The notes below the pieces were generated by a model that did no database searches, was not told the origin of the DNA, and was given only the letters and a program-made list of their open reading frames with translations. A stretch of 64,000 nt of DNA from Candidatus Peregrinibacteria bacterium. GTDB lineage: Bacteria; Patescibacteriota; Gracilibacteria; UBA1369; JACRIC01. A program made the translations under genes and the position numbers. Of the stretch, positions 1 to 64,000 are shown in pieces. How positions within the stretch are numbered: position 1 is the first letter of the stretch; every line of letters starts with the position of its first letter. The stretch lies in NCBI GenBank assembly GCA_016188705.1, contig JACPHH010000028.1, forward strand, positions 1,534 through 65,533, written 5' to 3'.

Positions 1-454
1 CAATAGTTCCCGCGTCACCAGGATTCAAATGATTATGATATTTCCAGCTTCCTGAAACATCAAACGTGAACAACCAACTATCGTCCGGCTGAACGCCTTT
101 GCAAGCATCAAAAGTACTGCCGAGACACCCGCCTGTTGTAGGATACGAACGATGACTTGGATGAATCGCTGAAGCTGTCCACATTGACCGCGAGCTTTGA
201 TTTTTAAAAATAACGGTTTCACCCTTTTTAATCCGTAAAGCCGCTGGCGAATAACCTGCGTCGGTATATATTACTAATTTTTTTTCCGTAACAGAATCTT
301 CTCCTAAAGATGGCGGCAACGCCGAATTTGAGTATGTGGATGTATTTGAGTCCATAAGAAAAAATCCGCTCAACGCGATAACCAAAACAATAAAAATAAT
401 ACTAACGATTTTATTTATACTAAAAACCCCCTTAAAAAACTTTGGCGCGCCCAT
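1..454 (-). CDS. Cupredoxin-like membrane-anchored protein, 3'-partial (absent from ORF track)
   Basis: Manual translation from ATG 454: MGAPKFFKGVFSINKIVSIIFIVLVIALSGFFL...YTDAGYSPAALRIKKGETVIFKN...WTASAIHPSH...FTFDVSGSWKYHNHLNPGDAGTI, open to window edge; cupredoxin strand pattern with His-rich ligand motifs. Confidence 0.75.
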   Translation of the reverse strand, partial: MGAPKFFKGVFSINKIVSIIFIVLVIALSGFFLMDSNTSTYSNSALPPSLGEDSVTEKKLVIYTDAGYSPAALRIKKGETVIFKNQSSRSMWTASAIHPSHRSYPTTGGCLGSTFDACKGVQPDDSWLFTFDVSGSWKYHNHLNPGDAGTI

Positions 455-846
455 GTCGTTATTTTTTGAAAAAAAGAAACCCGAGGCAGCATTGATTGAG
501 GAAACGCGTCAATTACAAGCGCCAACGCCGCGACAAGAAGTCCAATATCCCGCACTGTTATATCAGTAATACCGCTTACCGTCAGAACAATAATAATATG
601 AATGGAACCGACAAAAGCCGCGAGCCACGACAAAAAATCAAAAAGCAAAAAAGCACCGACAATAATATCCAAAATGGCAGTCCCGATCATGGCTTTCTCC
701 AAAGGAACAGGCAAAAGACCCGCCGCCCATGGCTGCAAATAGCCGCCCCAAGCCTCCGGAGTTTTAAAAATCAAAACGCCAATCCACAAAAAAGTGATTG
801 CCAAACCGACTCTTAAAAAATGAAATGATGTTTTTTTCATGCTCAA
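415..846 (-). CDS. DoxX-family membrane protein
   Basis: LRVGLAITFLWIG N-terminal helix, four hydrophobic segments, VRDIGLL motif. Confidence 0.7.
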   Translation of the reverse strand: MSMKKTSFHFLRVGLAITFLWIGVLIFKTPEAWGGYLQPWAAGLLPVPLEKAMIGTAILDIIVGAFLLFDFLSWLAAFVGSIHIIIVLTVSGITDITVRDIGLLVAALALVIDAFPQSMLPRVSFFQKITTWARQSFLRGFLV

Positions 847-869
847 ATTTTTTATATTAAATTTTTATA

Positions 870-1283
870 TCAGAATTTAAGATTGCTTGCCAAAATTATA
901 ATCCCCATAAACCAAATGGTAAAGGCGGACATAAGACACCAAAAACACCAGGCTTTAATCACTCGCCACTGAAGATAAGTAAAAACCAAAGACAGAACCG
1001 CTCCAATCAAAACAGAAAGTTTAAAAAGAAGCTCCCAAAACATCAGCGGTCCGATGCCGATGACCAAAAAACTTGAAATAAATGAAGCCGAAATATAGAA
1101 CAACAAACCCAAAATATCATTTGGGATGATAAAAATTTTATTATATTTACTGTTTAAAACCAAAACGCAACTCTCTCCAATGGGGCAAACGGGTTTTTCA
1201 TGTTCAATCCGCGTACGAATAAGATAGGCTGTTTCGCTTATGCCAATCGCCGAGAGTGTAAAAAGAAGCGCGAATGCTGTCAT
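870..1283 (-). CDS. Vitamin K epoxide reductase (VKOR) family protein
   Basis: CPIGESC..VLNSKY loop cysteines, C-terminal WCFWC (CxxC), 4 TM segments. Confidence 0.85.
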   Translation of the reverse strand: MTAFALLFTLSAIGISETAYLIRTRIEHEKPVCPIGESCVLVLNSKYNKIFIIPNDILGLLFYISASFISSFLVIGIGPLMFWELLFKLSVLIGAVLSLVFTYLQWRVIKAWCFWCLMSAFTIWFMGIIILASNLKF

Positions 1284-1303
1284 TCCGTAATGTTAGGCGG
1301 TTA

Positions 1304-1660
1304 TTATTTTTTTGGATTTGGACCATATTTATTTTCTCCAGGGTTACTATCTTTAGCCATTAATACCACTAACCAAATGAATCCAATCAATGGAATAAGG
1401 TTTATTAATAACATCCAGCCGCTTTTTCCAATATCGTGCAATCTTCTTACTGAAACAGCTAATACCGGAATAAAAACCGCCAAAGAATAAATACCAGACA
1501 TTCCAAGACTTACTCCTAAATTGCGTTTAATAAATTCATCAATAATACTAAGCACGATGCTAATAATTATATTGAATAAAATAAAATACCAATACTCGGC
1601 CCGTTGAGAACGTCCATTAAAAACGGCGTACTTCTTCAATGCTGATAGGTAATAATTCAT
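1304..1660 (-). CDS. DUF805 (YhaH-like) membrane protein
   Basis: FNGRSQRAEYW, VRRLHDIGKSGW, GENKYGPNP motifs. Confidence 0.9.
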   Translation of the reverse strand: MNYYLSALKKYAVFNGRSQRAEYWYFILFNIIISIVLSIIDEFIKRNLGVSLGMSGIYSLAVFIPVLAVSVRRLHDIGKSGWMLLINLIPLIGFIWLVVLMAKDSNPGENKYGPNPKK

Positions 1661-1820
1661 GATATTTTAATTTTAAAAATTATGACGACCTTAATTGAGA
1701 AACATTAAAAAGGGCTTAAAAATTCCCTTAAAAATAATATACCAAAAAAAATAAAATTTTCAACCTTAGAAATTTTTTATTCCACTTAAAATTTAGGCAG
1801 TGTTCACAGCGGTCAAACTT

Positions 1821-2262
1821 TGGTGGAGATGCCGGGAGTCGAACCCGGGTCCAAAGACGAAGAAGAAAAACCTCTACAATCATAGTTTGCTTTCATTGAG
1901 CCATTAAAAGATAAAAAACAAACGAAAAACCTTATAATGGCAAGTTCAAAATTTTCGTGATTTTGACCGAACTTACAAATCAAAATCCTTATCCTGAAAA
2001 GTTACACCGTAAAGAAATTATCAGGAATCATTTCCCACGATGCTCGTCAGCCTCCATTAAGGGAGGCTGAAACGAGAAAAACCTTAGGCAAGAACTGGCA
2101 CGGGAGCAAGAGCCTTGAGAGCCCTTACTGTTGCCATCTCACCAAAAGTTCGCAGATTTTCTGCACTTAATGCGCGCTGGACGGATTAAAGGTGGGACAG
2201 CGCGACCACCTGATTGCCATCTTTCCTCAAAAACATCTCTGTCGAAGCCAAATTACATCCCC
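1821..2262 (-). ncRNA. ssrA: tmRNA
   Basis: 5' end GGGGATGTAATTTGGCTTCGAC; 3' end GGACCCGGGTTCGACTCCCGGCATCTCCACCA; tag frame 2164-2084 AENLRTFGEMATVRALKALAPVPVLA*. Confidence 0.95.
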
Positions 2263-2282
2263 ATGTGTCAAAGAGCAAAAAA

Positions 2283-2310
2283 AGTATAGCAATAAAACCT
2301 TATTTGTAAA
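2283..2310 (-). promoter_or_regulatory. Probable sigma70 promoter of ssrA
   Basis: TTTACA-N16-TATACT with TG extension, about 20 nt upstream of the mature 5' end. Confidence 0.55.
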
Positions 2311-2472
2311 GGAACCTCTGAAAAACGTAACTTCGTAACGAAATTTTACCATGTTGAGCGAAAAATGTGAAAAGCGACAAAGACGTATCAGATAAGATAC
2401 GTTGAGGAGCTTTGAACATTTTGCAGCCAACATGGTAAAATTGCAGTAGATGGTAGGTTTTTCAGAGGTTCC
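2311..2472 (+). mobile_element. Palindromic miniature element (MITE) family A, full copy
   Basis: TIR GGAACCTCTGAAAAAC/GTTTTTCAGAGGTTCC, TAAA on both flanks, nested stems around CGTATC-N6-GATACG. Confidence 0.8.
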
Positions 2473-2641
2473 TAAAGCGCGTCATGGGTACCGATGTCAT
2501 AAAAAATAAACACCGCGCCATCTTTTCTATAAAGAGCTCTTAAATCATATCCGATAAAAATAGCTCGATATCCAAAAAGTTTTCCGCCAAGAATATGATT
2601 TTTCAGTTTTGTATCAAAAGGATTACGCTCAAATAAAAAGC

Positions 2642-5600
2642 CTACAAATGTTTCTTTTTAGGCTTGCTTCCAAGCCGTTTCACGTTCTCTCGAAGCTCTG
2701 AAAACCAATTTACGCCCAAATCCTTGCTTTTAATTTTCAACTTGCTTCCGCTAATAATCCACTTGCTGTTATACTCAAGCATGTTAAAAATGTGTTCAGG
2801 CTTCATTTTGTCCGACATCGTCATCACAATTTGCCGCTGATCGGGATCGTGAATATTTTCAGCCTTAATATTTGTAAGAAAAGCCTTTTTCGCCAAAATT
2901 TTCACTTCCAACACCCTGAAAAGATTACGCACTTCTCGCGGCATTTGTCCATAATCTTCCACGAGTTCGCCGGACAATTCATCAAGATATTCTTTATTAT
3001 CCGCGGAAGCAAGCCGTTGATACACATTAATTTTCTCCTTCGTGTTAACGACATAATAATCAGGAATAAAACAAGTAAGAGGAAGTTCAATCGACACGTC
3101 CGCGATTTCTTCAGTTTCCGCCCGCTTCCCTGCTTTCAAATCCTCAACGGCCTTATTGAGCATGCGCATAAAATGACTCACTCCAACCACGTTAATGGCG
3201 CCATGCTGATTAACTCCCAAAATATCGCCTGCTCCGCGAATTTCAAGATCCTTCATGGCAATTTGAAAACCTGATCCCAATTCAGAAGCCTCAACAATGG
3301 CGCGAAGGCGTTTTTTAGCATCAAGAGGAAGTTTTTGCTGATGATAAAGAAAATAAGCATAAGCTTGCGTTCGACTTCGACCCACGCGACCTCTCAATTG
3401 ATAAAGCTGCGCGAGTCCAAATCGTTCAGCGTTATTTACAATCAAAGTATTGGCATTTGGAAGATCAATTCCATTTTCAATAATCGTGGAACTCACAAGA
3501 ACATCATATTTACCATCTTTAAAATTAATAATAGCCTGTTCCAATTCGGAATTAGAAAGCTTTCCGTGAGCGACAATAAATTTTGCTTCAGGGATAAGAG
3601 TAGACAGGCGTTCCATGACGCCATCAATGGTTTGCACCCGATTATGAAGAAAATAAACCTGACCCTTTCGTGCGATTTCACGTAAAATCACGTCGCGCAC
3701 AAGCTCATTTGAATACCTTCGAACCTCGGTAATAACGGGAAGCCTGCCCGGAGGCGGCGTGGTGATAGTGGTAATGTCGCGAATTTTATTAAGCGCGATA
3801 TTCAGTGTTCTTGGAATCGGCGTCGCGGTAAGAGTCATGATATCTACTTCTTTTCGAAGATGTTTAAGGGTTTCTTTCTGCTTCACCCCAAACCGCTGCT
3901 CTTCATCAATAATAACAAGACCAAGGTCTTTAAATTTAATATCGCTTTGAAGGAGTCGATGCGTTCCAATAATAATATCGACCTCGCCTCGTTCCAAACG
4001 ACATAAAATATCTTTTTGTTCTTTTTTACTTTTAAAGCGCGAAAGCATTTCCACCCTGACATGAAAATCATTCATTCTTTTTGTAAAAGAATGATAGTGC
4101 TGATCCGCCAAAATAGTAATAGGTGAAATAAGCGCGACCTGTTTGCCGTTTTGAACCGCCTTAAAACTTGCCCTCATGGCCACTTCCGTTTTTCCAAATC
4201 CAACGTCTCCACAAATAAGCCTATCCATTGGCTTAGCTTTTTCCATGTCGGCCTTAACGTCAAGAATGGCTTTCACTTGACCGGGAGTCTCTTCGTAAGG
4301 AAAAGTTTTTTCAAATTTTTCCTGGTCAGGGACGTCTTGTTTAAAAGCAAATCCTTTCGCTTGTTGCCGACCGGCGTACAATTCCAAAAGCTCTTGAGCG
4401 ATTTTTTCCGTTTCTTTGCGAACTTTATTCGTAACAGTAGCCCATTCAGCCGAACCAAGCCGCGTTAATTTTGGAGCGCCTTCCGACGCGCCTATATACT
4501 TATTAACTTTATCAGCCTGATCAATTGGAACAAAAAGCTTATCATTTTCCGCGTAGCCGATTTTTAAATATTCCCGCGTTACGTTATCAACGGTTCGTTT
4601 CTCCAAGCCCTGATACATGCCAATACCATGGTCTGAATGAACCACGTAATCGTTTACGCGAAGACTTGTAAGAAAATCGAGATACACTTTTTGTGAAGAC
4701 TGGGCTCGTTTGCGCTCCTTAAAACTCATAATCTCCTTATCCGTCATGACAAGAATCTTCTCGTGCGGATTTTGAAAGGCATAAGGATACGTATCTTCTT
4801 TATCGATTTCTAAAAGAAAAATTCCATCTTTCTCTTGCTGGGACGCCATTACATGAAATGGAATATTTTTTTCATCAAAAATCGCCTTCATTTCATTAAA
4901 GTTTTTCGTAAAAAAAAGAATTTTCCAATTCGTCTGTTGCTTCTCGCGAAAATCATTCAAAAGATCATGCAAAGAATAATACCGAAGAACAGAAAGATAA
5001 TGAAGGTTTTCGTGGCGATCGCCTTCTTCAAAAAATGACGTAAAGCTTAAGGAATGAAATTGCTCTTTTCTTTGCTTAAACACGGTGTCAAAAAGCTCAG
5101 AAAACTCATCAATGGCCTCAATTTCATCATCAATAACAAGCGTTTCTTTTGGTAAATAATCCATAAGACAACTACGAGAAAAATCACCATTCACGGGATA
5201 TATTTCTAAATGAGTCAATTCCGTAAGGTGCGACTGTGTTGTTTTATCAATTAACATCATTTTACCAAGTTGATCAAAGTCAGCCTCAATCACCACGGGA
5301 CTCTCCATGTTCACGGGAAAAATCGACAAAACTCCTCCTTGCCGAAAATACTTTCCTTTATCTAAAACCATGTCTTCTGAAACCTCATATCCACGATCAA
5401 TAAGTTGTTCAAAAAGATCCATAATCGGCATATTATCACCCTTTTTAAGAGTAATAACCCTTTGAATAATTTCATCATAAAGAGGAACTGTTTGAAAAAG
5501 GGAAGTATAGGAAAAAACAATAATAACCCGATCGCTATTTTGAAGAAGAGAAAGTGTTTCCAAAAGCCTCATTTGATTTATTTTTTCCTTTTCTTTATTC

Positions 5601-5878
5601 CCCTCTTGATTTAAGTCAAGCTCCAGGCTGTAAACAGGAATATCTGTCCACATATGAAGAGAATGAATAACATTTTCTTGTTCTGAAAAATTATTTACTC
5701 CCCAAAAAATCTTTTTTATTCCTTTGTCGCGCCGAAGAATATCGGAAATAATAAAAACTTTCGCGGAAAAATTTGAAACGCCGGAAAGGCTGATATTTTT
5801 AAATGCTTGAAAAAAAGAAAAAACTTTCAAATTATACTCATCCCCAAAAAGCGCGATAAGGTTTTTTAAAGCTAGCAA
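2642..5878 (-). CDS. mfd: Transcription-repair coupling factor
   Basis: DYVVHSDHGIG (RID), GDVGFGKTEVA, DEEQRFG, TATPIPRT, QLRGRVGR, TRCF C-terminal domain; exact start uncertain. Confidence 0.95.
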   Translation of the reverse strand: MLALKNLIALFGDEYNLKVFSFFQAFKNISLSGVSNFSAKVFIISDILRRDKGIKKIFWGVNNFSEQENVIHSLHMWTDIPVYSLELDLNQEGNKEKEKINQMRLLETLSLLQNSDRVIIVFSYTSLFQTVPLYDEIIQRVITLKKGDNMPIMDLFEQLIDRGYEVSEDMVLDKGKYFRQGGVLSIFPVNMESPVVIEADFDQLGKMMLIDKTTQSHLTELTHLEIYPVNGDFSRSCLMDYLPKETLVIDDEIEAIDEFSELFDTVFKQRKEQFHSLSFTSFFEEGDRHENLHYLSVLRYYSLHDLLNDFREKQQTNWKILFFTKNFNEMKAIFDEKNIPFHVMASQQEKDGIFLLEIDKEDTYPYAFQNPHEKILVMTDKEIMSFKERKRAQSSQKVYLDFLTSLRVNDYVVHSDHGIGMYQGLEKRTVDNVTREYLKIGYAENDKLFVPIDQADKVNKYIGASEGAPKLTRLGSAEWATVTNKVRKETEKIAQELLELYAGRQQAKGFAFKQDVPDQEKFEKTFPYEETPGQVKAILDVKADMEKAKPMDRLICGDVGFGKTEVAMRASFKAVQNGKQVALISPITILADQHYHSFTKRMNDFHVRVEMLSRFKSKKEQKDILCRLERGEVDIIIGTHRLLQSDIKFKDLGLVIIDEEQRFGVKQKETLKHLRKEVDIMTLTATPIPRTLNIALNKIRDITTITTPPPGRLPVITEVRRYSNELVRDVILREIARKGQVYFLHNRVQTIDGVMERLSTLIPEAKFIVAHGKLSNSELEQAIINFKDGKYDVLVSSTIIENGIDLPNANTLIVNNAERFGLAQLYQLRGRVGRSRTQAYAYFLYHQQKLPLDAKKRLRAIVEASELGSGFQIAMKDLEIRGAGDILGVNQHGAINVVGVSHFMRMLNKAVEDLKAGKRAETEEIADVSIELPLTCFIPDYYVVNTKEKINVYQRLASADNKEYLDELSGELVEDYGQMPREVRNLFRVLEVKILAKKAFLTNIKAENIHDPDQRQIVMTMSDKMKPEHIFNMLEYNSKWIISGSKLKIKSKDLGVNWFSELRENVKRLGSKPKKKHL

Positions 5879-6028
5879 AGAATATAAAAAAAATAATAAA
5901 TAAATTTATTAAGACTTCTTGGGGTTTTCAGGCTTATTCATATTTAATCTCGATTACAACACCTAAAAACTATTGAAAAAGGTGATTTTATAAAAAACAA
6001 AATACTAAAAATTGTTTATATAAAATAA

Positions 6029-7138
6029 TTACATCTTAAGAGGCATAATAATATGGATGTAATCATCTTTTCCGAGCGGCTTAAGAAGCGCTGGTGATAA
6101 TTTGGAATCAATTTCAAAAACCACCTCATGGCTTCCAATATTAGTTAAAATATCAAGAAGAAATTGAAAATTAAGAGCTATTTGATTATCTTCTCCTTGT
6201 ATTTGAGTAGAAATTTCTGTTGTTTCCTCTCCAACTTGGGTTTCTCCCGTGGATAAAATAAGTTTTTGCTCATTTGTAAGGCTTATTTTAATATTATTAC
6301 TTTCTTCTAATACAAACAGACTTACCTTTTTTACGCCAAGAATAAAATCTTGAGTTAAAAGAGTGCATTTTGTTTTACTGGTTTGGGGAATAATTTTTTC
6401 ATAATCAGGAAAACTCCCTTCAATAAGTCGTGAAACAAGTTCAATATTATCCACTTTAAAAAGTATTTGATTTTTTGAAACCTGTACTTCAATGGGAATA
6501 TTACTAGATAAACTCATAAGAATTTTCCCAAGTTCTTGAATGGTTTTTGCTGGAATAATGCACTGAATATTATTTTTCACTACTTCTTGCAAAGTAATTA
6601 TTTTTTTAGAAAGTCGATAGCTGTCAGTGGCGACAAGAGTAAGTTTATTTTTATCAACATGAAAAAGAATACCCGCGAGAGTTGGTCTGGAAAGATTTAC
6701 TGAGGCGGCAAAAACAACTTGATTAATGCCATTTATAAATTCTTCTACTGGAAGATTTACAATATTCGGCTGTTCGATTTTAGGAATAAGAGGAAATTCA
6801 TCTGCTGAAATACCTTTTATTTTTGTTCTTGAAGACTTTGATTTAATAGCAAGAGTAAGACCTTCTTCGAGTTTAAATTCTATTTTTTCATCTTGAAGAA
6901 GGTGTATATAATTCGTAAAAAGTTTAGCGGGGAGTGTAATACTTCCTTCGTTTTGAATATCAGCTTGAATCCAAAAATGAATGGCAATTTCAAGATTTGT
7001 GGCGGAAAAATAAAGTCTTTTTCCTTCTGCTTTTAAAAGAATATTATTTAAAACAGGTAAGGTGTTATGAAGACTTACTGCTTTATTTACAATATTTAAA
7101 GCAAATATCAGGCTTTTTTGATCTACTGAGAGTTTCAT
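6029..7138 (-). CDS. dnaN: DNA polymerase III beta clamp
   Basis: SATNLE, VATDSYRL, SRLIEGSFPDY, IIMPLK. Confidence 0.97.
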   Translation of the reverse strand: MKLSVDQKSLIFALNIVNKAVSLHNTLPVLNNILLKAEGKRLYFSATNLEIAIHFWIQADIQNEGSITLPAKLFTNYIHLLQDEKIEFKLEEGLTLAIKSKSSRTKIKGISADEFPLIPKIEQPNIVNLPVEEFINGINQVVFAASVNLSRPTLAGILFHVDKNKLTLVATDSYRLSKKIITLQEVVKNNIQCIIPAKTIQELGKILMSLSSNIPIEVQVSKNQILFKVDNIELVSRLIEGSFPDYEKIIPQTSKTKCTLLTQDFILGVKKVSLFVLEESNNIKISLTNEQKLILSTGETQVGEETTEISTQIQGEDNQIALNFQFLLDILTNIGSHEVVFEIDSKLSPALLKPLGKDDYIHIIMPLKM

Positions 7139-7199
7139 AAAATTCAATAATACCCACTCATTATAATCAAAAAAAAGTTTCTGACAAACTATTTCAAAA

Positions 7200-7560
7200 C
7201 CTTACGACATAATTTTTTTAAAATATATAAAATAGTAGTAAATAGACAGGGCTTGATAAATTTTTTTATTATTAGATATTTATATTTAGAGTATTAAAAA
7301 GCTTATTAAAAATATAAAAGAAAAAAGTTGAATATTTTTTTAATTCAAAAATAATGGCAATAAAGTAAAAGTTTTAGACAGTGTGTTAATAAAAACTTAA
7401 CTCTAATAAAATAATATTTTTCTTTATTTTAAAAATAAAAAAAACATCATTATATAGAGAAAAATAAAGGAATAAAAAAATAAGTCATGGCGAAAAAAAT
7501 TCTTCTGTCTAAAACTTGTGTATAACTTGTTAAAAAATATACGCGTATAAACTTTTTAAC
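7200..7560. other. Candidate replication origin elements (DnaA-trio-like tract and DnaA box)
   Basis: ATATAAAATAGTAGTAAATAGACAGGGC at about 7225-7252; consensus DnaA box TGTGTATAA 7517-7525; very AT-rich 600-bp gap upstream of dnaN. Confidence 0.5.
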
Positions 7561-7749
7561 AAAGATTTTTTTTCAAACCATTTACCAAGGAAAAACTCAA
7601 TTTTTTGCCGTAAAAATGGGAAAAATAAAACATTGAGATATTAAAAAATAAAAAACAAAAATAAAAAAGTGAAAAAATACTTTTCTACAAATAAAGGAAA
7701 CTTTCCAACTAAATAAAAAAAGTAAGGCGATGAGTAAATGCTAAAAAAA

Positions 7750-9717
7750 TTACACAGTTACTATAACAGGAAGTATAAGAGGTGTTTTCTCTATTTTTTT
7801 ATGAACAAACCTGTCCAGCCTGCTTCGAATATAATTTTTTACATCACCTCTTTTTGCGCGAGCGTCTCGGCTAATAATATCCTGATAAGCCTTTTTAGCC
7901 TCTTCCGTAACGGCTCCAATAAGTTCCTGAGATTCTTTCATGTAAATAAATCCGCGGGAAATGACATCGGGAATGCTTTTTAATTTTTTTGAATGACTGT
8001 CGACATTAAAAATAACAACAAGAACTCCGTTTCCAGCCATGATTTGTCGTTCCATAAGCACTTGGGCGCCAACATTTCCAACGCCAAGCCCGTCAACCAT
8101 AATATAATTCGTATCAACTTTTTCTTCTAAAACTCTAAGTTCGTGATTCACGATTTCTAAAATAGTGCCGTTATTCGCGATAATAGTATGTTTTTCGCCA
8201 TAACCAATGCTTTGCGCCAATTGAGCATGAGCCGTTCTCATATAAAGCTCTCCGTGAATTGGAACCATGTATTTTGGCCGAACAAGGTTCATCATAAGCT
8301 TAAGATCTTCTTGGCATCCGTGGCCAGAAGCATGAACGTCCATGACGGCATTAGAAATTGTTTTCACTCCCATTTGGCAGAGGTTGTTGATCACTGTTGT
8401 AATAGCTCGTTCATTTCCAATAATCGGCGATGATGAAAAAACAACCGTATCGCCTTTTTTCAAAATAATCTGAGCGTGATCTTTCATGGCCATGCGGGAA
8501 AGAGCGGAAAGCGCCTCTCCTTGGCTGCCCGTGGTAAGAATAACCGCGTCATCGCCGCCAACCATTTTTGGCGAAGCTTTGCGGATATCTTTCACGGTTC
8601 CTGGCGGAACTTTGATATAGCCGAGTTCCATGGCGATGCCAACGTTATCCACAATGCTTCGGCCGCTCAAATATACTTTTCGATCGTATTGAATGGCGGC
8701 CTGTATGATTTGTTGAATGCGTCCGAGAGAAGATGAAAAAACTGCGATAATAATGCGTCCTGGAATATTTTTAATCATATCGCTCAAAGTTATTCCAACG
8801 GTTTTTTCCGAAACGGTATAGCCCGGCTTAGTAGCGTTAGTGCTGTCGGAAAAAAGAGCGGTAACATTTTGAACTCCAAGTCTCGCCATTTTCGCAAAAT
8901 CCGCGGGCTTGGAATCAGGAGGCGTAAAATCAAACTTGAAATCGCCGGTATGAGCAATGGTTCCTGCTGGAGTTCTTACGATAACTCCTGCGGCATCTGG
9001 AATGCTATGATTGACTCGAAAAAGTTCCACTTGAAAATAGCCAAGCTGAATCACGTCATCATAATCAATGGTGTGGAGCCTGGCGGTCCGGTCGAGGTCA
9101 AATTCTTCAAGTCGTTTTCGCACAAGCCCCATAGTAAGCCTTGTTCCGTAAAATTCCGGCCCGCCAAGCTTATTATAGAGGTAAGGAATTCCTCCAATGT
9201 GGTCGAGGTGTCCATGTGTAATAAAAACCCCTCGAATTTTATGAGTTTTTCCTTGAAGATAGTTTGTGTCGGGAATGACGTAATCAACTCCCAGCATGTC
9301 TTCTTCAGGAAATTGAAACCCCATGTCAATAATGATAATGTCACTCGACTCTTTATGGCCGGCTGGAATATATTCCAAAACCATCATGTTTTTTCCTACT
9401 TCTTCAAGTCCTCCGAGCGGAATAATACGAAAAGTGCCATGGCCTTTTGGAGGAAGCGTTTGCGGAGCCACTCTGTGCGTGATTTTTTTTAAAAAATGAG
9501 TTGGCTTCTTTTCTGGAACGCCTTGAGTGCTTATTTGAGCTTCATGCCGCGCTTCTTCGCGAACATGTCCAAAATGTCGCCCCTTAGGACGATTTTGATC
9601 AGGAACACTTGTGTCATCGGGATCTTTTTTTTCTTGCGGAGCCTGTTCTGGCACCACTTTTCCTTGAGGAAGCAAGGTCTTTTTGAGCCATTGGCTCAAG
9701 TTGTCATCTTTTTCCAT
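7750..9717 (-). CDS. rnj: Ribonuclease J with about 95-aa N-terminal extension
   Basis: PLGGLEEVGKN, THGHLDHIG, HTGDFK, HASGH, PIHGE. Confidence 0.96.
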   Translation of the reverse strand: MEKDDNLSQWLKKTLLPQGKVVPEQAPQEKKDPDDTSVPDQNRPKGRHFGHVREEARHEAQISTQGVPEKKPTHFLKKITHRVAPQTLPPKGHGTFRIIPLGGLEEVGKNMMVLEYIPAGHKESSDIIIIDMGFQFPEEDMLGVDYVIPDTNYLQGKTHKIRGVFITHGHLDHIGGIPYLYNKLGGPEFYGTRLTMGLVRKRLEEFDLDRTARLHTIDYDDVIQLGYFQVELFRVNHSIPDAAGVIVRTPAGTIAHTGDFKFDFTPPDSKPADFAKMARLGVQNVTALFSDSTNATKPGYTVSEKTVGITLSDMIKNIPGRIIIAVFSSSLGRIQQIIQAAIQYDRKVYLSGRSIVDNVGIAMELGYIKVPPGTVKDIRKASPKMVGGDDAVILTTGSQGEALSALSRMAMKDHAQIILKKGDTVVFSSSPIIGNERAITTVINNLCQMGVKTISNAVMDVHASGHGCQEDLKLMMNLVRPKYMVPIHGELYMRTAHAQLAQSIGYGEKHTIIANNGTILEIVNHELRVLEEKVDTNYIMVDGLGVGNVGAQVLMERQIMAGNGVLVVIFNVDSHSKKLKSIPDVISRGFIYMKESQELIGAVTEEAKKAYQDIISRDARAKRGDVKNYIRSRLDRFVHKKIEKTPLILPVIVTV

Positions 9718-9749
9718 TCGTAGTATTGTTTGGTTAGTAAATGGTACTC

Positions 9750-9980
9750 CGTAAGGCCCCAAAAGGGTCAAGTCCTTACGAAAGTGTTTTCATGGCCTCA
9801 AGCCATAAAAAATAAACTTTTTTCTTCTTTAAGGTCGCGGTGATAATTGTTGGTTATGTGATACGATGCCGAAAACCTTTATCGAAGAAAACCTTTCTTG
9901 AGTGGAGAAAGGAAGAAATAAAAGCCTATGATATATAAACTCTCTATTTCTCACTTTCTCGAAGTTCAATACTCAGTATA
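9750..9980 (-). promoter_or_regulatory. Long structured 5' leader and extended -10 promoter of rnj
   Basis: TGG-TATACT (-10 at 9980-9975), then four inverted repeats (9905-9960, 9820-9891, 9792-9806, 9750-9780). Confidence 0.5.
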
Positions 9981-10031
9981 CCACGAATCAGCAACGAAGT
10001 CACTTGACAAAAAAGCAGTATGATAAAAAAC

Positions 10032-11669
10032 ATGCGCATTGCGATTTTGGGCTATGGCATTGAAGGAAAAGCGCTTTTGAAATATTTTTTAAGCAAAGGA
10101 TACACAAATATTACTGTTTGCGACCAAAGAGATGCTTTTAAGAGCAGTCTGGATAAAGACGGAGAAAATAAAGACAGAAAAAATACGAGTGGCGGAAATA
10201 CAAAAAACCCATATGGCGCTCAAAGATTGAATATAAAAATTCAGACGAATTTCGGAAAAAATTACCTAAAAAATCTCAAATCATGCGACGTTATTTTCCG
10301 AAGCCCCGGCATTTCTTGTCTTACTCCTGAAATAATCGAAGCAAAGCGCCGCGGACAAAATGTTACGAGCCTCACGCAGTATTTTTTTGACCACTGCCCG
10401 TGTCCGATTATTGGCGTAACGGGGACAAAGGGCAAGGGAACAACATCGACTCTTATTTATAAAATTTTAAAAAAAGCTGGGCGGGACGCTTATCTTGGCG
10501 GAAACATTGGCGATCCCCCGCTTGATTTTTTAAAAAAACTCAAAAAAACATCCTGGGTGGTATTGGAACTTTCAAGTTTTCAGCTTCAGGACATGACAAA
10601 AAGCCCTCACATAGCCGTGATTCTTAATGTGACTTCCGAGCATCTTGACTATCATCGTTCGCTTGAAGAATATCACGAAGCCAAAGAAGGACTGGTCGCG
10701 TTTCAAAAGAAAAATGACTATTTGGTCGTCAACGAAGATTATGAAAAATCTCTTTCTTACGCGTCAAAAACCAATGCCGCGACATATACCGTTTCAAGAA
10801 AACATGCTGTAAAGCGCGGCGCCTACATTGAAAACGGAACTTTATATGTCGCGGACGAAACTTTTTTAAATATACAACATCCTCCTTTCCCTCAAAATCC
10901 TTATCCTATTATAAGCACTCGCGAAGTCGGACTTATTGGCGCTCATAACCTTGAAAATATTTTGCCGGCGATAACCGTGGGAGCAATTTTAAAAATTCAT
11001 CCTGACGACATTCGAAGCGCGGTTCAAGAGTTTCGAGGGCTTCCGCATCGACTCGAATTTGTGGCTGAGAAAGAAGGCGTAAAATATTACAACGACTCTT
11101 TTTCCACGACTCCTGAAACAACCATTGCCGCCATTGATTCATTTACGAGTCCGCTGATTATTATTGTAGGCGGTTCTGAAAAATATTCTGATTTTAACGC
11201 GCTTGCCGAAAAAATCGTACATGCTCGCCATATAAAAAAGGTTATTTTTCTCGGAAAAGAATCGGCAAAGAGAATAGAGAAAGCCATTCATCTCGCGAAT
11301 AAAAGAGCGATAAAAAAAATAAAACATCAAAACGCGCAAACGCGAGCTAATAAGCAATCGCGGGCTGATAAACAAGAGTGCCCCGATGAGCGATTGCAGT
11401 CTAATGAGCAATCACATTCTGATAAGCAAACACGGCTTGATGAGCGATTGCAATCTGATGAGCAAATCCGACCAGATATTTCTTTCATTTTTAGCCACGC
11501 CATGTCAATGAACGAAGCGCTGCAAAGCGCGCGAAAAGATGCTAAAAAAGGAGATACCGTGCTACTTTCTCCCGCTTGCGCGAGCTTCGATCTTTTTAAT
11601 AATTATAAAGAACGCGGCGAAATTTTCAAAAACCTTATTTCTGTCGAACGAGGGCGACCATGTCTTTAG
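10032..11669 (+). CDS. murD: UDP-N-acetylmuramoyl-L-alanine--D-glutamate ligase
   Basis: GVTGTKGKGTT, ELSSFQL, HLDYH, GLPHRLE, YNDS, LSPACASFD. Confidence 0.96.
   Translation: MRIAILGYGIEGKALLKYFLSKGYTNITVCDQRDAFKSSLDKDGENKDRKNTSGGNTKNPYGAQRLNIKIQTNFGKNYLKNLKSCDVIFRSPGISCLTPEIIEAKRRGQNVTSLTQYFFDHCPCPIIGVTGTKGKGTTSTLIYKILKKAGRDAYLGGNIGDPPLDFLKKLKKTSWVVLELSSFQLQDMTKSPHIAVILNVTSEHLDYHRSLEEYHEAKEGLVAFQKKNDYLVVNEDYEKSLSYASKTNAATYTVSRKHAVKRGAYIENGTLYVADETFLNIQHPPFPQNPYPIISTREVGLIGAHNLENILPAITVGAILKIHPDDIRSAVQEFRGLPHRLEFVAEKEGVKYYNDSFSTTPETTIAAIDSFTSPLIIIVGGSEKYSDFNALAEKIVHARHIKKVIFLGKESAKRIEKAIHLANKRAIKKIKHQNAQTRANKQSRADKQECPDERLQSNEQSHSDKQTRLDERLQSDEQIRPDISFIFSHAMSMNEALQSARKDAKKGDTVLLSPACASFDLFNNYKERGEIFKNLISVERGRPCL
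11331..11474 (+). repeat. In-frame 18-bp tandem repeat (8 degenerate units) inside murD
   Basis: Units NAQTRA NKQSRA DKQECP DERLQS NEQSHS DKQTRL DERLQS DEQIRP; GATGAGCGATTGCA repeated 54 bp apart. Confidence 0.85.
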
Positions 11670-13119
11670 TTACGGCTTTTGTGGCGATAAGCATGATGAT
11701 ATAAACAATCGCGCCGAGAGGAATAAGGGCAACAATAAGAAAATTTTGCATAATGTCATAGAACGGCTCTCTAAGAAAATAAATAACGAGCCCCATAATG
11801 CCGACGGAAAAAAGCGCTCGAAAGGCGCGATCAAGTGAAATACGGTAATCCACATATTTGTGAACCGCCCTTGAAGTGAGAATGAGAATGAGGAGTTCGG
11901 AAAAAATACTCATAAACGCCGCTCCGCGAAAGCCCCAATGCGGGATGACAAGAATATTGGACGCGATATTAAAAATGACTCCGCAAGCGTTGATTTTTAA
12001 AAGGTCAACTTGTCGATCAAGCGCCACGAGAGAAAATCCAAAAATGCTGTTGATATAAGCGAAAAACATGGCAAACGCCAGAATTTTAATTCCGATATCC
12101 GAGCCATAAAATCCTTCACTAATCCTGCTTAGAAAATCCGGACTCGCGATGACAAAAGTAATTTGATAGGCCAAAAGATATGCCCCAACGACCATCGGCA
12201 AAGCCGTAATAACGAGAAAATCAAAAGCATACTGAAGAATCATTTTTACTTTTGGAGAATGGTCTTTGATGTGGCGCGTCAACACGGGAAGCACGGAATT
12301 CATAAAAAAAACAGGAACAATATTGAGAATTTCAAGCATTTTCATGGGGACTCCGTAGATTCCAACCTCTTGAGTCCCCTTCATGAGCGAGAGAATAATC
12401 GAATCAATTTGAAAATAAATCATGCTTAAAATAAGAGCGAAGCCGTATGGAAGCGCTTTGATAAGGACATCCCTCCAAAATATCCAGTCAAAACGGTACG
12501 AAATCCGCGCGAATTTACTCGTATAAAAATACGTCAACCCCAGGAGAATTGCCGCATTGATATTGCCGGCGATCATAAGGTGAATAAATCCTGTATGGGG
12601 ATCATTTTTAAATGCGTACAGGACAATCCAAAGCATATACAGAAAGGAAACGATGCGCCCGATTATCAAAGAAAAAATGGAATATTGCATTTTAAGATGC
12701 ACTTGAAGAACGCTTGAAATGGTGCCGGCAAGAATGGAAAAAATGGTCGAAAGCGAAGCAATGGCGACTCCGAGAGGAATCAAAGTATTGTCATATTTTG
12801 GAATAATGGCCGCCGTAATGATGGCAACAATCATCATTGCCACGCAGAGCAGTGTTCTGAGGCTCAAAACATTCCCGATGATGAATGGAATATTGTTTTC
12901 ATCCTTTGACATTTCCCGTACCGCGATGGTAAAAAGTCCAAGGTCGGCGGCGACGCCGAAAAATGCCAAATATGAATAGACCGTGACGTATTGACCGTAG
13001 CCGTCGGGTTCCAAATAGTTCGTGAGGAGTTTGACGATAATAATGCTCAGAAGGGCGGTAAAAGCCCGTCCCATAACCTGATATCCCGTGTTTGAAAGAA
13101 TTTTTCGCGCCGTAGACAT
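11635..13119 (-). CDS. MOP-superfamily flippase (Wzx-like)
   Basis: About 14 TM segments, KILSNT..Q, YGQY, DLGL, IYFQIDSIILS, EVGIY motifs. Confidence 0.85.
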   Translation of the reverse strand: MSTARKILSNTGYQVMGRAFTALLSIIIVKLLTNYLEPDGYGQYVTVYSYLAFFGVAADLGLFTIAVREMSKDENNIPFIIGNVLSLRTLLCVAMMIVAIITAAIIPKYDNTLIPLGVAIASLSTIFSILAGTISSVLQVHLKMQYSIFSLIIGRIVSFLYMLWIVLYAFKNDPHTGFIHLMIAGNINAAILLGLTYFYTSKFARISYRFDWIFWRDVLIKALPYGFALILSMIYFQIDSIILSLMKGTQEVGIYGVPMKMLEILNIVPVFFMNSVLPVLTRHIKDHSPKVKMILQYAFDFLVITALPMVVGAYLLAYQITFVIASPDFLSRISEGFYGSDIGIKILAFAMFFAYINSIFGFSLVALDRQVDLLKINACGVIFNIASNILVIPHWGFRGAAFMSIFSELLILILTSRAVHKYVDYRISLDRAFRALFSVGIMGLVIYFLREPFYDIMQNFLIVALIPLGAIVYIIMLIATKAVTKDMVALVRQK

Positions 13120-13156
13120 AAAGTATGCCGTGAATGGAATTACTCACCTGCCCTAA

Positions 13157-13212
13157 GGAATTTTAAGAAAAACGTGCTTATTACTGCGATTTACAAATTT
13201 TGGCTGTAAAAT
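13157..13212 (-). repeat. Family A element, degenerate end fragment
   Basis: CTAA|GGAATTTTAAGAAAAACGTGCTTATTACTGC...TTTTGGCTG resembles the reverse complement of the family A right arm. Confidence 0.55.
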
Positions 13213-13440
13213 TTTTCATCGCGTGCTATGACTGTCCATCATTTTTTTAAAACAATGGGCAATTCCCTGCATGAGGTATTGTATAAGGAAATGAAATCAT
13301 AATACAATATAAAGGCTTTATTTATTCAATCTCTGACGCTGACTTTTTTAACTTGTGCCTCGATTTTGTTATGGTAACTGAATAAATGAATTATTTTCAG
13401 GACATTTAAAAGATTTATTCATTTTTAAAAAATCCATCGT

Positions 13441-14574
13441 ATGTTTCTCGAAGAACTTACACAAAAGCTTGAAACCTTGCGCGAGGAAATTACTCGCGCT
13501 AAAACGTATTTTGAGCCCGAAAAGGTAAAAAATCGCATTAAAGAGCTCGAATATCTCGCTTCGCAGCCGGATTTTTGGACGAACCAAGAGGAAGCGAAAA
13601 AAGTGTCACGAGAAATGTCGGAAAAACGGGAAGATTTGGAATTATGGGAAGGGCTTGAGAAAGACGCGAATGATTACTCCGCGCTTGCTGGAATGATTCA
13701 CCCGACCAATGAGCCGGACGAATACAAAGATCTTGAAAAAAAGACTCTGGAGTTCGAAAAACGATTTAACAAAGCCAATGTAAAACTTTTTCTTAACGGA
13801 AAGTACGACCACTCAAGCGCCATTTTGTCCTTTCACGCGGGCACGGGGGGCACGGACGCGCAGGACTGGGCGGCCATGCTTATGCGCATGTACATGAAAT
13901 ACGCTGAAAATCACAAGTACAAAACAAGTATTTTGGAAGAAAGTCCGGGGCATGAAGCTGGCATAAAAAGCGCGACAATCATAATTGAGGGCCCAAATGC
14001 CTATGGTTATTTAAAAAATGAACACGGCATTCATCGATTAGTGAGGTTATCCCCTTTTAACGCGGGAAATACTCGCGAAACATCATTTGCGCTTGTGGAG
14101 GTTATACCTGAAATTATTGAGGATGAAGAAATCGAAATCAATAAGGATGATCTTCGCATTGACACTTTTCGTTCATCGGGCCCTGGCGGCCAGAGCGTCA
14201 ACAAAACAGACTCAGCGATACGCATTACGCATTTGCCGACAGGAATAACTGTCAACTGTCAAAACGAACGATCACAAATCCAAAATAAGGAACGCGCCAT
14301 GAAACTTCTCAAAGGAAAACTTCAAAAAATGAAAGAAGAAACGCAGGCTGAAACCCTCGACGATCTCAGGGGGCAACACAAGGAAGTAGCCTTCGGAAAC
14401 CAGATTCGTTCGTATGTCCTTCATCCTTATACCATGGTAAAAGATCAACGCACGGACTGTGAAACGAGCCAAGTCCATGACGTGCTTGATGGCGATCTTG
14501 ATATTTTCATTGAAGCAAGTCTTTTAAAAATGAGGCAGAGCTTTCCTCTATCGAATGGAATAAAGGGGCGCTAA
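13441..14574 (+). CDS. prfB: Peptide chain release factor 2 (no programmed frameshift)
   Basis: SPF and GGQ motifs, HRLVRLSPF, QIRSYVLHPY; single continuous frame. Confidence 0.97.
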   Translation: MFLEELTQKLETLREEITRAKTYFEPEKVKNRIKELEYLASQPDFWTNQEEAKKVSREMSEKREDLELWEGLEKDANDYSALAGMIHPTNEPDEYKDLEKKTLEFEKRFNKANVKLFLNGKYDHSSAILSFHAGTGGTDAQDWAAMLMRMYMKYAENHKYKTSILEESPGHEAGIKSATIIIEGPNAYGYLKNEHGIHRLVRLSPFNAGNTRETSFALVEVIPEIIEDEEIEINKDDLRIDTFRSSGPGGQSVNKTDSAIRITHLPTGITVNCQNERSQIQNKERAMKLLKGKLQKMKEETQAETLDDLRGQHKEVAFGNQIRSYVLHPYTMVKDQRTDCETSQVHDVLDGDLDIFIEASLLKMRQSFPLSNGIKGR

Positions 14575-14762
14575 GATTTTTCAAACCATTTTTATGCTAC
14601 CTTATTTTCAAAGATCGAAAATTCTATTCAATGATATACGAGAGATTCCTTTACAAAATCAGTAAAAAATTATGAGTAAAAACGCCATGGAACGGCATTG
14701 AAATAGTAGTATAAAACAGGTATTCTCTTGGTACTTTTTTATTTGTAATCAACGGTAAAAGC

Positions 14763-15227
14763 ATGGCCATTCTTTCAATGCAAACAGGCGCGGATAATCC
14801 GATTCTGCGAAAAAAATCGACAGAGGTAAAAAAAATCGATACCAAGTTGAAAAAGTTTATCGATGACATGAAAGATACGCTTGTGTCGCACGAAGGCATT
14901 GGACTTGCGGCTCCTCAGGTAGGGAAAAATATCCGCGTGGTTCTCGTTTGTCTCAATCCGAAAACAAAAAACGAAAATACGGTTGTCATGATCAATCCTG
15001 AAATAACGTATAAATCTGAAGAAATGTATGAGGCGGAAGAGGGTTGTTTAAGTCTTCCTGGAATATATTTGCAGGTTTTGCGTTCTAAGGAAATTATTGT
15101 CGATTTTCAATCTTTAAAAAAACAAAAACAAACACTTCGCCTCGAAGGTATAAATGCTCGCATTGTCCAGCATGAAGTCGATCACGTTAACGGCATTCTT
15201 ATCGTGGACTACCATTTGAACGCATAG
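14763..15227 (+). CDS. def: Peptide deformylase
   Basis: GIGLAAPQVG, EGCLS, QHEVDH. Confidence 0.97.
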   Translation: MAILSMQTGADNPILRKKSTEVKKIDTKLKKFIDDMKDTLVSHEGIGLAAPQVGKNIRVVLVCLNPKTKNENTVVMINPEITYKSEEMYEAEEGCLSLPGIYLQVLRSKEIIVDFQSLKKQKQTLRLEGINARIVQHEVDHVNGILIVDYHLNA

Positions 15228-15341
15228 CAAAGCGTAGAGAAAATGTAGTTCCTGCCCATCTACTATTTGAATAAAAAATAACAGCAGTGGGAAAATTACG
15301 TTTTTATAGATTTTAGAACGATTTTTTGCTAAAATAAAACC

Positions 15342-15650
15342 ATGAGACTTGAAAATATATCATCGGATTTTCTCAAGAAAGAGATACGAAATCGCATGGA
15401 AAAACATCTTGATCTCAAAAAGTATAAAGTGTTCATTTTTGGATCGCGCGTGACGGGAAAGGGAGATGAACACTCGGATATTGATATTGGCATTGAAGGC
15501 GATAAACCGATTCCGCGCGTTCTTTTTTCTAACATGCGCGACGAAATTGAAGACATACCGATTCTTTATACAATTGAGGTGGTTGATTTTCAGCGTGTTC
15601 CAAAGGAATTTCGAGATATCGCGCTTCAACATATTGAGCTTTTAAAATAA
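15342..15650 (+). CDS. Minimal nucleotidyltransferase (MNT, Pol beta superfamily)
   Basis: FGSRVTG...SDIDIGI motif, 102 aa. Confidence 0.88.
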   Translation: MRLENISSDFLKKEIRNRMEKHLDLKKYKVFIFGSRVTGKGDEHSDIDIGIEGDKPIPRVLFSNMRDEIEDIPILYTIEVVDFQRVPKEFRDIALQHIELLK

Positions 15651-15711
15651 TTTTTTCTTGTGTCAAGAAATAAAAAATGCTATAATTATTAGAAAATAAA
15701 AATAAATAACT

Positions 15712-16077
15712 ATGGCAGTTCTCGCAAAGGTGGCGACACAGAAAGTAAGTCTCAATGAACTTTTACAGCATTCTTTGACGGTTCAATCTCTTTCGGAAGA
15801 GGAGCGTCAAAAATTTATCGAACATGTAAAAGCCTTGCCGAAAGATAAACAACGAGAAGTAGCGGACGTGCTTTTAAACGAAGCGAATCAACTCAATAAA
15901 ATTGAGGAAACGCTTATTCCAGAGAGAAAAGCAATTTTAGAAAAATACACAAAAGATATGAACGAAGCAAAAAAGAAATGCATTCGTTTGCTTCAACAAA
16001 AAATTGAAGAAAAAGAACGAAAGAAAGAAACACAAACAGAAAAAAATATTCTGAAAAAATTAGACGATAGCCACTAA
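15712..16077 (+). CDS. Small charged coiled-coil hypothetical protein
   Basis: Own promoter TTGTGT-N17-TATAAT; ends 5 bp before the giant ORF. Confidence 0.7.
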   Translation: MAVLAKVATQKVSLNELLQHSLTVQSLSEEERQKFIEHVKALPKDKQREVADVLLNEANQLNKIEETLIPERKAILEKYTKDMNEAKKKCIRLLQQKIEEKERKKETQTEKNILKKLDDSH

Positions 16078-16082
16078 ATTAC

Positions 16083-19000
16083 ATGAAATATCTCAAATAT
16101 AATTGGCTACTCTCAAAAAAGTTTCCTCAAGGAAAATTTCTTTTTTTTATAAAAAACGAAGGAATGGAAACTCCAAATATTATAGACGCAGGAGAAACTG
16201 CTGAACTGAGAAAAGACGCAACAGGGGCAAGTCCCAGCACGTATGTAGATGCAGCAAGAGCAAAAATATTTATTTCTGACAATGCAAAACAGGCAAGAGA
16301 TGCAATCATTGATCAATACAAAGGCCAATATGATGCTGCCTACTTAAGTAAATGGGAACTTACAAAAAATTTGGCTCCAGATGTTCTATTGACGACAGGA
16401 GGCGCTGTAGTAGGAGGAGTGATGGCGGGTGGGGCGCGACTGATAAAATGGGGAGGAGCCGCGCTAAAAGCCAAAAAGGCAGTAAATGTCGCAACGAAAG
16501 CAATAGATGCATCCAAGGCAGCAAAAGCCTCATTAGTAACCTTACAAGCAGCAAGAGCAACAGCAAAAGCTGCGGGTACGAAATTGCCAATTGGGATAAA
16601 AGGCTTGACGGCAACGGTAAAAGCTGCAGGCGATGCAGAAAAGATAGCAGTAGATGAACAGGCGGTGGCCATGGCAGAAAAAGTAACTGCGAAAACAACT
16701 CTACTTTGGCATCCGAAAGCCTTAATCGCAACTGGTGGCGGATTGGCAGGCTACGGAGCAATAGCTTCAGACATGTTTAACGAACTTGGAATCGTAACCA
16801 ATGATACGGCTATTCAGAAAGCAACTTTGGCGGTGAGAATGATTGAAGAGGGAGCATTGCAAAAATTAAAACTCATCGAAACAACTTCTGGAGTAGAAGA
16901 AGATCGACTTGGAATAGTGCGTGGAACGGCAAAAGAGCTCTCAGAGATTGTTGGCTATACCGTCCATATTAATACGCCAAATGCGCCAAGTGGCGTACCT
17001 CTGGTTGATAAAGCACGAGATAATTTTGGATTGAATCCTGAAAATGGTTTGTCAACAGGAACGCCTGTAGAATTTCAAGAAGAAGAAATGGATGCTCTTT
17101 TGAGCAGTAATCCATTTGTGAACGCTCTTTTTACCAAAATTGATCAAGATACCACTTTTGATTGGAATGATAGTCTTACATCGTTTGGAGAAGGAAATAA
17201 AGTTTCTCTTAAAGAAAACTTAATAAAATCAGAAATTATTCGAATTTTTGCAAATCCTGACATACCCATATTCATAGGCCTTATAGGTCAAAATGAAAAC
17301 AATAATGAATTTCTCGATCATATGTCAGAGTGGATGGCACGCTTGCCGAATAAAGAAATAACCTATCCAGCAGTAGACAGCTTACTCGGGCTACTTCGCA
17401 AAGATGAATCTGAATATCAAGGATATATAGATGCTGCCGTAAAGAAAATAAGAATAGAGATTGATCCAATAAAAAACACACTTCTTAATTTAAATATCGC
17501 CCTTGCGACGGAAAGATTTGAAATAATAGATAGCGAATTCATGGCACTCTTAACAAAGGATATGTCTGTTCTCACTCTTGAAGATATAAAAGATTTCATT
17601 GAATTTGACGCAAAAAGCCATGAAGTCAAATTAAAGGAAGATGGAACTTTAAAAGCTAAAATAATTGATAAACTCACAGAAGTTTTAAAAAAACTTGAAG
17701 ATCATGAAGCAGCGTCTCATCCGGATATTAAAGAGAAAATAGAAAAACTAAGTGCAAACATAAAAGAAATTAACATAAATACACTGACTACTGATGATAA
17801 AAACCCTGTTAAAATTTTTAATGATATTTTGGCGGCGAAAGAAGACGCAGAGAAAACAAAAGAAACATTTGAAAAGGAAAAAAAGGAATACGCAAACCTT
17901 TTTGGATCATACATGGCAGTTAAGGCTGCTATTGATGATATGAAGCTCGGAATAGATACCGCTATAACTCCTGAATTAAAGAATCCAGCTAGTCCACCAC
18001 TCGTGTTCGCCGATCTCACGGATTTTACATCAATTAAAACCGCAATCACTGCAAAAATAAAAGAAATACTCAATCAGACAACGGAAAAACTGAAAGATAA
18101 AGCAGAGGTAAGAAACCTTGAGTACATAAAAGTGCAAATTGACGCAGAGATAACTCCAAAAATTGTAGTCTTAGATGAGGCAGCCCTGACAAATGATGAC
18201 GCGGTGGCAAAACTAACGAGTGATATAATAACTCCACTTCAAAACATTGCTGTCGATGTGAATACAGAAATAATACCGCCACTTCCAGATAACCTAGAAG
18301 GAAGAAAGGCTGAATATAAAATACTTTCTGATCTTTTCTGGCAAGTACATGAAGCCAATGAAGAATTAAAATCAGGAGTAGCCACAGAATGGCCGTCAAC
18401 AATAGTTTTTAATGAAGCAGAACATCTTCATGAAAGTGAAATTACCTCTGTCCTTCTCGATGAGTACAAGTGGAACATGACAACCACTCTAAAGGGCTAT
18501 TTGACAGCGGCTACTACATTTTTAGAAGAGAACTCAAATATACTGACCGATCATACAGACATAAACACACTTCTCGTGGCAATTAATGGCAAAATTGAAA
18601 CTTTGAATCCCTCAATAATAACAACCAATGGGCAAAGAATTATACGTGAAATTATCAGTCAATTAAAAGAAGTAAATGTAAATATCCAAGATGAGCTGAA
18701 CGCCGATCCGGAAGCGGTAAAAAGGCTTGCTCGAGAAAATTATAAGAAATTGAAAAAAAGTTACGACTATATACAAGATCAAGCGAAAAAATTAGGAATA
18801 GCCATCGAATGGCCAAGCGGAGGAATTGCTCAAGATAGAGATCCTGAAATACTCACTGACATAGAACTCACGCAAATAGCAATATTGGGAGACGCTTTGA
18901 GTAATAATATTAAAGCGGGTTTACAAAAGATGGTTGAACCATTGGAAAAGAGAGCTAACGATCTTGCAAATTCGGAAATTATAGCAAAGGTCGCGGCGCT

Positions 19001-20546
19001 CAAGATAAAAATAGGAGAAATCACCCCTGCTGATCTTACCACCTCTGTAGATGCCTCTCCTACAGGGACAAAACACAAACTCGTCGATATTGTCGAAGCA
19101 TTCACGGGAATTGATTCACTCATTAAAAGCGAAGAAGAAAAAAAGAGACCAACAGAAGATAAAAGAAAAGTGACAGCAAGCTCTCTTAACCTTCGAGACG
19201 ATGATATTCAAAAAATTAAAACTACAATTCCTCGAGGAGCAGAAGTGACAGTTCTGCCAGGTACTGCAAGAACTGAAAAAATAACAACAGCGAAGGGAGT
19301 AGAAGAGACTCATACTTTTGTGAAAGTAATAAGTAATGGCAATGAAGGATGGATGGCAGAAAAATATTTACAAAAACAAGAAACGGAAACTTCTGCTGGA
19401 GGATTGGCAGGAAGCACAGATCGATCACGAGGAGGTCGACTAGGAGCACGACGCCATGAACTAGCTTCGGCCGAACCCGCGCCAGCAACGGCGCCGGCAG
19501 GAAATAACGACACAAGAAGCATTGAACCTGCTTCATCTGCGCAGGCAGGAGCATCAGGCAGCCCCAACGCTCCAGCTGCCGCCCCAGCGCCACCAAATTT
19601 ACCTGAATCACCAGCGTCAGTCATACCAGAAAAAATAAATAATATATCAATAGAACAAAAAAAGGTTTCCAACTACCCTGATGAATTTTTGGGAGAGATA
19701 GAATCTCTTTTTCACTATGTGAATGCTGAAGCCATGAATGCGAAAACGGTTCAATATGTGACAGAAGAAAAATACAGAACTGAAAAATATGGAAGTCGAA
19801 ATATGTGGAAAGATTTTGACGTAATGAGAAAAGATATTTTTTCCATATCGCAAGTGAAATATCCCGAAAAAACCTCAATTCTTGAAGCTCTTTATCAAAT
19901 ATATACAAGAGAAGGATTGGCGCGATTTGGAAAAGGAGGAGTAACAATGCAGGCTCGACGACGCGACGTGCAGGAGTCGGGTGCAGATAAGCTTTTTAGA
20001 GAGCAGATAGGTGGACGAGGAGAAAAAATCGTAACAGAGCCATTTAAAGTTGTGTTCAAGGATATTTTAGGACAAGGGGCTGGCGGTTTCTTAACAAACC
20101 TCGGAAAAGGAAGAATAGATAGCGCTTTAGGATCGCTTTTTGGAGGAGTCTTCAAAGGTGTCGGGCGTACGCTTTGGTATCCATTTGGAGCAGTTACGAA
20201 TCTAAAACCTGGGACATTGAAGCCCACAAAAGAGCTTGACGAGCTTGTGGATGATTACATGGATGAAATAAAAGAAAAAATAGCTGAATCGAATTTAGGA
20301 TATTCAAAAAGAGAATGGAGCGATCTCATGAAACGAAAGTATAAAGATATACAAGAATATACAATTTACGCAACACTTCAAAGCCTCGTAATTCAATACG
20401 AAATTAAGGTAGAAGAAAAAGATACAGTAGATAAAGTCATACGGAAAATAGTTCAAAGAGATCTCTATCAAGAGTTACAGGAAGAAGCGAAAAGACGAGA
20501 AGCCAAATTAAGAGAAAACCCTTCCGGCACACCTGGTTCTAAATAG
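16083..20546 (+). CDS. Giant 1487-aa protein: Gly/Ala hydrophobic hairpin, four helical repeats, SH3b domain, Pro/Ala linker
   Basis: Long ORF; VTASSLNLR...IPRGAEVTVL...FVKV...NEGWMAEKYL matches the bacterial SH3 pattern. Confidence 0.8.
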   Translation: MKYLKYNWLLSKKFPQGKFLFFIKNEGMETPNIIDAGETAELRKDATGASPSTYVDAARAKIFISDNAKQARDAIIDQYKGQYDAAYLSKWELTKNLAPDVLLTTGGAVVGGVMAGGARLIKWGGAALKAKKAVNVATKAIDASKAAKASLVTLQAARATAKAAGTKLPIGIKGLTATVKAAGDAEKIAVDEQAVAMAEKVTAKTTLLWHPKALIATGGGLAGYGAIASDMFNELGIVTNDTAIQKATLAVRMIEEGALQKLKLIETTSGVEEDRLGIVRGTAKELSEIVGYTVHINTPNAPSGVPLVDKARDNFGLNPENGLSTGTPVEFQEEEMDALLSSNPFVNALFTKIDQDTTFDWNDSLTSFGEGNKVSLKENLIKSEIIRIFANPDIPIFIGLIGQNENNNEFLDHMSEWMARLPNKEITYPAVDSLLGLLRKDESEYQGYIDAAVKKIRIEIDPIKNTLLNLNIALATERFEIIDSEFMALLTKDMSVLTLEDIKDFIEFDAKSHEVKLKEDGTLKAKIIDKLTEVLKKLEDHEAASHPDIKEKIEKLSANIKEININTLTTDDKNPVKIFNDILAAKEDAEKTKETFEKEKKEYANLFGSYMAVKAAIDDMKLGIDTAITPELKNPASPPLVFADLTDFTSIKTAITAKIKEILNQTTEKLKDKAEVRNLEYIKVQIDAEITPKIVVLDEAALTNDDAVAKLTSDIITPLQNIAVDVNTEIIPPLPDNLEGRKAEYKILSDLFWQVHEANEELKSGVATEWPSTIVFNEAEHLHESEITSVLLDEYKWNMTTTLKGYLTAATTFLEENSNILTDHTDINTLLVAINGKIETLNPSIITTNGQRIIREIISQLKEVNVNIQDELNADPEAVKRLARENYKKLKKSYDYIQDQAKKLGIAIEWPSGGIAQDRDPEILTDIELTQIAILGDALSNNIKAGLQKMVEPLEKRANDLANSEIIAKVAALKIKIGEITPADLTTSVDASPTGTKHKLVDIVEAFTGIDSLIKSEEEKKRPTEDKRKVTASSLNLRDDDIQKIKTTIPRGAEVTVLPGTARTEKITTAKGVEETHTFVKVISNGNEGWMAEKYLQKQETETSAGGLAGSTDRSRGGRLGARRHELASAEPAPATAPAGNNDTRSIEPASSAQAGASGSPNAPAAAPAPPNLPESPASVIPEKINNISIEQKKVSNYPDEFLGEIESLFHYVNAEAMNAKTVQYVTEEKYRTEKYGSRNMWKDFDVMRKDIFSISQVKYPEKTSILEALYQIYTREGLARFGKGGVTMQARRRDVQESGADKLFREQIGGRGEKIVTEPFKVVFKDILGQGAGGFLTNLGKGRIDSALGSLFGGVFKGVGRTLWYPFGAVTNLKPGTLKPTKELDELVDDYMDEIKEKIAESNLGYSKREWSDLMKRKYKDIQEYTIYATLQSLVIQYEIKVEEKDTVDKVIRKIVQRDLYQELQEEAKRREAKLRENPSGTPGSK

Positions 20547-20655
20547 CATTAATGGTTATGAAAAACTATATCAAGAAATTGAGGGTACATTTTTCAAAAT
20601 TGAAACGAAAAGAAATATCGTTCAGTCTTTGGCTGAGGCGTTCTCAATGATAATT

Positions 20656-22200
20656 TCATGTGGACGAAGGAGCGATACCAAAAAGGTCATACCAAAGGTA
20701 GCCGTGTTTTTTCGCGTCCAGCATGGCGGTCCATTGTAAAAGATAGGGAGCCATGAGGTCGCGGTGGCGATTTGACGAGGCTCCATAAAAATACGTGGCG
20801 CGATCGCCAAAATGGGTGACAATAATAGCCGCGATCGGAACACCTCCAATTTTTTTCACAATTTCACGAGGAAAACTTTGTTCAGATGACGAAAATGCGG
20901 AATGAGCGACATTTTTATCATGAACACCTATTGAGTCTTTTGCTGTCATGTCTCGAGATATATGACAAATTCTTGTTGAGTCTTTTTCTTGTAGATCTCG
21001 CTTGATGGTGTCTTCGGAGATCTGTTGTTTATTTTCAATTTCATGAGGCATATACGCGATAAAGAGCTTTCCTAGTCCAAAATCGCCAGATGTCATTAAA
21101 AATCGCGTGTAATAATCGGCATCGTGGCCGTGAAATCCGTCGCGAGTCGTGGTTTCCTCAAAAAGCTGAAAAAAGACTCGACCTGCCTCTTCAGCTTTCA
21201 AAAAAGTCGGATCATGCAACTCTCGCTCTCGATCCCATTTCCACAAAAGAGACTTAACTCCCTTCTTTTGCGCAAGTCGAATATTATACCGGCCTTTCGG
21301 CTTCATCTGCTGCAAAATTTTTTCTTCCGGCAACGACAAATCAATCATGTTCGTCCATTCAGGCTGATAATGCTGATGAGCGAGTCGAAATCCATTTTTG
21401 TGCCAAAAATCGGAAAAATTTTTAGAAGAATCAATTTTAGAAGATTTAAAAAGCTTTTGATGGGAATTATCGTCAAGAGCGTTACAGTTTTCTTTTTTCG
21501 GTTTTTTTACAGAAAAACAAAACCTATTTGTCGCGAGACATAACTTTTTTGCGGCAAAACTAAGCTTCTTTCCCGCAAGAAAAATACAATACCATGGCAT
21601 CTGAAAAACATATTCAACAGCAGGATGATACTGAATAATACGTCCTCCGAATTTCAATTTAAATTCCGTGATGCCACTCCATGAGTGATTATGAACCGGT
21701 CGATATTCATTCGCGTTTATGTGGAAAATAGTTGATTCATTGGGTTCCACGCGCAAAAAAATAGCTCGTTCCTTTATGGCAATAGCCTGAATATGATGAA
21801 AAAGGGCATCCCAAATGGACGAGTTCAGCTCTTTCCATCCCGGACCGCGCGGACAATAAAGCCATGAACGTCCAAAAGGAAGCTTTCGTACATACAAAGT
21901 AATCGTTGCGACGAGTTTTCCTGGAACATCTTTCGCGGAAAGAAAAACTGTTTTTTTGTAATGTAAACCCTTGCCGCTAAGACGAGACATTTTCGCGGAA
22001 AAACCAGATCCCTTCTTAATGTTCGATTCTGAGGAAAAAAAATGTGGCGCCTTTATTACCCCTAGATTATATCGAAGCCCCGAGTCGACATCAAAAAGAC
22101 CCGTAGAACTTTGTTGCACATCCCCGCCCATATTTTGAACAAATGCGTCAAATCGCTCAACATCTTCACTCGATGGCGTGAAATAAACGATTTTATACAT
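20656..22200 (-). CDS. FemABX/MurM-family peptidoglycan aminoacyltransferase with rearranged motif order
   Basis: LYCPRGP, FLRVEP, IDLSLPEEKILQQMKPKGRYNIRLAQKKGV, YFYGASS, APYLLQW, YDLFGI, GITEFKLKFGG. Confidence 0.88.
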   Translation of the reverse strand: MYKIVYFTPSSEDVERFDAFVQNMGGDVQQSSTGLFDVDSGLRYNLGVIKAPHFFSSESNIKKGSGFSAKMSRLSGKGLHYKKTVFLSAKDVPGKLVATITLYVRKLPFGRSWLYCPRGPGWKELNSSIWDALFHHIQAIAIKERAIFLRVEPNESTIFHINANEYRPVHNHSWSGITEFKLKFGGRIIQYHPAVEYVFQMPWYCIFLAGKKLSFAAKKLCLATNRFCFSVKKPKKENCNALDDNSHQKLFKSSKIDSSKNFSDFWHKNGFRLAHQHYQPEWTNMIDLSLPEEKILQQMKPKGRYNIRLAQKKGVKSLLWKWDRERELHDPTFLKAEEAGRVFFQLFEETTTRDGFHGHDADYYTRFLMTSGDFGLGKLFIAYMPHEIENKQQISEDTIKRDLQEKDSTRICHISRDMTAKDSIGVHDKNVAHSAFSSSEQSFPREIVKKIGGVPIAAIIVTHFGDRATYFYGASSNRHRDLMAPYLLQWTAMLDAKKHGYLWYDLFGIAPSST

Positions 22201-22278
22201 AGCTACGAAAGTTCCTTTATCACGATTTTGAACTATGAGAGAAAAATAAGCGCGAAAAAATATGTTTGCATCCTTTTT

Positions 22279-23487
22279 TTACTTCGTCATTTTCTTTCGA
22301 ATAAAAGCGGGAATATCCAGCTCATTTTCCACCGACTTGAAGGCTTCCGGAGAAATATTTTTAGACTCAGTCATGGGCTGAGAAGGAGAGGTTTGTTGCG
22401 GTCGTTTGAGTGTCTGGTGTCCTCTCATCGTGCTCAAGTCCACATGGGTTTTTTCATCAAATCCAGTCGCCACCACGGTAATCTTGATTTCGCCGGTATA
22501 GGAATCATTAATAACAGCGCCGAAAATAATATTCGCGTCAGGATCAGAAGCCTCTGTAATAATACGAGCAGCCTCATCCACTTCAAACATGCTCAAATCC
22601 GTGCCGCCTGTAATATTAAAGAGAATACCTTTTGCTCCATTAATATTCATTTCAAGAAGAGGGCTTTCAACAGCTGATTTCGCGGCTTCAACGGCACGAT
22701 TTTCACCGCTGCCGTAACCGATTCCCATAAGAGCTGAACCGGAATTATCCATAATTGCCTTCACGTCGGCAAAATCCACGTTGATCATTCCGTGAATGGT
22801 AATAAGATCAGCAATGCCCTGTACGCCCTGCCGAAGCACGTCATCAACGACGGTAAAAGCATCCGTCAAAGGCGTTTTTTTATCAATAATGGAAAGAATG
22901 CGATCATTTGGAATCGTGATAAGCGTGTCAACTTTATTTTTAAGATTTTCCATGCCTTCTTCAGCTTGATTTTTGCGTTTCAAGCCTTCAAACGCGAATG
23001 GCCGAGTGACCACTCCGACAGTAAGGATTCCCATATTGCGGGCAAGATCGGCAATAACGGGCCCTGCTCCTGTTCCTGTTCCACCTCCAAGTCCAAAAGT
23101 AATAAAAACCATATCAGCGCCTTCAATAGCAGACTTTAATTCTTCGCAACTTTCTTCCGCTGCCTGCCTGCCGACATCTGGATTGCTTCCAGCGCCGAGT
23201 CCGCGGGTCGTTGCCTTTCCGATATTGATTTTAATGGGAGCTTCGGAATGATACAGGGCTTGAGCGTCGGTATTAACAGAAATAAAATCTATGCCTTTAA
23301 GGTTTGATTTTATCATTCGGTTAATAGCGTTGCCTCCGCCGCCACCAACGCCAATGACTTTAATTTGGGCCACTGGACTTATTTCAGGATGCACCTCCAT
23401 GGTGCGCTTGGAAGAAGGGGGCGTTTTTCCAAATAAATTTCGTATAGGATCATTCTGACCTATATGTGGATCATTCATCTTGGACAT
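22279..23487 (-). CDS. ftsZ: Cell division GTPase FtsZ
   Basis: [24 protein letters not shown]-terminal LDIPAFIRK. Confidence 0.98.
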
Positions 23488-23536
23488 AGGGAAGGATTAA
23501 GGATAAGGAAAAAATGTATGTAAAAATATCTCTCAT

Positions 23537-24775
23537 TTATGGAAGAAGGCTTTTTACCCAATCTTTCATGCCTCCAAACGCTTTGGAAACGCTGATCGAT
23601 TTCAAACTGAGCCCCTGGGAATGCCCTTCAAAACGGGCTCCCCAAAGAATAAGTCCGATTGCTGAAGCATAAGCGGGATCATCAATCTTATCAACCACGC
23701 CTTCAAAATTTTGAGGAAAACCAATTTGCACGGGAAGATTGAGCGTTTCGCGAGCCAAATCGATACTTCCTGGCATTTTTGAACCTGCCCCCGTGAGAAT
23801 AACTCCTGCCGGAAGCATGCCATCACGGTTAATTTTTGCCAATTGTTCTTTGACAAGACTGAAAATTTCGTGATATCTGGCCTGTATAATTTCCACCATA
23901 AGTTTTTTTGAAACCGTCTGCTGATCGATTTTACTGAGCTGGGAAAGATCAATGGTTTCGCGTTCACTCACGTCTTCGGGAATGCAGGAGCCATATTCAA
24001 TTTTAATTTTTTCCGCGGTATCAATGGAGGTGCGAAGTCCAATGGCAATATCATTGGTTACATTTTCGCCTCCAACGGGAATAATGGCGGTATGTAAAGT
24101 AGTTCCTTCTTCAAAAACACTCACCGACGTGGCGCCGCATCCGATGTCGACAACCACGACTCCGAGTTCTTTTTGGCGGCGCGAAAGAACCGCTTCGGAA
24201 GCCGCGAGAGAAGTTGGAATAATATCATCAATATCGACGCCCGCTTGATGAATACACTTTTCGATATTTTTTACCGCGGGAACAAGTCCTGTAACGATAT
24301 GAGCCTCAACTTCAAGCCGAATGCCCATCATTCCAACCGGGTATTTAATTCCTCGTTGATCATCGACGGAAAACGCTTTTGGAATGATACGCAAAATCCT
24401 TCGATTATGAGGAAGGCTCACGGCCTGAGCCGCTTCAAGCACGCGATCAATGTCATCTTCAGAAATTTCATTGCCCGTATGAGAGATAGCGATAACGCCC
24501 TTACTGTCAAATGCTTCGATATGATGGCCTCCAATTCCCAAAAAAACATGATGAACAGTTTCGCCAGCCATTCGTTCGGCGTCTTCGAGCGAAGCGGAAA
24601 TGCTTTGAATAGTTTCTTCAACGTCAATAACAAGCCCTTTTCGAAGTCCGTTGGAAGGAGCCACTCCGACTCCAATAATATTAGGAAGAGCGCCTTTATC
24701 TTCCAGACGACCTATGACGGTTCGAATTTTTGAACATCCGATATCAAGTCCTGCTACCAACTGTACTTTAGGCAT
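23537..24775 (-). CDS. ftsA: Cell division protein FtsA
   Basis: GLDIGCSK, VDIGCG, C-terminal amphipathic helix, adjacent to ftsZ. Confidence 0.97.
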   Translation of the reverse strand: MPKVQLVAGLDIGCSKIRTVIGRLEDKGALPNIIGVGVAPSNGLRKGLVIDVEETIQSISASLEDAERMAGETVHHVFLGIGGHHIEAFDSKGVIAISHTGNEISEDDIDRVLEAAQAVSLPHNRRILRIIPKAFSVDDQRGIKYPVGMMGIRLEVEAHIVTGLVPAVKNIEKCIHQAGVDIDDIIPTSLAASEAVLSRRQKELGVVVVDIGCGATSVSVFEEGTTLHTAIIPVGGENVTNDIAIGLRTSIDTAEKIKIEYGSCIPEDVSERETIDLSQLSKIDQQTVSKKLMVEIIQARYHEIFSLVKEQLAKINRDGMLPAGVILTGAGSKMPGSIDLARETLNLPVQIGFPQNFEGVVDKIDDPAYASAIGLILWGARFEGHSQGLSLKSISVSKAFGGMKDWVKSLLP

Positions 24776-25333
24776 ACTGTGTAAAAAAATAAAAAAGTAA
24801 GAAATAAAGCCTACAAATCTCTACGCTACGTCTAAAAAAAATATAAACGAAAAAAAACCATTTTACAAATATATTGTTCAATTTTTGGCTTATTTAAGCC
24901 TTTTGTATCAAATTCTTATTCAATCCCCTCCTCTGCTCTAAGCCAAAAAGAGGCTACAAAGTCTTTTAAAAACACCTCAATTTTTAAGCGTAAAATACCG
25001 CAAGAATAAGAAGAAAATACGAATAAATTATTTATTCCATTAAGAAGTTGAATAAAAAAAATATACAAACATGTAAAAAACAGCCTTATGAAAAGAAAAA
25101 TGATCTATAAAAAAAAATGAGCGCTTTTCATTTTTTTTAAAAAAAATGAAAGAAAAATAACTTCAACGAATAAAATCGAAAAAATGAATTTTAATGGCTT
25201 TTTTAAGCCTTAAAGACGATATTTAAAAAAGAAGGTTGTTAAAATTGATTATCGCGAAATAAAAAAAGAAAAAACGCAAGACATTTTTTAATAACTGCTC
25301 ATGATTTTTTTTTAAGCAGAGGGAAAGACATAT

Positions 25334-25480
25334 AGGAACTCCCGCAAAATTTCGTTACGAAAATGAGGTTTTGTGAGAATTCCTGCCATTTGAGCGCGTG
25401 GCAAAGCATAGCGAAAATGAAGTTCCCGCCGCATTTCTACTACAATTTGAACGCAGAGCGAAACGTGGCGTAGCGAAAAT
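25334..25480 (+). repeat. Nested remnants of palindromic families A and C
   Basis: AGGAACTCCCGCAAAA-TTTCGTTACGA...GAATTCCT followed by two ATTTGA(G/A)CGC...TAGCGAAAAT units. Confidence 0.55.
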
Positions 25481-25486
25481 CAATTT

Positions 25487-26371
25487 TTAAAAAAGCTTTG
25501 TTTGTTCTGGAGCTGAATCAAGAGAAAGTTTTTTGAGCAAGCTTGTAAAATGAAGCGCTCGAAAGAAATCTGGAACTCCTGTTTTCGCAAGGTCACGTAC
25601 TTGGCACTGTTCGAAATGAAGTTCAACGGGAACGCTGGTATAAATCGTGGCCAATTTTTTACTTAAAAAAGCGGTATCTCGATCATTTTCAAGTTTTCGA
25701 CGCGTTTTTTCGGGAATATTCGCGAGATTTTGATAGATATTTTCAAGAGAACCATAGGTTTCAAGAAGCGATTCTGCTGTTTTCGTGCCGATACCGCGCA
25801 CTCCAGGAATATTATCGCTCGCGTCCCCTTTTAAACCTTTGAAATCTATTACCTGCGTCGGAGTAACGTGGAGACGTTCTTGGACTTTTTCAGGAGTATA
25901 AAATTCAAATGCTTGAAAGCCCGGCGTGGCGACTGTTGTTACTTTATTGACTAATTGAAAAGTATCGAGATCGCCTGAAACAACAATAACTTCGACATCG
26001 TTTTTTTCGACGCCTTTTTTGGCAAGTGTCCCGAGAATATCATCTGCTTCGTAGCCCGGAGCTTCGTAAATTGGCACGCCGAGAGCCGTAACAAAGGCTT
26101 TGATTTTTGGAATTTGATCATACAGTTCTTGGGGCGTTTTTTTTCTAGTAGCCTTATATTCAGGGAAAGAATCGTGTCTGAAACATTTTTTTGAGCTGTC
26201 AAAAGCGACAGCCATATACTCCGGATTCATTTTTCGCAGAATATTCATGACAATGCTCGCGAATCCATAAACGGCATTCACGAGCTCTCCCGATGGAGAC
26301 GTCAGCGGAGGCAAAGCGTGAAAAGCTCGATGAAAAAGTGAATTTCCGTCGATAAGAACGAGTTTTTGCAT
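25487..26371 (-). CDS. Stand-alone 5'-3' exonuclease (PolI N-terminal/FEN type)
   Basis: LIDGNS, FPEYKATR, EADDILGT, SGDLD, GDASDNIPGVRGIG; no polymerase domain. Confidence 0.92.
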   Translation of the reverse strand: MQKLVLIDGNSLFHRAFHALPPLTSPSGELVNAVYGFASIVMNILRKMNPEYMAVAFDSSKKCFRHDSFPEYKATRKKTPQELYDQIPKIKAFVTALGVPIYEAPGYEADDILGTLAKKGVEKNDVEVIVVSGDLDTFQLVNKVTTVATPGFQAFEFYTPEKVQERLHVTPTQVIDFKGLKGDASDNIPGVRGIGTKTAESLLETYGSLENIYQNLANIPEKTRRKLENDRDTAFLSKKLATIYTSVPVELHFEQCQVRDLAKTGVPDFFRALHFTSLLKKLSLDSAPEQTKLF

Positions 26372-26471
26372 AAGTTTTTGAAGTACATGACGACTCATGA
26401 ATTATAAAGAAATATCTGGAAAAAACATAGAATTTTTGTTATAATAATATAATTGATTCAGCATTGTAATA

Positions 26472-27014
26472 ATGGCGTTATCTCGAAAAAAACAGAATAA
26501 AATTTCCTTTCAAAAAACATTTCACTTGAATATTGATTCTGGAACGCCGCTCATTACGGTTTTTATCGATTATTTTCCTTTGGAAAAGAGAGAAATGTTG
26601 CCGCTTCTCATTGAAGGATTTTTGACGCTTCCTCTTCAGTTAGCAATTATTGAGCCCGCAAAAGATCTTTTAAAAAATGCCGTAAAATTGCCAAAAAATG
26701 GCAATGCTATTTTTATTTCCGAAAAAAGTATGGAACGGCTCTTTGAAGCGAGCGATATGGCACTTTTTCTCATGGAAACATATCACTCGTTTGTGCCGAT
26801 AAAAAGCGCTCTGCGGTCAAAGGTTGTGCCTATCATGCAGGGTTTTTCAGAGCTGAAAAATCTTACAAATTACAATCCTGTAACGGAAAAAGGAAACAGT
26901 TTTCTTTTTGATCATTTTACTGCTTGGAATATTTTTGCGGAAGTAGTGAGGGCCTGTGAAAATTATCGTTTTCCTTATGACTGGAAAAATATCATAGAGC
27001 AGGGAAAAGAATAA
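26472..27014 (+). CDS. Degenerate stand-alone glycogen-synthase-like C-terminal (GT-B) domain
   Basis: LFEASDMALF, ALRSKVVPI, NYNPVTEKGNSFLF, RACENYRFPYDWKNI resemble the GlgA C-terminus; no recognisable catalytic motif. Confidence 0.55.
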   Translation: MALSRKKQNKISFQKTFHLNIDSGTPLITVFIDYFPLEKREMLPLLIEGFLTLPLQLAIIEPAKDLLKNAVKLPKNGNAIFISEKSMERLFEASDMALFLMETYHSFVPIKSALRSKVVPIMQGFSELKNLTNYNPVTEKGNSFLFDHFTAWNIFAEVVRACENYRFPYDWKNIIEQGKE

Positions 27015-27079
27015 CGCGAATGACAGAAATATCAACTTTTCAGCCCCCAAGAATATTCTTTAATCCAGCTATTTCCATG

Positions 27080-27165
27080 GGAAACTTCTGAAAAACGTGG
27101 TTTCATTAGGGAGTTTCTGAAAAACATCTTTTTTATTGTAATTTGCAAACTTCGCGCGAAAATTT
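27080..27165. repeat. Family A element remnants
   Basis: Two tandem TIR-like GGAAACTTCTGAAAAAC / GGAGTTTCTGAAAAAC copies between convergent genes. Confidence 0.5.
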
Positions 27166-27183
27166 ATTTTTCTAAAGATGCCA

Positions 27184-27570
27184 TTATTGAAGCGTTCCAT
27201 TTTTTCCTTCGCCTGTAATATTTTGAACAGTATTGAGTATTTCTCCAAAATCGATATATCGAATAATATCCAGACCCAAAGCCTTTCCGACTGTTGCGAC
27301 GAGAACTACGGCAAGCACCGTAATAATAAGCCCGATAATCGCATGGCGGATTGTTCCGACTGCTTCTTTGATTTTAGCATCATCACCGCCTGAAAGAATA
27401 AATTTTATGCCTCCGTAAATGACGTAAAACACGCATAGGAGTCCGGCAAGAATAATGGCATAAGCAATGCCGCGATTAATAATTTCGACTATGTTTATAT
27501 TGGCAAGATTGGAAAAATCAATATTTTGCTGAGGAACAACGACTATCCATCGAAACAAATCCTGAATCAT
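27184..27570 (-). CDS. CPR-type (VirB2/TrbC-like) pilin
   Basis: IIL..G...V.YVIYGGIKFILSGGDDAKIKEAVGTIRHAIIGLII. Confidence 0.8.
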   Translation of the reverse strand: MIQDLFRWIVVVPQQNIDFSNLANINIVEIINRGIAYAIILAGLLCVFYVIYGGIKFILSGGDDAKIKEAVGTIRHAIIGLIITVLAVVLVATVGKALGLDIIRYIDFGEILNTVQNITGEGKNGTLQ

Positions 27571-27574
27571 AGAC

Positions 27575-27934
27575 TTAGTCTAAGGTATCAACGCCGCTGG
27601 AACCGCCGGATTCTCCAATGCTGCGGACAGTATCAATAATATCGCCAAAATTAATATATCGAATAATGTCGAGTCCAAGAGCCCGACCAACCGTGGCTAC
27701 GGCAACAACAGCCAAAACCGTAATAATAAGACCAAATATCGAATAACGTATAGTACTTACCGCCTGTTTGATTTTTCCTTCATCCCCGCCTGAGAGAATA
27801 AAAGAAATACCGCCAATAAAGACGAAAATAACCGAAAGAAGACCAGCGACAATTATCGTATAGGCAATACCTCGGTTAATAATTTCAACCACGTCATAGT
27901 TTTGGGCGGCTTCAACGATAGACTGAGCAGGCAT
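27575..27934 (-). CDS. CPR-type (VirB2/TrbC-like) pilin, tandem paralog
   Basis: GGISFILSGGDEGKIKQAVSTIRYSIFGLII; closely similar to its neighbour. Confidence 0.8.
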   Translation of the reverse strand: MPAQSIVEAAQNYDVVEIINRGIAYTIIVAGLLSVIFVFIGGISFILSGGDEGKIKQAVSTIRYSIFGLIITVLAVVAVATVGRALGLDIIRYINFGDIIDTVRSIGESGGSSGVDTLD

Positions 27935-28052
27935 AGGAATAAATAAAAAAATAATATTTATCAAGGGTTCCCTTAACTTTACCAAGAAATCTATTTAAAA
28001 ATAGCACCCCCTCTGCGGATAGTATATACGGAATCCAAAAAGAAAACAAAAA

Positions 28053-28379
28053 TTATTCGTTATCGTCCGGAATACTGACAGCATTTTCCGTATCAGGTTC
28101 AACAATTTTCAGATTGACACGGGCGTTATGCTTGGATCCAATGACTCGGAGGAGAATTCGGAGTGATTTGGCGGTTTGACCACTTTTTCCAATAACCTTG
28201 CCCATGTCATCCTTGCTTACTCGAAGGGTGATAAGCACTCCCATTTCATCAACGCTACGAGTCACCACGACCTCTTCGGGTTTTTCTACGATCTGTTTGA
28301 CTACCCATTCAATAAAATCACGATCCGGCCCCTGAGTAGGATCAGTATCAACGAGAGTTTGTGTGTCGTCGGCCATCAT
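28053..28379 (-). CDS. khpA: KH-domain RNA-binding protein KhpA
   Basis: DMGKVIGKSGQTAKSLR; downstream of rpsP. Confidence 0.9.
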   Translation of the reverse strand: MMADDTQTLVDTDPTQGPDRDFIEWVVKQIVEKPEEVVVTRSVDEMGVLITLRVSKDDMGKVIGKSGQTAKSLRILLRVIGSKHNARVNLKIVEPDTENAVSIPDDNE

Positions 28380-28424
28380 AATTCGGTGTTAAAAAAATAA
28401 AATATGCAAAACGAGCGCAAATTT

Positions 28425-28820
28425 TTATACTGTGTCTTTTGATGCCGCATCTTTTGATACTGCTGATGCCACGGGCTTTTTTGAAGCTTCTGGAGCGTTA
28501 GATTGAGCGTCTGCTCCTGCCGCTTTCATCTCTTTTTTATTTTTATGTTGAAAATTGCGCGGTCCGATGTAGCGTTCCATATTTTGCATGCCGGCGCGTT
28601 TTAAAAGAGAAGCGATGCTATCAGTAGGCTGAGCTCCGCGTGAAATCCAAAAATGAACACGCTCTTGGTCAAAATGAATGTCTTTGTTTGGAGAAGTAGG
28701 GTTATAATGGCCCAAAACTTCAGTTATTTTTCCTTTAATGGGGTTTCTCGCTTCGGCCACAACAATACGAAATTTTGGCTGATTTCTGCGACCTGTTCGA
28801 GAGAGTCGTATTCTGAGCAA
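28425..28820 (-). CDS. rpsP: 30S ribosomal protein S16 with C-terminal tail
   Basis: MLRIRLSRTGRRNQP.FRIVVAE, LGHYNP, GAQPTD. Confidence 0.96.
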   Translation of the reverse strand: MLRIRLSRTGRRNQPKFRIVVAEARNPIKGKITEVLGHYNPTSPNKDIHFDQERVHFWISRGAQPTDSIASLLKRAGMQNMERYIGPRNFQHKNKKEMKAAGADAQSNAPEASKKPVASAVSKDAASKDTV

Positions 28821-28871
28821 GTTACAATATTCATTAAAAAATAAAACAATGCATTTAGAAATGCAGAAAGT

Positions 28872-28900
28872 ATGCTAGCAGAATGCTTATGAGGGGTCAA
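28872..28900 (-). promoter_or_regulatory. Probable sigma70 promoter of rpsP
   Basis: TTGACC-N17-TAGCAT with TG extension. Confidence 0.6.
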
Positions 28901-28935
28901 GTCTCTTTTTTGTAATCGCCCACTGTTTTTTTTTA

Positions 28936-29005
28936 AAAAGAGGGCGGGGACTACCATTTGAGCGCATAGCGAAGCGTAGCGAGAATGGAGTTCCCGCCCT
29001 CTTTT
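28936..29005. repeat. Palindromic element family C, best copy
   Basis: AAAAGAGGGCGGGGACTACCATT...AATGGAGTTCCCGCCCTCTTTT enclosing TGAGCGCATAGCGAAGCGTAGCGAG; partial copies at 15224-15257 and 25385-25480. Confidence 0.65.
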
Positions 29006-29035
29006 ATCTGAACAAAAAGCAACAGAGGTGGGCAG

Positions 29036-29353
29036 TTATTGTTTTTCAAGAACGACCGTTTCTATGATGGTGCGGACATCTCGAATGGCATCTTTACCAA
29101 AACGTTTATTCAATAGTTCAATGAGTTCTTTTTTATGAAAAAAAATTTCCTGAGCAGCTGGAGACGATGAAACCGAAAGAGTCAGAATTTTCGATTGATA
29201 GTGTTTCGGTTCAACTTCTCGCAGAGCATAATCACCCAAAACTTCCGCGCGAATTTGCCGAAAAACTTCACAAACAAGAGCGGCGTTAAGAGTGCGTTCC
29301 ATTTCAATTTTTCGAGTCGCGCGTGGTAAAAGGTCTTTAAGTTGAGTAAACAT
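29036..29353 (-). CDS. DUF721/DciA-family protein
   Basis: ILTLSVSSSPAAQEIFFHKKELIELLNKRFG...IRDVR pattern. Confidence 0.75.
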   Translation of the reverse strand: MFTQLKDLLPRATRKIEMERTLNAALVCEVFRQIRAEVLGDYALREVEPKHYQSKILTLSVSSSPAAQEIFFHKKELIELLNKRFGKDAIRDVRTIIETVVLEKQ

Positions 29354-29479
29354 GAAAGTGTAAGGGTTAATGATCGCAAAAAACTTTGAAATCATATTTA
29401 TAAGGGCTTTTTTTACTTTTGTTTATAGATTTATGCTCTTTGGAATAATTATTCTTATTTTAAAAATTGCATGATAACA

Positions 29480-30607
29480 CTACCGAGTATAAAGCCTTCG
29501 AATTTCTTCCGCCATGATTTTCCATGAAAAATCTTTCACGCGAATTTTCCCGCGTTCTTTTAATGTTGAAAGGAGTTTTTCATTTTCCAGCATATAATGA
29601 ATAGTATTGGCAATATCACGATAGTTATCCGGATTAAAAAAACGCGCGTTTCCATCTCCTGCAATTTCCGGCAAGCAGGAACGATTTGAAGAGGCGACTG
29701 GGGTGCCACAGGCAAAAGCTTCAAGAATATTGAGACCAAAGCCTTCATAAAAAGAAGGCTGAACGTAAATTGCGGCAGCATTGTAAAGCTGTACGAGGTT
29801 TTTTTCGTTGACGAGCCCGGGAAATCGAACAAAATTTTCAAGAGAAAGTTCGCGTACAGTGGCTTTGACTTCGGGATAAGCCGAATCTTCTCGTCCGGTA
29901 AGAACGAGTAAAATGTCGTGATGATAGCTTGTTCGAAGGCTGTGAAAAGCCCGAATGAGATTGACAAGATTTTTATGATTTCTCCAAACTCCTGCGTAGA
30001 AAAGAAAAGGCTTATTGAGGTCATATTTTGATCGCGCTTCTTGCGCGTCTTTTTCAGGAAGCATTCGAAATTCCTCTCCAACTCCTTCGTAAATAATGCG
30101 TATTTTGCTTTCAGGAAGCCGAAAAAGTTTCAGAAGGTCGAGTTTGGTATTTTCTGAAACCGCGATAATGGAGCGCGCTTTTTTTACAATGGAACTGAGA
30201 GTGAGATTATAGCCCCAGCGATGCCAGGGTTTGGTCATTTTCTTGCCGGGATAAAAGGAAAGAATGAGGTCGTGGATGGTGACAACGCAAGGTTTTTTAT
30301 AAAAAATAGGCGCGTTAAAATGAGTAAAATGCATAAGATCGAGTTTCGCGTCATGAAGAAGTCGCAAAAATTTCGTCTGTTCACTGAAAGAATAATGATG
30401 GGCATTCACGTGAATTTTTGTAAAATACGGCGGTACAGCCTGAAAAAGATCATATTCGGGATCATTGAAAAAAAGAACATATTGATTTTGTTCCTCCTTC
30501 GGAAGGGTTTTTTCTATAATGCCGAGGTGCCGAACAAGCTCAAAAACATAGCGCCCGATACCCGTAAACGAGCTTGAATACATCCGACAATCAATTCCAA
30601 TGCGCAT
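29480..30607 (-). CDS. GT4-family glycosyltransferase
   Basis: MRIGIDCR, TGIGRY, VTIHDL, HKNL, PSFYEGFGL..LEA. Confidence 0.92.
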   Translation of the reverse strand: MRIGIDCRMYSSSFTGIGRYVFELVRHLGIIEKTLPKEEQNQYVLFFNDPEYDLFQAVPPYFTKIHVNAHHYSFSEQTKFLRLLHDAKLDLMHFTHFNAPIFYKKPCVVTIHDLILSFYPGKKMTKPWHRWGYNLTLSSIVKKARSIIAVSENTKLDLLKLFRLPESKIRIIYEGVGEEFRMLPEKDAQEARSKYDLNKPFLFYAGVWRNHKNLVNLIRAFHSLRTSYHHDILLVLTGREDSAYPEVKATVRELSLENFVRFPGLVNEKNLVQLYNAAAIYVQPSFYEGFGLNILEAFACGTPVASSNRSCLPEIAGDGNARFFNPDNYRDIANTIHYMLENEKLLSTLKERGKIRVKDFSWKIMAEEIRRLYTR

Positions 30608-30738
30608 AAAGTGAGAAAAAGACGTAAGCGTAACAAAGTTTTTCTATAGTTCTTTTATTTAAAACGCATCCATACTACAGAGATTTTCCTAGAATATGTT
30701 TAGAATATGTATTGATGGATAAATTTTACAAATCATAT

Positions 30739-30810
30739 GCCCTTTTTGATCCTGCCGAGTATTCGAGCGACAATCTCCCTCCTGCCAGCGATATGTGCTT
30801 TTATTCAAAG
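30739..30810. repeat. Family B element, degenerate fragment
   Basis: CCTTTTTGATCCTGCCGAGTATTCGAGCGAC...CCAGCGATATGTGC aligns with 49642-49699. Confidence 0.65.
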
Positions 30811-30942
30811 TAATGTGCGTATAATCTTATTTGTGAACACTGCTTAGGCATTATAAAGGAGAACTTGCGAAGAATAAAAGAGTCCGTTATCATATTTCCG
30901 CTTTCAAAACCGCTTAATCAAGTGGAAAAATAAAAATACCGT

Positions 30943-31019
30943 GGGACGGTAGCTCAGTTGGTTAGAGCGCATGCCTGTCACGCATGAGGTCGCGGGTTCA
31001 AATCCCGTCCGTCCCGCCA
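30943..31019 (+). tRNA. tRNA-Asp (GUC)
   Basis: GGGACGG acceptor stem, CTGTCAC anticodon loop, GGTTCAAATC T-loop, discriminator G and encoded CCA. Confidence 0.98.
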
Positions 31020-31101
31020 GAGAAAAATATTGCAAATCAAAAAAAAATACGAACCACTTTTTCTGTTTTATTTACAGAATTTTATTTAAAAAACTGGCAT
31101 C

Positions 31102-32217
31102 TCAAATATCATAAGCTTTCATGTTACTCAATCTCGGAGTTACTTCTTGATATTTTTTTTGACTTCCAAGTCCTGTCCAATGGGGATTAGCCAACAAAGC
31201 CACTTCTGGAGTGATGTGTTTTGCAACCTCAAGCAATGATGTAATGTTAACAGGAAGTCGTTGGTCCGCCTGTGCTCTATCTTTAAAACTCAAAAGTGGA
31301 ATTTTTGTAGAGAAATCAATTTGCCGTTCAGGAGAGAGTCTCCCTTGAGATAATTCTAAAAACAATTGGATGGCTTCATAATAATCCTTCAATTCAGTAA
31401 AAGCAGAAGCATTACCTTCTAAAAAATTTGCTGAAGCATGGCAGTATAATTGCAGATCCAATAATGCAAAACCGAGGAGCCTGTGGCATAGAGATATCTG
31501 TTCTATTTTGTCGGATGCTTGAATAAAACTCATGAAGCAATTTTGAACGCGAGAAAATATTGTTCGATAATCAGGAATCGATGACTGATTTGGACGTGAG
31601 GTCAGATTTCTACGCTCAAAAATTTCCTGTGCCGAATTCAAACTAGTAAGAAATCTTTCATAAGAATTGAGAGTCTTATAAATCTTTCTCTCCCGCTGAG
31701 TGGGGCGTGGAGGAGCTTGTGGCCGTTCTGGAAGAGCCACTGCTTGATGCACGGTATTCCAACATTGTGCTTGAGTATCATCAACAACTCTACAAATCTC
31801 AATTATTGAGTCAACTATTCTTCTTAAGCATTGTGCGACACTCACAATATACAACTCTTCTCCACTTGGAGATGATGGGGCAGATATAGCGTCTGCACCA
31901 TCTCGATGATATGTGCCAGAATACCCGGATCTGTAAAATTCCATTACTGGATCATGCTCTAAAAAATGTAAAACTTGCGTCAAAAGACTTTCTGCGGCAT
32001 CTGCAGAAGGCAACTGGAAAGAAAATATTTGAGTTTTCATTTTTACGAACTGCTCAGTAAAGTCTGCAGCTTTTTTTGATGCGCCATTATCTAAACCAAA
32101 AGGAGGCTCATTGTTCTGAATAAAGTTACCTAAAAAATTAATTACAAAAGTTAGATCACTTACGATACTATCTTTTGAGGGCATGATTTCTATCATCTTT
32201 ATTACTGATATTTCCAT
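31102..32217 (-). CDS. Hypothetical helical protein
   Basis: 371-aa ORF, no recognised motif. Confidence 0.65.
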   Translation of the reverse strand: MEISVIKMIEIMPSKDSIVSDLTFVINFLGNFIQNNEPPFGLDNGASKKAADFTEQFVKMKTQIFSFQLPSADAAESLLTQVLHFLEHDPVMEFYRSGYSGTYHRDGADAISAPSSPSGEELYIVSVAQCLRRIVDSIIEICRVVDDTQAQCWNTVHQAVALPERPQAPPRPTQRERKIYKTLNSYERFLTSLNSAQEIFERRNLTSRPNQSSIPDYRTIFSRVQNCFMSFIQASDKIEQISLCHRLLGFALLDLQLYCHASANFLEGNASAFTELKDYYEAIQLFLELSQGRLSPERQIDFSTKIPLLSFKDRAQADQRLPVNITSLLEVAKHITPEVALLANPHWTGLGSQKKYQEVTPRLSNMKAYDI

Positions 32218-32408
32218 ATATAAATATTAAAAAAATACGAACAACATACAAACGACACACATTTCCCTACTCCAGGAAGTGAATATAAATGATTATGAAA
32301 AAAAGTCAAGCAAGGTTGGACATTTTTCAAGCCTTGTGAGCAATTACGGGATTTGCGCTTGCAAAAAAGCCATCATCCTGTATGGTAATAATCCTATAAA
32401 TAACTACA

Positions 32409-33695
32409 ATGGCTATAGAAAATAGGCCAATCGAGACAATAGGTGATGTTGGAACCATTTCAGAACTATATGGTAAAGATTTAGATCAGGGTGATGAGCT
32501 GCTACTTCCATATCCTACTTCAGATCCAGCGCGAGATAGCGATCCAAATCAAGATAAATTCTACATTCAAGATGGGAGTACTGCAGACGTAAGAGTTTCT
32601 AATGGCACAAGAAGAGTATTAGAACCTGGCAGACACGCTGCTCTTTTAGGTAGAGGCATTAAAGGTCTGGTTACTCAACCAATACCAGACGTATTGATTG
32701 CCTGCCTTAAGGACCAATTCGATTTTGATCCAGAAACAGTGGAGGTTTTACCACCTGAGACATATTGCGACGTGATCAATGCCGAACAAAGAAGAGTATT
32801 GACACTTTTTCCATACGATCGCATCCACAAAGACCGTTGCGTGATTGATCCAGAGAAACACTATAGATTGTTGAGTAAAGAGTGGTTAATAACCGGTGAA
32901 TTCCCTAGCCCTGAATCTCATATAATGAATTTTGATAATGATCTTGAAAGTGTGATAACAGGAATAAGAATGTTGCTTAAAACCCCTCGTCTGGTAAAAA
33001 CATTACATGGACTTTCTGGTGATGGACAAAAAATTGCTCGTGAACCCAAAGACTTATCAGCAGCTTTGGATTTCATAGAAGCTTATGCTCGTTATCAGCC
33101 ATTAGAAAAAATAATTTTACAGGATCTAATACCCCATACAATTAATCACGGTATTCAGTTTTATTTAAGTAAAAGCGGTACAATAAGGCTTATGGGAGTG
33201 GCAAATCAAGTAGTTGATCGAGAAGGACACTATATGGGTGGTTTGGTGAATTATGACGAGAATATTCCAGCAGCCTATACTCCAATCATTCAACGTGCGG
33301 CCTCTTTATGTTTTCAGGCAGGTTATTTTGGCATTGTTGGCCTCGATATTATTACTGATCAACGTGATGACGAGCCAAAAGTCATAGATGCAAATCTTCG
33401 ATTGACTGGTATGACTCCCGCGTATCTTCTCAAGCCTAAACTAACAAGTACTGGTAATAGTCGAGCCCTCCTCTCAACAGAATTTATATCTCATCGGCCA
33501 TTAGACGAGACTCTTGCTGCTTGTAGAACAGCAATGAATTATAATATATTAGCCGTGCTTTCAGCTTTGCAAGTCGATGGAAGTCGAACCAAAGTGTACG
33601 GTGTAATTGCTGGTAAAGATGAGGGGTCACTTGCTAAAAATCGTAAAAGAATTGAAAATTGTGGTCTTGTTATCCCTGGTAAATGGGAAAATTGA
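32409..33695 (+). CDS. ATP-grasp domain protein
   Basis: LVKTLHGLSGDG, IILQDLI, GYFGIVGLDII, VIDANLRLTG. Confidence 0.8.
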   Translation: MAIENRPIETIGDVGTISELYGKDLDQGDELLLPYPTSDPARDSDPNQDKFYIQDGSTADVRVSNGTRRVLEPGRHAALLGRGIKGLVTQPIPDVLIACLKDQFDFDPETVEVLPPETYCDVINAEQRRVLTLFPYDRIHKDRCVIDPEKHYRLLSKEWLITGEFPSPESHIMNFDNDLESVITGIRMLLKTPRLVKTLHGLSGDGQKIAREPKDLSAALDFIEAYARYQPLEKIILQDLIPHTINHGIQFYLSKSGTIRLMGVANQVVDREGHYMGGLVNYDENIPAAYTPIIQRAASLCFQAGYFGIVGLDIITDQRDDEPKVIDANLRLTGMTPAYLLKPKLTSTGNSRALLSTEFISHRPLDETLAACRTAMNYNILAVLSALQVDGSRTKVYGVIAGKDEGSLAKNRKRIENCGLVIPGKWEN

Positions 33696-33747
33696 TCACA
33701 CAATCTCGATTCGCACTTCGCTCCATAAAGTAATTTTTCATAAGACT

Positions 33748-33888
33748 TCAACGCTTTGCCTCTATCTTTTTCATTTGCTTGTACTTCTTCATTAAATCCA
33801 TTTGTTCTTTATTCGCGGCGCGGATGGCTTTTTTGATAATTCGTTTTTTATCTTTTTCCGGCAAGGTAAAAAATTGAGAGGAATTCAT
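33748..33888 (-). CDS. 46-aa basic helical protein (absent from ORF track)
   Basis: MNSSQFFTLPEKDKKRIIKKAIRAANKEQMDLMKKYKQMKKIEAKR*. Confidence 0.6.
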   Translation of the reverse strand: MNSSQFFTLPEKDKKRIIKKAIRAANKEQMDLMKKYKQMKKIEAKR

Positions 33889-34081
33889 GATTTTTTAGTT
33901 AGTCATTTTTGAGGCGCCTGTATACAAAATTCCATAATATTTTATATAAAACAACAGACTTTAAATCAACAATTTCGTTTATTGAATTAAGTAAATCATC
34001 CAAAAAATACGTTCTAACATTGTCTACTGCGCCCCGACAATTCGATAAAACGGTAATAAATTCAAAATTTGAGATACAAAA

Positions 34082-35272
34082 TTATTCGCATAAGTGTCTT
34101 GATGTAATCTCATCCGAAGTAGTACAAGCGATAATACCAGATGCGGGTTGACTTTGATGCGAAAATTGGTAGGTAAAAGGTATAATTTGTAAGCCTGATT
34201 TTCCTAGTCGTGTATGAGGAGTATTCAATTTTACTTCTAGTCTTGAGTCATCTTTAAAAAGATCTGACATATTAGAAGGCAATTCCAAATTGTTTACGCC
34301 TCCCAGTAAACGTAAAACGGTACTCTCTGCAGAGTCTAATCTGATATGAGATAAAGCAATTGTCAGTATTTCAACCAGTGTTGAAAGGCTAACTGGTGAC
34401 GATTGTGCAAAAGTATCAAAACATCCCTCTGCGGTTGGAGGATGTAAAGCGAAACTATAAACATCGCTTGATGGCCGTTGACAACAGTTTGGACAATTAC
34501 AAAGAGTATTGTGCGCAAAAGGATTTCTATGAGTCGTATTTGTAATAGCGTTATTATTTAGGCGCCCTACAACTCGAATTATTCTGCCTTGGTTTGTAAC
34601 AAATTCACCGTCTAATGCGATATCTTGTGCATTTGGAATAGGATGTTGGGTTCCAAGTCGATTCTTAACAATGTTTCGTGTTTTCTTAAAAAGGCTCGGT
34701 GCTTTATTATCATGAGATGAAGCTGATAATGTTAAATTACTCTGTAGTGGCTTGCGCCATGTAAAACGTCGCATGAGATGAATAGCTTCTGAGGGTTGTA
34801 AAAGATGACGAATCAATTCTGTTACTGCCAATAATGAATCAGATCCATGTACAAAAGAGTTACTCCATGGCGTGTAAAATAATGCCGTATTACAGCTCGC
34901 AGATGTTTGACCATCTGTTATTACATCGCATACAAGGCTTGGAATATTCTCCCATACATCATCATGACATGGTTTGCTGGTAGAATCAGGCATGTTGGCA
35001 TCGCAAAAACATAAATCCGTATTAGCTCTTATAGGAACACTAATTTGTCTAAAAATTGCATCTATTTCTTCTTGTACAAGTTGATGGATTCTTCGTATTT
35101 CTGCTAAATCGTTAGCGTCTTTTAAGAATCCTTTTGAGTCTAAATTTTCTAATTGTTCTAATAATTTATGCGTGCGTTCTCGAAATCCACGACAATTCTC
35201 CAAAATTAAAGGAGCAAAAGCTGGCGACATAAATATTGGCAGATCGACATGAAAAGATGAAGGTAATAGCAT
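34082..35272 (-). CDS. Hypothetical protein, possible hot-dog fold
   Basis: 396-aa ORF; FVHGSDSLLAV...RRFTWRKPL weakly resembles the hot-dog helix/strand pattern. Confidence 0.55.
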   Translation of the reverse strand: MLLPSSFHVDLPIFMSPAFAPLILENCRGFRERTHKLLEQLENLDSKGFLKDANDLAEIRRIHQLVQEEIDAIFRQISVPIRANTDLCFCDANMPDSTSKPCHDDVWENIPSLVCDVITDGQTSASCNTALFYTPWSNSFVHGSDSLLAVTELIRHLLQPSEAIHLMRRFTWRKPLQSNLTLSASSHDNKAPSLFKKTRNIVKNRLGTQHPIPNAQDIALDGEFVTNQGRIIRVVGRLNNNAITNTTHRNPFAHNTLCNCPNCCQRPSSDVYSFALHPPTAEGCFDTFAQSSPVSLSTLVEILTIALSHIRLDSAESTVLRLLGGVNNLELPSNMSDLFKDDSRLEVKLNTPHTRLGKSGLQIIPFTYQFSHQSQPASGIIACTTSDEITSRHLCE

Positions 35273-35420
35273 TTGATTATTAGAAAAATTCTAAGAATTT
35301 ACTAAACGGTATTTTAAACAAAAAGTCAAGAAATAGATTTTTTGGCTTATAAATAAGCAAGATTTGATATTTCTTTAAAAAGAGAGTATTAAGAAAAACA
35401 TAATATTTCATTTAAATTTT

Positions 35421-36071
35421 ATGAAAAAATATTTTTTTATTACCATTTTGGCTATCACTCTGACGACAACAGGCGTAGCAATGGCCAGTACAGGCGAGAC
35501 GCCAATAGACGTCATTATGAAACTCCTACGTTTTCTAAGAACGGATGTTGAGCAATTGCAAACAAAAACCGAAGAAATACAAAATCAGGTGAGTGGCATA
35601 AAATCAGATAAGAATTTGAAAGTAGTTGATGCTGAAGGAAAAGAGGTGGGATTTTTGATTGATTCTTCCTTGGGGCCTGACACATCAGGCTGGATGTATC
35701 GTGTTTATGATACAAATATCAATAAAGTTTATGATATAGTTGATAGTATAGAAAAAATGGAAATAAGCACGTCATGGTATCTGACAAATCAATGGTTTGA
35801 AAGCGAAGATTGTACTGGAACGCCCTTAACAGGATTCAATACCTATGTTCTTCCAAATCCCAATGTGTTTGGACAAGATTCAGTAAATCATAAATATTAC
35901 ACAACTTCAGAATACGAAGAAGGAGAACTAAATAGCCGACTCACCTACCCTGATGGACAAAGGGATTGTGTAAAAATGAAAGAACCGAGCCAGCAAGGTG
36001 CAGATTATTATAAGCTCGAAGAATTTTCCTTCCCTGAATATACTTTACCTTTGAAAATTGAAGTAAGATAA
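35421..36071 (+). CDS. Secreted hypothetical protein with short coiled coil
   Basis: Sec signal MKKYFFITILAITLTTTGVAMA; WFESEDCTGTP. Confidence 0.7.
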   Translation: MKKYFFITILAITLTTTGVAMASTGETPIDVIMKLLRFLRTDVEQLQTKTEEIQNQVSGIKSDKNLKVVDAEGKEVGFLIDSSLGPDTSGWMYRVYDTNINKVYDIVDSIEKMEISTSWYLTNQWFESEDCTGTPLTGFNTYVLPNPNVFGQDSVNHKYYTTSEYEEGELNSRLTYPDGQRDCVKMKEPSQQGADYYKLEEFSFPEYTLPLKIEVR

Positions 36072-36086
36072 TTTTTTAAAACGCAT

Positions 36087-36115
36087 TGACTCTGAAAAGC
36101 AAAAGGCATACAATA
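36087..36115 (+). promoter_or_regulatory. Promoter of first TA operon
   Basis: TTGACT-N17-TACAAT. Confidence 0.65.
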
Positions 36116-36147
36116 GTACTGGAAAGTAATACTAAGTAAACCACTCC

Positions 36148-36402
36148 ATGCCAACCATTTCTTTCAAAGCAGACGATAATTTTAAAAACAAGCTCGAACT
36201 TTTAGCCCAAAAAAAAGGGATAAATACGTCCGCCTACATTAAACTCCTGTTAACGAAAGAATTAAAAATCGAACTCGTTGAAATCACTGAAAATGGCCTC
36301 ACTGTGGCCGAAGAGCTTGAAATTCTCGCTTCTGATAAAAACGATAAAATCTTTGGCCCATTTACAACTGCAAAATCAACAATAAAAGCTTTGAAAAAAT
36401 AA
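36148..36402 (+). CDS. Ribbon-helix-helix antitoxin (RelB/DinJ-like)
   Basis: MPTISFKAD...KLELLAQKKGINTSAYIKLLL; C-terminal GPFTTAK..IKAL. Confidence 0.75.
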   Translation: MPTISFKADDNFKNKLELLAQKKGINTSAYIKLLLTKELKIELVEITENGLTVAEELEILASDKNDKIFGPFTTAKSTIKALKK

Positions 36403-36419
36403 GGAAACCTTTGCAAAAT

Positions 36420-36680
36420 ATGCGAATTATTTTCACCGATGGATTTAAAAAAAAGTACAAACTCTTGCAACCAAAAATCCAAAAACAATTTGAAAAACGA
36501 CTCGGACTTTTTATAAAAAATCAAAATCATCCGCTCCTGAAAGTCCATCCATTGAAAGGAAATCTCGTAGGATGCAGAGCTTTTTCCGTTACCGGCGATT
36601 TTCGCGTCATCTATCGTCTTCTCGATCAAAACAGTGCAAAATTGATCGATATCGGCACTCATTGTCAGGTTTATAAATAA
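36420..36680 (+). CDS. RelE/YafQ-family mRNA interferase toxin
   Basis: F.K.YK.L, HPLKGNL, FSVTGDFRVIY, DIGTH.QVY. Confidence 0.88.
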   Translation: MRIIFTDGFKKKYKLLQPKIQKQFEKRLGLFIKNQNHPLLKVHPLKGNLVGCRAFSVTGDFRVIYRLLDQNSAKLIDIGTHCQVYK

Positions 36681-36804
36681 GCAGACAAAGTCAAAAAGCT
36701 TAAGGAACCTCTAAAAAGTTTGCAAAAGCATCGTATCTCAAACTAAACCTTTCGTTCAAATGGCTTCAAGGTTATAGTAAATACGTTCATCCATTTTGAA
36801 TAAT

Positions 36805-37647
36805 ATGAAAAATATTATAGTTCCTAAGCCTAAAAGCGACAGTTTAATTCATCAATTAGAGGTTTTTTATAAAACTTTCAAAAATATTGCTGCTGACGAA
36901 AATGTGATATTTGATTTGTCGGAAATAAATTGGATTCATCCGCTAATCATTCTGCCGATTGCTTCTCATATTTATGCTACCAATAGTGATTATCAGACTC
37001 GTTCAAATAATGTTATTAATCGCTATTTAAGCATTATTCATTTCCCGAAAGGGGTGAATACTTTTGAAAGTTGTCAGAAATTAAAAAGTTTTATTCCAAT
37101 AACCCTGATTAAAGAAAATAATCCGATCGAAAGAGATAAAATTATCGATTGTTTTTTAAATTTAATTTACAGAACAACTAATAATATTCCAAAAGTAAAC
37201 AAAAGCGCCATTTTTTACCCTATAACTGAATTGGTTACGAATATTGCCGAACATAGTAAAAAAGATTACGGTTTTATTTTTGGACAAATTTACAGTAAAA
37301 AGAAACATTTGGATATTTGCATTTTAGACAAAGGAAGAGGTTTGGTGCAATCTTATAAACAAGAAAAAAATATCAATCTTACAGATAAAGAAGCAATCGA
37401 AAAAGCACTATCCGGAGATTCAACCAAAAGCCTAGATCGAGGATACGGCATCAGGACATCAAAAAAGACCGTCTGTGAAGGATTTAATGGTGACTTTTCA
37501 ATAATTTCAGGAGAAGAATGTTTTATTGCCAATAAAACAAAAAATCAAATTTTTACTTTACCAGGCTTTTATTGGCAAGGAGTGATTATGGCTTATAGAA
37601 TTCCTTGCCCTGAAAGAGCAGTTGATATTTATCAATATTTAGAATAA
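36805..37647 (+). CDS. Histidine-kinase-like ATPase (anti-sigma type)
   Basis: ELVTNIAEHS (N box), ILDKGRGL (G1), RGYGI (G2), WQGV. Confidence 0.8.
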   Translation: MKNIIVPKPKSDSLIHQLEVFYKTFKNIAADENVIFDLSEINWIHPLIILPIASHIYATNSDYQTRSNNVINRYLSIIHFPKGVNTFESCQKLKSFIPITLIKENNPIERDKIIDCFLNLIYRTTNNIPKVNKSAIFYPITELVTNIAEHSKKDYGFIFGQIYSKKKHLDICILDKGRGLVQSYKQEKNINLTDKEAIEKALSGDSTKSLDRGYGIRTSKKTVCEGFNGDFSIISGEECFIANKTKNQIFTLPGFYWQGVIMAYRIPCPERAVDIYQYLE

Positions 37648-37674
37648 ATTACAATGCCTTAACCTAAAATATTT

Positions 37675-37989
37675 ATGATAATAAAATTAATTAATATTTT
37701 CTCCACGACTACGATTTCCTCAAGAGAATCAGTAAAAGAATTAATAAAAAAACTGAAGAAAGATGATGAAATTATTTTAGATTTTAGTAAAATCGAATTT
37801 ATTTCTCGTTCCGTCGCTCATGAATTATTAAAGTTAAAAGAAAAGCATTCTAACATGCGCTTCTCTAATATGGCCGAAGAGGTGTCGAAGATGGTCAGAT
37901 TGGTAGCCGCAAATATTGCTTACCCTCAAAAAAACACAGAAGAGTTTAAACCTAAAAAAACCACGTTATCTTCTGTGTTAAGACGTTAA
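37675..37989 (+). CDS. STAS-like (DUF4325-type) protein
   Basis: ISSRES, IILDFSKIEFISRSVAHEL. Confidence 0.8.
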   Translation: MIIKLINIFSTTTISSRESVKELIKKLKKDDEIILDFSKIEFISRSVAHELLKLKEKHSNMRFSNMAEEVSKMVRLVAANIAYPQKNTEEFKPKKTTLSSVLRR

Positions 37990-38013
37990 ACATCGCACAT
38001 AATACATTCTAAC

Positions 38014-38181
38014 ATGGAGGTGATCGCCATCGCTCAGTCGCTGAATTTTACGGTGAGCGAAGTGCCCGTAAGCTGGTACAATTCATCTGAAAGTCGATTG
38101 CGTCCCATAAGAGATAGTTTAAGGACATTTATGGAGCTTATATATATTAAATTGAATATCTGGAGCGGAAGGTACCGATAG
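38014..38181 (+). pseudogene. 3' remnant of a dolichyl-phosphate glucosyltransferase-like GT2 gene
   Basis: MEVIAIAQSLNFTVSEVPVSWYNSSESRLRPIRDSLRTFMELIYIKLNIWSGRYR* matches the ALG5-like GT2 C-terminus (EVPVxW); 5' part absent. Confidence 0.7.
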
Positions 38182-38201
38182 TATGAATTTTAAAATAATA
38201 C

Positions 38202-38247
38202 TTGTATTTTTTGTACAATTTGTTATAATTAGACTGTTTGTACAATT
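38202..38247 (+). promoter_or_regulatory. Promoter and paired palindromic operators of second TA operon
   Basis: TTGTAT-N16-TATAAT; TTGTACAA at 38211 and 38238. Confidence 0.65.
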
Positions 38248-38261
38248 ATTATAATTTTTTT

Positions 38262-38507
38262 ATGCTCTATTATAATACTTCAGAAGCCAGAAAGCAGTTA
38301 AATGACATTATAAACAGAGTAAAATATCAAAAAGTAATTATTTCCATCGGGCGGCGAGGAAAAGCAGAAGTGCTGATTATACCTAAAATTGATACTGATG
38401 AATCGTTGCCTATATCTGAAATAAATACTGCTTCCCAAAGCTTTGATTTTTTAGCAGAAGAACCTGAAATGTATTCAGTAAATGATCTAAAAAAACGTTA
38501 TGTATAA
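38262..38507 (+). CDS. Phd/YefM-like antitoxin
   Basis: NTSEARKQLNDIINRV...ISIGRRGKAEVLII; overlaps toxin start. Confidence 0.8.
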   Translation: MLYYNTSEARKQLNDIINRVKYQKVIISIGRRGKAEVLIIPKIDTDESLPISEINTASQSFDFLAEEPEMYSVNDLKKRYV

Positions 38508-38853
38508 ATTTGGAACACTTGTTCTTGTGCCATTCCCTTTTACGGACCTGACGTCGGCGAAATTGAGACCTGCGTTGATTGTATCGAAAACAAACCAACA
38601 GAGCGAAGATATCATGGTAGTTTTTATTACCACTAAAGCGCGTAAAAAACTCCAGAGTGGTCATTTTCTTTTAAAAAATATCGATCCATGCTTTGAACAA
38701 ACCGGCCTGAAAGTAAGTTCTTTGTTTCGTTTCGATAAAATAGCAACGATCAATAAAAAACTTATTCTTGGAGAGTTGGGAACGGTTCATAAAACAACAC
38801 TGAGTAAAATGCGATCACATTTTTTCTCTGTTTTTGGCTTTGAACATGCTTGA
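38500..38853 (+). CDS. PemK/MazF-family toxin
   Basis: GTLVLVPFPFTDL...KLRPALIVS, TGLKVSS, DKIATI. Confidence 0.9.
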   Translation: MYKFGTLVLVPFPFTDLTSAKLRPALIVSKTNQQSEDIMVVFITTKARKKLQSGHFLLKNIDPCFEQTGLKVSSLFRFDKIATINKKLILGELGTVHKTTLSKMRSHFFSVFGFEHA

Positions 38854-38906
38854 AATTCAGGAGTAAAAAAATCCACACGGACACTCGCCTTAAAAATTGT
38901 ATAAAA

Positions 38907-40622
38907 TTACGTCGTAATGGCTCCCTTGCTTGCCGAGCCGACACAGTCGTAGTATTTGGCGAGTACTCCGCGCTTGTATTTTTTTTCGGGCATTTTCAAT
39001 TTTTCTCGTCGCTGCTTTAAGGCGCCTTCGGAAACATGCAAAGTGATGGTATTTTCAAAAGGACGAATTTCAATCAAATCCCCTTCTTCCACTAAAGCAA
39101 TCGTTCCTCCGACTTGAGCTTCCGGAGCCACGTGCCCAACCATAATTCCATGAGTCCCTCCTGAAAAACGACCATCGGTAATAAGTCCAACATTTTTTCC
39201 TAAATCAGCTCCAACGAGCGCGGAAGTAACGGAAAGCATTTCTCGCATACCCGGTCCTCCTTTCGGCCCTTCGTAGCGAATCACCATAATATCACCCTTT
39301 TGAATTTTTCCATCCAAAATCGCATCCAAAGCGTCTTCTTCGCGCTCAAAAACTCGCGCCGGTCCTGTAATACATTTAATTTCTTTCCCGCTTAATTTCA
39401 TCACGCAACCTTCCGAAGCGAGATTGCCACGGAGAATTCTTAGATGATGACCAGCCTTGGAAAGCGGCTTTGAGATAGGAAAAAACACTTTTTGATTAGT
39501 CGGAATCTGGCCAGCGTCGATAAGATTTTCTCGTACCGTTTTACCAGTCACTGTCACGCAGTCGCCATGAATAAAACCAGCATCCATAAGCTCTTTCATG
39601 ACCATTGGAATACCGCCGATACGATCAAGATCAAGCATCACGTAATCACCAAATGGTTTCATGTTGGCCAAAAGTGGGACTTTTTCGGAAATTTTTTGAA
39701 AATCCGTTAATGTGAAATCAATATTCGCCTCGTGAGCCACGGCGAGAAGGTGAAGCACCGCGTTTGTTGAGCCGCCAAGCGCCATAACAACGGAAACAGC
39801 ATTCAAAAAAGCGTCGCGAGTCATAATATTTCGTGGCGAAATACGCTGTCGAATAAGCTCCAAAATCGCCAACGATGCCCGTTCTACTTCTTCAAGTTTT
39901 TGAGGACTTAAACGGTTATTATGATCGACGGCCTGTGTGGAAGCCGTCCTTGGAAGGCTTATCCCAAGCGCTTCAAAAGCTGAAGACATTGTATTGGCGG
40001 TATACATTCCTCCGCAAGCTCCACTTCCCGGGCACGAATGGCATTCAATGTGGTGAAAATCTTTCTGATTCATTTCTCCGCGAGAATATGCCCCGATAGC
40101 CTCAAAAGTACTCACGATCGTAAGGTCTCTATTTTTATAACGACCTGGCAAAATCGTTCCTCCATAAATAAAAATACTCGGAACATTGGTCCGCGCGAGT
40201 GGCATTACCGCTCCGGGGATGCTTTTATCGCAGCCACCAAGCGTAATTGCTCCGTCGCAATAGTACGCGTCAATCATCATTTCAATGCCGTCTGCGATGA
40301 GATCGCGGCTTACGAGTGAATATTTCATCCCCGCGGTTCCCATCGTTATGCCGTCACTCACAATGGGCGTTCCAAAAATAAGAGGCATGCTCCCCTTTTC
40401 CATAAGCTGGGTTTTGAGCCGATGTCCAAGTTTTTCAAGGTGGTTATTGCAGGGAGTCGCATTCGTATAAGGGCTTGCTACGGCGATAAGTGGTTTATCA
40501 AAATCAGCTTCTTTTGTAAAATCTACAGCCCGTAACATAGCTCGAGCCGCGGCACGTTTGATCCAATTTTTCTGTCCGCGCATTCCCGTCAGTTCTCCGC
40601 TGCGTATTTTAAGAGTTTCCAT
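38907..40622 (-). CDS. ilvD: Dihydroxy-acid dehydratase
   Basis: [49 protein letters not shown]. Confidence 0.95.
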
Positions 40623-40758
40623 GCGTAAGGGTATCGATACGGAAGCATTTTATCAGATTAACGGATGAAATACTACAGGAACCTCGAAGCCTTTAAAAAA
40701 TGTTTTTTTGCCATAAACGCTTTATTCATCATAGAAGCATGAAATTGCTGACAGAAAA

Positions 40759-43700
40759 TCATTTTTTTATCGCGCGCAACCTGAGTTTTGGCTTACTTCT
40801 CTGGCGCATTATTGTGGCAATTGCAAGAGTTGCGGTAAGAACAATTGTAAATGGCACAATCCAACGTGGAGAAAAAAGCGCGGACGGTTCTTGAATGGTA
40901 AATTCAATTTTAATATCCGGACTTCGAACATTATCCTTGGAGCGAATGGCATAGGCCCAAATAGTATGATCACCTTGCTCAAGTTCTTGCGGAGAAATAT
41001 TAGAAAATGTGCCTTCGAGCGAGTCTGCGATCAGGGATGAAGAGAAAATGGCGCTTTTCCAATGAAGCACGACAACGCTGTTATAATCAGCCACTCCCAT
41101 GAGATAGGGTCGAAGATCATTGATTGTCAAATGACGGCCGGAAATAATTTGTTTGCCGGAAAGACGCGTGAGCTTCGGAGCAGTGATATCAAGAGTGGTA
41201 TTAATGATAAACGATATTTCTTTACTCGTGACCTGAGAAGAATCGCTATAACGTGCTATAATACGATACTCGCCATCAAGAAGTCCGTTGACTATTTCAA
41301 AAAGAAATTTTCCCTTATTCGTGACTTGATACGTTCCAAGGTCAAAAATCTGACCTTCTTCATTTTTTAATTGTATTGACACTGTGCTGTTCGGCTCGGC
41401 AACGCCTTGAATTACAGGTGTATTATCGGCAATAATGTCGCCATTGCGAAGATTTGTGAAATAAGGAATCATAGAGACAGGAGGAGTTATATCAAGTTCG
41501 CCTTCGGAAGATGTATTTTCAGTTGACTGACCTTCAGTTTGAACAATTTTTGGCAAACTTTTTATATTTTTCGGGTCAGTGTTGTAATCGAGAAATTCTT
41601 CACTGTCTTGATATCCATCGTTATCGGTATCGATTTTATTTTGATCCGTTCCAATGAGACATTCGGACCTGTCGCTCAAGCCATCCTTGTCCGCGTCAGT
41701 TGTTCCGCTGTACAAATCACACTTGTTCTCTGGACTTCCTCCACCAACAGCCTGAACAATGGTCTCTATTCCCACAGAAGATACGACCATTTCTTCGGTT
41801 TGAGGGCTATTTTCACCAGCTCCAGTGGATTGAGTATTTTCCTGTTCCACAACATTTTTTTCTTCATTTATGCCTGAAGTTTCTTCAGCAGAGCTTGTTT
41901 CACTCGAGGGAATGAGTATTTGATTTTCATTAGTTTCCGAAGTTGTGGAAGAGCCGGAAGTTGTTTGAGAATCGGATGATGAAGCGGGAGCTCCTCCGCC
42001 GGTACTTTCCGGAGAGGGAGAAGTTTCTTGTGAAGGAGTAGAAGTCTCCTCTGAAGGTTGAGAGGATTCCTGTGGAGTTTCCTGCTGAGTTGGAGTAGTT
42101 TCAGTTGTTGAGGGATTTTCATCCGAATTTTCTTCGCTGCCTTCAACGACTTCTTCGCTGCAAATATTAGAGCATCCATCTTCACTTTCCGTGTTACCGT
42201 CGTCACAAGTTTCCGTCGAATCTATAATGCCATTTCCGCATGAAGGATTATAATTTAAAATAATATGAATCCAAGGCTTATCGAGAGTAACAGCCTCATC
42301 CACTGAAAAGTCGATATTTTTATAGTAATGATTGGAAAAATAATCGCTCGACGCAATAAGAATAAAGTCTTCATTGATTGCCCAATCAACATTATCTATT
42401 TTTTCACGAATATTATTGAGAACATCCGGAAGCAAAGCATTTTTTATGCGAATACTGACAACCTCGTCGGCAATATCAGCATTCACTTTAATATCAATGT
42501 TTGTCGCGTTTTTTAAAAACTCTACTATCTTAGCCAAGGGCTCATAAGTGAAACGCGCTTCTTTAATATTGATGGTATCGAGATTTCGATAAATTTTTTG
42601 AGCCGCTTCAAGTTTTTTTGGAGAAAAAGAAGTTGAAGCTTCTCGCGCTGGCTCTTCTTCGGAAACAATGACATCTTGAAATTTTTTAATGTCAAAAGTT
42701 TGAGATGGCCATTCTGTGACTTGAGAAGAAGTTGATGTATTTTCCGTCATTTTTTCAGTCGTTGACTTCTTAGTTGTTGCCGTTTCCTGAGTCGTTATTT
42801 CCGGCGAAGAAGTTGTTTTTGGGGCAGTTGTTACTTCGATCGAAGGAGTTAATTCGGGTGTCGTCGTTATTGCCGATGGAGTTACGTCCGATGAGGAAGT
42901 TGATTCGGGAGAGGTTGTATCAGAAGATTGAGGATTTTTGATCGTTACTTTTTGATCAGGAGTATCAATAGCAGGCGTTTCAACGGAAGAAGAAGTTCCA
43001 CTGCTGTTACTTCCGCCGCCACCTCCTCCTCCGTAGGTAGTTTGTTCAGTGCTGCTGACGGTAAATGACCATGAGGTGGAAAGTCGATTCGCTGTAGTGA
43101 CAGTATCGTCAACCACCAAAGTAGCAGTGTGAGTTCCTACTGACATGGAGCCTGGCGGATCGTAACTTACATCATATATAGTTGGAACTGTAATCGCCGT
43201 GATTGTCGGAGTGACCGCCAAACCATCAAATTGCATTGAAATCGAGCTTGTATTAATGCCTGTGCCAGCGTCAGTAAGCCGAAACGTGACAACAGCAGTT
43301 GAAGAAACGCTTGTTGCATTTATCGCGGGAGATTGTGAGCTTATCACGGGAGGGCTGCTATCGGGATTTATGACTGTAAATGACCATGAGCTCGAAGCGG
43401 TATTTGGAGTAGACCACAAATCTTGCGCCCCTACCACCACGGTTATCAATGAATTAGCGGCAAAATTGGACGAAGGATCATAAGTCACATCGTAAATATT
43501 TGGGGCGGAAACAGCAGTGACGGTTGGTGTCACCGATACCCCTCCAACAGTGAGGCTAATCTGGCTCGTATCTAGCCCTGAATCAGCATCCGTCAGTCGG
43601 AAACTGATATTCGCATTTTGAGCGACATTCGTGGCTCCGCTGGCAGGAGACTGATTACTGATGCTGGGCGCGATATTATCATTTTCATAGGCTCCCATGT

Positions 43701-44742
43701 CATATGAGGAACCGTAAGGACGAGTGTTGCCGACGATATCGTTTGTCACGCTTGAAGTAGTGCCTGTATTAATGGAAGGCGAACTGGTTTGAAGTCTGAA
43801 ATTTTCAGAGCCGCTTGTCGTAGAAATATACTTGGGATCGGAAGAAATATCCCCTGTTCCGGCAGATGCGCCGCCGGAATAATTTGTGCTATTTGAAACA
43901 ATATTATTATAAGTATTCGTCAAAGTAGTATTCGAACTTTTAGTAAGACCCGTAGCGTTATTCGATATGATATTATTTGTTGCGGTAACAGTTGATGCTA
44001 CAAAACTTCCAATTCCAATTCCAATTCCAGGATTACTGAAAATCGTATTATTGACAAGAGTGGCGCTCGTCGATGGATTGATCCAAATGCCGTCAGTGGT
44101 ATTTCTGTAAATAACATTATTTGAAATAGTGAGTCCATCATTTATTAAGGATACATCGTCAGAGCCAACTTGAATGCCGTCTATAGCATTGGAATAAATA
44201 AAATTTCTACGAATAGTCACATTATCGGCATTTTTCCAGAGATTTATGCCATCATTGCCATTATTTCTGATGATATTGTCTTGAATGATAATATTATTAA
44301 CATTGAGAAGCTCAACGCCATGTCCAACCTGGCCGGAATCAGTAGTAATAGTAAATCCTGAAATGGTTACATCGCTGACAGTTGTATCTCCTCTCATGTC
44401 AAAAGTATTTCCTGATCCAGAAACAATAGTTGTAGTCGCTCCTGCCCCTGTAAGAGTGGCGCCGGAAGAAGGACGCAGCGGGAATGTTTCACCACTGGCC
44501 GTATTATAGGTTCCGGCGGCGACGCTAATGGTGTCTCCGCTGGCGATTTGAGTAAGTCCGAAAGTAATGGTTTTCCAGGGAGAGCCTTGAGAGCCATTAT
44601 TACCGTTGCTTCCTGTATTCACATTGACATAGTAGGTAGTGGCAGCTTGAGCAATATTGAGGAAAGGTTGAAATAGAGGCTCGCTGAAAACAAAAAATAA
44701 AATAAGAAGAATGGCAAAGGTTATTTTTTTGTTTGTTTTCAT
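40759..44742 (-). CDS. Large multidomain surface protein (DUF1565/beta-helix, Ig-like, STN-like, Cys-rich repeat, TSP3-like, C-terminal TM)
   Basis: Signal peptide, PWKTI, GETFPL, N/G beta-helix coils, DMGAYE, CGNGI..CDDGN....DGCS..C, DADKDGLSD, TM plus basic tail. Confidence 0.85.
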   Translation of the reverse strand: MKTNKKITFAILLILFFVFSEPLFQPFLNIAQAATTYYVNVNTGSNGNNGSQGSPWKTITFGLTQIASGDTISVAAGTYNTASGETFPLRPSSGATLTGAGATTTIVSGSGNTFDMRGDTTVSDVTISGFTITTDSGQVGHGVELLNVNNIIIQDNIIRNNGNDGINLWKNADNVTIRRNFIYSNAIDGIQVGSDDVSLINDGLTISNNVIYRNTTDGIWINPSTSATLVNNTIFSNPGIGIGIGSFVASTVTATNNIISNNATGLTKSSNTTLTNTYNNIVSNSTNYSGGASAGTGDISSDPKYISTTSGSENFRLQTSSPSINTGTTSSVTNDIVGNTRPYGSSYDMGAYENDNIAPSISNQSPASGATNVAQNANISFRLTDADSGLDTSQISLTVGGVSVTPTVTAVSAPNIYDVTYDPSSNFAANSLITVVVGAQDLWSTPNTASSSWSFTVINPDSSPPVISSQSPAINATSVSSTAVVTFRLTDAGTGINTSSISMQFDGLAVTPTITAITVPTIYDVSYDPPGSMSVGTHTATLVVDDTVTTANRLSTSWSFTVSSTEQTTYGGGGGGGSNSSGTSSSVETPAIDTPDQKVTIKNPQSSDTTSPESTSSSDVTPSAITTTPELTPSIEVTTAPKTTSSPEITTQETATTKKSTTEKMTENTSTSSQVTEWPSQTFDIKKFQDVIVSEEEPAREASTSFSPKKLEAAQKIYRNLDTINIKEARFTYEPLAKIVEFLKNATNIDIKVNADIADEVVSIRIKNALLPDVLNNIREKIDNVDWAINEDFILIASSDYFSNHYYKNIDFSVDEAVTLDKPWIHIILNYNPSCGNGIIDSTETCDDGNTESEDGCSNICSEEVVEGSEENSDENPSTTETTPTQQETPQESSQPSEETSTPSQETSPSPESTGGGAPASSSDSQTTSGSSTTSETNENQILIPSSETSSAEETSGINEEKNVVEQENTQSTGAGENSPQTEEMVVSSVGIETIVQAVGGGSPENKCDLYSGTTDADKDGLSDRSECLIGTDQNKIDTDNDGYQDSEEFLDYNTDPKNIKSLPKIVQTEGQSTENTSSEGELDITPPVSMIPYFTNLRNGDIIADNTPVIQGVAEPNSTVSIQLKNEEGQIFDLGTYQVTNKGKFLFEIVNGLLDGEYRIIARYSDSSQVTSKEISFIINTTLDITAPKLTRLSGKQIISGRHLTINDLRPYLMGVADYNSVVVLHWKSAIFSSSLIADSLEGTFSNISPQELEQGDHTIWAYAIRSKDNVRSPDIKIEFTIQEPSALFSPRWIVPFTIVLTATLAIATIMRQRSKPKLRLRAIKK

Positions 44743-44847
44743 ATTGTATGAATATTTAAAAATATATTTATCAGTACATATTAACATAAAATTATATAAA
44801 AAACAACGAGATATTATGTAACCGCTCACCGTTTTTTGGATCATACG

Positions 44848-45079
44848 GGATCATACGCTTTTTCTTTTGAAAAAAAGTACATATCGCTGGGAGGCGGGGG
44901 CTCGTCGCTCGGATACTCGGCTGGATCAAAAAGGACGAAAATTCGCTAAAAATGCTATCGGCTACGCATTTTTTAACGCTCATTTTCGCCTCTTTTTGAA
45001 AACCAAAAACCAGCCTGCGTAACTCGCTCCGAACCCACGCCTCCCAGCATATATATTCAAAGGAAAAAGCGTATGATCC
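44848..45079. mobile_element. Palindromic miniature element family B, full copy (232 bp)
   Basis: 17-bp TIR GGATCATACGCTTTTTC/GAAAAAGCGTATGATCC; internal stems such as GCTGGGAGGCG/CGCCTCCCAGC; extra GGATCATACG at 44838. Confidence 0.8.
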
Positions 45080-45090
45080 ATTTTTATCTG

Positions 45091-45120
45091 AAAAAAGCCC
45101 TCTCGCTTGAGAGGGCTTTT
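45091..45120 (-). terminator. Intrinsic terminator of the 1395-aa gene
   Basis: AAAAGCCCTCTC-GCTT-GAGAGGGCTTTT just after the stop codon. Confidence 0.85.
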
Positions 45121-45134
45121 GGAAAAAAAAATTG

Positions 45135-48100
45135 CTACAGGCTCATGCTAACCTGATCAGTTGGTAAACCGCTTAATTTATATCCATTTGTCCAATCGGT
45201 AGTAGTAGTGGAATGACTGGAAGCTGATCTATCAGACCAGACAGTATTTCCGCTGACGCTTGCGGCTGCCGCGTTGGTCGCGAAGCTGGTATCGTCCTGA
45301 ACACGCGTACTAATGCTGTTGTTCTGAGAATTTGTATCAATCGTAAGTGATCCTTTTACAATGTACGTTACCTTTCCACCCGCGCCAATCGTATCAGGGG
45401 TTGAAAGTTTAAACGCAGCCATATTATTGCTCACGGAAGCTGTCGCGAGCACCGTAGATTGATCGTTGTAATCATAAAGTGAAAGTGTGCCAGGCGTAAT
45501 GGAAGAACCTGCTACCTGAAGAGTTACTTTATAGAGATCTACCGATCCATTCGAATCAGCCGTTACATCGAAACAGTAGATGTTATTCGTGCCGCTGACA
45601 GGCTTTGTTGAATTCGTAGGACAGCCTGAGGAAGTGGAGTTCGTGGCAAACGTAGGAACAGTCTTATAGAGCGCGACATGATTGTTGTTACTGACATCGG
45701 CATCACTGGAAGTCACGTTATCGACTATAGAATAACCTGACGACTGCCCTATTGCCTCAAATTCATCCGTCGCGTCCGTCGCGTCAAAATCAATGCGAAT
45801 TCTGTCTCCGCTGAGAGTTGCTCCGCTTTCGATAGTATCCGTGTCCATATAGACGGAGAACTCTACAGTTTTATCTTTTGGCGCATAGAAGGAAAGACCT
45901 GTGAAATTTGCCAACTTCGTAGTAGTGCCAGTGAGAAGAACTTTTGGACTTGTGACGGTTATTCCATTTTTATCAGGATACTTAAAGTAGACATATTCAA
46001 CATCGTTTGTTGAAGCTTGTGAAAGATTGATGGCTTGAAGATTCAGCTTCGTGATCATGAAATCTTCATCTGTCGCCGTAGCTTTGAATTTCGATACAAG
46101 AACACCATTGACTCCTGCAATGATTTTTGAATCAGTTACCACATTGTCGGCATTGGCAATCGAAAGAGTGCCGGCCGAAGTGACTGTAATAACTCTTGAC
46201 GGCGTAGCTCCTCCATTTGGACTGCCAGGAGTTACCGTGATGGAACTTCCATCATCCGCTTTTTGAGCCGTTACTGAGCTTAGGTCAAATGAAAATCTAT
46301 CATTCGTGTTGTTTTGTGGAGAGGTAGTCGAAATTTGAACTCGTACTTCCAATTTTTCAATGATTCCAGCCTTTAAAGTCCAAGTCAATCCTGAGAATGT
46401 TACAGAACCAGTATTTGATACATTCTTTGAAACTGAAGAAATTTTGTTTCCGCTTCCGTCGTAAATATCAACAAATTGAACGGTATCTTTTAAATATTTA
46501 CCATTATCACTGCCGGCAGATCCATACGTTCCATCGCCATTTTCATCGAAGTAACCCTGAAGTACCACGTCGGTAACGAGTACATCTGCGGCTGTTCCGG
46601 CCGTGAAGGTGAATCCTACCGCTGGTACATTCGAGGAGCCTTTGACGAAGGTGTCAGAAACAGGACTGGACGCAAGGCCAATCGTAAGCGTAGGCATTTT
46701 AATCGTCATATTATTGCCCTGAATAGCGCTGGAAGGAACGATATTGGTGATATAATGACCATTTGTATCTGAAATGCCATCCGTTGTACTGACTGGATTA
46801 AGTGTTACATAGATTGATTCGCCGCTGAGAGCTGATTGATTGGCAATATCCATGGTAACAACGAGATTTTTCGATTTTCCTGCCGCAAGTGGCCAGCTAT
46901 CCGTAAAGGTCAGTGTTTGACTAATATCATATCCTGTACCCACGGAAGTGGTTGAAGTTAATTCTTTGGGTCCCATCAGCCAAGCGCCACTATCGGCATC
47001 AATAATTTTGATATCGCTAAAATTGGCAACCATAGAAGAACTATTCCAAAGATTAGCGGCCGGCGTTGATGTATTGGCCGAAGCCGCGGTAATCGTAAGC
47101 GTGAGTTTTTGCACTTCGATATTTGTTTGAGTTGAAAGATTCAATTTTAAAAATGGAACATCCTTTCCATTTAGAGCCACGTCCGTAGCAACTGGACCAT
47201 TGAAGGCAATAGTTACCTGTCCTCCTTCAATAATGGAATTGGATGAGTCGGGTACGCTGCCATCTCCATCAGAGTCGGTCGTCTGGTCGCCGTCATAATC
47301 ATTTCGATTAACCTGCGCTCCATATCCGTAAACGGTACCAATGGCAACGAGATCGGTATCTTCTTCCATAAAGATTTGAATGGTATCATTTGGATCAGCT
47401 TTAGCGCTCACGTCAGCGTAAACATAAAAAATGCGGTTATCACCTTTTTTAATTTCAAAAGGCGTCGCAAGTGAAAAGGTCATAATATCATCTTCATTGA
47501 CCATGTCATCCGTCGCGAGTTCAGTTGTGCTTTGATAGAGTTTAAAATTTGAAAGGTCGGCGCTTGCCGATACATTTCCTTTCACTGCTAATGCTATTTT
47601 CTGAACACTCATATCTTCATTTGCGGCCGTGAGTTGGAATTCAGCAATTTTTACATTCATTTGTCCAACGTGTGGATTGGGGATTGAACCATTTTTTGCA
47701 ATCTTAATGCTGCCGACGGTTGATGCACTGATTCGCATATATTCACCAATAACAGTGCCATTAAAATTTATATTTTTCGCGCTGGAATTAATTTTATCAG
47801 CTCCCGCGAGTTCAAACGCATTTTCATTTCCCGTGGCGGCCACGGCAGAGATATCAGCTTTTAGCGTAAGTTCAAAAGTTTCCCCAGCAGGAACCGTTAC
47901 ATCAATATTATTAAAGGAAACTTCATTAGTATCTGTGTTGATCAAATGACCGGAAGTAAGGCGTTCATCTCCATTATAAAGATAAACATTATTAAAATCC
48001 CATGCGGATCCAACTCCTATTCTATGAAACGTCATGCCATTTATTTCAACATTTTCCGAACCGGTATTTTTCAAATCTACCGCAAGAAATGGCACAGCCG

Positions 48101-49322
48101 TTGCTCCTTTGGGGACAGCAGAACTTTTTGGGCTATCTGGACTGAGTGAAACAATGAGTTCATCCCGCGATCCATAAAAATTAACACGCATCACATTGCT
48201 ATAAACATATTGACCTGTTCGCTGTTTTTTATATTTGAGAATGAAATAATACGTCGATTGGCCGGAAAGGTCTTCGGCGACATAGGTGATATCACTGCAT
48301 CCTGGACAGCTCGTAACGGTTCCTGAAAGAGTTGACCACTGTGAAACATCATCGAGGTATTGATCTTCCAAATATCCGACGGAATACTCAATGCCCTTCG
48401 ATGTCTGCGATGTTGCGTAAAAGGCGGTTTGGTAAGGATCAGCGGCATCAAGATCGGTCTTAAAATATTTTACCTCGCCTTCAATATAGTCGCCGCGTTT
48501 GGGAGCGGTCCATTCTAACAATAAGGGATTCTTGCTATTGCTTTGAGTTTCATCGGAAAGGTAAAGGTTGTCAATAATCGTCGTGGTATCTTTTTTAAAA
48601 ACTACATTGGTTTGCGTCGTATTATTGTTTTCATCCAGTTCGTGGATGGTATTAGTGGCATCCACTGTGACTGTAAAAACATGAGGGTTATTCGAAAGTT
48701 TTAAAGCTCGTTCTTCATAAGGAAGAAAATCTGAATGATAAACGTATTCTCCTCCTGAAGGAATTTTTTCAGCGGAAGATTGGAATTCATATTCAAAACC
48801 CCAATTTTTTTGATCAAAAATTGTCAGAGTAAATGGTGTTTTACTTGGATCAACGGCACCTTTTCCATTATTTTTTATCGTAACATCAAAAGAGACTGGA
48901 TCCGTTACTTTAGGTTCACTGCTTGGAGTAACTATAATATTTGAAACAGTAAGATCGGGAATGGCAGTCAGCGCAATATTGTAAGTTGTATTGCCATAAA
49001 CATTAAATTCAGCGTACAGAGTCTCATAACCATCTTTTTCCACGCGAAGTTTTTGATGCGTGTCCGTGGCGGGAATTTGAAGCGTGTATCGACCTGTTTC
49101 GCTGCTCACGGCTTGTTTTCCGCTTGTTTCACTTAAAATAACCACCTGTGAAAGTGGCGCGCGAGTAGATGATTCAGTTACCGTTCCTCGAATGAAGTAA
49201 AACGATGCCATTTTTGAAACCGCCACGCTTGCATATGCCGTTTGGCTTAAAAGCAAGGAAAAAAGGAGAAAGGATGAAAATATTTTTCGAGTCATGCGAG
49301 CCATAAAGGATGTTCGAACCAT
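45135..49322 (-). CDS. Large secreted S-layer-like protein (carboxypeptidase-regulatory-like, CARDB, tandem beta-sandwich domains)
   Basis: Signal peptide, PDLTVSNI...IHELDENNN (CARDB), repeated S/T-rich Ig-like modules, C-terminal DWTNGY..LP. Confidence 0.85.
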   Translation of the reverse strand: MVRTSFMARMTRKIFSSFLLFSLLLSQTAYASVAVSKMASFYFIRGTVTESSTRAPLSQVVILSETSGKQAVSSETGRYTLQIPATDTHQKLRVEKDGYETLYAEFNVYGNTTYNIALTAIPDLTVSNIIVTPSSEPKVTDPVSFDVTIKNNGKGAVDPSKTPFTLTIFDQKNWGFEYEFQSSAEKIPSGGEYVYHSDFLPYEERALKLSNNPHVFTVTVDATNTIHELDENNNTTQTNVVFKKDTTTIIDNLYLSDETQSNSKNPLLLEWTAPKRGDYIEGEVKYFKTDLDAADPYQTAFYATSQTSKGIEYSVGYLEDQYLDDVSQWSTLSGTVTSCPGCSDITYVAEDLSGQSTYYFILKYKKQRTGQYVYSNVMRVNFYGSRDELIVSLSPDSPKSSAVPKGATAVPFLAVDLKNTGSENVEINGMTFHRIGVGSAWDFNNVYLYNGDERLTSGHLINTDTNEVSFNNIDVTVPAGETFELTLKADISAVAATGNENAFELAGADKINSSAKNINFNGTVIGEYMRISASTVGSIKIAKNGSIPNPHVGQMNVKIAEFQLTAANEDMSVQKIALAVKGNVSASADLSNFKLYQSTTELATDDMVNEDDIMTFSLATPFEIKKGDNRIFYVYADVSAKADPNDTIQIFMEEDTDLVAIGTVYGYGAQVNRNDYDGDQTTDSDGDGSVPDSSNSIIEGGQVTIAFNGPVATDVALNGKDVPFLKLNLSTQTNIEVQKLTLTITAASANTSTPAANLWNSSSMVANFSDIKIIDADSGAWLMGPKELTSTTSVGTGYDISQTLTFTDSWPLAAGKSKNLVVTMDIANQSALSGESIYVTLNPVSTTDGISDTNGHYITNIVPSSAIQGNNMTIKMPTLTIGLASSPVSDTFVKGSSNVPAVGFTFTAGTAADVLVTDVVLQGYFDENGDGTYGSAGSDNGKYLKDTVQFVDIYDGSGNKISSVSKNVSNTGSVTFSGLTWTLKAGIIEKLEVRVQISTTSPQNNTNDRFSFDLSSVTAQKADDGSSITVTPGSPNGGATPSRVITVTSAGTLSIANADNVVTDSKIIAGVNGVLVSKFKATATDEDFMITKLNLQAINLSQASTNDVEYVYFKYPDKNGITVTSPKVLLTGTTTKLANFTGLSFYAPKDKTVEFSVYMDTDTIESGATLSGDRIRIDFDATDATDEFEAIGQSSGYSIVDNVTSSDADVSNNNHVALYKTVPTFATNSTSSGCPTNSTKPVSGTNNIYCFDVTADSNGSVDLYKVTLQVAGSSITPGTLSLYDYNDQSTVLATASVSNNMAAFKLSTPDTIGAGGKVTYIVKGSLTIDTNSQNNSISTRVQDDTSFATNAAAASVSGNTVWSDRSASSHSTTTTDWTNGYKLSGLPTDQVSMSL

Positions 49323-49584
49323 GGAAGATGAGTTAAAAATTGTATAAGTCCTCTGTAAAACATAATTTCATTATGAAATTTACAGGAGAAAGTAGATTCT
49401 CAAAGGACTTTATATATAAAAATAGAGAAAAATAAAATGATCTTCGCTTAAAATTATCCTCGCTTATTTGATAACGCATATCCGCATAATTTGCATAGCA
49501 TAGTATGGATAGTTTGATGGAAAGATAAAAAAGGACTGAGGAATGAATCCTAACATAAACGCCATGAAATAAACAAGAAAAAGA

Positions 49585-49612
49585 TAGAAAATTGTATGTG
49601 AACACTGCCTAG
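49585..49612. repeat. Family D terminal motif
   Basis: TAGAAAATT(G/T)TATGTGAACACTGCCTA also at 59238-59264; shorter copies at 30832 and inverted at 1793. Confidence 0.65.
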
Positions 49613-49620
49613 TAACTGCC

Positions 49621-49728
49621 GGATCATACGCAAATTTTCGTCCTTTTTGATCCAGCCGAGTATCCGAGCGACGAGCCCCCGCCTTCCAGCGATATGTACT
49701 TTTTTTCAAAGGAAAAAGCGTATGATCC
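49621..49728. mobile_element. Family B element, internally deleted copy with 8-bp target duplication
   Basis: TAACTGCC|GGATCATACGC...GCGTATGATCC|TAACTGCC; body is nearly the reverse complement of 44848-44942. Confidence 0.85.
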
Positions 49729-49811
49729 TAACTGCCTGCCATTTTTTATACCGTTTGATTCTTTAGTCGCGGGAGGTTACAATAAAATCTCAATAAAAAA
49801 AACATTACTCT

Positions 49812-51077
49812 ATGCCAAAATTTCTCATCGACGGCGGAAAAAAACTCAATGGCGAAATACATGTTTCAGGCTCAAAAAATGCCACGCTTCCAATACTCGC
49901 GGCCTGCCTTTTGACTGACGAACCCTGCACTCTCAAAAATGTACCCGATATTGCCGATGTTCATAGCATGATTCACCTTTTAAAAGGACTCGGCGTGAAA
50001 GTGCGTTTTCAAAATAATACAGTGCTTATTCACGCGGAAAAAGTGAAAAAAACAGCTATTGATGACCCCTTAGTAGGAAAATTTCGAGCTTCCATTCTTC
50101 TTCTTGGACCACTTTTGCGACGGCTTGGAGATGTTCGACTGAACTTTCCCGGCGGTTGCGTTCTTGGAAAACGTTCCATTTATGCCCACCTTCATGCGCT
50201 TCAGGAATTAGGTGGAAAAATTGAGGGAAAAAGCACGCATATTCATCTTCGCGGTAATCATTTACAAGGAAAAAATTTTGTTATGTCGGAAATAAGCGTT
50301 ACCGCGACGGAAAACGCCATTATGGCGGCGGTATTAGCCGAAGGGATGACAATTATACGGCTTGCTGCAGCCGAACCGCATGTTCAAGATCTCTGTCTTT
50401 TTCTTAATAAAATGGGGGCTCGTATTAAAGGAATTGGAACCCACGCGCTTATTATACACGGGGTAAAAAAACTGAAGGGAACGGGATACAAAATTACTTC
50501 AGATTATCTCGAAGTCGGAACACTTGCCCTCGCGGCGGCTCTCACGAAAGGAACCGTGACTATAAAAGGCATAGAATCCCATCATTTGGACTCGTTTTGG
50601 AATAAACTTGAGGAAGTTGGGGCAAAATTTGAGCTCAAGACAAACGAAGTCACCATATATCCCACGGACCATTTTATGGCCGTTGAAAAGCTGAGGACAG
50701 CGGTATATCCGAGTTTTGCCACTGACTTGCAGGCGCCATTTTCAGTGCTTTTGACGCAAGCGGACGGAGAGAGTTTTATTTTTGAAACTCTGTTTGAAGG
50801 CCGACTGAATTATTTGTTTGAACTTGAAAAAATGGGAGCAAAACTGGCAATAATAAATCCTCATCAGGCCCGTATTCATGGTCCGACGGCGCTCAAAGCC
50901 GTGCCTGTGGCAAGCTGTGATATTCGAGCCGGCACCGCCATGGTACTCGCGGCGCTTATTGCCAAAGGCACGACCGAAATCAGCAATATTTATTACATTG
51001 ATCGAGGCTACGAAAATCTTGATAAAAAATTGCGGAGTTTGGGCGCTTCGATTCAGCGCTCAGAGGAAAAATTGTGA
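49812..51077 (+). CDS. murA: UDP-N-acetylglucosamine 1-carboxyvinyltransferase
   Basis: SGSKNA, PGGC.LG.R, SVTATEN, DIRAG, IDRGYE. Confidence 0.97.
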   Translation: MPKFLIDGGKKLNGEIHVSGSKNATLPILAACLLTDEPCTLKNVPDIADVHSMIHLLKGLGVKVRFQNNTVLIHAEKVKKTAIDDPLVGKFRASILLLGPLLRRLGDVRLNFPGGCVLGKRSIYAHLHALQELGGKIEGKSTHIHLRGNHLQGKNFVMSEISVTATENAIMAAVLAEGMTIIRLAAAEPHVQDLCLFLNKMGARIKGIGTHALIIHGVKKLKGTGYKITSDYLEVGTLALAAALTKGTVTIKGIESHHLDSFWNKLEEVGAKFELKTNEVTIYPTDHFMAVEKLRTAVYPSFATDLQAPFSVLLTQADGESFIFETLFEGRLNYLFELEKMGAKLAIINPHQARIHGPTALKAVPVASCDIRAGTAMVLAALIAKGTTEISNIYYIDRGYENLDKKLRSLGASIQRSEEKL

Positions 51078-51088
51078 AATCGTCTCCG

Positions 51089-52000
51089 CTACAAAAATGG
51101 AGGAGACGTGATCATTATGCGATTTCCTTTTTCAAGAGTAAAAAGGCATCCATTATCGGTGAGCGTGACTTTAATTCGACCTTGAATATCATTGCGAAAA
51201 ATTTCAATAGCACGATCGGAAAAGCGTTGTAAGATTTTTTTATGAGGGTGGCCATAATTGTTGTTTTGCCCTGATTGTATAACAACATAGCGGGGTTGAA
51301 TCGCGTCGATAAAGGCTTCGGAATTACTCGTGGAACTCCCATGGTGTCCTGCTTTCATGAGGATTGAGGAGAGAGTAAATCCTTTTTTGAGTATTTGCGA
51401 TTCTATTTTTTCCTGAGCATCGCCGGTAAGAAGCACGGAAACCTTGTCTGAAACGAATCGCAGCACAATGGAGCTACTGTTGATATCACTGACATGCTTG
51501 CCGGTCAGTGGAGAAAAAGGATAGAGAATGTCCAAGTACATGCCATTTCCTAGAAAAAAATCTTCATCATTTCTTGCGATGAAAACAGGAATATTTTTTA
51601 ATGTAAGATTTTGAAGAAAAGTGGTATAAAATTCGCTTTCGTAAGCGACACCTGTGAAAAGAACGCCTTTGACTTCGTAGCGTTCGAGAACAGCTAAAAG
51701 CCCTCGTACATGATCGGCATGGGGATGAGTAAGAATCATGAAGTCGATGGTTCGATCAAAAAAAGGAAGGACCTCGCCAAGAGAAGTAATTTCATCGGTC
51801 TCAGAAGGTCCTCCGTCTATAAGAATATTTTGAAAGAGCGGAGTGCGGATAAGAATGCTGTCGCCCTGGCCAATATCGAAAAAAATAATTTCCGGATCGC
51901 TGTTCGGAAGACGACTAAGAAACAGCGAAAGAAGAAAAATAACGGTTAAAATCGTTCCGTAGGTCCAAAACCAAAAACGTGAAAAGGATATTGCGTTCAT
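51089..52000 (-). CDS. ComEC-like metallo-beta-lactamase nuclease domain protein
   Basis: FFDIGQGDS, LIDGG, THPHADH, LLTGDA, GHHGS, YGHPH; N-terminal TM. Confidence 0.88.
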   Translation of the reverse strand: MNAISFSRFWFWTYGTILTVIFLLSLFLSRLPNSDPEIIFFDIGQGDSILIRTPLFQNILIDGGPSETDEITSLGEVLPFFDRTIDFMILTHPHADHVRGLLAVLERYEVKGVLFTGVAYESEFYTTFLQNLTLKNIPVFIARNDEDFFLGNGMYLDILYPFSPLTGKHVSDINSSSIVLRFVSDKVSVLLTGDAQEKIESQILKKGFTLSSILMKAGHHGSSTSNSEAFIDAIQPRYVVIQSGQNNNYGHPHKKILQRFSDRAIEIFRNDIQGRIKVTLTDNGCLFTLEKGNRIMITSPPFL

Positions 52001-52063
52001 AGAAAAATCTTCCCTCAAAACATACAGAAGAAAGTTAAAATTTTTCTAAAGCAGAAATAAAAT

Positions 52064-52139
52064 AGACTCACTGCGCAGTGAGTTTAATAGCTTTAAGAAA
52101 AACGTGATTTCGTTACGAAGTCACGTTTTTCAGAGGCTC
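52064..52139. repeat. Probable terminator hairpin plus collapsed family A hairpin
   Basis: ACTCACTGCGCAGTGAGT; GAAAAACGTGA-TTTCGTTACGAAG-TCACGTTTTTC then AGAGGCTC|TTTA. Confidence 0.55.
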
Positions 52140-52180
52140 TTTAAGTTATCCATCTGTTTATTGTCGTAATTAAAGAAAAA

Positions 52181-53662
52181 TTATACTTTCAGCGCAAATT
52201 TTTTTCGTACAATCGCAAAACCTAATATTCCGGAAAGGAGAGAAAGCGCTATCAGTCCTCCCGGACCGGTTTTTGGAAGTTCCGATGGACATTGAAGGCA
52301 TGAACTTGCGGTAACTCCGAGGCTTTCATTGCCTGACGTGTCTCGGGTCGAAATTTTAAAGGTATAACTCATGGTTGGATCCAGAGTAAGTTCATAACTT
52401 GTGGAATCTGGAGCAAGAATTGTGCCTTGATCATAAGTTTTGCCAATATCGGTACTGACATACACGACATAATTTTTAAGATCCCCTGCTGAATTTAAGG
52501 AAGCTGTCCAGCTGAGTTTTGCGGCATTATTTTGAATAGCGGTAATAATATTCGTGACCTCTTCCGGCGGAGTGGTGTCACTATTAGAATTAATGGCTTG
52601 CTCATTCACAAAACGTGCTCGCGAAGTATAATCATCGGCAATAAGATTACCCGCGAGATCGCTCACGTTTTGGACTTTTATTTCATATTCCGTATTGGCG
52701 ACTTGCTCTTCGGTTGTAAGAGTCGCGGTTTTTTTATCATCACTAAGACTGGCGCTATACACGGAAAGATTTACAGCGCTTCCATCGACTTCTGTAATTT
52801 GAAAATTATCACTGCCGTTCACGACGACAGGTTCAGAGAAAGTAATCTGTGCTTGAGTTGTACTGGTCGCGTCGGCGCTTATGATTTCAGGAGCGACGGT
52901 ATCCGTGGAAGAGGGTTGAGTCGGTTGTGGAGTGGTTGAGGAAACTCCTGTAAAACTCGCCGTATCCGATTCTCCGCTTTCAATAGGATTGCCGGCGGTA
53001 TCTTTCACCGCAATTCCAAGGGTAAGAATGTATGAGGCGCCTGCGACTTGTTGAGCAGTAGTGAGAAGAACCGTTTTTCCTTGAATGTCTTCAATGTCCA
53101 TTTCAACTTTCGTGACAGATAAAGGTTCCAGCGTGTCGGATTTTTCAATGGAAAAAGCGGTTTCAGGTTTATCGGCTGGAAGTGTAATGGATTCGGAAAA
53201 AATAACTCTTACTTGTGTGTTAGTCAGGGCTATTGCCGAAGTTACCGTTGGAGCTACCGTATCAACGGAAGTCGTACTCCCTTTTGGAGTGGCGCTTGCT
53301 TCATAGCTGTAATTTTCAGATTCATTTCCTGCCGCATCAAGAGCTGTTATCGCAAAATAGTATGTAGTCCCGTTTTTAAGGTTTTTGACCGTATAAGTAA
53401 GTACATTGCCTGCTTCAATGGGGAATTGATACTGGCCGCCATCAACCGTAACAGATTCAATGCCATAGTACACCTTGTAAGAAACAGTATCTTTATCGAC
53501 CGAAGCATCCCATCGAAGGGTTACTTGCCCATCACCGGCAGTAGCAATAACATTTTCTGGTTCTGAGGGAGAAGTAACATCTTTCGTTTGAGCGAGTACG
53601 GCCTGAAACGAGATTAAAATGCTTAAAAGGCCAACAAAGAGGAAAAAGGTTATTTTTTTCAT
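52181..53662 (-). CDS. Fn3/Ig-like surface protein with LPxTG sorting signal
   Basis: Signal peptide, two Fn3 domains (DAAGNES, DTSGNES), two Ig-like domains, LPKTG plus TM plus RKK. Confidence 0.85.
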   Translation of the reverse strand: MKKITFFLFVGLLSILISFQAVLAQTKDVTSPSEPENVIATAGDGQVTLRWDASVDKDTVSYKVYYGIESVTVDGGQYQFPIEAGNVLTYTVKNLKNGTTYYFAITALDAAGNESENYSYEASATPKGSTTSVDTVAPTVTSAIALTNTQVRVIFSESITLPADKPETAFSIEKSDTLEPLSVTKVEMDIEDIQGKTVLLTTAQQVAGASYILTLGIAVKDTAGNPIESGESDTASFTGVSSTTPQPTQPSSTDTVAPEIISADATSTTQAQITFSEPVVVNGSDNFQITEVDGSAVNLSVYSASLSDDKKTATLTTEEQVANTEYEIKVQNVSDLAGNLIADDYTSRARFVNEQAINSNSDTTPPEEVTNIITAIQNNAAKLSWTASLNSAGDLKNYVVYVSTDIGKTYDQGTILAPDSTSYELTLDPTMSYTFKISTRDTSGNESLGVTASSCLQCPSELPKTGPGGLIALSLLSGILGFAIVRKKFALKV

Positions 53663-53773
53663 AGTGTGCGAGAGTGAAATTGAAATAGAGATAGAAAAAT
53701 GAAAATATATCTCTATATAATATCAAAAAATGAAAAGACTTGCAATATATTTTTTTTGGAGCTTTACCATTGT

Positions 53774-54733
53774 TTACACACCACAACCGCCGCCACCGCT
53801 TTGCCGTACAGGTTGGACAAGCGATTGAATGGCTCGATATCCCTTTGAACTGGAATATTGGGCGCTGAGCATTTCTTTTGGATCAACATTTTCCCAGGAA
53901 ATACCATTTTTTAACTCGTATTTGGCCAGCGTAAGATAGGTAGTTGGAAACCAATAAGCATTCACCTGAAGGGCCATTTTGTACATATCAGCTTCCGACG
54001 TGCCTTGTGATGCCATAAGTTCAAGGAGTCCGAACATAGCCATGCCGTGGTTGCAATCAGGAAAGTAGGTTGAATTATTGCAGCACGGCCGAAAAATTCC
54101 TTTCGAAACATTTTCAACCAAAATTTGTTGGTCATAAGTAAGCTTGATAAATTCGTGTTTACTGAAATGATCCATGGCGTCGCCACTCGCGAGCGTCCAG
54201 CCGCCGGTTGAAGCGAAATTTCCAGCTCCGCCATATTCTTTGTCAGACATCGGGCCTGAGTTCAAAATTTCATTTTTATTACTCAGTCCAAGCGCCCAAA
54301 ACATATTGAGAATAAAACCGGCATTATCAGCTGTAATTTTTATTTTTCCGTTTTCACTTTCGTCCACAAGTTTTTGCTCGTCTGGACCAAATCCGGGTCG
54401 TTCTTTATAGAGAGAAAGAAGCTGGTTGCGATCAATAACACCCTTTTGAACGAGCTGTTTTCCCAAGTCCCCCCACCTGGCAGGAAGTTCAATCCCTTCC
54501 AATGGTAAAACAAGTTTCGTCAGACTCTCAATATCAATGTCAACATCGCTAATGGATGTAGTGTTTGTTCGATTTTCTGACAGGGTTCGAGCTGTTTTGC
54601 TATTACGAAAGAAAAGTCCCCTTAAATCTGGCCCATAGAGATCACCAAGAACAAAGCCGACACCGAGAGTGAGAATTGTTGCTCCTGCGAATAAGCTATA
54701 AAGAACTTTTTTTGCCGTCTTTTTTTGAGTCAT
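53774..54733 (-). CDS. Membrane-anchored Cys-rich hypothetical protein
   Basis: RPCCNNSTYFPDCNHG and terminal GGGGCGV. Confidence 0.75.
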   Translation of the reverse strand: MTQKKTAKKVLYSLFAGATILTLGVGFVLGDLYGPDLRGLFFRNSKTARTLSENRTNTTSISDVDIDIESLTKLVLPLEGIELPARWGDLGKQLVQKGVIDRNQLLSLYKERPGFGPDEQKLVDESENGKIKITADNAGFILNMFWALGLSNKNEILNSGPMSDKEYGGAGNFASTGGWTLASGDAMDHFSKHEFIKLTYDQQILVENVSKGIFRPCCNNSTYFPDCNHGMAMFGLLELMASQGTSEADMYKMALQVNAYWFPTTYLTLAKYELKNGISWENVDPKEMLSAQYSSSKGYRAIQSLVQPVRQSGGGGCGV

Positions 54734-54761
54734 TGTATTTTTTTTAAAAAAATAAAATGTA

Positions 54762-55202
54762 TTACCAATCTCGGCAACAGGCGATAAGCCGTTCCATAAT
54801 TTTTTGCATATTTGGATGATTTTGAAATAAATATATGCCCGTGAATACCAACCATAGAAAAGCCAGAAATGTCATGGCCATAATGACGCCGTCTCGAATA
54901 CCAATTGAGAGATACACAATAACAGTCATGGTGATGATAAATGGCCAACGAAAGAGCTGCCACTTGACCGGCGCCTTTTTTTCAAGGAGGTAATAAAGAC
55001 CAACGACGCTTTCTCCCATGAGAACACCAATAAGTGTTGAATTGACGTTATAGCCAAAAAAACGAAAACTTAAAAGTAACAGCCAAGTACCGCTCACCGC
55101 AACGCAGACCGCGCAAAATCTAAGTCGCAAGAAACTTTGTGCTGCGATGCCCGCGACAAAAATAGCCGTAGTGAAAAGGATAAGGAGTGGTAACACGCTC
55201 AT
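54762..55202 (-). CDS. Small membrane protein with CxxC and terminal CC
   Basis: FCAVCVAV, IACCRDW; 4-bp overlaps with upstream gene. Confidence 0.7.
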   Translation of the reverse strand: MSVLPLLILFTTAIFVAGIAAQSFLRLRFCAVCVAVSGTWLLLLSFRFFGYNVNSTLIGVLMGESVVGLYYLLEKKAPVKWQLFRWPFIITMTVIVYLSIGIRDGVIMAMTFLAFLWLVFTGIYLFQNHPNMQKIMERLIACCRDW

Positions 55203-55747
55203 AGAATAAATTGCGTTATGATTGAAATAATGCCAAGGAGGGCAAGAGTGAGCAGTACGCCTTGATACGGCAATGTTATGCCGCGATATTCGGTAATGAA
55301 TCGACTGAGTCGAGGAGTAAGAAAAATAAGAATGCCGCCAGTAAAACTGCCAACGAGAAATAAATTAATAGGATATGTACGATTAAGAAGTGATCCATAT
55401 GGCCCGCGCCAGTTAATATATATGGATGTATAGTCCGAGAGGAGCATTTTCAAGGGGAGAATAGTGGTAATCCAGGAAAACACGCCGAGAATAGCATCTT
55501 GATAAATCAAATATTTTTTTTTGATGATTCTGGCAATCCAAAGACCCATAGCCACGGCAAAAGCACCAAGAAATACTCCTATGGTCAAACCGTTGACTCC
55601 GAGCCAATAAGCGCCGAGAGTTATAAGCCCTGCCCCCGCTGTGCAAAGAGGACAGTGAGCAAAGACAGTAGCAGGAAGTAGAAAAGAGCTGAAGCCAATT
55701 CCAATGATAAAGATCCTCTGAAAAACATTCTTTCGACTGCGTTTCAT
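55199..55747 (-). CDS. Membrane protein with HCPLC motif
   Basis: Signal-like segment then AHCPLCTAGAG, several TM segments, PYQG; start may lie further upstream through the MITE. Confidence 0.7.
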   Translation of the reverse strand: MKRSRKNVFQRIFIIGIGFSSFLLPATVFAHCPLCTAGAGLITLGAYWLGVNGLTIGVFLGAFAVAMGLWIARIIKKKYLIYQDAILGVFSWITTILPLKMLLSDYTSIYINWRGPYGSLLNRTYPINLFLVGSFTGGILIFLTPRLSRFITEYRGITLPYQGVLLTLALLGIISIITQFIL

Positions 55748-55784
55748 TTTGAAAACAGTGTTTTTTAGAGGTTCAATGAGTAAA

Positions 55785-55948
55785 GGAAACCCTGATAAAT
55801 ATGATTTCGTTACGAAAATTGCAAAATTCGAGCGAAAACGCTGAATGACCGACGAAGCCGTATCAAAAAAAGATACGGTAAGGAGGTCTGAAGCGTTTGC
55901 AGCCGAATTTTGCAATTTGCAGTAGTAAGCATATTTATAAGGGTTTCT
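55785..55948 (+). mobile_element. Family A element, full copy (164 bp)
   Basis: TAAA flanks on both sides; nearly identical to 56584-56747. Confidence 0.85.
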
Positions 55949-56012
55949 TAAATGAGACCGCGCGATATTCATATTTTTTTTACTGCCAATGTAAGGTGTC
56001 AAAAGTTCAAAT

Positions 56013-56498
56013 TTAGAAACTTAAATAGGGTAGCGAAGTACCGTCCGCGTTAAAACTGGAAATATCAAAAGTTCCTATTTTTCCACCAGGCATTCCAGGA
56101 GAACCTGAGGGCATTCCAGGGAGGGCGATGCCGTCAATGTCAGGCTTTTCAGTTAATAATTTTTGAATAACTTCCGAGGGTATATGGCCCTCTACTGTAT
56201 AATTTTCGATGCGAGTAGTATGACAACTTTTAAGATTATCGGGAACGCCGAATTGTTGTTTTATCGTGGCCATATTTTCAGTTAATTTTTCTTCAACTTG
56301 AACGCCTGCCTTGCGTAAATATTTAATAAAATTGGCGCAGCAGCCACACGTTACCGAACGATAGACAACGGCATTTTTCCCCGCAAGAAGGTTGTTGTTT
56401 GAGGGAGACTGATTCGTTGTCGCGATGAATAAAACGAATCCGACAACGAAGGTAAGCACGCAGATAATTACGTATTTTTTTTGATATGACTTTATCAT
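56013..56498 (-). CDS. DUF411 metal-binding protein
   Basis: TCGCC, SCHT, VEGHIP, GIALPGMPSGSPGM. Confidence 0.9.
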   Translation of the reverse strand: MIKSYQKKYVIICVLTFVVGFVLFIATTNQSPSNNNLLAGKNAVVYRSVTCGCCANFIKYLRKAGVQVEEKLTENMATIKQQFGVPDNLKSCHTTRIENYTVEGHIPSEVIQKLLTEKPDIDGIALPGMPSGSPGMPGGKIGTFDISSFNADGTSLPYLSF

Positions 56499-56583
56499 AG
56501 AGAATAAAAATTATAAAAATACCAATACCTATACCATAGGTCATGGTATTTAAAAAATACCACTTCTCATATTTGTTTGTCAA

Positions 56584-56747
56584 GGAAACCCTGATAAATA
56601 TGATTTCGTTACGAAAATTGCAAAATTCGAGCGAAAACGCTGAATGACCGACGAAGGCGTATCAAAAGAAGATACGGTGAGGAGGTCTGAAGCGTTTGCA
56701 GCCGAATTTTGCAATTTGCAGTAGTAAGCATATTTATCAGGGTTTCC
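56584..56747 (+). mobile_element. Family A element, full copy (164 bp)
   Basis: Perfect TIR GGAAACCCTGATAAATATG; flanks TCAA and TTAA. Confidence 0.88.
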
Positions 56748-56757
56748 TTAAATAAAA

Positions 56758-56861
56758 GAGCGTTAAAAAATGCGTATCAGATAAGATACGTAAAGGAGGA
56801 GTGACGAAGTCGTAGCCAAAATGGTAAAATTACAGTCGTTGGTACTTTTTTCAGAAGTTCC
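56758..56861 (+). repeat. Chimeric family B / family A remnant
   Basis: 19 bp matching the reverse complement of 44963-44981 joined at CGTA to a right half resembling the 2311 copy. Confidence 0.7.
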
Positions 56862-56891
56862 TAAGATGAATACCCTTATTATATTAAAAAC

Positions 56892-58202
56892 GTGTCAATA
56901 AATTCCTTCGTTATTATCGTGGCGGCTGGAAAATCACGGCGTTTCAAAAAAAAGCTTTTTCGGGAAATTGATGGAAAAAAAATTCTCGTTTATACGCTTG
57001 AAGCCTTTGAAAAACACCCAAGCATTCATCATGTGATCATTGTCGTTCGAAATGAAGAACAAAAAGAAATAAAAAAAATGTTACGGGAAGAAGGAATAAA
57101 AAAAGTCAAAGCTTTGGTGAATGGCGGGGAAACTCGGCAAAAAAGTGTAAAAAAAGGACTGGAGTGGCTTATAAAAGTAAAAAAGCCAAAGAAAAACGAT
57201 ATCATCATGATACATAACGGAGCCAATCCACTCGTGTCTCAAAAGGAAATAACAGACGTGCTAATGGCCGCTCAATCATTTGGAGCCGCCGCCTGCGGAG
57301 TGTCGCTTGTGGATACTATAAAAAAAGTAAAGGGTGGTTTTGTGCAAAAAACAATACTTCGGGAAAATCTCGCGGTGATGCAGACACCGCAAGCTCTTCG
57401 ATTTGACTGGCTCGTGGAAGGGATGAAAAAGGCTGAAAAAGAGGGAAAAATTTTTACGGACGATGTGAGTTTAGTAGAGCAGTTAGGGAAAAAAGTAAAA
57501 ATTGTGCAAGCGCGTGAAGAAAATAAAAAAATAACATTCGAAAGCGATATTTTGTACATGCGGCGCATAATTGAAAACAGAAAAAGACTAAAAAATATAG
57601 CTTTAAATAAAGAAAAAGGTAAAAATAATGACGATAAAAAAGATCAAAAAAGAGAAAATGACAAAAATGAGCTAAAAATGATATGTAATAATATAAAAAA
57701 ATGGCTAATAAAAAAGGAAAATAATACCAATTATTCTTTTGGAATTGGAGAGGATAGTCATGTGTTTTCAAATGAAAAAGGGCTTACTCTCGGAGGAATA
57801 TACTTTCCCTATTATCAAAAACTCGACGCGAATTCTGATGGAGACATTATTATTCATGCTCTTTTTAACGCGCTTTCCTCTGCCATTGGCGGTGATTCTC
57901 TTGGTAAAACGGCAGATTCCCTTTTTCAACATCAATTAATAAAAGACAGTACCGTCTATCTTAAGCCGTTATTGGAAGTTATGCAAAAACGTAACCTTAA
58001 AGTGAGTCATCTCGCTATAAGTTTGATTACCCAAAAACCAAAAATCGATGATCACGCAAAGGAAATAAAAGATTCTCTCTCAAATATTCTCAAGATGCCA
58101 AATAACCATATCGGGCTTACGGCCACATCGGGCGAAGGGCTTCCTGATTGGAAAAAAGTTATGAAATGTACCTGCGTTGCGCTTTTGGAAAAAAAGAAAT
58201 AA
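56892..58202 (+). CDS. ispDF: Bifunctional IspD/IspF with K/N-rich linker
   Basis: AAGKSRR, GGETRQKSV, QTPQ, TDD, NKKIT; GIGEDSH, NSDGDIIIHA, ATSGEGL. Confidence 0.9.
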   Translation: MSINSFVIIVAAGKSRRFKKKLFREIDGKKILVYTLEAFEKHPSIHHVIIVVRNEEQKEIKKMLREEGIKKVKALVNGGETRQKSVKKGLEWLIKVKKPKKNDIIMIHNGANPLVSQKEITDVLMAAQSFGAAACGVSLVDTIKKVKGGFVQKTILRENLAVMQTPQALRFDWLVEGMKKAEKEGKIFTDDVSLVEQLGKKVKIVQAREENKKITFESDILYMRRIIENRKRLKNIALNKEKGKNNDDKKDQKRENDKNELKMICNNIKKWLIKKENNTNYSFGIGEDSHVFSNEKGLTLGGIYFPYYQKLDANSDGDIIIHALFNALSSAIGGDSLGKTADSLFQHQLIKDSTVYLKPLLEVMQKRNLKVSHLAISLITQKPKIDDHAKEIKDSLSNILKMPNNHIGLTATSGEGLPDWKKVMKCTCVALLEKKK

Positions 58203-58216
58203 TACAAAAAATCAAT

Positions 58217-59143
58217 ATGATAACTCTTAAATCTCCCGCGAAGGTCAATCTCGCTCTCGATGTTCTTGGAAAAGATGAAAAAAGCGGCTACCACGAAATA
58301 CAAACAGTCTATCAAGAAATTCCGCTTTATGACGAAATTACCATAGAAGAGATAGCGAAAAATGAAATTCAAATAGAGTGGCGGCCATTGCATCACAATT
58401 TGATGAATCAATATATGGGAACGCACATTATCATGAATCAAAACGAGTTTCTCATGGACGCGGAGGCTTTTTCTGAACCGAAAAAAGAAGATAATACCGC
58501 GGTTCGTGCCGCGAGACTCATAAAAGAAAAATACGGCGTTAATAAAGGTCTCAAAATAAAAAAAAAAAAAAATATTCCTTTAAGGTCGGGACTTGGAGGA
58601 GGAAGTAGTAACGCTGCGGCGGTTTTAAAAGGATTAAATGTGATATGGAATCTCGGGCTTAATGTTGAACAATTGAGAAAAATCGCGGCAAAAATAGGTA
58701 TGGATGTGGCTTTTTTTATCGAAGGCGGAACAGCATACGGCACGCATTTTGGGGAAAAAATAGAAATGCTTCCGTCATTCGATGGGGATATCATGTTATT
58801 TCACACGGGGCTTGAAGTTGAAAGTAGAGCGGCGTATGCGGAGTTGGATTGCGGAAAGTGCGGACAAAATAAAGACAATACGAAAAAGATTGTTGAAGCT
58901 TTAAGAAAAGAAAAAAATAAAAGAACTTTTGAAAAACACATTTTTAAAAATGAAACACGGTTGAAAGATACGTTTCTTGAAGTTCCTAAAAATGAAATAT
59001 TTGAATTGTTCCATAATGATTTTGAATATTTGATTCAAAAAAAATTTCCGCGCATTGCCTCTGATTTTCATAGGGCGAAAAAAACTCCAGCGAAATATGT
59101 TGGACTCAGCGGTTCAGGCGGAATGATTTTCAGTGTATATTAA
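58217..59143 (+). CDS. ispE: 4-diphosphocytidyl-2-C-methyl-D-erythritol kinase
   Basis: SPAKVNLAL, GYHEIQT, IPLRSGLGGGSSNAA, GMDVAFF, NDFE, LSGSG. Confidence 0.93.
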   Translation: MITLKSPAKVNLALDVLGKDEKSGYHEIQTVYQEIPLYDEITIEEIAKNEIQIEWRPLHHNLMNQYMGTHIIMNQNEFLMDAEAFSEPKKEDNTAVRAARLIKEKYGVNKGLKIKKKKNIPLRSGLGGGSSNAAAVLKGLNVIWNLGLNVEQLRKIAAKIGMDVAFFIEGGTAYGTHFGEKIEMLPSFDGDIMLFHTGLEVESRAAYAELDCGKCGQNKDNTKKIVEALRKEKNKRTFEKHIFKNETRLKDTFLEVPKNEIFELFHNDFEYLIQKKFPRIASDFHRAKKTPAKYVGLSGSGGMIFSVY

Positions 59144-59144
59144 A

Positions 59145-59264
59145 GAGCCTCCGAAAAACACAATTTTGGAAACGAACTATAGAAGCCTTAAGAAAAACAA
59201 ATTTTCATTACGAAATTTGCAAATTTTGTCATTGCTGTAGAAAATTTTATGTGAACACTGCCTA
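59145..59264. repeat. Family A remnants and family D end between convergent ispE and recR
   Basis: TAAA|GAGCCTCCGAAAAAC; TTTCATTACGAAATTTGCAAATT; TGTGAACACTGCCTA overlapping the recR stop. Confidence 0.55.
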
Positions 59265-59867
59265 ATATATATGTCGTCCTTCGAGGGCGTTTTTAAGCGT
59301 CATTTGATCGGCATATTCAAGATCCCCGCCCATGGGAATACCGCAGGCAATTCGGCTAATTTTTATATCGTACGGTTTGAGAAGATTATGAATATACATA
59401 GCGGTTGCTTCGCCTTCCATCGTAGGATTCGTCGCAAGAATAATTTCTTTAATAATGGGATCATTTCGTTTGAGCCTTTTTTCCAGTTGGGCGATCGTGA
59501 TATCTTCAGGACCAATTCCATCAATGGGAGAAATAGCGCCATGCAACACATGGTACGTCCCTTTATAGTCGTGAGTTTTCTCAATGGCGAGAGCGTCAAG
59601 GGCTTCTTCGACAACGCAAATCGTCGATGTGTCGCGTGAAAAATCCGAACAAATAGTACAAAAAGATTGATCCGTCAGAATGGCGCAATTTTCACAGAGA
59701 AGAATATTTTCTTTGAGGCGAAGAAGAGTTGTGCCAAGTTTTTGGTGAAGAGAATGTTGGGAACGAAGAAGATAAAAAGCCAGTCTTTGAGCGGTTTTTG
59801 TGCCAATGCCGGGAAGTTCGGAAAATTCATGAATGAGAGATTGGAGTGACTGTGGAAGAAAATCCAT
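59262..59867 (-). CDS. recR: Recombination mediator RecR
   Basis: LPGIGTKTAQRL, C4 zinc finger, ATNPTMEGEATA, GGDLEYAD. Confidence 0.97.
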   Translation of the reverse strand: MDFLPQSLQSLIHEFSELPGIGTKTAQRLAFYLLRSQHSLHQKLGTTLLRLKENILLCENCAILTDQSFCTICSDFSRDTSTICVVEEALDALAIEKTHDYKGTYHVLHGAISPIDGIGPEDITIAQLEKRLKRNDPIIKEIILATNPTMEGEATAMYIHNLLKPYDIKISRIACGIPMGGDLEYADQMTLKNALEGRHIY

Positions 59868-60022
59868 AATACGATGAGAATGAAAAAAAGCCCTAAAGAA
59901 CATTAAGAAAAACAGATTTTCATTACGAAATGTATAATAAAAAAACGTTTTTTTAAAATTGCTTAAAAAGTTGCATACATACTATAACGCCACAACTCAA
60001 AAGATTCAATATTGTAAAAAAA

Positions 60023-60577
60023 CTATTTTCCGATGAGTTTCAGAAATTCCGATCGCGTATTCATGTCGTTTTTAAACGATCCAAGAAGTGAAGAAGTGAT
60101 AAATTGGCTTCTCTGTTTTTCTACGCCACGGCACATAATGCAAAAATGGCGTGCCTCCAAAACCACGCCGACGCCTCTCGGGTTTAAAAGTTTTTGAAGA
60201 CTCTGAGCAATTTGAGATGTGAGTCTTTCCTGATTTTGCATCCTGCGGGCATAAATATCGACCATGCGGGGAAGTTTTGAAAGTCCGATAATTTTCTTTA
60301 GGGGAATATAACCGATGTGTGCTTCGCCGAAAAAAGGAAGCATGTGATGTTCGCACGTGGAATAAAATTCAATATTTTTTGCCACAATCATTTCATCATA
60401 ATTCTCTCCGTCAAAAACAGTGAGGAGATCTCGCGGGTCTTTTTTATATCCAGAAAAAAGCCTTTCATAGCTGCGAATCACGCGTTCCGGAGTTTTTTTC
60501 AAACCTTCGCGTTCGGGATTTTCTCCAATAAAAAGGAGAAGAGATCGAATAAGTTCTAAAGGGTAGATTTTTTTCAT
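60023..60577 (-). CDS. folE: GTP cyclohydrolase I
   Basis: [35 protein letters not shown]. Confidence 0.96.
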
Positions 60578-61170
60578 AATGTATGAAAATGATGGAGAAA
60601 ATTTTTTTTGCACATTTGAATAAAATATCGATGAATCGCGGTATCATCAGTCATTTCAGGATGAAAGGTCGACGCGAGCAGATTGCCCTCGCGAACAAGT
60701 ATTTTGTCGGTTCCATGCTTTGCAAGAACTTCGACCATCGGCCCGACATGAACAATTTTTGGAGCTCGTATAAAAACGGCGCGAAGTTTTTTTTGACTGA
60801 TTTTCGGCGCGGAAATCAAAGTTATGAAGCTTTCAATTTGCCTTCCATACGCGTTTCTCTCTATTTCAATGTCCATGACGCGAAGAATTTCAGGCTCTTT
60901 TCCATAGGCTTTTTGAGCAAGAAGAATAGCTCCCGCACAAGTTCCATACACAGGAAATCCTTTCTTTACTTTACGAATAATGGCTGAATGCAATCCTGAA
61001 ATATGGAGAAATTTTCCGAGGGCCGTACTTTCGCCGCCCGGGAGTATAAGGCCATTTACCTGATCAAGATCTTCGACGCAGCGAATTTGCCGCGAAATCG
61101 CGCCACATTTTTTAAGAGCACGTTCATGCTCGAAAACCGAACCATGAAATCCTAAAACACCGATTTTCAT
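60574..61170 (-). CDS. pdxT: PLP synthase glutaminase subunit
   Basis: LPGGEST, GTCAG, RNAYGRQ, FIRAP, FHPE. Confidence 0.95.
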
Positions 61171-61288
61171 GAGATACAAGACAAAAACATGGTTACTGTA
61201 TCATATTTTTTTCTTATATAAAAGCTCGCGACGGTAACTGCCCTCTTTTCGTTTTTTTTTGAGTCTTATGAGAGCAATTACTCGTGAC

Positions 61289-61495
61289 TCAAAGTTTAAC
61301 CTTATAAGAACTCAAGCTTTCAATATTTTTTTTCACAATATCAAGATCAAGTTGAGAATCATGTACAAGAAGAGTATTTCCTGTTTCAAAATCGACATTG
61401 CATTCGAAAACGCCGGGAATTTCTTTGCACGCTTCTTCTATAAGGAGCCTACAGGCACGGCAATGCGTTCCTGTTATTGTAAATTGAGTTTGCAT
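61289..61495 (-). CDS. Heavy-metal-associated (CopZ-like) chaperone
   Basis: ITGTHCRAC motif, 68 aa. Confidence 0.85.
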   Translation of the reverse strand: MQTQFTITGTHCRACRLLIEEACKEIPGVFECNVDFETGNTLLVHDSQLDLDIVKKNIESLSSYKVKL

Positions 61496-61504
61496 ATAAA
61501 AAAA

Positions 61505-63298
61505 TTAACGAATAATAAATTCTCCAAGCGGATTCCCCATGCTGCATGTAAGAAGTGAATTTCCCTCCTTCGTTGGAGTAAAGGAGAGCGTATTTTTCCC
61601 CAAAGTGAGGCGTTTCGCGACATCATAATCCGGTACCACGACTGTTCCCATGCAACCGCCTAAGGCGACTTTGTCATCGATTTCAAGTTCAATGGGAATA
61701 CCCTTTTTTGCTTCAAAAGTATTCGGATAAAAACCGCGTTCATTTGAAACCTCCATGAAAAATTTTTGAATTGGACAGCTTTCAATCGAGGGATCACAGC
61801 CATCTGTTCGGCCTGTATTAAGAGCGTCGGCTTCGACAAGAGCATTAACGGAATTATCAGAATTCGTTGAAATCGATCGACTTGAATTGTCAGTAATATT
61901 TGAGGCGTTTTCAATCACGGTGAATGAGGCGCCAGGCGTCATCATCCCCATGCTGCAGTTAAACGGTATTTCACCTGTTTCTTTTGGAGTAAAGCGAATG
62001 GTTTTTATGCCCTTTTTTGGCAAATATTCCGAAATGTCCAAATTTGGCGCTACGATAACTTGTCCGCAACCTTTGGCCCCGGATCCATCTATGCGCCATT
62101 CCACTGGAACATTTTTCACGATAGTAAAATTGCTGGGCGAGTACTCGTAACCATTCACTTTCATTTCCACGATCTGTACGCCATTCACAATTTTGACAAG
62201 ATTATCTTGAGATGCGGTTGTTTGACCGATATCAAAAAGTGAAGCCGAAGAAAAACGAATACCCGCGAGATTAAGTCCGTTATTGATATTGGAAAACCCA
62301 AGAACAATAACAAGAATGCCTGCGAATTTCAAAAAATACCGTTGAAATGAACCTTTAACAAAGCTCGAAAGAGCGCTTAAAGAAAGGAGCGCGGGCAGAG
62401 TTCCCAGTGAGAAAGCGAGCATGGTCAGTGCGCCGGTTAACGAATCACCCTTGCTCAAGACATACAGTTGGAGAGCTTGCGTAAAACCGCAGGGAAGGAA
62501 AAATGTCGAAGCGCCAAGAAAAAACGGAGTACTTTTTCGATCTTGACCAGTGAGATCGTGAATTTTGTGAGCGAGAAATTTGGGCATTTTTGGCTGAAAT
62601 CTCCGAAGTCCTGGGAAAAGTCTGAGAAGCTGAAAGCCAAGTATGATCATGATAAAACTCACAAAGACCGTGAGCATTCCATTGACTCTGGGCGACAGTG
62701 ATATTACAGAGCCAAGAGCCCCAACAAGCCCGCCGAGCACAGTATACGATACCACTCTGCCGATATTAAAATACAAATGTGGACGAAATTTTTGAACCCC
62801 GTTTAAGTGTGGATATTGTTCATTATATTTTGCGGCAACGGCTACAAGAAGACCGCCTGTGACGGCAATACACGTTGACATCGCCGCGACGAGGCCGATG
62901 AGGAAAACGAAGCCGAAATTCATATTGTCAGAAATTCCGAAGTTTTGCGGCAATATATTGAACTGCTTGAGAAGAAGATATAAAGCGACGAGAATCATGA
63001 AAACCGTACCCATTTCAGCATAATCTTTGGAAGTATTTTTTGAAGACGCGGGTTGAGCCGTTTCCTTGCCCTCTTGCCAGAGATTGACCGTATAGCCAAG
63101 ATTTTGAAGAAGATTGTTAAGAGCCACGGTACCGGGAAAGGAAGAATAGAAAATTTCAGCTTTTCCTTGTACGTGATTAACATTTACACGTTCTATGCCG
63201 GGAAATTGTTTCAATTTTCTTTCAATGAGCACCTCACAGCTTGCGCAGTGCATCCCGTTTATCTTGAGACAGATTTTTTTAAGATTTGGAAGCGACAT
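61505..63298 (-). CDS. HMA + DsbD_2/TauE-like membrane domain + two cupredoxin domains
   Basis: GMHCASC, STCIAVTGG, FNIGR, LPCGF, FSLGTLP, CSMGM and CSMG. Confidence 0.88.
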   Translation of the reverse strand: MSLPNLKKICLKINGMHCASCEVLIERKLKQFPGIERVNVNHVQGKAEIFYSSFPGTVALNNLLQNLGYTVNLWQEGKETAQPASSKNTSKDYAEMGTVFMILVALYLLLKQFNILPQNFGISDNMNFGFVFLIGLVAAMSTCIAVTGGLLVAVAAKYNEQYPHLNGVQKFRPHLYFNIGRVVSYTVLGGLVGALGSVISLSPRVNGMLTVFVSFIMIILGFQLLRLFPGLRRFQPKMPKFLAHKIHDLTGQDRKSTPFFLGASTFFLPCGFTQALQLYVLSKGDSLTGALTMLAFSLGTLPALLSLSALSSFVKGSFQRYFLKFAGILVIVLGFSNINNGLNLAGIRFSSASLFDIGQTTASQDNLVKIVNGVQIVEMKVNGYEYSPSNFTIVKNVPVEWRIDGSGAKGCGQVIVAPNLDISEYLPKKGIKTIRFTPKETGEIPFNCSMGMMTPGASFTVIENASNITDNSSRSISTNSDNSVNALVEADALNTGRTDGCDPSIESCPIQKFFMEVSNERGFYPNTFEAKKGIPIELEIDDKVALGGCMGTVVVPDYDVAKRLTLGKNTLSFTPTKEGNSLLTCSMGNPLGEFIIR

Positions 63299-63375
63299 AT
63301 TCAGGATGATAAAATAAAAAAATATACAAAAAACAAGTATAAACAAGGTCAAAACATATAAAATATGCTGCCTTT

Positions 63376-63798
63376 TTACGCTTTTACAGGAGCCACCGCG
63401 TAAAGTTTAGGATGAAGAATTCCTTGTGAAAGGAGTTTCGCTATTGGAGAAAAAAGATTGAGCAGAGAATTTATTAAAGCTTGGAGTCGCCATTTAAGAT
63501 TCATGTTTCTCGAAAATCGCAGGATATATTCTGAAAACGAAATAAAAGGACGAAGAAAATAAACAAACATTACAATAAGAAGAATTTGAACAGAAAAAGC
63601 AGCGTTAAAAATGCTTTTCCAAAAGGCGACATGAGCTTGTCCATTCATGGTACAGAGACTTGATTCATTGAGCATAAAAGGACAATCGCCCGAATGCATT
63701 TCTGAATCCATGGCCATGTTAACAGAGAGGATTCCAAAAAGAAGGAAAAAAGAAAGGACGAACGCGCTTACCCAAGAATGAAGTTTAGATGTATTCAT
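63376..63798 (-). CDS. Small membrane protein with Met/His/Cys cluster and C-terminal SQGILHPK
   Basis: TM-MAMDSEMHSGDCPFM....LC.M...H...W-TM-LLSQGILHPKLY. Confidence 0.7.
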   Translation of the reverse strand: MNTSKLHSWVSAFVLSFFLLFGILSVNMAMDSEMHSGDCPFMLNESSLCTMNGQAHVAFWKSIFNAAFSVQILLIVMFVYFLRPFISFSEYILRFSRNMNLKWRLQALINSLLNLFSPIAKLLSQGILHPKLYAVAPVKA

Positions 63799-63870
63799 AA
63801 TGAAAATATTCACTTGAAGTATATCATAAAGAAAATGAAATTGCAATATTTTTTTTCTTCGGTCAAACAG

Positions 63871-63950
63871 GGATCATACGCTTTTCTTTGGCATTGTTAG
63901 CGAATTTTCGCCCTTTTTGATTCGATCGAGTATCCGAGAGACGAGCTTCC
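63871..63950. repeat. Family B element, degenerate copy
   Basis: GGATCATACGCTTTTC...GAATTTTCGCCCTTTTTGAT..GAGTATCCGAG.GACGAGC. Confidence 0.7.
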
Positions 63951-64000
63951 TTAACTCATGGAACTTAAACGTGCGAATAAGATGAAAATGAAGGTAAATA

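What the first reader, a model, noticed from the sequence alone, without database searches (positions are those of the whole stretch)
2311..2472. Mobile hairpin family A with covarying stems and fixed internal loops
Seen: three full copies (2311-2472, 55785-55948, 56584-56747) and remnants (13157, 25334, 27080, 36701, 52097, 56773, 59145, 59904). Between subtypes the stem sequences change while still pairing (AATTTTACCATGTTG/CAACATGGTAAAATT vs AAATTGCAAAATTCG/CGAATTTTGCAATTT; AAAATGT/ACATTTT vs AAACGCT/AGCGTTT; AAGC/GCTT vs GACC/GGTC). The unpaired loops stay nearly fixed (TTCGTWACGA/GCAGTAG, AGCG/GCAGC, GAA/TGA, GACRAA/RAGGA) around CGTATC-N6-GATACG. G.T wobbles point to the + strand as the folded one. 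Ends are GG...CC with 4-bp TAAA/TTAA duplications. Known: GG termini with 4-bp YTAR-like duplications are typical of IS5-subgroup elements, and from memory the core recalls Rickettsia palindromic elements. Inference: a structured RNA or ssDNA under structural selection, carried by a MITE, possibly a protein-binding platform not described in CPR.
Basis: partly seen in the sequence, partly recalled or inferred. Interest (0 to 1): 0.72.

Follow-up and report, generated by a model that had tools for sequence, protein, structure and literature searches.

The report
Strand-specific hairpin mini-transposon of Peregrinibacteria
This is one copy of a small non-coding jumping-DNA element that litters tiny Peregrinibacteria genomes; it is unusual because one of its two strands is kept foldable into a long hairpin with fixed G-A mismatch loops, and its copies are oriented relative to DNA replication rather than to genes.

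Summary
Window 2311-2472, 55785-55948 and 56584-56747 are full copies of a ~162-164-bp element with GG...CC ends and 4-bp target duplications. It is a MITE: 212 loci (1.5% of this 1.37-Mb genome), 69 of them at least 140 bp. The same family was already noted by this scan on another piece of this genome.

Stems covary strongly: 27 of 52 pairs within the genome and 49 of 57 across 12 genomes. The "fixed loops" are all tandem G.A/A.G motifs plus an invariant apical hairpin. Two features mark the + strand as the folding strand: the G.A loops, and G.T outnumbering A.C 58 to 9.

The family occurs in 12 of 41 related genomes. In a public scan, 43 of 46 confirmed members carry Peregrinibacteria, Peribacteria or Patescibacteria labels. 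Internal motifs are better conserved than the termini.

Orientation ignores neighbouring genes but follows GC skew: the + strand lies on the C-rich strand 56 times against 23.

No Rfam match, cognate transposase or RNA data were found.

Best reading: a trans-mobilised MITE whose folded single DNA strand is what gets recognised. An RNA role remains possible.

The parts
2311..2472 (+). Full copy (the finding), subfamily with stem AATTTTACCATGTTG. TSD TAAA at 2307-2310 and 2473-2476. It lies directly upstream of the -35-like TTTACA of the tmRNA gene, which is on the - strand.
   Evidence: 180.5 bits on +, 74.3 on -
55785..55948 (+). Full copy, subfamily with stem AAATTGCAAAATTCG. TSD TAAA/TAAA. 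The 3' terminus reads CT instead of CC.
   Evidence: 171.2 bits. It is intergenic: the ORF that runs through it most likely starts downstream, at MKRSRKN.
56584..56747 (+). Full copy of the same subfamily, 96% identical to 55780-55952. Flanks TCAA/TTAA (one mismatch).
   Evidence: 178.6 bits
56770..56861 (+). 3' half of a copy: apical hairpin CGTATC-N6-GATACG plus the 3' arm and terminus.
   Evidence: nhmmer E 5e-13, profile positions 71-163; the repeat finder D2, 79%
55709..55775 (+). Probable termini-only derivative (about 66 bp) with ...CCTCTGAAAAAC / GTTTTTTAGAGG... arms.
   Evidence: read directly; the repeat finder D6, 78%; not reported by nhmmer or the covariance model
13167..13223 (-). 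Fragment of the 3' arm
   Evidence: nhmmer E 6.6e-7
25335..25383 (+). Weak match, 49 bp, termini only
   Evidence: covariance model E 0.021
27110..27163 (.). Fragment of a terminal arm, orientation ambiguous
   Evidence: nhmmer E 6e-6 on +; covariance model E 0.094 on -
52087..52140 (-). Terminal fragment
   Evidence: nhmmer E 9.4e-5; covariance model E 0.08
49346..49410 (+).
   Evidence: covariance model E 0.055; the repeat finder D4, 76%

Best explanation
This is a non-autonomous transposon (MITE) of about 162-164 bp with GG...CC inverted termini. It inserts with a 4-bp duplication of a T-W-W-A target and is, or recently was, mobilised in trans.

What sets it apart is that the lineages that proliferate keep one strand, the + strand, foldable into a single long hairpin. 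The stems may change only in compensated fashion. Five tandem G.A/A.G internal loops and the apical hairpin CGTATC-N6-7-GATACG stay fixed.

I think the fold acts as single-stranded DNA at the replication fork. There it would be the form that the mobilising enzyme, or a host factor needed for mobilisation, recognises. Copies accumulate with the folding strand on the leading-strand template, where it rarely becomes single-stranded. This parallels what is described for attC sites of sedentary integrons.

Shown: mobility signatures, covariation, strand asymmetry, distribution and the orientation bias.
Inferred: that the folded species is DNA rather than RNA, that folding serves mobilisation, and the DDE/IS5-like nature of the enzyme.
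For: **Mobility**
- 212 loci in the genome, 69 of them at least 140 bp.
- 33 of 45 copies have a perfect 4-bp TSD.
- Copies are inserted at TTTA inside the terminal arm of other copies.
- The tmRNA locus of relative G001 lacks the element.
- Private substitutions are only 0.6-1.1% per site.

**Fold under selection**
- Within the genome, 27 of 52 pairs change on both sides.
- Across 28 representatives of 12 genomes, 49 of 57 do, 97.2% of cells pair, and 0 of 500 shuffles reach the observed values.

**Strand specificity**
- The opposed G and A of the five loops are kept in 20-32 of 32 own-genome copies and 20-28 of 28 cross-genome copies.
- G.T outnumbers A.C 58 to 9.
- The + strand is the more stable in 28 of 28, with RNA parameters (-76.7 vs -64.0 kcal/mol) and DNA parameters (-44.2 vs -39.2).
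- The covariance model scores the + strand about 100 bits above the - strand.

**Conservation pattern**
- Apical stem 1.85 bits per column, unpaired and loop columns 1.24, inner stems 1.11, terminal stems 1.02.

**DNA-level arena**
- The + strand lies on the C-rich strand 32:17 in G000. This rises to 24:6 where |skew| > 0.06.
- In six relatives the ratio is 24:6, with G022 alone 16:3.
- Combined: 56:23, p = 2.6e-4.
- There is no bias relative to co-directional neighbouring genes: 11 same vs 19 opposite in G000, 5:5 and 8:9 in relatives.
- The element's own + strand is G-rich (skew +0.18), so the bias runs against composition.
- dnaN, an AT-rich gap and the cumulative-skew minimum lie at window 6-8 kb. 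This indicates that the G-rich strand is the leading strand.

**Precedent**
Against: - A fixed-length TSD plus terminal inverted repeats is the signature of DDE transposases acting on double-stranded DNA. No known single-strand transposon (IS200/IS605, IS91) makes TSDs.
- Y1 (HUH) transposase genes do not co-occur with the element. They are present in 12 of 41 genomes, of which only 3 are among the 12 that carry the element.
- No mobilising enzyme was identified at all.
- Orientation bias relative to replication is also reported for ordinary DDE IS families through the beta clamp (PMC3971601, passages read). It therefore does not by itself prove a single-stranded substrate.
- In G000 without a skew threshold the bias is only 40:28 (p = 0.18). 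Several thresholds were tried, so that part is exploratory.
- Short fragments show the same trend (41:30) rather than the reverse. Differential internal deletion is therefore not the source of the bias.
- The two copies at 55785 and 56584 sit on the G-rich strand, against the trend.
- G.A and G.T pairs are tolerated in RNA as well as DNA, so the fold itself does not discriminate between them.
- Gene calls were crude ORF calls. The cross-genome alignment was fitted to the model's structure.
Confidence: 0.5

Rival explanations
1. Ordinary dsDNA (IS5-like DDE) MITE whose hairpin matters as RNA. When read through from neighbouring promoters, the + strand transcript folds into a protein-binding or stabilising/insulating hairpin, with tandem G.A loops as a platform. 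This would resemble what is described for bcr1 of the Bacillus cereus group.
For: - Covariation and G.U-type wobble excess are the classic RNA signature.
- The energy gap between the strands is larger with RNA parameters: 12.7 vs 5.0 kcal/mol.
- Tandem G.A loops are common protein-binding RNA motifs (general knowledge).
- bcr1 is about 155 bp, has 5-bp direct repeats, is transcribed and shows compensatory changes (PMC3184786, passage read).
Against: - There is no co-orientation with neighbouring genes: 11 same vs 19 opposite in G000, 5:5 and 8:9 in relatives.
- The terminal pairs down to the first GG/CC covary, so a full-length transcript would have to start outside the element.
- No consistent promoter-like site lies inside the copies.
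- The orientation bias follows GC skew, not transcription.
- Private mutations hit paired, conserved-unpaired and variable sites at similar rates (0.70%, 0.57%, 1.1%). There is thus no sign of selection on individual copies, though power is low.
Confidence: 0.2
2. Classical DDE MITE in which only the termini matter for transposition. The rest of the palindrome and its asymmetry would be historical (left and right IS-end differences). The orientation bias would come from fork- or beta-clamp-directed insertion.
For: - TIR plus fixed TSD.
- Orientation biases are documented for DDE IS families, including some IS5 groups (PMC3971601).
- DDE_Tnp_1 genes occur in 4 of 12 element-bearing genomes against 2 of 29 others.
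Against: - It does not explain why inner stems change only in compensated pairs: 14 of 17 and 7 of 8 pairs in the two long inner helices.
- It does not explain why all arm differences are G opposite A.
- It does not explain why G.T outnumbers A.C 58:9.
- It does not explain why internal motifs are better conserved than the termini.
- The DDE_Tnp_1 genes examined have unrelated ends.
Confidence: 0.2
3. RNA-mediated (retro) mobilisation: the + strand transcript is the transposition intermediate, recognised through its fold, copied back into DNA and inserted at a 4-bp staggered cut.
For: It would explain strand-specific selection acting on proliferating lineages and the conservation of internal motifs over termini.
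Against: - Exact inverted termini and a fixed-length TSD are typical of DNA transposition.
- There is no poly-A-like or 3' priming feature.
- No internal promoter was seen.
- The orientation bias is relative to replication.
- Reverse-transcriptase co-occurrence was not tested.
Confidence: 0.04
4. Rickettsia-palindromic-element-like module whose main significance is in-frame insertion into genes, adding peptide segments.
For:
- 17 of 69 long copies lie inside crude ORF calls.
Against: - 52 of 69 copies are outside the ORF calls.
- The one in-ORF case in this window is an artefactual N-terminal extension.
- Conservation is in pairing and G.A loops, not in any reading frame.
- Sequence relation to RPEs was not testable here.
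Confidence: 0.03

Closest known systems
bcr1 repeat of the Bacillus cereus group (as summarised in PMC3184786, passage read)
   Same: About 155-bp dispersed repeat with short direct repeats at its ends. It folds into a long hairpin and shows compensatory base-pair changes.
   Different: bcr1 has 5-bp direct repeats and is reported as transcribed, with its structure interpreted at RNA level. Here the TSD is 4 bp, no transcript data exist, orientation follows replication rather than genes, and the loops are tandem G.A motifs. Sequence relation was not tested.
IS5-family-derived bacterial MITEs
   Same: GG-starting terminal inverted repeats, a 4-bp A/T-rich duplication (7 of 33 perfect TSDs fit YTAR), size, copy number, and absence of an ORF.
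   Different: No cognate IS5-type transposase with matching ends was found. Termini are less conserved across genomes than internal motifs, which is the reverse of the usual MITE pattern.
REPIN/RAYT systems and IS200/IS605 ends (PMC3116915, search listing and abstract only; PMC5027513, passages read)
   Same: Hairpin-forming, strand-specific elements whose folded single strand is the substrate, with a link to replication.
   Different: Those elements make no TSDs and depend on a Y1 HUH transposase. Here TSDs are present and Y1 genes do not co-occur. The polarity is also opposite to that reported for IS608 insertions.
Integron attC sites (PMC5371416, passages read)
   Same: Conserved as structure rather than sequence, with unpaired bases that mark one strand. 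[quoted passage not shown]
   Different: attC sites lie in cassette arrays next to an integrase gene and recombine site-specifically without TSDs. This element is dispersed, has inverted termini and has TSDs.

Membership tests
Bacterial MITE | Small, non-coding and multicopy | tested here: met
   162-164 bp; 212 loci in the genome, 69 of them at least 140 bp; no transposase-sized ORF fits inside.
Bacterial MITE | Terminal inverted repeats | tested here: met
   19-bp terminal helix, 96-98% paired.
Bacterial MITE | Target-site duplication of fixed length | tested here: met
   33 of 45 perfect 4-bp repeats and 11 with one mismatch; other lengths do not fit.
IS5-family derivative | Ends match a full-length IS encoding a DDE_Tnp_1-type transposase | tested here: not met
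   No PF01609, PF13359 or PF13586 match in G000 (94.65% complete, so absence is not proven). PF01609 genes in G001, G004, G022, G017, G024 and G031 carry unrelated ends.
IS5-family derivative | 4-bp YTAR-type target | tested here: inconclusive
   Consensus is T-W-W-A. TTTA 8, TAAA 7, TTAG 4, TCAA 3; strictly YTAR in 7 of 33.
IS1380 / IS701 derivative (other families with a 4-bp TSD) | Cognate transposase present in element-bearing genomes | tested here: not met
   PF13701 in 1 of 41 genomes and PF13546 in 0 of 41.
REPIN/RAYT or IS200/IS605-type element | Co-occurring Y1 (HUH) transposase; no TSD | tested here: not met
   PF01797 in 12 of 41 genomes, of which only 3 are among the 12 element-bearing genomes, and none in G000. 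TSDs are present.
Any Rfam family | Match to a curated covariance model | tested here: not met
   The gathering-threshold scan of the window found only tmRNA and one tRNA. A permissive scan of 5 copies gave only sub-threshold microRNA-hairpin and traJ noise.
Rickettsia palindromic elements | Sequence or consensus similarity to RPE families; in-frame insertion in genes | not testable with these tools
Integron attC | Cassette arrays next to intI, with R/L boxes | not tested
   Copies are dispersed with TSDs. No search for intI was run.

The most novel reading that the evidence does not exclude
A structure-read transposon. The mobilising enzyme would recognise one folded DNA strand (a tandem G.A platform plus an invariant apical hairpin) at the replication fork, as integron integrases or IS608 TnpA do. 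Yet integration leaves inverted termini flanked by a 4-bp duplication. That combination of single-strand, structure-specific recognition with staggered-cut integration is not described for any transposon family. It would be carried by an enzyme that none of the seven transposase families searched here matched.
Probability: 0.2. Interest if true: 0.85.

Novelty: new variant of a known kind. Interest (0 to 1): 0.56.

Why it matters
Hairpin MITEs are common, and compensatory changes have been reported before. Here the usual conservation pattern is inverted: internal G.A loops and the apical hairpin are better conserved than the termini. The fold is strand-specific, and copies are oriented by replication rather than transcription.

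If the folded single strand is the substrate, this would link classical TIR/TSD transposition to the single-strand, structure-specific recombination known from integrons and IS200/IS605. It would also point to an unidentified mobilising enzyme in CPR bacteria.

In practical terms the family makes up 1.5% of a 1.37-Mb genome. Several contigs of this assembly end in this or other repeat families. It offers more than 100 natural sequence variants of one fold for structure work.

Tried and rejected
- **RNA evidence:** The look-up of sequencing runs for window 52001-60000 listed no RNA holder.
- **Rfam:** nothing.
- **Autonomous partner in G000:**
  - 33 pairs of terminus-like hits 300-4000 bp apart were checked. 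Only one had matching 4-bp flanks, and it is metK flanked by a fragment and a chance hit.
  - Contig ends: four ends share an unassembled repeat whose ORF start looks ISL3-like (my recollection of that family's N-terminus). It has GGATCATGCAAT... ends, so it belongs to another MITE family.
  - Multicopy ORFs: one 3-copy 364-aa ORF without a Pfam hit, with different inverted repeats.
- **Transposase families:** PF01609, PF13359 and PF13586 in G000. PF01609 and PF13359 in five element-rich relatives. PF01797, PF01609, PF13701 and PF13546 across 41 genomes. None co-occurs convincingly and none has matching ends.
- **Viral carriers:** one pattern match in viral contigs, which the covariance model did not confirm.
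- **Clean empty site at the tmRNA locus:** G001 lacks the element, but the flank has diverged too far to show a precise empty site.
- **Differential deletion as the source of the orientation bias:** short derivatives show the same trend, 41:30, not the reverse.
- **Termini-only derivatives as a proliferating subfamily:** they are heterogeneous, with at most two similar copies each.
- **K-turn reading of the loops:** rejected by inspection, because the 3-nt bulge geometry does not fit.
- **Literature:** searches for Peregrinibacteria + MITE, and for miniature inverted-repeat + Candidate Phyla Radiation, found nothing relevant. The Peribacteria genome paper does not mention transposases, palindromes or mobile elements (PMC4736985, term search).

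Full report
**1. The observation**

The three full copies are at window 2311-2472, 55785-55948 and 56584-56747.
- The first folds as one 162-nt hairpin. Its RNA MFE is -79.9 kcal/mol against -32.1 +/- 3.8 for 200 dinucleotide shuffles (z = -12.6).
- Its complement folds less well, at -68.3. The third copy gives -83.1.
- The window is G000:C33:1534-65533 of a 1.37-Mb, 35-contig genome of about 39% GC.
- Earlier notes of this scan call the genome Peregrinibacteria (CPR). They had already met this same repeat family on another piece of it.

**2. Census**

Three rounds of nhmmer from the three copies gave 382 hits, which merge into 212 loci. These total 21,080 bp, or 1.5% of the genome.
- 69 loci are at least 140 bp and 47 are 155-170 bp.
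- The profile always scores one strand about 30 bits higher than the other, so the arms are not equivalent.
- A terminus pattern hits 400 times.
36701, 59145 and 59904 were not.

**3. It is a mobile element**
- Of 45 full copies aligned with 12-nt flanks, 33 have a perfect 4-bp direct repeat abutting GG...CC and 11 have one mismatch. Repeat lengths of 2, 3, 5 or 6 bp do not fit.
- The target consensus is T-W-W-A: TTTA 8, TAAA 7, TTAG 4, TCAA 3.
- Some copies are inserted at the TTTA inside the terminal arm of another copy.
- A 216-bp subfamily carries an extra 54-bp hairpin next to one G.A loop. It has five copies at different sites, four of them with matching or one-mismatch 4-bp flanks. The fifth is a subfamily chimera whose flanks differ.
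- The tmRNA locus of the related genome G001 lacks the element, although the flank has diverged too far for a clean empty site.
- Private substitutions within the two big subfamilies are only 0.6-1.1% per site. They hit paired, conserved-unpaired and variable sites alike. The copies are therefore young, and individual copies show no detectable constraint.

**4. Covariation**

On the 45-copy MAFFT alignment, RNAalifold predicts 52 pairs.
- 97.4% of cells pair, against 82.7% in shuffles.
- 27 pairs change on both sides.
- The covariation score is 0.390 against 0.135, and 0 of 500 shuffles reach it.
- Sliding the 3' partner by 1-3 columns drops pairing to 28-45%.

A covariance model built from 32 copies with a hand-checked structure of 57 pairs was run on 41 genomes of the same order.
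- 12 have matches: G000 66, G022 33, G001 29, G002 22, G004 9, G040 8, G032 5, G014 4, G034 2. G028 and G031 have 1 each, and G003 has one weak 36-bit match.
- These genomes are spread over six of the 19 family-level groups sampled.
- On 28 representatives of these genomes, 49 of 57 pairs change on both sides and 97.2% of cells pair. Again 0 of 500 shuffles reach the observed values.
- Caveat: that alignment is fitted to the model's structure, and relatives are not independent.

**5. What the 'fixed loops' are**

Read on the + strand, every conserved internal loop places G opposite A and A opposite G:
- C-GA-A over U-G(C)A-G, twice;
- U-GA-A over U-GA-A;
- C-GA-C-GA-A over U-GA-G-GA-G, next to the apical stem.

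In 32 own-genome copies the ten oppositions are kept in 20-32 of 32. In the 28 cross-genome representatives the bases are kept in 20-28 of 28, and many are invariant. On the - strand these positions would be C.T/T.C.

Independently, stems contain 58 G.T against 9 A.C combinations across genomes, and 55 against 20 within G000.

The + strand is the more stable in 28 of 28 sequences:
- with RNA parameters, -76.7 vs -64.0 kcal/mol;
- with DNA parameters, -44.2 vs -39.2 kcal/mol.

The model scores the + strand about 100 bits above the - strand in every genome. A cruciform or a purely double-stranded reading cannot produce this asymmetry. One strand is selected to fold.

**6. Conservation is inverted relative to an ordinary MITE**

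Mean information per column across genomes:

| Region | Bits per column |
|---|---|
| Apical stem CGTATC/GATACG | 1.85 |
| Unpaired and loop columns | 1.24 |
| Inner stems | 1.11 |
| Terminal stems | 1.02 |

The termini differ widely between genomes, for example GGAACCTCTGAAAAA, GGAGGTGCTGAAAAA and AGGTTCCTGCAAAAG, yet they always stay complementary.

**7. Distribution**

About 65 chance matches are expected from my own estimate for this pattern.
- Of the 80 loci listed, 46 are confirmed by the model at E <= 1e-12.
- 43 carry Peregrinibacteria, Peribacteria or 'Patescibacteria group' labels.
- The other three are one 'Gracilibacteria' MAG, one 'Elusimicrobia' MAG and one unnamed bacterium.
- The 34 unconfirmed loci include all the Nitrospira, Actinomycetes, Bacteroidales and similar hits.
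- The single viral-contig match was not confirmed.

**8. RNA or DNA?**

Relative to crude ORF calls, the 69 long copies of G000 lie as follows:

| Position | Copies |
|---|---|
| Between co-directional genes, same sense | 11 |
| Between co-directional genes, opposite sense | 19 |
| Between convergent genes | 7 |
| Between divergent genes | 14 |
| Inside ORF calls | 17 (7 same sense, 10 opposite) |
| Contig end | 1 |

In relatives the tandem counts are 5:5 and 8:9. Those two sets overlap. No consistent promoter-like site lies inside the copies. So the folding strand is not preferentially the transcribed one.

Orientation relative to local GC skew, with elements masked and +/-10 kb windows, is biased:
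- The + strand lies on the C-rich strand 32:17 in G000.
- This becomes 24:6 where |skew| > 0.06, but only 40:28 with no threshold. Several settings were tried, so this part is exploratory.
- In six relatives the ratio is 24:6, of which G022 alone gives 16:3.
- Combined: 56:23, binomial p = 2.6e-4.

The element's own + strand is G-rich (skew +0.18), so the bias runs against composition.

In the window, dnaN (6029-7147, - strand), a 25%-GC gap (7148-7749) and the cumulative-skew minimum coincide. This indicates an origin there and the usual polarity, with the G-rich strand leading. The folding strand therefore sits mostly on the leading-strand template.

Short derivatives show the same trend, 41:30, not the reverse.

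**9. The mobilising enzyme was not found**
- No DDE_Tnp_1, DDE_Tnp_4 or DDE_Tnp_1_2 match in G000, which is 94.65% complete.
- DDE_Tnp_1 genes occur in 6 of 41 genomes, 4 of them element-bearing. Those examined have unrelated ends.
- IS1380-type was found in 1 of 41 and IS701-type in 0 of 41.
- Y1 transposases occur in 12 of 41 genomes but overlap only 3 of the 12 element-bearing ones.
- The only terminus pair in G000 with matching flanks encloses metK.
- MAGs usually lose IS copies, so absence is not shown.

**10. Interpretation**

In a selfish repeat family whose individual copies decay neutrally, features conserved between subfamilies and genomes are those needed to proliferate. Here these are the strand-specific hairpin, its G.A loops and the apical hairpin.

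Together with the replication-linked rather than transcription-linked orientation, I favour a DNA-level role. In this reading the + strand folds when single-stranded and is the form recognised during mobilisation. Copies persist best where that strand is the leading-strand template. Two published cases support this:
- IS608 excision is favoured on the lagging-strand template (PMC5027513).

Three points count against it:
- The fixed TSD and inverted termini are the hallmark of double-strand DDE transposition.
- DDE IS families can also show replication-linked orientation through the beta clamp (PMC3971601).
- No enzyme is in hand.

The RNA reading is modelled on bcr1 (PMC3184786). It remains possible, but the orientation data do not favour it.

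**11. Comparison and novelty**

As a kind, a hairpin MITE with compensatory changes is known. No Rfam family matches. My searches found no paper on MITEs in these bacteria. Supplements of those papers were not inspected.

What is new:
- the tandem-G.A architecture;
- the inverted conservation pattern;
- the breadth across Peregrinibacteria;
- the replication-linked orientation.

I rate it a new variant of a known kind, with moderate interest.

Noticed in passing
window 6029-7749: Likely replication origin. dnaN (372 aa, all three beta-clamp domains) lies on the - strand, followed by a 600-bp gap of about 25% GC with repeated A/T-rich motifs. This sits at the minimum of cumulative GC skew. dnaA is not adjacent; the next gene is RNase J.
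   Followed up: partly
window 1821-2262 (- strand) and 2263-2310: tmRNA gene (Rfam, 133 bits). Its promoter-like TTTACA-N-TATACT lies immediately next to the element. The TTTA of the -35-like hexamer is the element's target duplication.
   Followed up: partly
G000 contig ends C20 (right), C31, C34, C35 (left): Four contig ends run into the same unassembled repeat. It ends in GGATCATGCAATTTTTGG and has an ORF start MNEHELLWDILPDGLNEYFELE. It looks like an ISL3-type IS, fitting the other (~220-bp) MITE family noted earlier in this genome.
   Followed up: partly
G000:C13:133027-134121 (locus L187 628-1722), also at the left ends of contigs C10 and C26: Three-copy 364-aa ORF with no Pfam match. 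It is flanked by 28-nt inverted repeats (AAAAATTGTAC...) about 1.45 kb apart. Possibly an unclassified IS.
   Followed up: partly
G000:C9:5874-6089, C12:30743-30959, C17:14042-14257, C29:64064-64279, C31:48275-48490: 216-bp subfamily of the element with a 54-bp extra hairpin (GGGGTCCCC...GAATGGGG) inserted beside the innermost G.A loops. The C31 copy is a chimera with one terminus from another subfamily and non-matching flanks, which suggests recombination between copies.
   Followed up: partly
window 15203-15257, 25377-25466, 28945-28999: A different short hairpin repeat family (ACTACCATTTGAGCGCATAGCGAAGCG...). It resembles the 54-bp insert of the 216-bp subfamily.
   Followed up: no
locus L152 (public record labelled Elusimicrobia MAG, 24.7-kb contig): A full copy (107.6 bits) sits in a MAG labelled Elusimicrobia. 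This is either a binning error or transfer outside the Peregrinibacteria.
   Followed up: no
loci L191-L210 (genome G022): Very strong local GC skew (up to +/-0.30 over 20 kb). Genes tend to lie on the C-rich strand (9 windows vs 5), which is unusual strand asymmetry for a bacterium.
   Followed up: no
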